Source: Dimorphilus gyrociliatus
Taxonomy: Eukaryota; Animalia; Annelida
Length of the DNA stretch: 64,000 nt
Direction: 5' to 3'
Assembly: GCA_904063045.1 (NCBI GenBank)
Contig: CAJFCJ010000018.1
Coordinates: 620,001-684,000, forward strand
Under the pieces are notes generated by a model. The model saw only the letters and a list, made by a program, of their open reading frames with translations. It had not been told where the DNA came from and searched no databases. Positions 1-64,000 of the stretch are shown piece after piece. Within the stretch, counting starts at the first letter, position 1. Every line of letters starts with the position of its first letter. Made by a program: the position numbers and the translations under genes.

Positions 1-432
1 CGCTTAACATATTACAATAGATGTATATTGATTTAATTGGTAAGAATTTATGAGTCTGAGTTTTCTTTAAACTAGGTTACGCCTATAGCATTATAGGTAA
101 GAAGCGAATCTGTGAAGCCCTTAAGTATTTTTAGGATTAAGCTACAAGTAGATATTCAATAGTTATAGAAAACTATTATAAATAAAACTAAGCAGAAAGA
201 AATTGAAGGAGAAAGCTTAATTTAAGTAGAAAAGATATGTAATTTAGCAAAAATCGGATATTTTTGAAAGAGAGCTTTAAAATCGTTCGATCTGAATGAA
301 ATGTAAACACTCAACTATAAAAAATCAAATATCATTTTTGTTACGTATAATAATTAATAGAAAATTTGAAAATAATGATAATTTAAACTTACCTTGCTGA
401 ATGCTTTATTTCGTGGCGATTTCTTTTTTTCA

Positions 433-443
433 GCGGCCATTTT
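433..443 (-). promoter_or_regulatory. YY1/Pho-type site (AAAATGGCCGC on - strand)
   Basis: Plus-strand GCGGCCATTTT matches the YY1/Pho consensus. It lies next to AGGTCATTAATCAA, which contains a Pbx/Hox-type TGATTAAT on the - strand. Motif match only. Confidence 0.3.
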
Positions 444-3400
444 GCTTTAAGTAGGTCATTAATCAACAAGCAGCGCCCTCTGTAAATACATTCGATAAAT
501 ATTATATTGAGGGGTTTTTTCTTACAAAATCCAACTTTTTTCTCAGCTAAACGTGAACTGAGATAATTATCTAGAAAAAAACAACTTCTGTAAGCCATTT
601 GGCAAATAAATGCAAGATGCGCACGCATCGAATCACGCGCATTTCTAGAAACTCGGACAGATGAAAGCAATTTATTCAACGTTCCATCAGTCATGCTTTA
701 TTTGTCAATTATATGATTCTTTCGTTCGAAGTTGGGCTATAATTCGATTTTAGAAGAACGTTCGGTGTACATCGATTTGATTAAATAGGTCAAAAGGCAT
801 CGTCTTATGTATTTCTTTGAAGTTTTCTTAAATATTTTGACTGACAAGGCAGGAGTTTAACAGATGTTCTTGTTTATAAAACGGATCCATTTGAACACGG
901 CTGGAACATTTACAACGCTTAGTTTGCTCTTTGTCTATTATATATTGATATATATATGCATAATTCAATGAAAAGTGAATAAATGTAGCCTTCATAATGA
1001 TAAATTAATGACGATATCATTTGAAATCGTAAATAATGCTACTATGCTATTTAAATAAAAAATGTTCTTCCTCTGGTTTAAAAATTATCAAACGGGTATA
1101 GATAACAGGGCAGAACCTTTTTTAATTTAATTTATACCTTTATTTCGTTTTTTAGGACTCTTAGGATTTTATAGGTCAACTATTATATTCTATTATTATC
1201 AGGTTACTCTTATATAAACTCTTTAAGGTCAATCTTAAAATTTTAATTATATTTGTACGGTATTAAATTGGTATTGATTTTTTAAATAATTACAAAGGTC
1301 AGAAACTTTTTGAAAAGTTTGTCATCCTGCATTGATATAGATAATAATTCAGATGGTGCGACAGCGGGTGAAGCGCATGAGCGACTTCGTTTCACATCAA
1401 TGCGCATTGCCGCCATGTTCGATTTTGCTCAAGTTTCTTTTTTGTAAACGCAGTTTATCAAGTTAACTATATTACTATGTTACATTCTTTATAAAGGTAT
1501 GGTATTAACGTATTTTTTTCCCAATATTTCAATGTCTCTCTATCAGATATATATAGTACTTTTATAAAAAGTTTCACTTTGTATTGTTTCCAGTCGATAT
1601 TTTACGCATAGAACTTGATAATTATTATTATATTTTTAATTAGTTAACTTTTTATTCTTTTGTAACCGAAATATGTAATAATGAATTTCGTTTTCACTAT
1701 TAAACATTTCTTGGTTTTAAACTTTAATAGATTCGCAATCAGACGATAGATGGCACAACGAGTTGCTTTTTAAAATAGAATCAGCGCGTCTAAATTGTTC
1801 TTTTCTAGAGTCTTATATTACACGGATATATAAGAGACATAAAGCAAGAATTAAATACCATGAAATGGGTTTTAAAACTCTTATAATTCTTACACAGTTA
1901 TTAAGCAGGAATAAAATAAAATAGATATCCTATAAACGAGTAAATATAAGATTAGTTGTTATTATGGAGATAAATTGAAGGGATAAAGCATTGCGATTTA
2001 AATAGAAACAAATATTTGGTGATTATTTAATATATTGATGATGAATATTTACATTTTAAAAATTTAGATCCCCTTTCATTTATGTGAGAATAGCTATGCC
2101 AGACGTTGATATGTTTGGCGGTGCAGACACGCATCTGTACTCTTTTGAAAATGTTCGTGCGAAGCGGCGCCCTAAATAGCAACTTGACCTCTTTGCCTTC
2201 GGTCAGTTTCTTGTTTGTATATCTGTAGAAGTGCAAACATTGCTTGTTTGTATCTTTACATATTGGTATAAAATCTTTGTTTCGTCAGATTTTAAATTTA
2301 TTATAAAGGATATTCACTTTGTGTTAGGGGGAAAGGGTTACAAAATTTGCAAAGACAATTTTATATAGCTGATATTATATATATGCATGTATATGATGCG
2401 TATGCTTGAGATTTCGTTATTACTTCTGGAGGAAAATGTCACTTCAACTAGCGGGGTTTTTTATCAGAGGTATTATTAAAATATAAAACAGACTCTAAAT
2501 AGGAGAATATCAACACGGATGAAAAGATCATTCAGCAGTTGCCATGGTTATCAAAGTATATCAGCTAACATTTACCGAACCAAGTCAGAGATTTCTTTGT
2601 TCATTATCGTAACAGCAACAAAATTTTTTTTAATCCCACACTATTCCCCTATACTTAACGAAAGCTTAGAGCAACATCTGTCTTTCTACTAAAATATATA
2701 CTTCACCAACACTCTCGTGCTGTCGATAAATTCATTGAGAAATAATTTTATAGTACACACAACGTATACGACGAAATCAGCTGAATGTGATGCATCAAAA
2801 TCAACAATCTGGGTTATTGGGTCAATGATTTTTTATCTAAGGACTGGATAAAATGTATAACCAGCGATTAAAATCATTAACTAAATCTTATATTAAAGTG
2901 CAATAAATTTCAAGAGATTTCGTTAGGGTATAACTTTCAAATGTTTTTCTTTTTAAACAAAACTGTTAGTACTACACAGGTTTCGTATTTTGTTTAAAGT
3001 GTTTAATTTTAAGAGAATAGTTCGACCTTTAATTCATATAACAAAGATTTAGTTATTTATTTTGTCTACAAAATGTTGAAACTACTAAGAAGGCGGTATG
3101 TGCGGACAGAATCTGGCGAATTTTTCAATAATAAGATAACGATTCTTGATCTTTTACATACTTTGAGCAAAAATAGAATAGTGTCCCATCCTTTAAAAAA
3201 TATATCGTTCAAATTATGCCATTATTAATCATTATTTTCAAAGCCGGAGAGCATATGATCATAATTAGGAAAAAGCGCGCAAACCTGTATTTACAAGAAA
3301 GCAACTTCCAAGAATATTTCTATAATTAATTTAAGTATTTATATGATTAAACTATTTTCTGTTTATTCAAAACATTAATTTGCTTATTTTTGTAAAACTA

Positions 3401-3849
3401 GAAACCAAACTATACAAATACCTTTAAACTTGTAACCAATCACATTTCAATACAAAATTCTACTGAATTTACAAGATTAATAAATTGACCAACATTTTTT
3501 TTATCATAATATCCTCTGTAAAGTATATTTAATCATATTTGATCATACAGAAAATTGCTAACGTACAATTTTTCCTTCTGAAACGTGCGTACAAATCAAA
3601 AGATCAGGATTAGTACCAATACTCCCATTTATACGTATATATAATAAAGATATTCGTAAACATTTGAATATAGCATTTTTGTCCTTTGTTCACATTAATC
3701 CTTCTTTGATTTATTCTCTGCAATCGTAGGTTTGTAGAATGACTATGATGATATAGTAAAATATATTCCTTTCATCATGGAAAATTTTAAAAGAGGGATT
3801 TCCGAAAATAAATAAACGAAATCAACAAGACCAGACTGCTCTGGTACAA

Positions 3850-3860
3850 AAAATGGCGGC
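3850..3860 (+). promoter_or_regulatory. YY1/Pho-type site AAAATGGCGGC in a GC-richer island, possible distal Hox3 promoter
   Basis: Perfect YY1 consensus inside a CpG-containing patch (about 3830-3970), upstream of a strong splice donor at 4543. Confidence 0.35.
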
Positions 3861-4542
3861 GCCCAACGGAAACTAGGTCAACGTCATTTTTCACCCTCGA
3901 CATTTTTACAGCTGCCCCCCGTTTAAAGCGCGGTCGAAAAGCGTCACATCTCTTGATAGACTATGACGTAACCCAGTTTCAACTTTCTTTCTCAAACTTT
4001 TGAAATGCAAACAGTTTTAGTGTTTTACGACCTCCTAACAAAGGGTGCCTTTATTTAAGTAATTCAGGGATGTGACAGTTTTGTTTACGTCGTATATATA
4101 TTTTTACGACTTTGTTATACACTGTAACATGATTAAAAACTTTTCCTTTTTTTTATTCAACTATTTTTAACTGGAAAACTTTCCATGCATTAATAAAACT
4201 AAGGAATTCAATAGATCTTACCGATCTATATTGCATACTAAGGTGTCTCAATTAAAAACAAGAAACGTCTAAACCTTAGAATTAAGATTGACTTACCGGA
4301 ACTATAGACGTTCTTAAACAATTGAACTTCAAAATGTAAAGTCTAGTCACGCTCTACCAACAATGCAGTTCGAACGAACGTCGTTCATTCAGTATATTCA
4401 TGCAATTTTAACGCAGGGCTAAACAATAACATAATCTATAAATATCGATTCTCTATGAACAGTATCGATATTGATCGCTATCCGTTTAAAACATGCGTTC
4501 ACCCAGGTCGATCTGGTATAGCGATACTGACGTTGTGTGTAG

Positions 4543-5357
4543 GTGAGTATTTTTTCTATTCGGAGAAAAGTTAATATCTTGTTGTCTTTATTTACGTCAA
4601 GATTTCCCTAGTAGTTTTCTTATTAGCTCTCTCGATATAAAGACTTAAAATTCTCTATTTTTCAAAATAAGTTTTAATGTTAAGATATTGATATAACGAA
4701 ATATTTGGTATCTATTACAAATCACACTCGCACTTTCTTGTTTTTTGAGTATACGCTATTTTTATACATTTATTGATGCACATTAGTAGTGGAGAGAGAA
4801 CACACCCAATAACTATAAATAGAAATATTTAAGAAAAAAACAGGGCAATTTACCCCCTTTTGAGCGTATGTGTTTCGTTTTGCACTTAACCAACAAGAGT
4901 GCAATATAAAGCCGGAGGCAGGTTCGGCCCACCTTTTCATTTTAAAGAACGCACTATCCTCTTCTAGTCATTTTTACGAAACTAATTTGCATTTTACGAC
5001 ATCGCCTTTCTTGCCATACACAATACGTGTCGGCGAAAATGGCATTTTTCGAAAATAACGATTTTTTCATATATTCTTTGTAAGGAAGAGCATGAAGAAA
5101 ACTCACCAAACGTGCATCAGACAGTTTGACAATTTGTAAATACAAAGTACAATTTCAGGAAAATGGACTAAGCAAAATGTAGAGAGTAACATAATATAGT
5201 TCTTTTTAGGATAGCATGTTTTCTGAACTTTGACCTTTTGGTTCTTTCATCAGTCCTACAGTTACAAGTTTCATCCGTACTAAAAAATTTAATTTAAACA
5301 ACTTCTTAAAACATTATTACATAAATTCTATGTTTACAAGCTTTTAAACTTTTTTAG
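4543..5357 (+). other. Putative 5' UTR intron of Hox3
   Basis: Strong donor AG|GTGAGT at 4543 and a polypyrimidine acceptor TTTTTAG ending at 5357, upstream of the Hox3 ATG. Confidence 0.4.
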
Positions 5358-5386
5358 ATATTGCGCGTATATTTTCCGGCTCTCTC

Positions 5387-5408
5387 ATTGGTCGATATCA
5401 GTCACGTG
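5387..5408 (+). promoter_or_regulatory. Inverted CCAAT box + E-box module (ATTGG-N11-CACGTG) of Hox3
   Basis: ATTGG 5387-5391, 11-nt spacer, CACGTG 5403-5408. Same spacing as at Hox2 and Hox1. Confidence 0.7.
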
Positions 5409-5485
5409 GACTGTCAACGTATGCTAATGACGTCTTCATGTCGAAAGCTTGTCAAGGCGAATTGATCAATCAGAAAATCGACAGC

Positions 5486-7510
5486 ATGCAGAAAACTGAT
5501 ACGGACTCTTCAAATTATTACGATGTCTATCAACAACAGCAATTTTATCATCAAAATGGATATCATGGAAACTATCCAGATTATACTAATGATACTTATA
5601 GACAGCATTGCCAACAAATTGCGCCGACAAACTGTCAACAAGATTATAATAATTACGCGACTCATCAGACAAATTTTTGTAATCCTCAAGATCAGCATGG
5701 ATTGGTTAAAAATGAACCAGAAATATATCCTTGGATGCAGGATAATAGAAAAAATATAAAAAGAGGGGGAAAGGAACAGCACATATCATCAGGTAATTCA
5801 TTTTCTTAAAAAATATGTTCTAGTAGTAAACATAACCGACTACTCTAAAGCAACATGCATGCCCTATTAATTGCTGTCAGGCCAAAAGTTTTGTTAAGTC
5901 GTATTTATTTGCCCCATTTGTGAGCAAATTTTATGGCATGAATATCCACTATAAATAAGAAATTGGATAAAAACTATTCATTTTATAAAATGTCTGAATA
6001 TGTATGAATTTAAGAGCAGTCTCCTCGAAATGAACTTAAGTGGATATTGTGCGGAAAAAGTCATCTTAGGGAAAATATAACATAATTTAACCTAGTTAAC
6101 AATACTTTTGGCTTTGAAGCCAAGTTGAAACTTTTCTCATAAAAACTTTTATTTTTGTTGATTTAACCCTGTAGTATTTTAGAGAAATATCCTATTTTAC
6201 ATGTCTAATCGTTTCAAAGTCAATGTTTCTTTTAAAAACTAAACGTAATAGATCGCAACAACTTATAAACAGTAGGAAAAAGGATGCATTGTATACTGAA
6301 AAAAAAACCCTCATAAATTTCACTTGACACGTGTCTGGAAACTACGCAATATCCGTTACGTAATTTCCGTTAACAATCTTAGCGATACGCTGACCAATGT
6401 CGTTAAAAAGCCATTATGACGTCACAATTACGTCAAGACTCTTCTCAAAGAACTGCTTTTCGGAAGAGATTTCATCACTAACTTTTTTTAAAATATATTT
6501 GTTGTGGTTTAAAAATTCTAAAAGTTTTCTTTATCAAAGCAGGTGGTAGTATAGAAAGTGCCGATCAGCCTACAAAGAGAGCTAGAACTGCTTATACAAG
6601 TGCTCAATTGGTAGAACTGGAAAAAGAATTTCACTTTAGTCGATACTTGTGCCGGCCAAGAAGGATTGAGATGGCTGCTTTGTTAAATTTAACAGAGCGG
6701 CAAATAAAAATCTGGTTCCAGGTAAAGAACTTTTTATATTTAATAGAGACATGCAACAGAAAAAACATATAAAAAAGGATATGAAATAAAGCTTTTTTAA
6801 GTTAATTTGATTATTTTGCACAATGAAATTCTGATAAACAACAATAACTTCATTCCTGTATTTTTCCTTTTTTGTTTGATTCAATTTATTTCTATAATGA
6901 GGTCATTCAAGCTGTTAAAATAATTCAACAAGCCTGCTTGAAAAAATGTTTTGAGTACAATATTTTAAATAGCTTTTATAATAAACAGAACCGACGGATG
7001 AAATACAAAAAGGAACAAAAGAACAAAGAATCAGGGGGTGCAATTTCATCAACAAGCTCTGCCCCAGGAACTCCCTTAAACTCCTCAGCTACATCCCAAA
7101 TAAATCAAAATAGAACATCAACACCTGAAGCAGCATCTTCTCCTCTCATATCTCCTAAGTCTGAAAAGTCGTCATCGAACGAGGCCGGCTCAGATGATCA
7201 TGATAGTGAACTTGGAAATGTTGATGAAAAACAACCCAGATCTCCTGTAACAATTCCAGTTCAAAGACCGGCACCCCAACCTCAGAGACATTATCAAACT
7301 CAGCATCATATGGCGAGTGTACCTCATTATTATGCTAATTATCACCATCAAAGTCAATATATACCGGCACACTGTAATGAAATCGCTCCTCCTGTAGCTC
7401 CACCTACAATAGGGATTACGCATGCGCAGTTGAGCGATAATGGCGGATTATGTATGGATGGATATCACGCTCAGGGATATAACGGTTTTAATAAATTACC
7501 GCATATTTGA
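5486..7510 (+). CDS. Hox3: Homeobox protein Hox3 (3 exons, ~335 aa)
   Basis: Exons 5486-5792, 6543-6721, 6989-7510, all GT-AG with matching phases. N-terminus MQK...YYD, hexapeptide IYPWM, homeodomain [50 protein letters not shown]|NRRMKYKKE is diagnostic of paralog group 3. An in-frame ATG at 5438 could add 16 aa. Confidence 0.95.
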
Positions 7511-8964
7511 GTGTATTTTTTAGTGTGAGAGATTATTGTAAAAACCAGGGAAAATATTTCTATCGCTCAAAGTTTATCACCGATTGTTTATATCTGTTCA
7601 TATGTTAGCTCATGCCCAACTTGTATATTTATGAGAAAAAAATTATGCTATGACACTCTTGCCATTTAAATAATTTGACTAGATGTGTGTTACTCGATGG
7701 TTCCGAAATTTTACTGTCTCTATACACTACGTATTTGAATGTATATAAGTGTAAACTTGATGTAAAACGTTGTGTATTTCTATGCAACTACTGTTATAGA
7801 AATGTATTCATCTGTTTTAAAAAAAAATACAGTCTTGTAAATTATTAGAATATTTAGTGACTTTTCAAAAATCTAATTGACATAAATATAATATACAAGA
7901 TATGACTTCCTTTTGGGAAATACTTATAAATTGTTAGACAATCCGCGTCACGAAATAACATCTTACCTAATCTTTATAAATGTATACACAGTAGCGAAAA
8001 ATTCTAATTTTATAACATTCTGACGCATTTATTGCTTATTATGCAATTATTGCTTTTACGTAGTCTTGACGAATGATATTTTACGAGTTAAAAACTTCTT
8101 GAAACTCCTCAACGATTATCATCAACAAGTAGATTTTTTTCCTGTTAATCTCTTAGCTTCATCTATAATATTTAATTTTAACAGATATTCTTTTGAACTA
8201 AGCGCATACAAATTGGCACGAGTACTCGCTCTAAGTGTTACTGTAACGGATGATTTTACTTCACATGTGCCTGGGAGATATTTTCACGCTTTTACAATTT
8301 TATAAAGGTAAAGAAAAGCTAAGAGGAAACCGGAAGAACTCATTGAATACCGTAGTAAACACGAATAGGAGGTAATTTATTCACTGATAATTGCTAGTGA
8401 AAACTATCATACTTATCTCCGATACATCACATTCATCTAATTACAAAGTATTCGTATTAAAATGACACCTGTATGCCTTTTGTCTCATCAAAATGACAAT
8501 ACAGCTTGCATAATGAAGAAGCCTTCAAACGTAGCCGACAGGTTCAGGTGTGACGTCTAAAGTGAGTCAAATTTGCATAAGAAAGGCGTCGATTCGACGC
8601 GCGTTCCTGATAAAGTCACGTATATTTGAATATTTTATAGGTCTATATCTAAAATGGAACTTATTAACCCGTTGTCTATACAAGTAACTTCAATTATTGA
8701 TAGTTGATACAAAATGTTGACCTTATCACGTGCCTCCTTCGTTAAAATCGTACATGCTCCAGACGGATCAAGAGGCGTATTCTATTAACGAATCAGCTCT
8801 TTCAGATTTATCTAAAAATTAGCTAAAGACGCATCTTTGATATGAAATGTATATAAAACAGCCCAGATAAACAGAACTATTAAAATTCTTTGTTTGAGAT
8901 CTAGAATAGCGGATCAATTCCACGACTGCAAAAAAGAGAAAAGAAACCTTATAACTGGACAAGG

Positions 8965-9001
8965 ATTGGCTGTCTCTAAACACGTGACCAAAATGGCTGC
9001 C
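8965..9001 (+). promoter_or_regulatory. ATTGG-N11-CACGTG module of Hox2 followed by a YY1-type site
   Basis: ATTGG 8965-8969, CACGTG 8981-8986, AAAATGGCTGCC 8990-9001. Initiator-like TCAGT at 9050. Confidence 0.7.
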
Positions 9002-9108
9002 TACAGAGCCTTAGCGTGTGGGGAGAGAAGTTTTACGAAAGTTTGCCCGTCAGTGTGAAGATGAGTAGAGTGAATTGAAACTTATCCTTCCAGAAAAATT
9101 CAGCGACT

Positions 9109-11917
9109 ATGGAGTATCCAAACGCAATAGCCTATGATCCAACGATTAATCATCAATTTCCACCAAATCTACAAGGATTCAACGATGTTCCACAATACGA
9201 TTGGATGAAAGAGAAGAAAGGTTCGAGAAAGAAAAAAATGGCGGAGACAATCGGTGTAGAAGGTAAGTTGAAAATGAGACTTAAAAGGAAAGAGAGAAGG
9301 CGGTCTTTGGATATAAGTGTATATGATAAATGACTACGATCGCCGTCATGATTAATGATTGAAATAAAAGAGTAACAGACCGAGAACGATGTCATGCTTG
9401 TTAACAAAACTGTTAAGTGTTCTTCGGAGGTGAGAGGTTAACGATTATGGAATTTTGATGGTCATTTTGAGTATCTTTATTTCGCCGATTTATTCACGCC
9501 TTCCGTTAGAATTATTACTGCTTTCTTTTGACATCTAAATTACCTGTTTATGACCAGATAATCTTAAGTTTTAGTAGCCAGGGGTATATTTCTTTCAAAA
9601 TATTAAAGATAAGCGTAAATGAGTATACTCCAACGCTTAGACTATCGAATAAATCTATTTTTAAACGAAAATTTGATTATTTTCGGAATGGGATATGAAA
9701 GACACAGTTTTGAACTTTAACTTCTTAATAAAGACATTAATAAAATGAGCAAAAATCACACCTGCCCGTGACAAACTCATAAAATTTGTTTATAGGAAAA
9801 AGAATCGATAATATATGACCACTTAGCATCGTAATAATGATAGTTTAATTATACCTATATATTCACAAAAGTGTGGATCTTAATATAGCTTTCTTTCTTA
9901 CTTTTAATACACGTCACTTTCCCCAGAAAGTGTCTAACACAGCAAGTGATCAAGATATAATAATTAGTAGAAAAGTGTTAATTGAAAAAATTCGCTGTTT
10001 CAAATTTCTTAAAGGGTTCTCTTTATTTTAACAATTGAATCAAAGTATACTTTTGGCAAAAAAAAAGCCTACAGTTTTCATTATTTTTGAAACAAACAAC
10101 GGTGTAACTTTATTCGTTGTCTTCTTATTATATAACATATATTTTTACATTTATATTCCGAATTTTTCTATGATTTGTCTTGCAAAGGAAAAACTAAATA
10201 TATAACTAATCGCTAAAAAATTACTTTGCATTGTTTGGTTTATTACGTAAGGTAAATGGAGAAAATATATCCAAGTGTTTATACTATTTGACGCGCGAAT
10301 TTCTGCGCGTGACACTCTGACTCAAAGGTTGCTGAGGTAACGAGAAACGGCGTCGAATATTTTACGGGTTTTTTTCTTCCTTCTGAAATGATTAGCGACG
10401 CTCGAACGGTGCGTGACTGTTGGAGAATTCGAAAAAAAACACAAGAGAACGTTGCTTGTCACCCTCCTTGATCTCTCGAGGAACAGATAATCATGGCCGC
10501 TGATCGACTTTTAGAGCAATAATGAACTATCTTTTTCCACGACAGATAATCCTTTTCTTTTTAAGGATATAATGAATTACGAAATTGGTTATCCCGTAGA
10601 ATTAATCTATATTTACAGATTTATTCATAGAAGTTATCTTTACAATTAAGATAAAAATTAATATTACATCCTTTAAGAGTGTTCTTATCCGAAGGAGGAT
10701 AAACAGTATATAAAAACTCTATTCTTTTCACAAGAATAAGAAAATAAGGAATTATCGATTCAAGATTAATTTACCCTCTTCTTATTCTATTCGTGAGAAG
10801 TACAAAAATCTAGAAGTAAAATATTTCTGGTAGCAAATATTTTAAATAGGTTACTTATAAAATATAGCGTCTTGATAGGGAAATAAGCTATATTGTTGAA
10901 TTTGAAACTCTCTTCTTGAGATATTTGATCTGGTCTTTTTTTTCAGCTGATAACACTATGCCTTCTTTATCTCCGTGCCCTGATTCACATGCGTCTACAA
11001 CGTCAAAACGACAAAGAACGGCCTATACTAATTCGCAGCTAGTGGAGCTCGAAAAGGAATTCCATTTCAATAAATACCTTTGCCGACCACGACGTATTGA
11101 AATCGCCGCAAGTCTTGATTTGACAGAACGACAGGTCAAAGTTTGGTTTCAAAATAGAAGAATGAAATATAAAAGACAGTCAGGGAACGGAAATGGAGAT
11201 TCTAAGGAGCCGGTGAAAGATGAATCTGCAAGAACTGAAAGAGCAGATAGCACAAGCGATTTGGGTACGTCAGAGAGCCACGCGTCTCCTTCCTCTACTG
11301 AACTCTCTCCTTCTCCTGCTGTGTCTTCGAAAGATCCAGAACCGGAAACAAAAAAGAATGAAAATAAGGAATTGCCGCCAATACACAGAGCGAATTTGTT
11401 TAATGCACGCCAATCTGCGGATTGCCAAATGGGATATACTAATCCGCAGTCGGCTGCCAATATGCAAATAAGTATGCAAATTAATAACGCTACATCGGCT
11501 TATCAACAACCAACGAATAATGGAGTATATTCTCCAAACAGTCGAGCATTTTATAATTATTCGTATCATAATACAAATTATCAGCAAAGTCAAGGTCAAA
11601 TGCAAGCAAGCCGTGACCTAGTTTCGTCTGACAGACCGTTAGCGACATCTAGGGGATCTGCCAACAACTATTATTCTACGCCACCTACCGACTCGCTTCG
11701 TCAAATAGAGCAACTGACTTTTTCAACTACAACTATCGAAAAATCTTGTTGTAGGTACAACAGCTCCGATCTGAACTACGTTCCACCTAATTGCTATCAA
11801 AATTCGAATATAGTTGAAAATAATCCAGATGTTCAACCAATTCAAGCCTGTATAAACAATTCTCAGTTTTCTATTTCAGATTATTTTAATAGTGGTAATG
11901 ACTATTATTCAATGTAG
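9109..11917 (+). CDS. Hox2: Homeobox protein Hox2/proboscipedia (2 exons, ~374 aa)
   Basis: Exons 9109-9262 and 10947-11917 (phase 1). Hexapeptide region YDWMKEKK (PG2-type WMKEKK). Homeodomain with [38 protein letters not shown]. Confidence 0.92.
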
Positions 11918-14700
11918 TTTTTAAAAAAATTTCATGTTACTTACCTAGCTTTTGTCGAGTTTAAGTTGTTGCTTTTAATATGCATATTCGAAAAAAAAGA
12001 CACAAAGTACACGAATATTTATATCTATTTGAATTTCTCAATTTTTTAGAGTTTGCACTAATGTTATTGTATTCCCTTTTGTCATATGACAGATTGAAAA
12101 CGTTTAATTGGAAAAAAAATATTTAGTCTCGACTAATTCTGCTAATGTTCATTGGGAATTATTTAATATCTTACTCTAACAATATATCACCTTATGATAT
12201 AAGCGTTCCCTTACAAAATAGTATAATACCCTTGGAGAAAATAAATCGTGTAAAATTCGAGCAAACAAAATGAACCAATCAACGACTTGATTACAAACAC
12301 ATTCCCATGACCTCAATAGATCAAATGTGCTTATTGGCTGACAAATATTTTTGTTTGTTCGTAATGGGATAATGGGCTCTGAGGGTATGGCAAACCGTTG
12401 GTGGTCGTTAGGTTTTGTTACTCATTATTGCCTGGTATTGCTGAACGAAATACCAGCTCTACCGAGTAGTCAGAACCACCCAGACACATATACTCTCGAA
12501 ATAAACACGCTTTTATGTATTGTTATGCAAATTAGTTTCAGTCTAGCCGTCACACTTCAATATGGCGATTCGTGTTACTTTATATTCGAAAAGAAGACGG
12601 TATTGTGGGAATTCGTTTCGATGCTGAATCGTATCATATATTCATTTCAATTATACTTCGTTTAGATCGTTCTTGCACGTAAATATATACCATGAATATT
12701 TTATAAATACTGCTTCTGCCAGGTATGTGATATGAAGTTTTTTTTTTATGTACAGCTTCTTTGTCATCTTGTTTTATTACAGAATAGTTTATAAATTACT
12801 TTAAAAAATATTTTTCCATTTTCCCTCTCTATTATTTCTTTTGCTTTTCTTTCTTATCGAATATTCAAAGGCTAAACGTGATTTATTTCCACTTTTTTGA
12901 CGGAAGCTGAAAAGTATACACTGTATCGAAAAATCGAGAAAAAAAAGAACAATTCTCCAAGTGCTTGTCAATCAATTCGATCAAAGGATAAGTACGCTTT
13001 GCCGTGATCTTTTCCTGTCGCCGAGTGCCCTTCAACTCCCGCCGCGTTTCATTTGTTCTGTCCCTTTAACAAACACTTCGTAAATAGGTCGTATTTATGG
13101 CTCTTTTTTTTGTCATGGCGTCTACATGAATGTAGGCATCCGCCAACTGTTAAACAGAATGCTGATCGTGAATAGTTAAGCTTTTATAGCGTTAAAGTTC
13201 CAGTATTTCTAAAGACTTAAGAAGTCAATAGCAACGAGCTTTCACCTTGTAGTTAAAGAAAACAATTCATCTTTTAAATTGATCGACAACTGATAAAGAT
13301 TTTATTCAAGGGTGTTTAAGATATTCTAGACGACAATTATATTCAGGGATCGGTAATATATATGACGTGTAATTCTATGCAAATTATTACGTAAGGCTAA
13401 ACCTTTATTCCGTTGGGTTATTCAAGTGTAGTTTTCGGTTGAAATTACTAGTTGAATGACATGCAGAAATATATTGTGTAATTATATGGAGAGCCGGTCA
13501 GATAAAAGGACTGGCAGGAATAATAATTAAATCCCACCAACAGGTATTTTATTAAAAAGCAATTCTATTATTTCAGCTTTGGTGTATGTAATGATAATGG
13601 CAATAACAATAATAATAACAACCAGCTTTGCCAAAAATAGTTTGGATTCGGAAAGGGTTGCATAAAGACAACGTCAACTGAATGAAAAATAAACGATAGT
13701 ATTGATCTGTCGTTCAAACTCAGCCAGCTAAATCGGGCGAGGTAAAAAGGCAGGTGCCATAGCTTTAAACGGTGTCGGTGACATGTAAACACCCAGTTTG
13801 TTTACTATGTAAAAGATCTGTGAAAGGAGCTGACTTTTGGTCAAGATGGCTTTTTTCGCTCTTGGATGAGGTCGCTGAGGTCGGATTTCATTTACTCTTC
13901 AATTTTTCTTAAATCCAGCACTTAAAACAAAGTAACGAACACCCGACCTTTTGGTACCAAAGCGTTAACCCTTTATTTTCTCATTTATATAAAGAATCGT
14001 CTATTAATGGATCGAAATATCCCCCTCTTTTTTTCAAGGATTTTCACTTTTAAAGGGACTTTACTCTAAGGCTGAGAATAACAATAATTTGTTTTACGTA
14101 ATGATGACGTAATGCAATAAAACTGCAACAGCTGACGCAGGACTTGTCAAACCGAACTGCAGTACAGTGATATTGTTTGTTCAGCTTTGTTCGCACTTTG
14201 TCTATGCTCTTATCTTGCTTATCTATAGGATAGAGTCTGTATACTTTTATTCAACGATAATGAAAATTTTGCTGAGGGAAAGTAAATGAAATATTTTACG
14301 ATAAAATCACGACATTGAGAATTTCTCCCAGTTCCATTGTATAGGCCTGCCTACAAGAGCATTAGCATACACTAAAGTATTTGTTGACTTATTACATCAT
14401 TTATCTAAACGGTCCCACCGCTGGCTTTGTTGCAAAAGTTTCTGTATTTATTCAACGTCGCCCAATCAATTTTCAATCTGGTTTTTCTTCCGTAGAAGCG
14501 AAGCGTTATGTTAAAAGTTTAACAATTGTTACTTTTAAATAACAATGTTTTTCCTTTTATAAATTTATTAGATGTATTTATGTTGTTTCTATCAGAACAG
14601 TAAATTGTCCTCAAAATAATACTAATTAATCTTACAGTTTGTATCAAAATATAAATAACCTCCTGTACACAGCTTATAGTTATCAGGAGAAGACATACGC

Positions 14701-14715
14701 ACAGACACAGACACA

Positions 14716-14770
<55 letters not shown>

Positions 14771-14781
14771 TTATTTATTTA
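14701..14781. repeat. Compound microsatellite (ACAGAC)3-(AT)~24-(TTTA)n
   Basis: Directly visible tandem repeats between Hox2 and Hox1. Confidence 0.95.
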
Positions 14782-15539
14782 TATGTATATATACTGTATA
14801 TATATATATACACTTGTATATACACTACCGGGTATATGAAATATCCCGTAGATGAACTGAGCGTTATATACAGTATAAACGAATGAATAAAAATATAATT
14901 ATAAGAATGCTCCGTTGCTTGTAAAATATTGATGAATATAAATATATATTAACATTTAAGGAAAACTATACCTTTATCTATATAAACATATAGACTATTA
15001 CTTAAAATCAGTTAAGTAAAACTGAGTCCTTTCAAAGCACGATCTCATTGTAGTATTCAGTATTCTTCATTCTACTATTATTATATTAAGAAATTATTGA
15101 AATAAAGGGGTTAAAGCTAGTGTATTGTAAGGAAATTTATCGATGTATGAGTCTAACCCAAGAGTTTTGCTGATAATAATAAATGTACACAATTATATTA
15201 TGGATATGCGCAAAATAATTTATAAGATTTTTTTACTAGCGATTCTTCTTTGTGCGCATATTTACCACTTAATCTCATAGATTTTGATATAACTATAATG
15301 CTGTATACATGCTATTCTTATAAATTCTACGTATTCCCATCACCTGATCGAACTACTATATCGATCGCCTTCAGCGTTGCTATAGAAACGCTTAGTTTAG
15401 TATTTTAGAAAACTTTTATAAATTGCTTAAATACCTGTTATTTATATAAACTAAATAGAGAAAAATTAAAAATTAGACCGGTCAACTAGAGAACAAAATT
15501 TTCGAGTTATAAAACCCGCAAGAATTGATCGCGTTTGTG

Positions 15540-15561
15540 ATTGGCTACCGTAGATCACGTG
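15540..15561 (+). promoter_or_regulatory. ATTGG-N11-CACGTG module of Hox1
   Basis: ATTGG 15540-15544, CACGTG 15556-15561, 74 nt upstream of the Hox1 ATG. Confidence 0.7.
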
Positions 15562-15635
15562 ATGACCGTAATACAGAGCGTTGATCAAAACGATTTTCAC
15601 ATTTGTTCTCATGCCGTTCCACTTGCCACTGGACG

Positions 15636-18081
15636 ATGAATTCGCAAACCACCGAATATTCTCTGTGCAATCTAGACTCTTCTAGTCATAATTATGCTGT
15701 TTCAGCTTTCACTGAAGCAAATTGCTATTATTCAGCGTCAGAAGGTAATGGGGGACATTTCGAACATTACGATGGAACTTATGGAGGACATTTCGGACCG
15801 AATGATTTTTATTTTCCTAGTCAAAACGAATCATGTGCACCCAGTCATGGACCGTCAAATTTCTGTTCTTTTTCTCCTTCCTCTGCTGGCAATGAGGCCT
15901 CAAAGTTGGGAGCATCTAGTGAAAACCAACAACAGAATGACCAAGCTGCAACTTACAAATGGATGACTGTGAAAAGGAGCAATCCTAAAACTAGTAAGTC
16001 TAAAAGATCATTCAAATTTAGCCGTTTTAAATTTCTAGAACAAATTACCATATTCTCACTATATATTTACGGTTGAACGACCCAGTTTCTATTAATTGAA
16101 TAGAGCGCGCGCGAGTCACGACTATTCAATTTTCTTAAAGGATTTTTACCATATATTTTTTTATATAAAAGCTTTTACCATAATTTTCTATATAACTTTA
16201 CGAATATCACGAGATTTCATGATCAAACTAAAATCTGTGTAGCATCCGTGCATTAAGGACAATATAACGTAATGATAACCTAGCGTGACCGTCTATGACA
16301 AAAGCCATATCCCTAAAGTTTTATTCTTTTACAACATGCAGGAATTTTCTTTCAGATCCAAAGTATACCTAGCCTATTATAAACACCATATATATATATA
16401 TATATATACCATATTTAAATTTGTATATAAACGTATAGTATTATATATATTAGTCTATATATATATATACTCGTATAGTATATGCATGTGAATCTTCTGA
16501 TATATATACATATACAAGTATATATTCTCTCATATAGTGTTTATATTTATGAATAAATATCTTCATATAGTGTTATTGGTTTGTAAACCTTTAAAAACTT
16601 GGCAAATAGGATAAATCCTGTTCTTATTAGGTTTAAGAGTAAAGGCTATAATACAGCAGCCAAAAAAAAATCTTGTGGGAAAAAAACTTGTTGTAATTAC
16701 ATAAATATAAAACTATATAATCGTATAGAGCACGATTGGCTCCTCACATTTTATGAGTACATTTTTGGAATAAGGACAAGGAAATAGAACTGCAGCTCAT
16801 CCAAGCCAACGAGAATATTGTAATTTAAATAAACGATGACAAGAAATTATCGGTGGTCAAAGATAGAGTCTATCTATTTCTAAAATCTAATGCTAAGAAA
16901 GAAGAGCTTATGATCTCTTGATGATATTTTACTACGAGGAATATCAGATCTTTTATAAGAGAGAAAAAATGCAAATAGATAAACACAGGATAGATTTCGT
17001 TGTATAGTTTCCGTTGCAATTTGAAAGTAAATATAAATAGAAACACGTGTTTGCATATTGACGGTATCTATGCCCTGAAAACCCCTTCAAATGGCTTACA
17101 CATGTTTGTAAATAGTAGAAAAGAAGAAAAAAAAATAGAGCAGAACTTCTGTAACCTCTAAGTATATAGAAAACATCGTAGTAATAGAAATTAACTGTAC
17201 AATAAGACGCGTATGCAAATAGATGCAAATCTTGAAAAACAAGCGGCTTAACGCTTTAGCGTCGCGTTTCAGAAAAATTATGAAATATATTAAACGCTTT
17301 AGCGTCGACGCGCAAAAAGAAGCCTGAAAAAATTCTTTGTTGCAAAACTAGTGATTTATAGCTGCTTCTTCATCACTGTCCTCTTTTGTTGCAACACCTG
17401 CGGTCATTGTTTTTTGCAAGACTTTCACCCTTGCGCTATTTTGACCTTTTTTTCAAAAGTATGGACTATTTGATATATAGATCGCGACATTGATCAAAAC
17501 ATTCCAAAGATTGATCATGTGGCAGTCTATTTCCTGTTTTCTGATTGACACGAGATGGGCGGAGTTTTTGAATAGCAGCATGCAATTAGCGGTAAAGAAT
17601 CACCTTTCGTCTGATTGTTGCTTTGTCAGAAATGAAAATTTAAAAAAAAAATAAAAAACAACTAGGTTTATTCTCGCCGTAAAACGAAATCTAATTATAG
17701 CGAAAGTTTTATAAATATTTCAGATAAGTCGGCAGATTACAGCGGTGGCTACCCACCAGCCCAGTCTCAGCCGAATATGGGACGAACGAATTTTACGAAT
17801 AAACAACTAACTGAATTGGAAAAAGAGTTTCACTTCAATAAATATTTAACGAGGGCCAGGAGGATCGAAATTGCCGCAGCTTTAGGTTTAAATGAAACAC
17901 AAGTAAGTATGAATTATTATAGTTTAAACAAAATTTAACAGATAACGACCTTCTCCAGGTAAAAATATGGTTTCAAAATCGGCGAATGAAGCAGAAAAAA
18001 AGATTAAAAGAGACTGGTTTAACTATGAACGACGTTGCGGAAACCGCTCAGTCCTTATCGTGCGATGACCATAGCAGATAG
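15636..18081 (+). CDS. Hox1: Homeobox protein Hox1/labial (3 exons, ~219 aa)
   Basis: Exons 15636-15993, 17724-17902, 17959-18081. N-terminus MNS..EY, hexapeptide TYKWMTVKR, homeodomain [42 protein letters not shown]|[15 protein letters not shown] with the labial-type intron after Q44. Confidence 0.97.
17250..17307. repeat. 15-bp exact direct repeat AACGCTTTAGCGTCG (2 copies) in Hox1 intron 1
   Basis: Copies at 17250-17264 and 17293-17307, each containing the inverted repeat ACGCT-TT-AGCGT. Confidence 0.85.
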
Positions 18082-19184
18082 ATGGCACACTTATCGGACT
18101 AATATATACAAAAAAAACGATAAGAGAACCAAAAATGTGATTTGTGCAAAAAGAAACACTTTCTCACTCATTTAAAATGTCCTTGATTTTTTTGCCTCGC
18201 AATTTTTTGCGGTTGGCTGTGTCATGTTTGTCATTCATAAGTAGTCACTTAAAATTCTAGGTGTTCCAATGAAATTTACATCTAATAATATATAAGATCA
18301 ATTTTGATTATTTATTTATTTATTGAAACTTGTAAATATGTGTATATTATATCCCATAGAGTTATATATATATTTACATGTACATAAATGTTGTCCAGTT
18401 TGAATCTCTACACAAACTTCTAGTCATTTCGCTCAACGAAAAAATATATATTTATGTGCATATTTATGTGTTCCAGTTTTTTCCTTTCTTTTGCTTGCAA
18501 AAAATTTTTTTTTTGAAATACAAACATTTGCGGTGCATGCACAAAAGAGAAATAAAAAGAAAGGCCTACACAATGAAAACATCCATCACTCAGCCTCCGC
18601 GCAACATGACAGTTAGCTTTCCGGACTTTCTGCACAATTTCGCGTCTTTTATTCCAAATCTCGTTTCGAATTTATTGAGAGATTTATTTAGCAAATTGCA
18701 TAGATAGGTTATAGTACATATTCGGTTTCCAAATGTTGATAAAAATTTTAATAATAGAATCCTAGCCTCTTTTTTCCCTCTGTAATTCTATATAAGATAC
18801 GCTATTAATATAAACTAACTAGATTATTTTATCTCTGTACTCAAGCTATAAGGATTTTTTATTGCGGATCTTATGAAGAATTGACAGCGTCATTCAAGTC
18901 ATAAAATTGTCGTAAAACACGTAACTGAAGAAAGCTACTGACGTAATATACGGCTATATGAAACAGTAGTTTCGACTTTAAAAGTTTTTCCTCAGTTTCT
19001 GACCCTTAACCTTTTCTCTATTCTTTTAAATAGTAAAGTTTTGAAATACTGTTTAATGTCAGTTGTAAATGCTTTTTGTTAAATTTAACATTTTCTTTGG
19101 TTTCAATAACAAGTTATATTATAGGACGGGAGAAAACGCCTAAGGGAATGAAGTAGTATAACATCTGGTTTCATCCAGAAGAAT

Positions 19185-19734
19185 ACGCCACCTGCGAATC
19201 AAAGGCGTCATCTATCGTGTTTCTATGACACTTCTCATTTAAACTTTTTAATTACATTATCTTGGGAATTCATTTTATGATTTATATAAGATAAATTTAT
19301 GTTTCCAGAGTCCTGTTAGATGTCATCCACTGTATAAAAAACAGCAATCAATCAGAAAAAAGCGGGTATTCAAACATTTACCAAAATTTAAATGAACAAA
19401 ATATTTAACAATATTTAGAAGAAGGAAGTTATTATAGATGTTGTTTTAGAAAGAGAACGAATGTCTTGAAACTGTCCATATTAGATTGGAACAATATCAA
19501 TCATTCTAACTTTGGAGAAGATACAAAAAATTGTAATTAGAATCTCAGCTTTTCCATACTTTTTTAATGTCTTTTATATTAAGTAATAAACTTATGTTCT
19601 ATTCGATCGTTATTTTTAGCTTTAGTAAATAAAAATTGATTTATTTAAGAATAAAGAAATAAATATGGCAGATGTCAAAATATAGATGGCGCTACTATAG
19701 AGAGTATTTATAAACCTACCCCGAAGATGGCGTA
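19185..19734. promoter_or_regulatory. Cluster of CTCF-like motifs 3' of Hox1 (candidate boundary)
   Basis: CGCAGGTGGCGT (-, 19185-19196), TAGATGGCGCTA (19683-19694), CCCCGAAGATGGCGTA (19719-19734). Partial matches to CCASYAGRKGGCRS; they also resemble YY1 sites. Confidence 0.35.
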
Positions 19735-20711
19735 AGGGATTTTTTGTTTACTACTCTTGGAGCATGCGCAATAAATATGCTTGAAAATATACAAATATAA
19801 ATGTTGTCAAGAATTGCTTTGGAATTCGTTTCATTTAAATTGTAAAGTCCAAAATTTAAGTTTTTCTTTATGCCATAAAGTTGTCTTCAAAAAATAAATA
19901 GCTTTAGTGAGAACTCTTTTGATCAATATTTAGGTCAGATCAACTTCATCAAATGGTACCCATAGAATTGGTCCCACGTGATCAAATATGCTGAAAAAGG
20001 TTACCACGCATGCGCTCTAGGTAGAGGCGCAAAAATATGCGCAGAAAAATCAATTTTCATTCTATATGCGCAGACGCATAGGTCATTTCTAAATCTTAAC
20101 CTAGTTACGCAAAACAGTGTTATTTATTTTAATAGAAGAAAATTTAACGTGCGTATCTGAAAATTAGAATGAGGAACCGTCTTACGAAAATGACAATGAA
20201 GCAGTGCTGCCACTCTGTGGGTAGGTTTCAAACTACTCCTGTAAACAAACAATACGGAAACGGAGTTACATTAACCGTTTAAAATTCTTTTGTCAACATT
20301 TATTACAAAGTAAAATTGTCGTGGCCGTAAACAGTCAAAGAGAATACATACACTAATAACAGAAAATATTTTTTTTACAAGTAAAACCCAAATATACAAC
20401 GCAATATATATGTACACACCCATTTACTGAAGTTTATACAACATAATCAGTCACAGGTCTCGCCTTCATTATGTAGAAAAAAAATCGATTACAATAATAA
20501 AGACAAAGCAAGAAACATGCTCTAAACGCGTTTCTATAACTGCAGGTTACTAAACATCGGCGTTTCTTGTTATTATTATTTTTCATATCACATGAGTCTG
20601 CGTTCTATTTAGTTCACCATCTCTCCTGTATATATACACGAAGCTAAATAGACTCAAGAAATGACGGTCAAGTATTATATTCTACAGCAACAGGGGAATG
20701 TTCCTAATTTT

Positions 20712-23700
20712 CTATCTTTTACTCTTGCTAGGTTGTTTTTTTCTGATCGTCGAGTTTGACTTTAAACGGTTCCTGCTGGATTTTGCACTTGTAGGAGTTG
20801 ATTTCATGTCCAAACTCCCATAACTGCGCATTAATGTTTCTTCTTCATCTGTTTCTGTTTCAGAGTCAATCGTTCGATTTTCAGTTGAAGACTCTACTGT
20901 AACATGATCGGCCATATCCTCATCATCATCATCTTCATCTCCATCATTTGCATCGCAGCAAGGTACAACATTATTTACTGATTTAAAAGGGCTATATTCT
21001 TCCTCGTCTGAAGAAACAAAATCCAGTCTTGCTCCCGAAACTCTTGAAGGAAGTTTGACTTGACTTGTTTCCATGGTATTAGCTGTATTTGTCATTGCTG
21101 CATCAATGTCCTTCATTTCTTGATACTCTTCCTCTTTTAAAGGAAACGTTCTTGATGTAAAAGGGGTTGTGTCATATGGTCGTTCTTCATTCAAAACATT
21201 TCCATTCTCAATTCTTTCCGTCATTTCCTGACTGTTTTCATTGGAAAGTGACACTGGTTCATCATTCGTATCATCACCTTCTAATGTTGATTGTCTCCCA
21301 CTTAGAGAAGGTCTTCGAGCATCTGTTCCTGCGGACAATCTCGAAAACTTTTGCCTTTCTAGTTCTTCTTGATCAATTAAGAGCTTTTCAAATCTTTCAT
21401 TAGATGAATTGTCAGCAAAATATTCATCCTCTGTACGTTTGCCATTTAGAGATAGATTACGGAATTTCACGGGAGAGTTTGTAGACATCACGTCCACCTC
21501 CTCTTCCTCTCCTGAGCTCTTTCGGCGTTTCTCTTCCGGAGGAAACACTTCTTCATCGCTAAAACCATTTTTAACCTCATCAAATTTTTTCCATAGCGGA
21601 ACTGAAATTTCCTTATAGTTCAAACGCTCCAAACGAGTGCAAGCAGCCATATGATGAGGAATCACAATATTATTAATGTCGAAAGCACTTTCTTTTCGTG
21701 ATGCGCTACTAGAACTTAATCGTGATCTGTTTATGTGGCTAGGAGTATGGCAATCATCGTTGAAGCTTTCCCTTTGTTCACCTGACGAATCGACTCGTCC
21801 TGTGTAAGAAATAGAATATTAGTTATCATATTGTGTTTCCAATTACACAGCAAGTCCTTACCAATCGATTTTGGAAGGGAAGAACTTTTATGGAAATTTT
21901 TGTTCCGCCAATTCTTAACTGCATCTTTTCCATATTTATTTCGTATTTTCATAGCGACTGAATTCGCTTTAGAATTGGCTCCCACTGTTCTTCGAATTTT
22001 GTCTTGTCTATTCTTTCGTCTGTTAATATCAAAATAGATAATTTGCAAACGAGAAACAAATATAAAAATACTTTTTGTCGGTTGTTGTTGAGTTGGCTAG
22101 CAGTAAATCCCTTTTCACTGCACTCTGGAACTTTCTATATTTTCCAGATCTCTGTAGTTCGTTAAACACTAAAGGAGCAGCAATATCTTGGTTTGTTCCC
22201 AAAACAGGATGATATGCTTGATCTAGAAGAGATATTCTAACTGGTCGTGATTGTCTACTGGGAGAAACCGAATCTTTATGATTTCGACGTCCATTACAAA
22301 CAAGACACACTGATGGAGCCGTTTTATGTGATGCACCGTATTGATACGTTTCATTAAACGTCAAACAGCGGCAATTTATCGTTGATAATCGATTCGCTCT
22401 AAGACGAATCAACGGCAATTTTTCGTTGGAAGTATTGGAAACGTCGCAAGTCCTTATTAATTTCCGGTTTTTGAGCAATGGTTGCTTTAAAGTTTTATGA
22501 CGTGCACATTGTTCCGAAACATCAGATACAATAGAATAAGAGAGATGATTTCTCAATCCATTTGGAACGACCGGAACTGTTGGTTTACCGCAAATATCTA
22601 AAGGACTAAAGGACGTTTCGTTTGACGAACCTTCTTCAGCCGCCTGCTTTGCTGGTACGTTGATTATTTTACTAACGATTGCCGGCTCTTGTAGAATTAT
22701 AGGTTGTTTCTCTTTCCGACATCGCCGATACAAATCAGCATTATGGCGAACTCTATATTCAAGGTCCGATACCTGGGCACGATACCACGACCAGCGCGCT
22801 GCAACCGAGGCTCTTTCTCTACTCCATGTAAAATCCGCTCGAGAACGTCTGAAATGTTAACAAGTAAATTATTGTTGGAGTAACAGGTTTTATATACTAA
22901 AAGACTAATTAAAAACGTTGTACCTAAAAAAAAAAAGACCTTGCTGTGATTATAAACTTATACGTTTAGTGTCTTACAACTATGAAACGTATTAAATTAC
23001 TATAGAACCTTACTGTAAGATATTAAATATTTATTGATAACCTACAGACAAAAGGAATACTATTATAAGTACTGTAAAGTACTTAATTATAACAATTTAT
23101 TTTTTAAGTATAAATCTTTTTCTCTAGTAGTTAAAACTTATGATTTACTTACATGTGAATTCTTCTCATTTTAGCATAGGCTTCCAGGGCAGGATCAAAG
23201 ATATCAGTGTCGTCTGAGCTTTCGGCATCTGTTGAACTATCCGTTGCGTCTGGATCTGTTCTCTCGCGATGATGAGCAGCATAATAAGAAAGTCTTCCAG
23301 TTAATTCATCCAACCTTTCACATTGCCTCCCATCTAATTTTACAATGGGTGAATTTTCACTGTTAGATTTTTGATTTTTTTGTTGAATTCTAACAAGTTT
23401 TACAAGTTCATTTGTGGGCAAATTTTTCATTTGTCCATGCTCTAACTCCGGTTGCAACGCTTGTTGATTCAGTGAAGCAGCATTTTGTAATTTAGACTTT
23501 TGCGACTGGACGAAATGAGTCAGTTGAGAATTAATATGTGGAAGTAGCTGCTGCAACTGCAAGTTTTTTAACCGTCTACTGATCGCTTCCTGTTTCGATC
23601 GAAGTTTTCGGAGGCGAACGTCAACTGGCTCTTCCTCGACTTGGTCATTTTGAGGTCGAGATTCAACATCGTGGTTGATTTCGTTCATTTTAAATCCAGC

Positions 23701-23802
23701 TAGTTCAGAATTGAAGATTGAGGCAGAATAATATTCCAACACCTTCAATTTTATAGCTGAAGAATTATTCTTCTCAACCTCATTCGTTAGCGCTGGGGCC
23801 AT
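20712..23802 (-). CDS. KANSL1: KAT8 regulatory NSL complex subunit 1 (4 coding exons, ~890 aa)
   Basis: Exons 23802-23153, 22848-22072, 22019-21862, 21799-20712; total 2673 nt in frame. Motifs MAPALT, RWSWYRAQVSDLEYRVR, YHPVL, FDINNIVIP...TRLERLNYKEISVPLW and a PEHE-like region match KANSL1/NSL1. Confidence 0.93.
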
Positions 23803-26302
23803 TTGGGCCGGACAGCCAGAATTTTAATTGTACGGACGTCCAGTGCATTCAACTTTTTCCATTCTGAAAAAAAAAATTTCATTTTACAAATCGATTAATT
23901 GTAAATGCTCATCAAAGCTCGAGCCAATGATATAGAAAGCAGTATCTTAGTTAGTACTCCTTAGATCATCACATGAAGCGGTTTTTTAAATTTTTCATGT
24001 TCTTCAATCATGATCTTAAAACCAATATTTATCATGGTCAAAGTCTCCAGACGCGAATAGCGTCACTTACTCCATTCAAACAAACCTAATATGAAAACGG
24101 AACTATTTTGTTCGGTAATCAAAATAACGCGTTTTTTGCAGCAATCAAATCGTTTTTTTAAATTACAGTTACATTTTTTAATTAAAAAAGAGTATTACAT
24201 ATAATTTTTGTCTAAAATCTTAGTAGAAGTGTGTTAATTTCACATGTCACGTGACTTACCACGTCTCACGGATATACTGACACACTTTACAGACGGAGAT
24301 TGAAAACGTCAAAATTTTCCTCTTCAACGGCCACGGATCAATCTGATATTTGCGCACAGTTTACGTCTAGTAATTATGTATCATCCACCACAAACAGACT
24401 GTAATCCATGTACAACTAGTAGGCCAAATTAAATCATACTGAACTTCAAAATGGCGTCGGTGAAAAACACGAAGCTCGGCTAAGAGTAAAAAAATGTCGA
24501 TACTTGTGATTGGCTGTTGTGAATAAAAGCTTTGCGAGGATTGGTTGATTGCGAAATATGGCTGTTGAGCTTTTGTTTCTCCCTCCCTTGCAAAAATACA
24601 TTTCATAATTGTAACTTTTAAGAACCTAATTGTTCATAATCAGCTATGCTAATATAAATTATAATTTTCGATTACTACTTTATAGAAAATTGTAGATGAT
24701 AAGCCATTGTTTAGTATCATACTACACTTAAACTTTTGAGCGTTGATAAATTTAAAATAGGGAAGGTAAATTCCAAGTAGATGTGACGTCATAATCTAAA
24801 TTTGGATTATTACTAAGCCTAGATTTTTGTGTGTACTACTGACAAAATATTTGAACATAGGGTCATAATATATGTTTTGAATAAGTAATATCATATCATG
24901 TCTATAGTAATATTGTTTCGGGGATCAAAGTTTTCTTTATTTATCCCACTATAATATGCTTAAAAATACAGTGTTTCATGGCCCGTATATGACACACCCA
25001 TTTATGTAAAATTTATTAGAGTTCGAATAGAATATGAAATAATTGTTGGTAGTGCAAAATTTATTCAAAAAAAGTTTTATTTAGTCTCGTAAAAAGAAAA
25101 TTTGATTATTTAAGTAAAATCTCATTTCTGTATACTCTGCCTATACAAAGCTTCCTCGACAAACTAATCGTATAATAATTTTTCAATTAATACAAAAATT
25201 TTATGGCTTAATCTTATGCAATATATAACTATTTAGATGAAAAAAACACCATAAAAGAGCCTTAATTTTTCACTTTATTTTATTACAAGAATTAGTATTA
25301 TTAATGGCTATATTTTTTTGCTACTGCACAAAGTTAATTAAGTAATCAAGCTTCAATTTTATATTTGCATTAGAAATTGGTTTGAGCCTCTATTGTAAAA
25401 ATTTGCTACTTTGGCAGAATATATATTTTTCGTCGCTGTTGAAAAGTACAAAAGCACTTAAAACTTTTCTTTCATTTAGATACTTATATTTCTTTAAATT
25501 TAGGGGCTTTCATAATTTAAAGAGTAATCAAGACTGTAAGAAAGCAAACTTTGAAGTTTCCCACATTTAATACATAAAAATCTAGATTAATATTTAAAAA
25601 ATATACTACTTCTTTAATCATTTTAATTAATTAACTAGAGAAAATAGGAATCGAATCGTATTTGTGTTTATGTTATTTCAACCTCCAAGCTTCAATAAAT
25701 GATTTAGAAAATATTCATCAGCATTGTTGTGCTGTTCAATTATTTATGTGTCGAATAAAGCGAGCGTACAAATGTGTGAAAATGCTGTCGAAGGACGTAT
25801 AAGAAATTACCCATATTTAGACTCGTAACGTTTTAATCTACATATATCAACTTTAAGCAGGCCAGATGTATTGCATGTATACTTATTTATTATTATAAGC
25901 TTAATCTTGAATATTTTAAGTAAAATATTAAGCGATGTTCTTAAATGAACCATCAATATTATCAAAAAAGTAATGTTTGTATTATATTTCTAATAGTATT
26001 ATAAACTACCAATAACGATCTTCCAAGACAAGCAACACGCAATTTACAGAAGCTGTCTGCAAGTTTATGTCAGTTTCGACTCGATGAATTTCATTACTAA
26101 GGAATGACTTTCTTAATGGATGCCAATCAATACAATTATATATTTACAATATTTATGGTGCATTTGAAAACTTTAAAAAGACTGCAATCATCATATTTGT
26201 TAGCTTTTTATATTGCTTTATTATTTCTTAACGAAAATTAAATAAAGATAAGCATGAAGAAGTCGTCTAGTTGATCTCTGCATTTCCATATGCTAACAGG
26301 AT

Positions 26303-27134
26303 TCACAATTCCCTTTTATCTTTTTGACTTTTATAAACGGCGTCAAGAATATCTAAAGAGTAGTATAATAAAAAGGCGGAAATGACTAGTAGAACGACCC
26401 CATTGAATATTCTGCTAATCCTATAAAGTCTGAAAATAATTAGCAGAAATCTTAGTTTAAATAGTTATTCTACTATTCTCTTTATTGCTTTACTTTTCTT
26501 TCGTGTCGGCTGATCTTTCGAGTAGTTGTGCGATTTTATTGTTAATCTCCTGCTCGATACCAATCTCACCAATTTTCCCCTTTCTATAACTTATCTGGAA
26601 ATGAGACAGCCAGAGTAAGTTATCTCCAACTGGTGGTTTAGTTCCAACGAGTAAGAATGCATTAGGCGTTATACTATTTGCAAGTGTCACACGAGACATA
26701 TAATCACATAGATAATCTTTTTGATAAAAATTACGAAACGTTTTCCTATCATTAGTAACGTTACTCCTGTTTTTATATGGGTATATCTTCCGAAGTTACA
26801 ACTTTATAACCGTTCGTTATGATATCTGTATGACTTGTATTTTGGAGACATTAGGTTTATTACTTACCCTTTTTCCTTTTAATTTTTGTGCTTGTTGTTT
26901 ATCTTCCGCCAGATGGCTCTTGTATTTTTCAGCTGTTCGAACAAAAACTCTACAGATCTTTGAGAAAAAAATACACAAAAAACAAACAGCATCAAACTCA
27001 CTTTCCTCGGGAAAAATGCTCCTAATTTCTTCCAAGATATTTTCGTGTTCTCTCAGTCTATCTCTCATATTCCGAATCCTATTTCCTGTGTTGAATAACG
27101 TCTCCTTTGGTAAATCCTCGAGGGATCTCATCAT
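26303..27134 (-). CDS. Uncharacterised ~138-aa coiled-coil protein with a C-terminal transmembrane helix (4 exons)
   Basis: Exons 27134-27002, 26932-26868, 26594-26494, 26420-26303 join in frame with GT-AG introns of 69, 273 and 73 nt. Hydrophobic segment IFNGVVLLVISAFLLYYSL; AATAAA about 80 nt after the stop. An acceptor just upstream of the ATG implies a further 5' exon, so the N-terminus may be incomplete. Confidence 0.6.
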
Positions 27135-30100
27135 TGCTAGCCTTTATATAAGCTTAAGAAAACGTTACGAAAAAATTTTCTTTTGCGTTTTATTTTTGTA
27201 AGCCTATTTTCTTATGATGGACTGATAGGCCTAAAGAAGCAGGTTGGTTGTTTCTAAAGCCAATCGATATTAAGGTTTTATTGTATGAAGATGAGGATTC
27301 TGCGCAATTGTATACAAGTCATAGTTCCACTTGCATAGCATAATATTTAACTGATTTATCACCACATTGCGCACTAACGTAGCATGGAATATAATACAGA
27401 ATAAGAAACGGCATATACAGAATATATATAGTCTATATAGTCTATGTATATATTACTTATGCTCTTGTTTATATTCATTGGGCATATATGAAGCGATAGC
27501 ATCAAGGTTTATTAATGTATATGTTTGTGTCGAAGGGGCATATTATGCCTTAAAGGTAAATTTATACTTAGATGTAGTTAAACGTGTTCATGTATTTATA
27601 AATAACTGGGCGATAAGCCAAGGCCGACCAAAAGAACAAATATACACTAGGTGGCTGTATTCAACTAACGTCATTCGGCAGCGGGCTTTGATCGAGACGG
27701 ATTCGAACGCCAATTTTTCCCTCTCGAGATAAAAGGTCAATAGATTCTTTTTTTCACAGATATTTTCCCGCCTTAAGGCATAAACTATAAAATAAATACA
27801 AATTCTGTTGGCTGCCCATTTCGTGCTGGAATATTTTCTCTTTATTTCGCCTTGACAGTGAGTATTGATTACGTAATCCTATAAAAAATATAAACTCTTT
27901 TTATATGCGTCAGTCAATTATTATTTACGAAAAAAATGAATAATTCATTCATCCGTCCAGCATAATTTCGAAAAGCGATGCCGAGAAGAAAAGACATATT
28001 GGATTAAACACATTCGGACGCTGGCCAGTAAGTATTTTTGTTTATAAACTAGATAGTTGCCCTTGTATAAACTGGGTTTTTGTATTCCATACACGTTTTA
28101 TAAAGTACATTTACATTAGGTGATTTATCGTTTACTGTGTGAGAACAGTTTCATAAAAAATATACATGCATTGGTCTAGTTTATTGTGATCAGGTGATTT
28201 GTTAAAAAAAAACTTCATTGACAGTTTCAAAGAAAATGGTTTGATAGGATCTCACTCTGGACAGTCAAGGTTTTAATAACTCCTAATATACAATATTTTT
28301 ATACCAAATAGCATTTAGTATCTAAACAAACATATTATTTGAGAATCTCGTATTCACTGCACGTACTACACACCATGAACGATGGCTTTTAAAGCATATA
28401 AAAAATATACAACATATAATACTAGGTCCTCTAAAAATTTCAACAAAATTTTTTTTAAAATAGGTCAACGTCCGTCTATCAGGCGCCCGCGTAATACATA
28501 CACATGCGAGATCGATCGATAACTAAAAAGAGAAATACGCTTGCATAAGGCTTAGGTCAAATATTGGATAAAAATTGAGCGACGGGCAGGACGTTTATTG
28601 TAATGAATTTTACGTGCACTTTGGTAACGCTCAGTGCGTCTTTTATTGATGTTTACTTATAGTTTTTTTCCCGGTCGGTCGGTACATTCGAATCAATTGA
28701 CGACAGAATACGTTTGAATGATGGGATAAATCGAAGGTGAAGCTTTTATTTGCTTCAGTTAAGCAATAAAACAAGTTATAGAATTTCCCTTTTTTCCTCT
28801 AAGTATTTGATTATGGGCGGTTACTTTTGTGAAATCGTGAATTATAGGTGTAGATTTTAGGGAGAACATCAATCCAAAGGCTGTCATCACTTCCTACAAA
28901 CTGCTTAGATTCTCCAGGGAGATTCTGTCCTTATTATCTCTTATTCATTTTTTTATTTTCGTGCTCAATAGCTCTTAGAATTGATTGTACGCACGCTTAA
29001 TCGAATATAGATACCAAAAGTTGTCCAGAAGTAGAAAATGTGGAACAAATATACTCCTAACTTTTCTGCCTTAAACGAAATTATAGACAATCTTGTTTTC
29101 GCTTCTTCAGCATTCTATATATTCGTTCTATACGCTGTATGTTATACTGCTTTATAGAACATAGCATTCTTACTTTCCACAATTGTTTTTTTGTTTGGTT
29201 TGTACCTCAAATAGATGGGCTAATAATATCATAATAACTATTCTTGACATTTAGCACGCGTGCATTCAAGCACGACATTCGTCTTTTAATTAAATCTCTG
29301 CACGTGCCCCCTCACGTCTAATTAGCATACTGAAAATTAATGCAGGGAGATTAGAGGCAGACTTAGCGTTTACTGTCGCTAATGGTGCAAGAGTCCATTT
29401 GTGAGCATAGTGTAAACAATTTTATAGCATTTTATTGAAAAAAAAAACTATTCTCTTTGATGTTATCAACGTTTGGTTTTATTCTGCTGATTAGACCTTA
29501 TTTGTTACTATTTCTTCAATCGTTCAGGATATATACATCTTCTTTATTTTGTAATTGATATCTTTGCAAACCAAAACTCTATGGCAGCAAATCGAACACC
29601 TTTGTAAACAATTCGTTTCAACATATTTTAATAAAAACAACGCAAAAAAATAGTTGACTCGTTGAAATGACGTATGAGCGCTATCTTAATTTGTAAGATG
29701 TTTTGCTTATCCTTAATATATGCCCTTCAGGTTTCCCCTGTATTGCCTATAGGCCTTAGTGGAAACCTGCTCTTAGGTTTTAACCCCCTTTCCTCTTCAA
29801 TAAGATATTTGATTAAATTCGGAGTATGCTTGAAATGATATTGCGACTTCTTGAACTACGCTCGGCTGTGTTAAATGATTAAAATATTAGGTTTCTTGAG
29901 TAAATTCGATGTTCCTATATGAAAATACAATTAAGTCTGCAGCACCCGATCTATCATTGAGAAAAGAGGAAGCGAGAGATGTAAGATTGATCGCCTATTG
30001 CATACTATTATAGCTATAGTTGTTTACCAATAATTAACCATAGTTTGTATGGTTGTCCAATTGATCGGTTATGAAGAATCTAGGTCAAGCGATGTTTTCC

Positions 30101-30962
30101 TTCAAAACGCCACCTACTGTCAGAAACAATAAACATTGCGCGCAAACTGGAAGCACGTTTTTTTTGTGTGCTGCACGAGTTGTAAAAAAGAAAACTATAA
30201 TTGTACGATACTAGGCTCATAGAAATTTCAGATAAGATAAAAACGTAAATCGATGTTTTGTTGAAAAACTATGAATAGTAATTATTCCATATTGATAAGG
30301 ATTACAGAATGTTAGCTAACGGTAAGAATATATTTTTGGTTAAAATTCGAAAATTACAGGTATTGTATATAAATAACAATATGAGAACCTGCAAGAAACG
30401 TTTGGTTGTGGAATAAACAGCTTTAGCGAACTTACCATGCATTATTAAATGGGATTTACCTGTTCTTGGTCTAGATTAGATAAATTATATCTTGAGCCTA
30501 CTGCAAAAATACAAATACTAGATGTTTTTCTAGTGTTCTTTTAATATTTTTGGATAATATCATAAATTATCATTTCCATGTAACGCCTGCTCGTTTATTT
30601 ATCTATCACTTTAATAAAATTTATTACATTCTGTTTATTTTGTTATCTGTGAGAATCTATTGCAGACAAAATAATTAAGCGTCACCCTAACGTCTAACTT
30701 ATCACATAAAGCACCTATGACAAGTAGCAGATGTTGTATTCAACTACTAGTTTTACTTAACATATTTTACTTTCTAGTTAATTGTCATTGCAAAGTCTAT
30801 TTTGTTGAAATTGAAACTCTATACAACAATTTTTGTCGTGTTTATCTAAAAACCGCAACTGATCTACTTCTGTAGCTATTAAGAAAAACTATTAGACTTC
30901 TTTTTTTTTAGCTGACGGAATCGGCTTAACTTTCAGTTTTTCTTTCTTTTTCAGGGAACGGA

Positions 30963-33900
30963 ATGGCATTAAACGGTCAAACTGAATTCGAAATTAAGAA
31001 CGAGATAGACAATGGAAGTGAAAAGCTTTACCTGAAACATAGCCGCTTTAGTGTTCCAAGGAGTTCGCTTGCGAGACAACATTCAACCGGAAACGTAAAA
31101 GACGCCTATTCAAATGGCTTTTACTGTACATCCTGTGCTCAGAATATTTCGAAACCGGTAAATGAGGGGGATAAGATTAACATCGACGTTGAAGAAAAAA
31201 ATAGAGTGATAGCAGCTGATAATGCTCCCCAATTTCATAGCCGACGAAATCAGAGGATTCTACCAGTAGCTCAGTAAGTTCTTTTGCAACTTTCACTGGT
31301 ATCAATCAAAGTTACACATTTTCTTTCTTTGAAAAGAAAAATACGCCCAGTCGTTCAAGAATATGTAATAGGTAATTTAATTGAGCTATTGTTGGGGACA
31401 ACACACAGAGTTGTTGCGTTAAATCTCTTGAATTATTCCCCGTCTGTTCAATATTTTATAGCGAGTCAATTTTTTAAAAGCTCTTTTTTTTAAATCGAAT
31501 TCCTAGGCATAAAATAGTTATAACATTGTTTCGGTAATAAATTCCTGTATTCTTTTTATTTCTTTATATTAGAATTTTTAGTAAACAAACTCCTATCTAC
31601 TCTGTACGCATACTAGCAGATGATAAACATGAACTCAACATTCCACGTGACTTCCGTCTGGTGGAACACGAGAAAAACGTCACGTGATTAAACATTATCG
31701 TCGCTTAGAGCACTCAGAAAGTATTACACTAATATCTTAGCTCCTTTAAGGCGACTATATAATTTATCGCTTTAAGTGGATTTATTCTGCTGTGAGGCCT
31801 TATAATCCTTTAACGGAGTTCGTAATTTCGAGACCTCTACTAATCAACTTTATTGTCAATAATCTACAATTAATATTTCCTAAAACTGTCATAATAGGTT
31901 ATCATTGCTTGCTATTACTTTTTATTATACCAAAAAGATCGACTCTTAAAAACAGCACAATTGGCGGATACCCAAAAGTGCATTGAATACTTAACAGCAG
32001 ATGGCACCACTCACATGGATATATCTGCTTAACTTAATTTATGGATAGACTACAAGAGTTTCCTGTCTGCTCTACAAACTTTTTTCTACGCGGGCGGGCT
32101 TATAGAAAAAACATGGTCGATGATTCACAGTTCAAATGAAAAGAATGCCAATCAAATTTATTTAGCCCAGATTTTAACGATATATCATAGATTTTCACTT
32201 CTTACGTGCCTAATTACAACGAGGCTATTAACTTTTCAAAGATTGTATAAAAAATTTGTACAGAACACATTAAATGTCATTTGAATCGATTCATTTTCTT
32301 TAGTAAACAAATTAAAAAGTTTTCTAATGTATGTCATAAAATATTTTGTATAGTGTATGATAGCTTTAAATTGAATTTTTTTTGTATAGGTATTGTGGTA
32401 GAGAATCAGCTGATGCCTTTAGTGCCGATAATGCCATCTATCGTCAAAAGTGGCCAAAAGATGTTTCTATCAATGTTAAATCCAATAAGATTCATGCTCA
32501 TCGTGGAGATTTACGAGAAGACAGCAAAACAGGTCAACTTTATCAACCAGTAGATGTACAGATAACAACAACCAACTTTAGAAAAGCTCAAAAAAGTGAT
32601 CCTTGTGACTTAGACGAAGCTTTGAAAATTTTAAAGGAAGCCAGTGAGTTGTCAGTGGAAAAAAATTCTTTTGGAATCCCGAGATCTAAGAGCTATTCAA
32701 GTTCATTTAGAGATCAAACAAGAGTATTCACTGAGCATGCTAGAAATAAGAACAACAATAACTCCTCTTCTCGAAATTCCACAAATCATTTGAACGCGTC
32801 CAATGTAAATGGAAATTACTCGAATTCTTATCGAGAGAGGGCCTACTCCGTTGAAACAAATCCAAAACTACTTAAATCTGAAGGGCCCAAGCCTTCAAAA
32901 AGTGTGCATTTTGATGTTTGTGAGAGCTCTAATAGTGAGTTCAGTCGAGGTTTGCAAGTGTCTGAACCAAGGCTGTCAAATTCTGATACTAATGTTAATG
33001 GTAATTATCATTTTCCAAGAGGAAATCATACTGCCTTCAAAGAACGATATCAGAGCTTACCTCGAGATGTGTCTCAACTAGATAATCGCCTTAGCCAACC
33101 CCCTGTCCATATTCGAGTCTCTTTTCAGAAATTGAATGATTGCGATGAAGATTACAACGGCTACATTTCCCCTTTGGATGTTGCCGTTAAAGATAAAGTA
33201 ACATACGAATATGATATGAAGAATCTAGATGATATTTTAGAACAAGCAGAATCCATACTAAATGATTTAGAAGACGATAAAGACTACGGTAGAGATAGTG
33301 AGATGATGGATAAACCAATTGAAAGAAGGGGCTTCACCTACAGAACATACGTCGGACCTATCAATAGTACACCAGTAATGAACGTACGAGCAGATGTACA
33401 TAAAGAGCCTAGTCCTGAAATAATATGTGATGAAGTTCTTGAGAATGTAAAGGATGATAAAACTTTCGATGTAATAGAAGCAGGTTTCGATAGAAAGATG
33501 TACCTTTTAGAAAAGAGACATGGATCAAAACCTAGTGACACTTTTACAAGAGAAAAAAAAGATAAACAAGAAGAGAAATTGTTGAATCAAGCCTTTGAAA
33601 AATTAACAGAAGAGATTGAAGGCTTATCATCTCTAAGTGATATTAGCTCGAATTCTCAAGACAGTCAATTGCTATCAGGAGAGGCTGTTGAAGAGTTCTT
33701 TAAAAACACTCCTGAAAAGGATAGCGATAGAAAGCAAAAACTACGAGAGAAAGTATTGAAGAAAGGAGAAAATTATAAATTAAACCAGACAGCAGATTCT
33801 CTAGTCACGGAACCACTAAGGTGAGTTACACTTGACCTGACAAAACCTACCTACTGTATTTTATCAAAGCAATATTTTTATACTGTTAAATTTAAGCAGG

Positions 33901-34491
33901 AAAAACGATGAATCTCTAGACAAAGCAGAAAAGGTTGTGTTACTGGAGGAAAAACTAGTTGAGTGCATTCGTGGACAGCCAATTTATTCTCATCACACCG
34001 TATCACAACCCTACTTGAAAGCCCTACTGCAACAAGAAATTGAAGAAAAACCATTAGCTAATCAGAAAATACATGTTCAATGCAAAGCTTCTAAGATTCA
34101 GCCAGTTTCCGAAAGTAGCGATCTGTATGAGCAAACAACAATTCAGTCAAAAGCAGATATGATAAAAACCGATATTGACACTCTTCTTGGGAAAGTTATG
34201 CAGAAGCAGGGTGTAAACTCGAATAACCCAGCATTAAAAGCTCTAAGATATTCTTCGACACCTAAAACAATAAGTAAACAGAATATTTCGCAAGATGGAA
34301 CTGTAGTCAAGGAAGAAGTAACAAGTCATGAAATAGTTCTAGAATTTAAATTTCCTAAGTCGAAAGGTCGTAAGACTGATATAAAAGGTGCACCTTTTCG
34401 AGAACTAAGTTTGAGAAGAGTAACTAAAATTAGTGATGCGTCCGATGCGGATAAAGCCCAACTTGAAGACGGGAAGGAAACTGAATTGTGA
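30963..34491 (+). CDS. Uncharacterised ~777-aa low-complexity, probably disordered protein (3 exons)
   Basis: Exons 30963-31273, 32390-33820, 33900-34491 with phase-2 GT-AG junctions; 2334 nt in frame. No domain recognised. An acceptor at 30954 implies upstream exon(s). Confidence 0.75.
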
Positions 34492-35248
34492 ATGGAAAAT
34501 TTAAATGAAATAGATGTCACTAGTCGGCTTTAAATTTTTCTATCTTTACCAATACCCTTTCATCAAGATATCGAGTTGATAAGATTGGATAGGAAACTTT
34601 TAAGCTGATTGGTTTAGTCTATTAGAGTTTACGTCGCGATTTCTTTGGTTTCCGTTGAAAGTACTTATTTTGAATTGCCATGAAGACATTGACTATTTAG
34701 CTTTTGAATTGCATTTAAACCGTTTAAGAAAACGTTATTTGGTTTTTAAAACAAGAAAAACTAGAAGAAAAAATTGTCGCTTAATTTAATTAAATAAAAC
34801 TTGTAAAACCAACTTGACCTAGTAAATACTTTTCATATTAAAAGCAATAGTTTTCTTAAAAAGATAAAAAAAATGTTTGGAATAACGATAGGTATTATGA
34901 TGTTAAACAAAAGTAACGAATTGGATAAAGATACTGTCCGCATTAAATACAGTGTGTGGGTTTAGATTACAAAGAGCAAAACGAAAAATTCAATAAAAAT
35001 TTACATAACAATGTATTAATAATTTAGACAGAGCATGAACGTCGCTTGAAACAATAGGACTTAACATTTACATTGTGTAAAACCTCATTTTGCTTTCTAT
35101 TGATCTCTCCGCCAGCAATAGAATTCCATTGTAATTCTTTTTCTGCTGTTGAACATTAGAGAGTTCTCCTATTTCGGAATTTCGTTGACTTAACTATATT
35201 GGCATGTAATTGATTTGGGAATTAGGACATTTACTTTGGATAAAAAAC

Positions 35249-35302
35249 ATGTCATACTGGGGCGAAACTTACGACGTTAGCGTCGATAAGTCGTGGAAAA
35301 AG
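35249..35302 (+). other. Candidate alternative first coding exon of the DPP gene (MSYWGETYDVSVDKSWKK)
   Basis: ATG-initiated, stop-free, ends in phase 0 at AAG|GTTTGC; compatible with the common exon at 43355. Confidence 0.35.
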
Positions 35303-36102
35303 GTTTGCTTATCTCATTTTCGATCGTATACATTATCATATCTTTTTTATAGAAATGTTTTATAAGCATCAAACAGAATTACTGAATACTGTATTTATAG
35401 TAGTGATAAATTAGGTAAAAATATTTAGTAGAATGATAAACATCAAATAATAATATTTATGAATGTAATAGGAGTAGATAAAATTCTAAATAGAAACTGT
35501 TAATTAAGATTTTCTTCTGAATCTAATTCAACAGTAGAAAATAGTTGTTTTTTTTTCATACTAACCTCCCCTCCGCCAACATAGTTTTGAAAGGAGGAGG
35601 GAAATTTGATTGATGAGCTAATGAAAAGTAAATCTAAATACGATAGCATTTTTATCATTATTTAACCATGTCTTTATACGGACACTGATTAAATAGAAGC
35701 TCCTTAATAATGCTGTAAATGCAATTCTTTATCACTCCTCTGTCTACGTGCAATTGTCTTTGGCTTTTATAACTGAAAAAAAATGCTTTTAAGAGTTTAT
35801 GTATGATAAGAGCCATCTCAAATATAATAACCTTAAATATATAATGTATTTATATAAGAACCTATAATCGAGAGCGTGACCCATCTGCTCCGAACGTTTA
35901 ACAGTCTGCGTAATTGTGTGTAAAAGAATGCAAAAGTAAACAATTTTTCCAAAAGCCAGAACTCACCCAATCTCCAGTAGAGTTCACTTTTATCAGTTAC
36001 TCTTACACCAGCTCACACGGCGCCGCTCTTTTCTGTTAAGTCAACATTTGTCGGTCTGAAGAAGGGGAAAAATTATTATTTATTCCATTCTTCACTTAAG
36101 AA

Positions 36103-36311
36103 ATGAATGCGCACTTATCTATGGATAAATGGCGACCAACTAAAGATGAAGTCGTGCAAGTGGTCGCATATAGACAAGGCAAATTGACTAGGCTTTCAAA
36201 GAAAGACTTAAATGCGGATGATCAGGTTTTTTTCAAAAATTATCTTTCTCTTATCTTTTTGTGAAACACATTTAATGACAGGTTGATGCTAATAGGAGAG
36301 ATAGTGACAAT
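36103..36311 (+). other. Candidate two-exon alternative N-terminus of the DPP gene (41 aa + 10 aa)
   Basis: 36103-36225 (MNAHLSMDKW...ADDQ) and 36282-36311 (VDANRRDSDN) separated by a 56-nt GT-AG intron; ends in phase 0 at a GTAAGT donor. Confidence 0.6.
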
Positions 36312-38110
36312 GTAAGTGTTAAAATTAATAATTTTCACGACTTTTTAGATCAATGAACTAGGAACAGCGTCCTAAATAAGTTATCTAACTTTATAAATTT
36401 CCTAGGAGTTTGTAGTAATAGGCCTTTTCATTTTTTTTATATAAAAACTAGAAAGTAACTCTCTCTAAAATGAATGTTAACAAGCATTATAGAAACATTC
36501 AAAACCTTGGTTTTTACTTCATTGAAAAAAAAGAGTGTTCCCAATGTACATTAGAGATTAAGGCTGTTAAGGCTGCTTTAATAGACTATGGTTTGATCAA
36601 TGCCCCTCGTTCCATCCCCGAATTTCTGCTATTCACCGATTTGTCCTCAACGGTCGTTTGCTATGTTACTTTTTAGGTCTGACAAAAATAATGAACGCTT
36701 CCCTTTCTAACCGTTCCTTTCCCTGGTCGCATTTTTTTTATTCATTTTTCAACAGTAGTTGAATTGGATATAATAACTTTTTAGTGATTTAGAAAAGTCA
36801 AAATCAATAGCATTTACTTAATAGTCAAGTCCATATTTCATAGAAATCTACAATATAATTTTGTATATTTGGAAGAAACGAATATAATTAACTTATTGGT
36901 TTTTTATTTGGTCGATAGATGGCGTAATTGACATAAGAGCTTGCTCGAATTTTTAGTTTTTTAAAGTCCTGTTGTTTAGTCTTTGTAAGCAGTATATCGA
37001 AAGGAATAAATTTTTAACGTCATATTTTAATAACACTTATTTTGCGATTATATTATCTGTTGGGGGAGATTTTTCAGTAACAAAGTCGTAAATCCAATGA
37101 CTTTCAGGCTATTTAGTTTACGACTATTCTACAGTAGAGTAATGCATATCTGTGAACTGGTGGGGAGGCCTTAAGGGGAATGTAAATTCTCCAGAATTAG
37201 CCTGCTCTATGTATACTTAGCTAATGCATGCAAATATACATATATATATATATTAGTATACATACTGCATCTAACTGTATTTTAGAATAGTTGATAAAAG
37301 ATTTAGTGAAGAAGTAATAGAGTGAGAAAAAGAGAGCTAAGAGAGAAAATAATTTGGTGTTAAAGTGAAAGTGGCATTAACTAAGAGAAAAGAATCTTAA
37401 AGCTAAGAAACAGATATATAAGTGTAATTAAGCGGATAGTAAGTGGAGTTTAGGACCACAATATTTTAGTAACAAACGTAAAGGAACTCAACAGTTGAGA
37501 GGATTAGGAGAAAACGATATGAATTGTAAAATCTATTTACCACATGCCAATTGTCTCAAATAATTTATCATTAAGCAAAGTTGTAGTAAAATTACGTGTT
37601 GAAATATATAAGAGTGAAAGAGTTTATTTGTCATTGAATTATTTAGTATAAAATTTAATGATTTTCGGTAATTTCTACTCCAATATCGAATTTCTTTAAG
37701 CCTAAGCTAAGAGACAAATGAGTAGAATATGAGAATTTTCCAAGGTTTTCAGCTGCAGAAAGAAATAGACTAGATAGGATAGTTTAGTTTGGATTGAAAA
37801 GTCGCAAATGTCAATTTATTCACCATTTATATATGTTTTAATAAAATACATCTATCAAAATCGCATACAAAATTATTTATTTTACGGTTACGTAGGGAAG
37901 CGCCGCTTAGTGATTCTTACAGTCAATAGTTTGCCGATTGACAACAACTAGAAAACACTCCGCATGCGCATTGCTGTTTTCAGAGAGGCTATATTTACAT
38001 TAATGATGTGTACAATGGATTTATTCAGTATTCATGCGCGTTCTGCTGCTGCTGTTAAATTTTATTTTTGAAAACGTTACTGTTATTAAACTAAGGATAA
38101 GGGAAAAGCA

Positions 38111-38161
38111 ATGTACAGAAGCGCTGACGCTGGAACAACGAGCATTAGAACTTCGGGTAAA
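38111..38161 (+). other. Candidate alternative first coding exon of the DPP gene (MYRSADAGTTSIRTSGK)
   Basis: ATG-initiated, phase 0, donor AAA|GTAGGT. Confidence 0.45.
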
Positions 38162-38412
38162 GTAGGTATAGCTTTATAAAACTTTCCTATATATATTTAA
38201 TATTTCTCTCCATTTAAAAACTTTGCTTTCACTTATTTCAAAATTGATTAGCTAAAACTGACCTGGCATTTATAGGTTATAAATTATCAGCTGTTGTTAA
38301 AATATAGGAAAAATTATAAAACTATTATCAATAATTCCATTATAATGTGTTTTATGTATATTTAGTATACAGAATGTATATTAGTATATAAAGTACATAT
38401 AATTTATATTAG

Positions 38413-38457
38413 TATATATATATACTAATATATATATATATATATATATTAATATAT
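38413..38457. repeat. Interrupted (TA)n microsatellite
   Basis: Directly visible. Confidence 0.85.
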
Positions 38458-40721
38458 CGTAATATGCTATACACATTTGATAGATAAATTTGGATAATAT
38501 GCTAAAAGTAGCATAGAGTATTAAGCAAAGCTTGAAGAATATCTAAATGGCAATTTATGGATAAAGAAGAAATAAATTATACTTGTTCTTTTCAATAAAC
38601 GTACGGAGTAGTGCATATTTATGAACTCAACTTTATATTTATTTCATTTTTAATACCTTTAAAAGGAATTATAATATATTTTTGATTTGGAAAATTGCTT
38701 GTAGGACGTAATTGAATATTATCACTTTCAAGTCATTAAGAGTCTTTCAATACATAAATAACTCGGAGAATGCTATCTTCAAACGAAAGTTTAAAATACT
38801 TCCTCTTCGCTCCTTCTCATCTTCTTTCCAATAATTAGCATATTTGCAGCCTAATTCCCCGAAGGATATTTTGTTACTCGATAATCAATGATGCATAAGA
38901 TGGGTTGCATTAGCAGATAAAGAATTTGTGGATGTAGTTAGCCATGAATTTCCCAAACATTATCTTTCTCCAAGAATGCGGGAATTCTTAATAAATCAGA
39001 GCTTTTATGAATATGCTAAGTGAGTTCAAATCCGTTGATCTCCAAGTAGCGATGGTTTTCAAATAATCCTTCTTACCGCATCTGCAGCAAATTCGGTTGT
39101 CCAAGAAATTTTATACGGCAAAGCAAAAGCTCTCTGTTATTTATCGTATTAGCAAACCCTGCAATGTCTGGGTTGGGACAATTTGCGTTAAAGAGCGTAA
39201 TTGAGTTTTTTGTAGATTAATTTCTAACCTATTTTAAGCTTTGTTTTCCTACAACTTTTGACAATTCACTCAACTAAAGCGTTTCCTATTAAGTTGCTCT
39301 TGTTGTTAAATGATTACACTTAACATGAGAAATTAATATTTATTCGTCTGAAGATAAGAAATTTTGATAATATCATTTCCACAAGAGTAAAATACAAGAG
39401 AAACGTCAATGGTATTTTCAATAAAGTATTATAAGCTTTGAAGATATCATAAGGGTTAAAATGCGGTTAATTATAGTGAAATGATAAAATAATGGGAGAG
39501 TATGGCCTTTATTTCTTTTTTTGTATACAGCATTAAACAATTCTTTGTAAATTGAATTCTTTCCTGTTTTATCAGTGACATTAAGATCAATATGTAGACG
39601 AATATTAAATGATTCATTTAGTTATTGTATTTAGTTGAAGTTTGCCACGTGAAGTAGGCGGAAAACAATATTTTGAATTACTGACGTTTAAAATCCAAAC
39701 TGCTAGATGGCACCACTTTATTTTATTGAAGGAGATATTTTAAAATTGGGCTTATTTATATTCTTACAATGCTTTGATGAGTATAGGGTACATCAATTAT
39801 TTAAAGTATAAACTTAACTTTAGTCTTTTCTTAAAAATAGGAAAAAGTACTAATTATTCATAATTTATATTAAGGGGTGAACTCATTATTGAAAGATTTT
39901 TTTTTACATTTTCCATTAGACAACAAAGTTTGTTTTGTTACTCTTCGAAAATTTTGCTATGGATGATGCTTTTCTGGATCGCAATGTCCCCTGTGGACTT
40001 TGACTGCATGCATATTTTCTTGCTTATCTCATAACTTTTAACTCCCTCATGAATTTTCATTCTGTTTCATTTCGAAAATCGTACGCGATCAACTGTTCTT
40101 TGTTCTTCTCTTCAAACGCTTTTGCTCGTCAATAAGGTTGACTTTCGTTTTGTGTACTGTTTTTTTTCGTAGTGTATTTTCTTTAAGTTGGAGGGGGAAG
40201 GCGATTGATATTCTTAAAAAGATTTTTATTTTCTGTTCGTTGGTTGGACCCTGCTTTTAATGGGACCGGATAATAAGATCTAAAATTCATACATTTCAAA
40301 TTACCGTTTTTCTTTATATACAAACCTCGTGAGATATTAGATTCTTCGCATAAAGGAAAGACTAAATCTTTTTAGCACATCATCGTTTCTCTCTTTCTAG
40401 ACATGTTCATAGATCCTTTGCGGCAGTCTTTACTGTTCATATTTTTCAGGAATAAAGCTTTCATTTTTTGAGTAGTAAGATAATTCAAATTAATAAGGAC
40501 ATATCCCTACAATAGTTGAATTCGCAGTCTCACAAGGCGAGGACGCGGCAAACCAGTTCCGAATAATAAATACATTTAGGCCTAGAATTCCGACAAAATT
40601 GTTGCAGATCTTTACAGCAAGTCGCTGTTGCAAGAACATTTTTCCCCACACGGATTAGAATTATACTCAGAGCACATTCTTTTGCGTTACTGATATTATC
40701 GAAACTAAGAAGGTAAAAAGT

Positions 40722-40829
40722 ATGAATTATAGCGCTGGAACTTCAACTACTCATATTAAAAGTGTCAGCAAATCTTCATCTAGGGGAAATGCCTCAGGGC
40801 AAAACTATAAACAAATTAACAATTTGACG
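40722..40829 (+). other. Candidate alternative first coding exon of the DPP gene (36 aa, MNYSAGTSTTHIKS...)
   Basis: ATG-initiated, phase 0, donor ACG|GTAGTT. Loose similarity (SAGTSTT vs SADAGTTS) to the 38111 exon. Confidence 0.45.
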
Positions 40830-42379
40830 GTAGTTGTTATTAGTATTATTGTTATTTTTCTACATTTATAAAACATTTTGGATGTTTCGTTTTCTCGTTC
40901 ATTTATAAATACTACGTAATTGTATTTTCACTTTCAATATCATAAATGTGTAAAAAAGAATGAATAAATAAACAAATTAACATTTACTCTTTCTTTCCTC
41001 TTGCTCTACAAAATAACTATGATAGACCGAGGTACGTAAATTTTTCCTCTAACCCAACTACAATATATTCCCGTTTATCCTTTGTATGCACTTTTTTATT
41101 GCACCAAACAGATGAAAAGTTTTATATCCTATTATATATATAAAGAAAGAACTAATAATTTTTATTTATCAGTTCAATATTAAATAAAAATTTATATTGC
41201 ACTTTATAGAATTCTCTTTTTTATTTTTTTATATATCGTTTTTGTTCACGGTCGATTTTGTGTTCTAAAAAAACTCAATATAAAGTATTATGTAGTAAAT
41301 TTACAAAGGTTTAATGTATCTTCGAATTGAGCATAAGCAAAAAGGAAAAATAATAAATAAATACATATAAATAAAGAATATATTTCTCTTTAAGGAAAAT
41401 ATTATTTGATTTTATAACCGACTTTATTAAGAATGTAGGAGGAGGAGGAGAGGGAAAAAGTGGAAAATGTTACCTCCAATGCATAACACATCAACGAAAG
41501 TAACGAATTTAAGGAGTAAAAAAATAAAATTAGATAAAAATTCCACACCTGAAGACTTTTCTTAATCATTTTGTAAATTTTTTGCAAGTATATCTAATGG
41601 AAATAAATTGAAAAAATTGATATAAAAAAACGCTATTTTTTTAATGATGACTCCATGAAATGTGTAAAAATTGACAGATGGTATTCGCAATGTATTATGC
41701 ATTATAATTTATATCTATTTATCTATTTTAAAATGAGAATTAGTGTAAAATATTTCATTAAAATTAATTGACGTAGAAAACGATAGAATATATATCTAAA
41801 AAGTTCTATATTTAGATAACATAAGGCAACAACAACAACAAAAAAATGATTTGAAGTATTCGTATAACCTTTATGAAATTTGTAGTTTCTTCTCGTTTTC
41901 GATTTTTACAATTCTAACTAAACAATATAGCTTTTGTTATACAGAATTGTATTTCTATAGCTTACAGCATAGTCAGAATCGTAATGTAAAATAACAACAA
42001 GAAAAAAAAAGAAAATAACATTGTCTAAAATACTTGTTTATTATACATAGATTTGATATTAAAAACTGACATTGCTCATATGCATATTTATGTTTTCTTA
42101 GAGTTTTTATTTTGCGGTGTTATGGAGCTTACTTTCTTTTTTTTTCCATTTAGTATTTATGTTTGCTAATTATTCAGCCGCATCATTCCTGTGATCAATA
42201 TCAATATATGCTAAATTCCTCTGTATTGTTTTGTTTTTCTTGTTTTCTATCTTTTGAATAGAGATACTTTTAATAGGTTATCAAGAAATAGTGTACATTT
42301 ACATTGGTGTGAACAATACAAACACGACTAACGCGCTCTTTTAAATATCCCCTCTGTACAAGCAGAAAACGCTATCGCA

Positions 42380-42391
42380 ATGTATTTTAAG
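42380..42391 (+). other. Candidate very short alternative first coding exon of the DPP gene (MYFK, or MYFKVK)
   Basis: ATG TAT TTT AAG|GTAAAA, with a second phase-0 donor GTAAGG 6 nt later. Short enough to be chance. Confidence 0.25.
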
Positions 42392-43138
42392 GTAAAAGTA
42401 AGGTGCAGTCAATAATTATTTATCAACTTTCCATAACTTCGTTAATTATCTATTTCGCGAATATCCCCATTAATCAACATCAATTACATCAATTAAATTG
42501 ATATGAATTTCCCTATTCAATAAAATATATGTCGTATTCTTTATATAATAACAACAAAAGAAATACATTTTAATTTCAATTGAATCATAGATAAATTATT
42601 GTATAGTGTTTTGTATAAAACGTTCAGATATTTAGATTCCTGCAGACATATACAGTTTACATGTAAGCTGTTTACTTGATTTTTTTTTTAATATCCATTT
42701 TTGTACAGTAGATGGCCCTACATACCTCATTTTAAGTTTCATTCTAATTGGATATTAAAAGTAATTTTTCCTTCTCATAATCTGACGTAATTGAATAAAT
42801 CTATTACTGTAGCATTTAATGATTGATTGACTTGTTATTGTACTAAATAATCTTGACCTTAGGACACAAAAGCCAAATTCCAACTAATCACCAATTAAGC
42901 AAGCTCCACCCTTATTTAATTATGTTTTAGTAAGGGAAATTAAATTTTGATTTAGTTAAATTTCAATCTTTGCCTCCCTTTTTTAACACAAAATTTGAAA
43001 GAAAATGAGAAAAACAATTCACATTGTTAAATTATTGAAGAAAGTGAAATTATTAAGCAATCTAGTTGATTACGCTGCGGGCTTCTATATAAAGCGGAAT
43101 AGTTTGTTGAAATTTACTCTTTTTGTCAGTCTTTTGAG

Positions 43139-47347
<4,209 letters not shown>

Positions 47348-49352
47348 AATTTACTTATTTTTTCATGTTTACTTCCCCATTTACTGTTACTTCTATATTC
47401 ATAACATTTACGGGTAGTTTGTTTTTTTTTTAAGTTTATACAGTTAATTAACATTTATAGTGTGCCGTATGTCTTAAAAAAGGAAAGAATGTATACTGTA
47501 TTCTTCTTTTATGCTTCGTATTAGTTTGAAGATATTGAAATTGGTTAATGAATAACCAAAAGAAAAAAAAACATTCCCACAAGAGGCTTTCTATAGAAAT
47601 TAAATGTTCGCTAAAGAACCTCTTGTTTACTGCATCAGTCTTAAAGTATTTTTGTTTTGTAATTATAATTCGCAGCTACTGTTACTTCTTTGTTACAAAA
47701 TATTTAATTGATTGATACATACAATATTTATTCACTTTTTTCCTATATATTATTCGTATTAATAACAGATGGCAATAGTATAGTTTTACCCTCAACGCCC
47801 CCTTTTTTTCCTTCTAGAATATAAAGAGACCGATATTTTAAATTATGTAGGATTACGGCAGTCGTGGATATAAAACTGAATTGTTTGTGTTCTATTTTTG
47901 ATGAAGCAGAACTGAGAGATTGCTAAAAGAGAAAGAGTAGACTTAATTTGTAAGGATTGTGACACCTTACTTTGCTCACAACTTTTGAGATAGAAACGTA
48001 AAGAAAGCAAAAAACCGCTGCGTGACTAAGGTGGTAATTTTTCTACATTTTCTTCTACAAACAGAATAAATTGATTGATTGATCCTCCGTTCCATTTTCT
48101 CCATCTTGCTGCTGACTATTACTATTACTACTTCTTATCAGGAGAAAAATTTTAGAAGAAACTAAACAGCATAAACGATCCGAAATCAATATATAGCTGA
48201 AAATCGATTATTGAAGAGGATATGTATATATGAAATAAACTCTCTTTTGGGACATGAAGGTGCTATTGAGCATGATGTTGCTTAAAGGAAACATTTGGAG
48301 AACATGATTTTTCCTAATGGACCACTATACATGTGGGTAAATCATAAATGTTAACATATATAGAATAATATAGAATAATAAGTTCAAAGCTAGAGGTCGA
48401 GTGAGAGTGTATATAAGCGAAGCGAGAGTAAGAGAGCACAGCCTAAACGATATAATAATAAGCTTTCAATAATAGCTCTTTTAAAAATTGTGTAAAATGG
48501 TATTTTTTTTTTATATATATAAATAATAATTATAATAGGATTAAATCTTTTCACTCAAATATCGAAAAATGGGAAATATAGATCAATAAACTGGAAGCTG
48601 AAGAAAAAACTTGCTAACAAAAACCTGCAGAATTCTTTCTCTTTGTTAATATTTGCATACAAATATTGAAATAGAGAACAGTTTTCCGCAAAAAAAAAAA
48701 ATTTATGAAAGAAATTGACAGAAATTGGAGAAAGAGCCGTCACTTTTAACGGAAATAAGAACGGGGTATTAAAAAAAGCACAAAAGGAAAAAAAATAATA
48801 ACCGAATGAGCATCAACGTAGAATTTAGAATGTACGTTACGTCTCATTTTACGCTATAACTCATGTTCGTAGCGACTTCCTCTTATGAAAAGTGCTATTT
48901 TCCGAAAAAAAAGTAAATCAATCAAATTTAACAAGCTGACGTTCTTATTGCACCTTTGTATACAACAAAATGTGTTTAAATTTTGTAAAAAACAATGTAT
49001 TATCTTTATTGAATTTCTGTTGTTATAAAAGCATTCGTACAAGTGTAATCTCACATATGAAAATTCCAAGACTAACGCAATCTATATATAGACGATAAAG
49101 ACTAGTAAATATATAGATATTTTCTGGTGTATATATCGCGTAGGCCTTACATGTAAGCCTAGTTTGCTCATATAGTGCTAATAGTGAAACATTTGACAGG
49201 TAGACTGGCAGCGCTCGCTTGGATCTTTGTGCATATTCCAAATAAGATATAAACTAAGAAACGACAATAAGATAACTGGCCTTTGCAGGTATTATTACTG
49301 AATGTTTATGGTTTCACATAAAAAACATTCATATTGAAGAAAACTAAACAGA

Positions 49353-51095
49353 ATGAGATTTTATAAAAAGAGATTCATTCTCAGCTTAGTTTTCATTGGA
49401 TTCTGTTATGTTTGCTATATAGCTTTAATCGGAAATATTCCTCTAAACGACTTGGAGATGCCAAGAAAACATTATGATATTTTATGGACAAAAAAATCAG
49501 AAAAATTAGTATTACAGTTTCATCAGCATTCTTATGATCCCTCAAAAGTATACTCAAATCCAGATGACCCTTACCACGATCGAATTTTAGAACAAATGCA
49601 CTTTGTACCAAATAGTTATGACCCATTTAGAAGTTCAGAAAAAATAATCTATATGTTTGATGGTTTAGGCGATTTACCATCTGGACGAGAAAAATTTGTG
49701 TTTGATAAATGTCCAGTCGATAATTGTGTTTTGACAGATGATAGTATTAAAATGAGCGATGCAGATGCTGTGTTTTTTAAAGACTCATATGCTGGTGATT
49801 TTGTTAAAGACAGAAATCCTGATCAAATATGGATACTGTATATGCTAGAGTCGCCTTTTCATACTCCTGATCTTACAACTTTCAACGGTCTAATAAATTG
49901 GACAGCCACCTACAGATGGGACTCAACGCTTACGGCACCCTATGAAAGATTTACACTACATAAAAACATTTCCATGAACAAACTAAATACTAGGAACTAT
50001 GCCAATGGAAAGAAAAAAAAGGTTGCGTGGTTCGTATCCAATTGTGGAGCAATGAATCAGAGATTAGAGTATGCTAAAGAACTTGCAAAGTATATAGAGG
50101 TGTTGAAATTTTTTTCCTTTCTTACCAGATATTAAATTTAAAGCATTTTATCAATCTAGTATGTTTAATTATTAACGAATTTGTAAATTTTTAGGTTGAT
50201 ATATTTGGAGCTTGCGGGGAATTACAATGCAACAGCTTTGACGAAAAAAATTCGTGTTCAAAGCTCCTTCAAAGAGAGTATAAATTCTACTTGGCCTTCG
50301 AGAATTCTAACTGCAGATATTACATTACTGAAAAGTTCTTCCGAAATGCTCTTTGGTGGGTAGGAATTAATTTCGTGACGGAGAAATCATTCGGGAATAT
50401 TGGTCAATTAGTTCGGTTTTGTGCGTTAATGCGACGATGCTATAAAGCATGAACTACTCAGTGTTTTTATTATATACTCTTTGGGTATATTTAAATTTAG
50501 ATTATCATAAACGTCAACATAGCAACAATTATAAACAAATCAATTATACACATTACTTCCTTTATGCTTCGTTGACGAAGAGTGCAGAGTGAGAGTTTTT
50601 ATGGAAAAAAATAGAGTAACTTTTTTCATTTCCGCTTTGCCTTGGCGCAATCAATATATTAGTATCTACGATATAAAATCACAACTACATGCATTGCCCA
50701 ATCTATTTGTCTATTATCTATCTATTTATCTTTACAGGAACGACGTTCTTCCTGTTGTAATGGGAGCACCGAAAGTCGATTACGAGCATGCTGCTCCACC
50801 GAATTCGTTCATTTATGCTGAAGACTTCGAAACGCCCGAACACTTAGCTAATTACTTGCACAGATTAGACCAAAACGACGATGAATACAACGAATATTTC
50901 AAGTGGAAAGGAACTGGAGATTTGATCGATACCAAATTCTTTTGTCGACTCTGTTCTTTGCTGCATGATGAGAGTGCAACTCCGAGGTATTACAAGGACA
51001 TTGAAAAATGGTGGAGAACGCCTTTAACTTGTACTAGGGACAAATGGAGTAATTCTTCTCATTATATTACTGATTGGACTGCAACTTTTCAGTAA
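49353..51095 (+). CDS. Alpha-1,3-fucosyltransferase (GT10, FucTA-like; 3 exons, ~421 aa)
   Basis: Exons 49353-50099, 50195-50355, 50738-51095 in frame. N-terminal TM anchor, WILYMLESP, NWTATYRWDS, VAWFVSNC and YKFYLAFENSNCRYYITEKF motifs. Confidence 0.93.
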
Positions 51096-51274
51096 GGATG
51101 AGTTAGAAAAATATTAAATTGCCAAATATTTGCTAAGTCAAAAATAAACAATGTTTGAATATTTAGATTTAAAACAATTTTTACTTTTCAAGATTGTTTT
51201 GATGAAAAAATAAAAGAAAAGTTTTATATTGTTCATTGTTTTCAAGCCGACCAGTAATATCCCTTGAGAAATTA

Positions 51275-52510
51275 TTAGGGTACTTTATCATTATGCCAAT
51301 TCGGGTTGTCCCAACCTTCCAAGTCAATTTTCCTGCTTTCTTCTTCTCCAAAAGTTTTATTAGATGGTTCACTAGTTTCATTTCCGGATGTGCCCGATAA
51401 GAAAGACATGAAAGAGTCTGGTTTAATCAACTCTTCGTCTTTTTCCAAGTGACTCCCCACTGTCCATAACGTTTCCAAGTCATACTTTTCCCTTGTTTGA
51501 GGCAATAAGATATGCAGTACAACGTTTCCTGCAGATTACCCTAGTTAGCTATCGATTTCTTTTTGTCATTTATAGAAAAGTATACGATTTATAATTTACA
51601 CGTGACTGTTGAAAAATTTAATGCAAGTCTTTAGTCATTACTTACCCATGTCTAAAGCGTACCAGTCAGTAGTATTTTTCCCTTCTACCCTTAAGAATTT
51701 TCGATCTCTTTTACTTCGTTTCTTTTTCCACTAAATTGATTATAATCTTATTATAGTAATAATACTAACAATAGTCAATCGTTGTAATTCTTACAAGAAT
51801 TTGGAATAACTCGGAAACAGCTCTGATTTGACGGGTAGATTTTGCCGAAGTTAAAACCATATAACTGGCGTAATTAATTTCCGGGGGAATCTATATAAAG
51901 TAAAAATGATCAATATATTAATTTTAAAGATTATTACACTTACCCTAATGCAAGCAATATTCGTCATATTTTCAGCTTTTAAGAGTTCTATCACTTCTCC
52001 GAGATCGAAAACTCCTTCGACACCTCCTGTAAATATAGTTAATTATACGTTAAAAATATCATACCAAATAAAATATCTTTTAAATGTCATGCCACCCAGA
52101 AACTAACTTTCAAGATTGATGGGATAAGTAACTTCTCTTTCATCTCCTAAATCCATATTAGTTTCGCTTACTTCATCATAATCATAGATCTCTTCTAGTT
52201 CATCAATGGTTAAATCCTCTAAAGTTCGTAACTCTTCGCTAGTGTCTGGCTCATCTTCAATAAATCGAATCATCTCGTCATACTCTGTGCCACTGGTTGA
52301 TATAGATGTTTCAATTTTATTTTCATTTGACGTGAAGGATAATCCCGGATTTTTTATATCGTTAGAATTACTACTATTCGTACATTTGTTAAATTTTGTA
52401 TAAAATATATTCCTGTGTATATTGTATATGCTGCCTTTATTTAATTTATTTACAGTTTGTATTTGGCACATTCGGCAAATATTAATCAGAGGTCGTCGAA
52501 GAAACGACAT
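51275..52510 (-). CDS. MALSU1: Mitochondrial assembly of ribosomal large subunit 1 (RsfS family; 5 exons)
   Basis: Spliced translation GVFDLGEVIELLKAEN...IPPEINYASYMVLTSAKSTRQ...VEGKNTTDWYALDMGNVVLHILLPQTREKYDLETLW, with a basic N-terminal presequence-like leader. Confidence 0.92.
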
Positions 52511-53225
52511 TATCAAGTTCTATGATTTATATGTCGGAAAGGACTCTTAGTTTCTTTGCAGTATGGAAATACGTTTCACTAAACGCACGAGCATGTTCTA
52601 ACGAGCGATATTATGAGGAAGGATTGTTAAAGACATTACAATGTATGGAAAGCATTTCGCTTTACGATTGAGTATTTTTGTAGATGTTTTACTTTATTAT
52701 TAGCATTTTTTATGCGCGCAAATCTTTCCATGTTGAATGATAGTATCAGTATATACTCTTGTAAACATTATTCAGCGTAAGGCACTATGTAGTTTGCCAA
52801 CTTAACTATGGTCGAAAACGTAAAAGTTTTCAACACGAATATCTAAGCTGTATTTGTTTGTTTGAATAATAAAATTCAGTTTATAAAAGTATCACTGTCT
52901 TGGACTGGTTCTTATCGCTGTCTTATTATTTTTCTTTATTTTTCTAATGCTCCTTTAGGAATGTGTTACCACGTCCAACATTCCCCGGTGCATTCTTTCA
53001 ATATATGAATTTTCTGAAGGTGGAACTCTGTGCCACATTACTGAGTAGGATTTCTATTTTTGGCTTTTCGTTAGTGTTGGGCGGAATATAAAGGTTAGCT
53101 CATTGTTCTCTCGACTGCAACAATATCTGTTGATGTAAATATATTATAACTGCAAACATGCCATCTGATCCTCAGAATAAGGAATAGTTATTGTTAATCA
53201 AACTTTTTCAAAACTACAGGTCAGC

Positions 53226-55909
53226 ATGAGGGAAATTATTGCCTTCTTACTCATCGCTTCGAGTGCGGTTTGTCAAGATGATCCATGTAATGGTTTTTCA
53301 TTTGCAAACAACATGTCACCAAACTATGGAATAGCGAAAAATAGGCGATATGAAATTACTATAGACAATGTTGATATCTCTAGAAGTTATTATAGGCCAT
53401 ATCAAACCATAAAAGGTAAATATGCCATGTTTATAATTCAGCCCATTCAAATGCTTTTCGCTTCAACGTAAATAAATACTATTTAAGGATTAAAGTAAAT
53501 GATTTCGATTAAATACCACGATAAATTATAAGTTCTTCTTTAAAATTTCATATGAAAAATATATTTCTCGATTGTACATTTGAATCGTCTATAACATTCT
53601 TTATTCTTTAAACGTTCTTATCAGAATGTTTTACTAAATTTTCTTAAGAATAAATCACATTAAAAAGTCCGCTCATAAATTATTAATTTCCTTTTTGAAA
53701 ATAAATATTTTTTCTTTCAGTAACCATTAGATCTCTTTCTGAAGATAAATTTACCGGATTTTTAATACGAGCTGAAGCTAATTCAACAATTGAGGGAGCC
53801 GAACAAGTCGGATTTTTTGATTTTGATCCTCAAAACGATCGAATATGTAAAACTTCAAGAGGTAACTCTGTAAAAAATTATAGAGAGTCGGGGTGGACCT
53901 CAAAAAGTTTTTATTGGCGAGCGAAGACTTCATATGGATCCGTTCAATTTAAAGCTATTATCTATGAATATGATCGTAAATGGTCAATTGTCTCATCGAT
54001 TCTTAAAGATCCTCATGTCGAACGAGTCCCCAAAGTTCTAACGTTTATCGACACTGAAGGCTGCGGAGTTACCAAAGGATGCTACAGAGAGCCCTCAGGA
54101 TGTCAGGATGGTAGTTGCTCTCTTTTGCTTGCATGGACTGTTGAAGACAATGTAGTTCAATTTCAAATGAGTGCTTTAACAAATGGCTATATTGCACTTG
54201 GCTTTTCTAAGGACCAGTACATGGGTGATGACAGTGTAGTCGAATGCGTTAATCAGGAAGAGACAAAGAGGGTAATAGTGCAATACTCTTATAATGATGG
54301 CCAATCGAACAAAGTTTTAGAGCAATTGTCTGACTTTGATGCTTATCAAGGAGGAAAAATTATACGCTGTGAATTTAAGAGAAGAAAACTTATTCGAGAT
54401 AACTCAGAGGGAAAGATATTCAACTTAGATGAGAGCTATTATTTATTATTGGCACGGGGTAGCGTTAAGAATGGAAAAAAATTAATGCACTTTTTAAGGC
54501 CAGGCGTTGAACCTCTAGTTAGCACAAAGAAGGTTGATCTGGATAGTCATCCCAATCTAAGTGGTAAAGCAAGGTATCCCCTTGTAAAATTACATGGATG
54601 TTTAATGCTTATTGCTTGGATGATACTTTCATCAATGGGAATCTTAATGGCGAGATATTATAAACCAATATGGCCTAATAAGCGTTCCTGTAACGAAAGA
54701 ATATGGTTCTGTGTACATAGAGTTTGTATGGCGAGCTGTGCCATTCTAACACTTATTGGAGTTATAATTATCTTCATTCAAGTTGGCGGTTATTCTACTT
54801 TTGATGATTTCCCTAAAAAAGCTCATCCTCCTCTTGGAATTATTGTCTGTATCCTATCCATTCTAAATGTAAGATATTAAAATTTTCTTCTCTATCTAGT
54901 ATAATTTTCAGCTTCATTAAAAAATTTCTATCATTTTAAATTAATTATTTGACCTAGAATAATCTATTATCTATTGCTCTTGAACAAATATTTCAGCCTT
55001 TTCTCGGCTTCTTTCGCTGTAACGAGAAGGAATCAGCTCGACCAATCTTTAATTGGATTCATTGGTTTCTTGGCACAGTCTGCTTCACACTTCAGAGTAG
55101 GTTCCTGAGACTAGCATACAATTTGTGATTTTTCTGTTTGTATTTTTTCAACTAAGCTTAACAGTTGCTATTAATTAATCAAATCTATTGGAGTGTTGCT
55201 TAAAAGTTGATAAAACTTTATAGTATATTAATTATTAATCATTGCATGTAGCCGTTGATGGCCCTTATTAGATGTGATTACAATGGCAAAAGAAAAAAAT
55301 GGAGAGTAGTATTCAATTGGTTCCATTGGCTTTTTGGTACTATTACTGTTTTAATTAGTAGTGAGTGGTTTGCCCTTCCTATAAATCATCTAGTTAATGA
55401 GTACTTTGAATATAATATCTAAAAAATTTCAGTGCCAACTGTCTTCATTGGCTTATCTATGCAAAAAGCAGCAGTTCCAAGCTGGGCTACGTGGGTGATG
55501 ATGGCTTTTTTCCTTTTTCACTTAATAGTCGAGCTATTGTTGGAAATTCATGGGTGTATAAATTCAAGAAAGCAGAAAGGTACGAAATTTTCAAAAAAAA
55601 AACAGCATTTGTGCTTTAAGACTTTATTTGGAATGTTGAATATTTATCTACCTTTTTTATGTTTACAGAACGAGACGAGCGGGAACTCTTAGCTAGACAA
55701 AATCATCCATCTCTAGAACCGCCTTTGAAAGAACCTAAGCCTGTTGTATGTATATGCTAAACCTCTTTTATTTATATATTGCAATAAGGTTACCTATAAT
55801 AATGTAAAATAAACAGGGGCAGAAATTTAAAACAACAGTACTGGCTGTTTATGTCGTTGTCTGGTTTTTGTTGGGAGTTGTTATGGTTATTGCTGTCGCT
55901 GCCGGTTAA
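53226..55909 (+). CDS. FRRS1: Ferric-chelate reductase 1-like (Reeler + DOMON + cytochrome b561)
   Basis: Exons 53226-53415, 53721-54868, [54997-55096 OR 55252-55360], 55433-55579, 55669-55745, 55817-55909. Signal peptide, DOMON MGDD, four b561 His motifs (KLHG, VHR, AHP, NWxHW). Confidence 0.92.
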
Positions 55910-56662
55910 GGAGCAGATTTATTTTATATCTCATATCAAATTTTAATTTGTTTCGCTTAAAGTAGTGCATTAGCATTCTAGAGTGTGGTGCCATTTGTTT
56001 TAGTTCCGTTGGCTTACAATGAAGAAAGAAATTTGATAAATGATAACGTGTTCCATTTGTTGCTTAGACATAAACTTTTCTATGTCTGATTAAAATGAAT
56101 CTAGTTGAAATTCTACGTATTTCCGTTGAGCTTTGTATAAAATAATCTGCTGAATCTCTTTTGTTTATCGCGAATAAAAAATATCTTAACAAGTCTTTGT
56201 GTACATAAATCAGTTAGTTAAACTCATTAGTAAAGTTGAGTTATTCAATTCTCTCAAACTATAACAAGTAGGGAAATTTTTGTTTCGTTTTTTTAGATAA
56301 TAAACGAATCACTAACTTGACAACCAAACCAGTAACTCATACCAAAACCTGTTATACTTAAAGCCATGCTTTTTATAAATACTTTGATGTTAATAAAAAG
56401 CATATCAAACATGTCAACGTAGATGATTCAGGGTAAAAGAACTTGAGTAGGATATAGTAGTAAGCCTATTAGCGTCCAGATAGGAAATAAACAATACATA
56501 ACAAAACATTTCAGGTAAATTTTCATTCTTTCTCTTATATTTAATATAACTGTACAATACATCGTTCAGAATTAATTCTTGAAATACATTGTAAATGAAG
56601 TGCGCAACTGACGTGTGACCAAGAAGTCCACATAATTTGTAATATCATAGCTAAAGCTGAAA

Positions 56663-58277
56663 TTATCGTTTAATATGAGAGGTAATCCACTCTAGTCCTT
56701 GATATAATCTGAAAATACGATATTAATAATAAATATTCAAAGTATAAAATACTATAATTGAATGGAATGTAAAAATTATTTACCCTTCGCCAGTTAATGC
56801 ACAGCATGCTTGTATATGCCAGGGATGCTGTTTAACTGAGGTTAAACTTAACTGCTGTGAGATCTCAGCGGCCGACATGGCACCTTTTATGTCTTGCTTA
56901 TTTGCAAAAATCAAAACTGCAGCTTTCTTCAAGTCCTATAAGTATCCAGTATTAACTTTTACAAATATCAATAAGCAACATTATAAAATATACCTCGCAA
57001 GCTAGCATTTTACATAATTCCTCCTTAGTTATACTCAATCTTTCCCTATCCGTAGAATCGACGACTAGTATAACAAACTGAAAATCACAATGGAAACAGA
57101 TTTACTTGATTATCAAATCAGAATGATAAAGGAAATTTGGTAAAATTTTTGATAAGAAAGACAATCAGATAAAATATTGTGAGAGTGATTTGAAATAGAG
57201 ATAAAATGTTAATATATTCAATATTTAAATTACCTGAGCATTTGTATAATACGTTGACCAAGAAGATCGCAAACTCTCTTGCCCTCCTATATCCCACATA
57301 AGAAAATGAATATTTTTCCAAATTACTTCCTCTACGTTTGATCCGATAGTAGGAGACGTATGAACAACTTCATTCATCAAACTGTAGTGAAAACAAAATT
57401 AGTTAGTTTTGTCAAAATAGCTTGTATATATTTACTATAGCCTTAAAAATAATCACATAAGTAATTGATAAAAGAAGAAATCCTATTATACTAAATACAA
57501 AATTATACAATTTACGTGAGAAAAACAACATAATTAAAACACCTTATAAGGGGTTTAAAAAGAGTTCATTTTATCTACTGTGATACTTTAGGATATTTCA
57601 AAAGGAGACATTGGCGTTTCTTAACGTCTTATCTGTTGACTTTCATCTCTAGCTTCTCCAATTAGAAAATCATTAAATACACTTTATGTTAACGTAATTC
57701 ATGAATTTTAATACGTTTTTTTTTTAAACTTTTAGTTTAAAATAGAAGTACACTAAAACAAGATAGCTATAAGTTTCAATGAAAATACTTAGAGTTCTTT
57801 TTTATCTTTGGAAGTGATAAATTGAGATTTACATAAAGGTTGCTATGAGCTAAATTATAAATTTGCTTCAAATTATGAAAACAAAACTTTTTAGCAAGAA
57901 TATTTAGCAATTTTTGTAATCAAATATATAATTAATTAATACTCCAAGTTTATTGAAAATGAGACTAATTTGCTTTAGTCTTTCAAATTTTCAAAATTTT
58001 CATTCAATTGAGAATAAATATTTAAATTCTTCGTCCTTGTATTATACACGATTAATCTTAATTTTAAAATGTCTTTGACCTGCTAGTAATTTAATCAAAC
58101 ACTTACAACTGATAGAGTATCGTCGTTTTTCCAGCATTATCAAGTCCCACAATAATTACCTTATGTTCTATTAGAATGAACAGGATAGAAATTATAAGAT
58201 TTGTTTATATGAAGAAAGAAAGAAACGTTACCTTCATTGGTAAACAACCTCCAAAGCTTTGTAAACAGTAATCCCAT
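56663..58277 (-). CDS. ARL5: ADP-ribosylation factor-like GTPase 5 (6 exons, not in ORF track)
   Basis: Spliced translation [15 protein letters not shown]|[21 protein letters not shown]|[18 protein letters not shown]...[13 protein letters not shown]...[14 protein letters not shown]...FANKQD...CCALTGEG|[14 protein letters not shown]. Exon 1 58277-58232, exon 2 58167-58107, last exon 56708-56663. Confidence 0.96.
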
Positions 58278-59197
58278 ACTGTTGCAATTTTTGTCAACAT
58301 TAGGTGAGTAGCACCGTCTTTATATTTAATTTGATGTATTCCTACGAAAAATTAAGGCTAAAATCTTTAAAATAAACTCATTTAGAGGAAGTTATATTTC
58401 ATAAAGGCAGAACTACGACGAACAAAAGATGATTACATTGAGCGTTGTCTGCTAGCGATGTCGTCAAAAATCATTGTCGTAAATAAATTGTTGTTACTTT
58501 TCTAAACAACCTTCCGTTATTAAAATATATAGAGGTATAAATTTAAAATCTTTTTGGATTATACGAAATTTACTCCCTCAAACCGATCACTGAACGGTTC
58601 GAGTAAACCGATCAAATCTTTGAAATTTCCGTATAAAGTTTAACAATAAACAAGAGATGAAAAACGGAAAAGTGTGAGTTTTGTTCAGTTAAGACAACTT
58701 AAAATACATCTTTTATTTATTGTAGTGATATTAAAATTCCCTTTCGTTGTCACGAAGAAGCTGTGATTGCATATAATTCTCTTAGAGTGGATAAAGAACC
58801 CAAGCGAAGCACTGTTCAACGAACTCTCGCAGTGGAGGATAACGTTTTAAATATGTTTGTTGCATTAACAGTTTATTAATTTAGCTTGACATTATTCTAT
58901 TCTGCAGAGTTTTTCGATCAAATGAAGCACGACAATTAAGAGTGAGCGTAAATGGGTTTCTAGATCTACTGGTCCTTGTTTTGGACACAATAGGACAATA
59001 TGCTGAATAAATCTGACTGTTTTAAGTTTTTGCATATTTTTCCTGTGTTTATTGTTATTTATAATAAAGTCTTATATTCTGTATAGCGAAGAACATGCTT
59101 TTTTTTTCACATACTTAGGCCTACATTTATGTCAGTCTGGTTTCGATTTGTCGAGTAGACAGGTTTCGTATTCAATAGTAATAAGCAAGTTCAAGAA

Positions 59198-61643
59198 ATG
59201 GATTCTGATGTATCTTCTTTAACAATAATTGCTAAAGCTTTAAAAGCTCAGGTAACACTCGCAACTTGTGATAGATAGTCATATTTATAACATTACTTTA
59301 ATTTGCTGTGTTTTGTAGGGCGTAGAGTATATGTTTGGTATAGGTAAGATTAATGCATTAAAACTAGAAAATATTTGATAAAAAAAATTATCACAGTTGG
59401 TGTACCTGTAATAGAACTAGCTAATGCTGCTCAGATAGAAGGGATAAAGTATGTTGGAATGCGAAATGAGCAAGCGGTAAGTTATAACAATTCTAAAGTT
59501 CAAATTTTCTGACGAATACTTTCATTAGGCTGCTTATGCCGCGCAAGCAATTGGATATATTACTGGGAGGCCGGCGGTCTGTTTGACTGTCTCCGGACCT
59601 GGTGTGCTACATGTTCTTGGAGGAATGGCAAATGCTAATGAGAATGCATGGTAAAATACTTCATGATCGATTTAAGGCAGTTGTTGCTAATAGTTTCATG
59701 TAGGCCCCTAATAGTAATTGGTGGATCCAGTGAGGCTCACCAAGAAGGAATGGGAGGCTTCCAAGAGTATCCTCAAACAAGTATATGTAAAGAATTTGCA
59801 AAATTTTCGGCCAGACCCCCGTCAGTAGAGAAGATTCCTTTCTTCGTTGAGAAAGCTGTTCGATATTCTATATATGGAAGGCCAGGAAGCGTTTATCTAG
59901 ACTTTCCAGGCGATATGCTCAAAGAAAACATTTCATCTTCCATTATTCAGTATGTTAAAAGGAAAAGTTTTTATGAGTTTCCCAGAAAAAATATGAAACT
60001 GTTTATTTCAAATACTCAGATATCCTGAACGTGTACCTGATCCCCCTAGACCGCTAGCGCCATTAAGTTCCATTGATGCTACATTAGAGTTGCTTAGGAA
60101 TGCTCAAAGACCTTTAGTCATTGTCGGTAAGGGAGCTGCATACTGTAGAGCAGAACATGAGGTTAGGCAATTGATAAATTCTTTGAATATTCCTTTCCTC
60201 CCAACGCCTATGGGTAAAGGTGTAGTTCCGGATGATCATCCGCTTTGCGTAGCTCCTGCTAGATCAAGGTACTTTGACTAACAGAAAGTTGTTTAACTTA
60301 TTATTGACGTAAAAAATAGGGCTTTGCAGAAGGCGGATGTCGTTCTTCTACTGGGGGCTCGACTAAATTGGATCTTGCACTTTGGATTACCACCAAGATT
60401 TGACAAAGACGTAAAAATCATACAAGTTGATATTTGTCCCGAAGAACTAAATAATAATGTCCGGTCGGCTGTAAGCGTTCATGGTGATTTGAAAGTATTT
60501 GTAAATCAGGTAAGCAATAAAGATCTACTTTGCTTGTTTTCAAATCCCTTTATATATCAACAGTTAAACACAAGAATTTCTGAAAAAGATGCTACAAGTT
60601 CCTATCCCAAAATTAATGATTGGTGGGAAATGCTAAAGAATAAATGTGAAGACAATAAATTAACAACACAACAATTAATTTCTAAAGAAACCATTCCAAT
60701 TAATTATTACACTGCTTTTCACGAGGTATAGAATTGATATAACTAATACTTTTGTCAAGTGTAGTATTTCAAAATAGCTAACGAAAGTGATTCCGAGAGA
60801 TGCTTTCATTATAAGTGAAGGATCCAACACAATGGATATTGGGAGAACGATGATGAACAATTATTTAGCAAGACATCGGTTGGCATTCATTTAATTTCAC
60901 TATAACAAATTTGTGCATTTTGTTGCCATTCGTTTTAAGAAAAATATTACATTCCCAAATAAGCAATAATATTCTATTTAAAGGTTGGATGCCGGTACTT
61001 TTGGTACAATGGGCGTCGGGTTAGGATTTGCTATTGCTTGCGCCTTGTGGGCTAAAGATAACGCTCCTGAAAAAAAGATAGTATGCGTTGAAGGAGACAG
61101 TGCCTTCGGATTTTCTGGAATGGAATTGGAAACTGTTTGCAGGTTTAGCAATAAATCTTAGCTCTTACTTTTTCTATCAAATACTAATTATTTTCCCTTT
61201 TAAGATATGATCTTCCTATTACTTTTGTTGTTTTAAATAATAACGGAATTTTTATGGGGATTGACGAACAAATGTATAGTGCCTCCCAGGGCACTGAAAA
61301 ATCCTTAAGGTATGGCTACAGCAATACGTACAAGTGTTTTTAAACTCTTTTCATTACAGCTTACCGGCCTTAGCATTAAAACCAAATGCTAGATATGAAA
61401 AAGTAATAGAAGCCTTTGGTGGAAAAGGCTTTTTTATTACAAAACCATCAGAAATAGAACCAACAATGTCGCAATGTCTTAAATCAAACCAACCTTGTCT
61501 AATTAACATTATGATCGACCCGGTATCAGGAAAGAAAGTCCAGGTACAGTTTTAGTAAAAGCATTTCATTTATAAATCTCAATAATTCATTATTTTAGGA
61601 GTTTGCTTGGTTAACAACTGAAAAATCAGAAGCAAAATTATAA
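59198..61643 (+). CDS. HACL1: 2-hydroxyacyl-CoA lyase 1 (TPP-dependent, peroxisomal)
   Basis: Multi-exon. [45 protein letters not shown] and [13 protein letters not shown] motifs; C-terminal PTS1-like AKL. Confidence 0.96.
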
Positions 61644-62300
61644 CTTTCAATATATCAATTATGCAATATTTGATTAATTTGATGTGAGAAGTTTGATTTT
61701 CAAAAATACTTATTCTCTAATCAAACCGAATAAACCTATTGTTTGGGTAGCTTAATAATAAAATGAAATTATTCAATCACATCACATAATATAAGGATTA
61801 TTTGAATTTTACATTTCGATTATAGTATGACGAACGAATCCTTAAAAAATTTTCCATTTTCTTGGAAGACAGTTTTTTCATTTAAAAAGCCTTAAAATTC
61901 TTCAAGGTCTTAAAAACATTTTTCCTTTAGATTTTTTCCATTATTTAATTTTCGATTTTTCAATGTCATAAAGATATCTGACAAAAAAAAACAAGAAAAC
62001 TATTTAATATATTACTTGTTGAAATTAGAAACTTTCCAATTGCTTCTCAGTCAGTATATCCAAAAGTAAAAAGGCACGATACTTAAAGAAACTTGCTTTC
62101 AATTTTCTGGACACTGAATATTACATTCCCACTCAGAACTGTTTTTGCTTGAGCAATCAGTTTTGTCTGTTCGTTATTATCGCTGTTGTTTATTATTATT
62201 TTTAAAGGCAATATTATGCTTTTATTTTAAAATATTTTTTAAGATTTTACCGTTTACATTTTAACTAATTTTGAGAAATTGTTTGGTGATAAGAAAGACC

Positions 62301-63963
62301 ATGTCTCGCTCTTTAAACTCACCCACGGGAACTTTTACTGGGATTCTTACTCCAGAAATGCAATTGGCAAGAATTCTTAGAGATATCGAAGGTACCAAGG
62401 ACTATATTACAAATATGTTTTAAGGCTAATTTCAATTTTATTGAAAACACTGATCTAGGGGATTTGATTCTCTTTCTAAGAGATGGGACATTTTAGAATC
62501 ATATGATCAATGTCTAATAATTGCGTAATGCATTGTTTTCTGTTCTAGATTGTATTGAAAAGCTGAAAGAAGAGTTCCAATATGACCATTTTCCTTTAAA
62601 TGATGACAAAGTAAGCGTTCAAAAGTTTTGTGCAAAAATCGAACTTCTTTTACAAGTTGGCTTAAAAGGTATATACAAAGTACATTTTTTCCTACAAGCT
62701 TAAAAGACTATAAGCCCTTTGAAAGAGAATTTTCCAAAGTAATAACTCACTTGGAACTAAAATTGACCTAATTTTGTGGGTCTTTCTTAAAATTCCAATT
62801 ACGGGGCTTCTATTTAAAGATATTGTCGCTAATATACTCCTTATTTATAAGCATTAATATCCTTAAATAGTAAATCATATATCTAATTTATTAGATAAAA
62901 GAAGCGTTTTAGGCAACAAAAAGGATTATTGGGATTATATTTGCCAATGTATATCTGGTCAGGATCATCTTGCCGATGCTGTACGACTTGTAAAGAGAAT
63001 ATCAGAGGTTAAAATTCTAGTCTTCTGCAACATTGATAATTTATAATATACCATATTTCTTAGATTAAAACTTCAAAGGGTAGGGGGAGAGCTTTAATAA
63101 GATTTTGTCTTGTTCATCAAAGATTGGCTGATACTTTGCAACATTGTGTTTTATCAATTGAAGTAACAAGGTAAATATTGTCTTCTCTCTTTAAATAAGA
63201 ATATTTGAGATAGCATAATTTTTCAACAAGAAAATGGTATCATCCCAAATCCTTGTTGTTTAACAAGAGAAATTCTATGGAATTGATAAACAGGCTGTAT
63301 GATTTGAATGATATTCAATTTGATTTACCTTGTCAAGGTTATGATCTCGATATTTCATGGCCTAGTTTTTCTCGGTAAGTTTTGATAATAATAATCTCAA
63401 GATAATAGTGATTTCATGTCGTCATTTTTCAGGAAAGTTCTCCCTATTACAGTAACTTCTCCCCCATCAATGCGAAATTCAATTAGCATGCAATCTTCGA
63501 TCGATGGTGCTAGTCAACATAGTTCATCACCAACTCAATCCGAATGCTCCCAGTTAGACGAAAGTATCCTTGATTCATTCGCCATTAAACTGGATCTACA
63601 AGTAAATTTTGCAATTTTTACCATTCAACGTTTTCATGAATGGGATTTAACAATTAAGTTTTAAAATAGGTAAAACTAGAAAATTTAGAAATGGAAAAGG
63701 CTGATTTGGCCAGAAAATTAAAAAATGCCGAAGAGGACAATATTAGAATAGAAGGAAAATGTAACGAATACGCTTTGAGGTTTAGTCTATTTTATTTTTT
63801 TAAAGTTTTTTTAATAATTAAATCTTTTAATATCTATAGATTAGAGTCAACAAAATCTGAAATGTTAATAAAGGAAAAAAGCTGGTCAGAAAAGGAAAAT
63901 GAACTTCGTGCAAGACTGCAAACTTCAGAAGATAAAGCAGAAAGTTTACAAGACAAAATTAAG
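62301..63963 (+). CDS. FYCO1: RUN-domain / coiled-coil protein, FYCO1-like (5' part; continues beyond window)
   Basis: Spliced translation ...[16 protein letters not shown]...KKDYWDYI...[25 protein letters not shown]...[21 protein letters not shown], followed by coiled coil. The FYVE domain is outside the window. Confidence 0.8.
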
Positions 63964-64000
63964 GTTTATCATCATATTACTTTCTTGTCATTACCGATTG

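Follow-up and report, generated by a model that had tools for sequence, protein, structure and literature searches.

The window analysed in this work, a stretch of 64 kb of genomic DNA from Dimorphilus gyrociliatus, carries the genes Hox3, Hox2 and Hox1, all on the + strand, and each of them has ahead of its start codon an inverted CCAAT box (ATTGG) followed 11 nt later by a CACGTG E-box. The modules and the exons to which they belong are as follows.

5387 to 5408, + strand: Hox3 module; inverted CCAAT box 5387-5391, 11-nt spacer, E-box 5403-5408; exact match
5358 to 5792, + strand: Hox3 first coding exon; splice acceptor AG 5356-5357, canonical MQK start 5486, YPWM 5726
6540 to 6721, + strand: Hox3 exon 2; followed by an intron (6722-6988) within the homeobox, between WFQ and NRR
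6989 to 7510, + strand: Hox3 exon 3, downstream of the homeobox intron
8965 to 8986, + strand: Hox2 module; inverted CCAAT box 8965-8969, 11-nt spacer, E-box 8981-8986; exact match
9021 to 9262, + strand: Hox2 exon 1, annotated CDS; probable transcription start 9021-9026, ATG 9109, YDWM 9196, donor after 9262
10947 to 11917, + strand: Hox2 exon 2; homeobox 11006-11179, 100% identical to D. gyrociliatus DgyrCDS11152
15540 to 15561, + strand: Hox1 module; inverted CCAAT box 15540-15544, 11-nt spacer, palindromic E-box TCACGTGA centred on 15556-15561; exact match
15636 to 18081, + strand: Hox1; exon 1 15636-15993 (YKWM 15954), exon 2 17724-17902, 56-nt intron in the homeobox, exon 3 17959-18081

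A pattern scan for ATTGG-N11-CACGTG found these three exact copies, all on the + strand, at the positions proposed by a first-pass annotation of this DNA and nowhere else in the window. The rarity claimed there is borne out by shuffling, which gives an expectation of 0.01 copies, and none of 100 shuffles of the window reached three. Widening the gap to N5-25 added no ATTGG/CACGTG pair in the 64 kb, and no CCAAT in the opposite orientation was paired with CACGTG there. From the end of the E-box to the ATG we measured 77 nt in Hox3, 122 nt in Hox2 and 74 nt in Hox1, so that the earlier placing within about 125 nt of the start codon is true, and the spacers of the three modules do differ in sequence, as had been said. 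The hexamer CACGTG occurs 13 times in the window, versus 3.7 expected. The earlier list of these sites was right in that the others have no partner, but it was incomplete, holding nine of the 13 (6328, 17044, 29301 and 39646 were omitted), and the site given as 31648 lies at 31644.

Transcript contigs from two relatives begin close to the Hox2 module: that of run X4 begins at 9021 and that of run X2 stops at 9026, where it abuts an Illumina adapter, which places both 35-40 nt past the E-box and 52-61 nt past the CCAAT box. Read from contig ends in relatives and not from cap-selected reads, the start of Hox2 transcription is probably at 9021-9026, and a start 35-40 nt past the E-box would be a normal placing for a promoter-proximal NF-Y site, in which CCAAT stands about 60-100 nt ahead of the start. 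All Hox2 contigs are spliced from 9262 to 10947, and that of D. gyrociliatus itself runs unbroken from 7876 to 9262. A YY1-like stretch, AAAATGGCTGCC, so called by its resemblance in sequence, lies 3' of the Hox2 E-box.

The Hox3 transcript is built differently. Its RNA contig spans 5356-5790, is joined to 6538 and opens with 28 foreign letters; in a relative these correspond to a leader exon that has a GT donor, and this distal exon lies about 6 kb away in the relative and more than 6.2 kb away in D. gyrociliatus. Spliced-leader trans-splicing was rejected as the origin of the 28 letters, since they correspond in the relative to a genomic exon with a GT donor some 6 kb upstream, and trans-splicing is excluded by the D. 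gyrociliatus genome paper (PMC7854359). The annotated Hox3 product, of 405 aa, begins upstream of the DNA examined. The Hox3 module is transcribed as part of the main mRNA of this gene, 30 nt into the first coding exon. Several environmental cDNA-like contigs likewise have the module in the 5' UTR, so that some transcripts start ahead of it. The first-pass annotation had counted transcription starts far from the module as evidence against its proposal; the probable Hox2 starts of the relatives fall near it, whereas the dominant Hox3 mRNA comes from the distal leader exon and, for Hox3, touches that point. The same annotation spoke of a core promoter grammar, a description that stands as far as a promoter module is concerned but not for the core in the strict sense, the element being an upstream promoter-proximal one.

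The presence of the module in mature Hox3 mRNA and in the cDNA-like contigs would suit a 5' UTR element that acts in RNA, affecting translation or stability, and so would the sequence between the Hox3 module and the ATG, which is 100% identical in a close relative. Nevertheless, the Hox2 transcripts of the two relatives start 3' of the module, the three modules gave no folding signal (z = 0.80, -0.99 and 0.71) and no Rfam match, and a palindromic hexamer with a pentamer at a constant distance, the spacer being free to vary, is what one finds where proteins bind double-stranded DNA. We consider a role in RNA exceedingly improbable.

Conservation in the close relative, whose Hox2 protein is 91% identical, was directly observed at both modules that could be checked. 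The Hox3 module has two changes there, in the spacer, and the Hox2 module is identical in 22 of 22 nt; both stand at the 5' margin of a block with hardly any change, and identity is about 60% in the DNA farther upstream. With USF known as a barrier factor, one copy per gene, in a single orientation, in a very compact cluster could also be expected if the modules served as chromatin boundaries or anchors between one Hox gene and the next and were not promoters; in addition, USF1 and NF-Y are able to bind unmodified or Polycomb-marked chromatin (PMC3730095). This possibility appears very unlikely to us, because the position of the module is tied to the ATG and not to intergenic midpoints, human sites co-bound by NF-Y and USF do not act as acetylation barriers (PMC3730095), and the corresponding element of HOXB4 works as a promoter in reporters (PMC2193192).

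The composition of the modules points to the factors that may bind them. On the antisense strand the three CCAAT boxes read GACCAATGA, AGCCAATCC and AGCCAATCA, with an intact pentamer and NF-Y-type flanks (RRCCAATSR), and the class B E-box CACGTG is exact in all three modules, each with at least one T-flanked half-site. Such half-sites are favoured by USF and MiT factors. The gap is 11 in all three cases, and ATTGG-N11-CACGTG of the + strand reads CACGTG-N11-CCAAT when taken on the - strand. In human, the E box of the NF-Y/USF composite is found at -12/-11, counted from the initial C of CCAAT, in an orientation-specific manner, a placing that holds for USF1 and MAX and not for MYC (PMC3730095); the two boxes are separated by 10-12 bp (PMC4889920), with CCAAT downstream of the E-box at 17-18 bp from centre to centre (PMC7046753). 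The CCAAT flanks, the T-flanked E-boxes, the 11-nt gap and the orientation of the human composite thus support, at the level of sequence, the NF-Y/USF reading put forward at first pass.

The same DNA could, however, serve other proteins or have the opposite sign, with the E-box bound by MiT/TFE factors, by Max/Mlx partners or by Hairy/E(spl)-type repressors, ATTGGC bound by an NFI-type factor, and repression or timing as the main outcome. Site HXRE-1 of HOXB4 was originally called an NF1 site, and MITF too bound HXRE-2 (PMC2193192); moreover, the Myc network of dinophilids is divergent and has no MNT, and D. gyrociliatus is also without MAD (PMC7854359). TTGGC is present in Hox1 and Hox2 of D. 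gyrociliatus, in Hox3 of the relative and in pb of a mite, where the CCAAT pentamer is broken. Against an NFI-type factor, every D. gyrociliatus copy has the full CCAAT pentamer with NF-Y flanks, and ATTGGT of Hox3 is not an NFI half-site; the 11-nt gap with fixed orientation is, in human, specific to NF-Y with USF/MAX and not MYC (PMC3730095, PMC4889920). On balance, we regard other proteins or the opposite sign as rather unlikely.

The first-pass annotation had also proposed a paralog-wide and possibly bilaterian spread, with which the copies found elsewhere, as sequence matches, agree: they lie at hoxb2a, hoxb3a and hoxb4a of fishes, at a fish-like Hox3, at Hox2 of a priapulid and a mite, and at environmental genes. 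In Alosa, hoxb2a has the exact N11 form and hoxb3a has GTTGG-N11; in a handfish, hoxb4a has exact boxes at N10, hoxb3a has GTTGG-N11 and hoxb2a has ATTGG-N11-CACATG. Hox2 of Priapulus (ATTCG-N11) and pb, the Hox2 of the mite (GTTGG-N11), have one mismatch each. Throughout these Alosa, handfish, Priapulus and mite loci (134 kb), every N10-11 match with at most one mismatch in ATTGG is at the start of a Hox gene. The ecdysozoan copies and those of fish hoxb3a have an altered CCAAT pentamer (CGAAT or CCAAC), of a kind that NF-Y normally does not tolerate. At 6.5 kb past its Hox2, on the downstream side, Priapulus also has a mirror-image CCAAT/E-box/CCAAT site (L010 33591-33632), with no gene tied to it.

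The module, exact or one base off, was also found ahead of the fish-like Hox3 and of environmental Dfd-like and Antp-like genes. Eighty environmental Hox-type loci (365 kb) gave seven exact sense copies, all upstream of an ATG, versus 0.29 expected and a maximum of two copies in 200 simulations. The sole antisense copy in these loci is the mirror partner in L022, a vertebrate contig whose Hox3 N-terminus looks fish-like and not human. The AT-rich Logan contig with Hox2 exon 2 (L014), in which no recognisable exon 1 was found, is for that reason uninformative on the module.

A spread of this kind may also be explained by convergence, that is, by the independent gain of a common general promoter composite in different Hox genes and lineages, its geometry being due to protein constraints and not to descent from a proto-Hox gene. 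Human has about 2,700 regions co-bound by NF-YB and USF1 at such spacing, many of them in LTRs (PMC7046753, PMC3730095), just 11 bases are specified, the spacers are unrelated, and the module is absent from many environmental Hox genes, about two thirds of those having upstream sequence being without an exact copy. Even so, the orientation relative to the gene is constant and the distances to the ATG are similar. In Hox3 they are 77 nt in the worm, 78 nt in the fish-like contig and 81 and 69 nt in two fishes, and at these four loci a pyrimidine tract plus AG lies 17-29 nt ahead of the CCAAT box; likewise, Hox2 of worm and fish have the flanks ATTGGCT and CACGTGACC in common. In the 570 kb scanned, exact copies outside Hox upstream regions number zero, the one mirror partner excepted. 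Considering these findings, independent gain seems to us distinctly unlikely.

Taken together, our findings make it likely that the three sites are inherited copies of one promoter-proximal composite element acting at the DNA level, for which we infer binding, cooperativity and common descent from what was observed. The inverted CCAAT box is the site expected for an NF-Y trimer and the CACGTG E-box 11 bp downstream that for a USF-type bHLH-leucine-zipper dimer, and by analogy with the human composite and HOXB4 the two may sit side by side on the module. The bound pair would keep the promoter nucleosome-free and transcription-competent and would set initiation about 60 nt past the CCAAT box, spatial control presumably being left to other elements of the cluster. 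One orientation, similar distances to the ATG and the presence in several Hox paralogs and several phyla suggest that the element was inherited rather than newly assembled in the worm. Judged from these matches, which place it ahead of Hox genes in fish and in further animals far removed from the worm, the module is probably a shared Hox promoter element of great age. With about even confidence, we hypothesize further that in it the proximal promoter of the ancestral Hox gene survives, with the syntax CCAAT, about 11 bp, CACGTG, in sense orientation some 70-190 nt before the ATG, which would have been copied in each tandem duplication and kept for more than half a billion years in several protostome and vertebrate paralogs. 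Under this hypothesis the Hox3 copy would hold the same place in annelid and vertebrates, close behind the splice acceptor that opens the first coding exon and about 69-81 nt ahead of MQK, as an internal promoter beneath longer transcripts.

The control of Hox clusters is thought to operate mostly via shared distal enhancers, Polycomb and chromatin domains, and much less is known about what makes individual Hox promoters compatible with this shared control. An NF-Y/USF platform common to many Hox promoters, from this miniature annelid to fish and, according to the literature, human HOXB4 and HOXB7, would provide such a compatibility element and would carry over to Hox genes generally what has been found in human blood cells. 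To our knowledge, non-coding sequence that can still be aligned between protostomes and vertebrates is very rare, so that a surviving positional and oriented syntax would usefully mark ancestral Hox gene structure; the ancestral promoter, if true, would be among the very few non-coding features traceable between the two groups. The element is of a known kind, and its breadth across Hox genes is previously undescribed: a search of the accessible literature found no earlier account of its conservation across paralogs or phyla.

The closest general counterpart is the human NF-Y/USF composite (Fleming et al. 2013, PMC3730095; Dolfini et al. 2016, PMC4889920; PMC7046753), which has in common with the worm modules the two motifs, the 11-bp gap, the E-box 5' of CCAAT on the CCAAT strand and a promoter-proximal position. 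ChIP-seq in cell lines served to define the human element, which occurs at thousands of promoters, enhancers and LTR12 repeats, whereas the annelid module is inferred from sequence and concentrated on one gene family. Among Hox genes, the human HOXB7 promoter is regulated by NF-Y, YY1, Sp1 and USF-1 (Meccia et al. 2003, as cited in PMC3976385); going by that citation, it is a further paralog with NF-Y and USF-1 as regulators, and its likeness to the worm genes would be one of factors. The parallel with HOXB4 drawn at first pass holds, as the human promoter has both sites (PMC2193192), and like the worm genes it combines an ATTGG-type site (HXRE-1, for NF-Y) with a CACGTG E box (HXRE-2, for USF1/2). 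In its 99-bp promoter, mutation of HXRE-1 (TT to AC) costs 60-90% of the activity and mutation of HXRE-2 costs 90-98% (PMC2193192); USF1/2 bind and activate the promoter (PMC2193192; Giannola et al. 2000), and NF-Y and USF cooperate there according to papers that cite Zhu et al. 2003 (PMC3675019, PMC7046753). The human sites are reported about 130-150 nt ahead of the coding start, and the ATTGG-N10-CACGTG of handfish hoxb4a ends 134 nt before the ATG. Both sites in sense orientation ahead of a Hox coding start, as in HOXB4, were found in the three worm genes, in fish and in environmental genes. The HOXB4 element is known from a single vertebrate paralog studied in blood cells, whereas in the worm Hox1, Hox2 and Hox3 each have a copy.

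Six-frame scans of the window, in which exons were searched one by one and left unjoined, revealed three + strand Hox genes with the hexapeptides YPWM, YDWM and YKWM and homeodomains of the Hox3, Hox2 and Hox1 type. Exon 2 of Hox2 is 100% identical to DgyrCDS11152 of D. gyrociliatus (contig CAJFCJ010000018.1), and start codons were taken from the annotation, where a coordinate of locus L005 equals the window coordinate plus 892. Introns lie inside the homeobox of Hox3 (6722-6988, 267 nt, between WFQ and NRR, position 50/51) and of Hox1 (17903-17958, 56 nt, between Q44 and V45). The cluster of this species is compact and ordered, with nine Hox genes, and the Myc network of D. gyrociliatus is without MAD and MNT (PMC7854359). 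As the first-pass annotation had claimed, an inverted CCAAT box and an E-box stand at a fixed gap before each of the three genes:

Modules and start codons in the window
5387-5408, + strand, exact ATTGG-N11-CACGTG of Hox3; start codon at 5486
8965-8986, + strand, exact ATTGG-N11-CACGTG of Hox2; start codon at 9109
15540-15561, + strand, exact ATTGG-N11-CACGTG of Hox1; start codon at 15636

The E-box ends 77 nt (Hox3), 122 nt (Hox2) and 74 nt (Hox1) before the ATG. Dinucleotide shuffles of the window predict 0.01 copies of the module against the 3 observed, and the window scan gave no extra site when the gap was relaxed to 5-25 nt and none with CCAAT in the opposite orientation. CACGTG alone is over-represented in the whole window (13 sites, 3.7 expected); the earlier list held nine of these 13 and placed at 31648 one that lies at 31644. 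Among the 13 are one site within intron 1 of Hox3 (6328) and one within the first Hox1 intron (17044).

In a close relative, whose Hox2 is 91% identical, a Logan contig carries both modules that fall within its coverage, that of Hox2 being identical to the worm's and that of Hox3 having two spacer changes. Pairwise alignments of worm and relative are nearly invariant from module to ATG, and identity falls to roughly 60% further upstream; by this comparison, the constrained block begins on its 5' side with the module. A block at 8700-8760, some 250 nt before the Hox2 module, is almost identical in the relative and contains another E-box (8727), immediately after a TGACCT nuclear-receptor half-site.

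More distant loci were obtained through Hox2 homologues (four loci, 134 kb), and all N10-11 matches that differ from ATTGG by no more than one base lie at Hox gene starts:

Module forms in distant species
Alosa hoxb2a, exact ATTGG-N11-CACGTG, 191 nt before ATG
Alosa hoxb3a, GTTGG-N11-CACGTG, 69 nt before MQKTTYYD
Handfish hoxb4a, ATTGG-N10-CACGTG, 134 nt before ATG
Handfish hoxb3a, GTTGG-N11-CACGTG, 81 nt before ATG
Handfish hoxb2a, ATTGG-N11-CACATG, CpG decayed
Priapulus Hox2, ATTCG-N11-CACGTG, 155 nt before ATG
Mite Blomia pb, GTTGG-N11-CACGTG, 342 nt before ATG

The flanks of Alosa hoxb2a (ATTGGCT, CACGTGACC) are those of worm Hox2, and Alosa hoxb3a has an additional CCAAT 10 nt past the E-box. 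The handfish hoxb4a position would agree with the published human one, provided that the human numbering counts from the ATG. The handfish RefSeq 'Hox-B3a isoform X1' (560 aa; L013 10001-37687) is a model that fuses hoxb4a exons to hoxb3a exons and so has two homeodomains. Worm, fish and priapulid have in common an A(T)TGGCTG motif 6-10 nt downstream of the Hox2 E-box (window 8987-9000; fish locus L012 9810-9835; Priapulus locus L010 9847-9870), which forms a second ATTGG box in fish and a YY1-like AAAATGGCTGCC in the worm. The Priapulus locus has a further E-box 6.5 kb past Hox2 (L010 33591-33632), placed between ATTGG (N14) and CCAAT (N12); none of the exons sought could be linked to this site, which may be the Hox1 promoter.

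A metagenome scan with a Hox2 alignment yielded 80 Hox-type loci (365 kb in total), with seven sense copies of exact ATTGG-N10-13-CACGTG, every one upstream of an ATG, and one antisense copy, a mirror partner on a vertebrate contig with a fish-like Hox3 (L022). Markov simulations gave 0.29 expected and a maximum of 2 in 200.

Exact copies in environmental contigs
Fish-like Hox3, N11, 78 nt before MQKATYYD
Dfd-like gene, N13, on two contigs (L037 and L044)
Divergent Hox gene with a Hox2/3-like homeodomain (L045), N11
Three Antp/Lox5-like genes, N12, N12 and N11

The sample of L045 may be a gutless-worm metagenome. Roughly 22 genes have 200 nt or more of sequence upstream; about a third of these contain an exact copy, and others retain a single box or have a different gap. 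Three related Hox genes (L052, L059, L077; start MSSFVQA or MSSFIHA) have in common CCGCC(C/T)ATTGGC at 300-370 nt from the ATG on the upstream side, with TAAT behind it in two cases and with CACGTG absent at the expected gap; this element looks like a CCAAT-only form of the module. The module may have been gained independently in these lineages, but its fixed orientation, similar distances and shared flanks speak against convergence and argue for probable descent. No prior description of this breadth was found in the literature, key subscription papers being outside our reach.

Transcript starts are approximate, as they come from assembled contigs only. In RNA runs from two relatives, one Hox2 contig starts at 9021 (X4) and the other stops at 9026, abutting an Illumina adapter (X2), both being spliced from 9262 to exon 2. 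The Hox2 start is therefore likely to lie 35-40 nt past the E-box and 52-61 nt past the CCAAT box, as is usual for NF-Y. In a D. gyrociliatus-like run (X7), a low-depth Hox2 contig is continuous over 7876-9262, so that the module is read through by some RNA or DNA; several module-carrying environmental contigs resemble cDNA, which implies that some RNAs in those samples contain the module as well. The abundant Hox3 contig of X7 spans 5356-5790 and continues by splicing at 6538. Its first 28 letters do not come from the window and match exactly an exon that the relative has about 6 kb upstream, with the donor AAG|GTATGT; a distal Hox3 leader exon is thus joined to the acceptor at 5356-5357. The AG before the worm Hox3 CCAAT box is proven to be a splice acceptor, the module is located 30 nt into the first coding exon, and the vertebrate Hox3 AG would, we infer, also be used as an acceptor. 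Trans-splicing is absent in D. gyrociliatus (genome paper, PMC7854359). The leader falls in the region L006 3900-3990 in the relative and before the window start in D. gyrociliatus, with the octamer ATGCAAAT directly upstream of it. In the annotation, the Hox3 product of 405 aa apparently begins in the leader and runs through the module; the canonical MQK at 5486 seems the more probable start, and the 405-aa CDS is for this reason probably an annotation artefact. That the module acts as an RNA element is unlikely, since its three regions fold no better than shuffles, Rfam gives no match and the relatives' Hox2 transcripts begin downstream of it.

The antisense-strand CCAAT boxes (GACCAATGA, AGCCAATCC and AGCCAATCA) are good predicted NF-Y sites, and the E-boxes (GTCACGTGGA, AACACGTGAC and ATCACGTGAT) each have at least one T-flanked half-site, a form favoured by USF and MiT factors. 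NFI, MiT/TFE or Hairy-type repressors may instead bind the module. In human ChIP-seq, the E box has an orientation-specific position of -12/-11, counted from the initial C of CCAAT, and this is retained at the sites of USF1 and of MAX, though not at those of MYC (PMC3730095). The human composite has a gap of 10-12 bp (PMC4889920), with CCAAT downstream of the E-box, 17-18 bp centre to centre (PMC7046753). The worm pattern is the reverse complement of CACGTG-N11-CCAAT, so both gap and orientation match, in agreement with the NF-Y/USF-type pairing proposed earlier, for which factor binding is predicted. In the 99-bp human HOXB4 promoter, most of the activity was abolished by mutating either HXRE-1, the ATTGG-type site (TT to AC), or HXRE-2, the E box, which USF1/2 bind (PMC2193192), and NF-Y/USF cooperation at HOXB4 is cited in PMC3675019. 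As read from the worm sequence alone, the module resembles the human NF-Y/USF composite, with equal gap and equal orientation.
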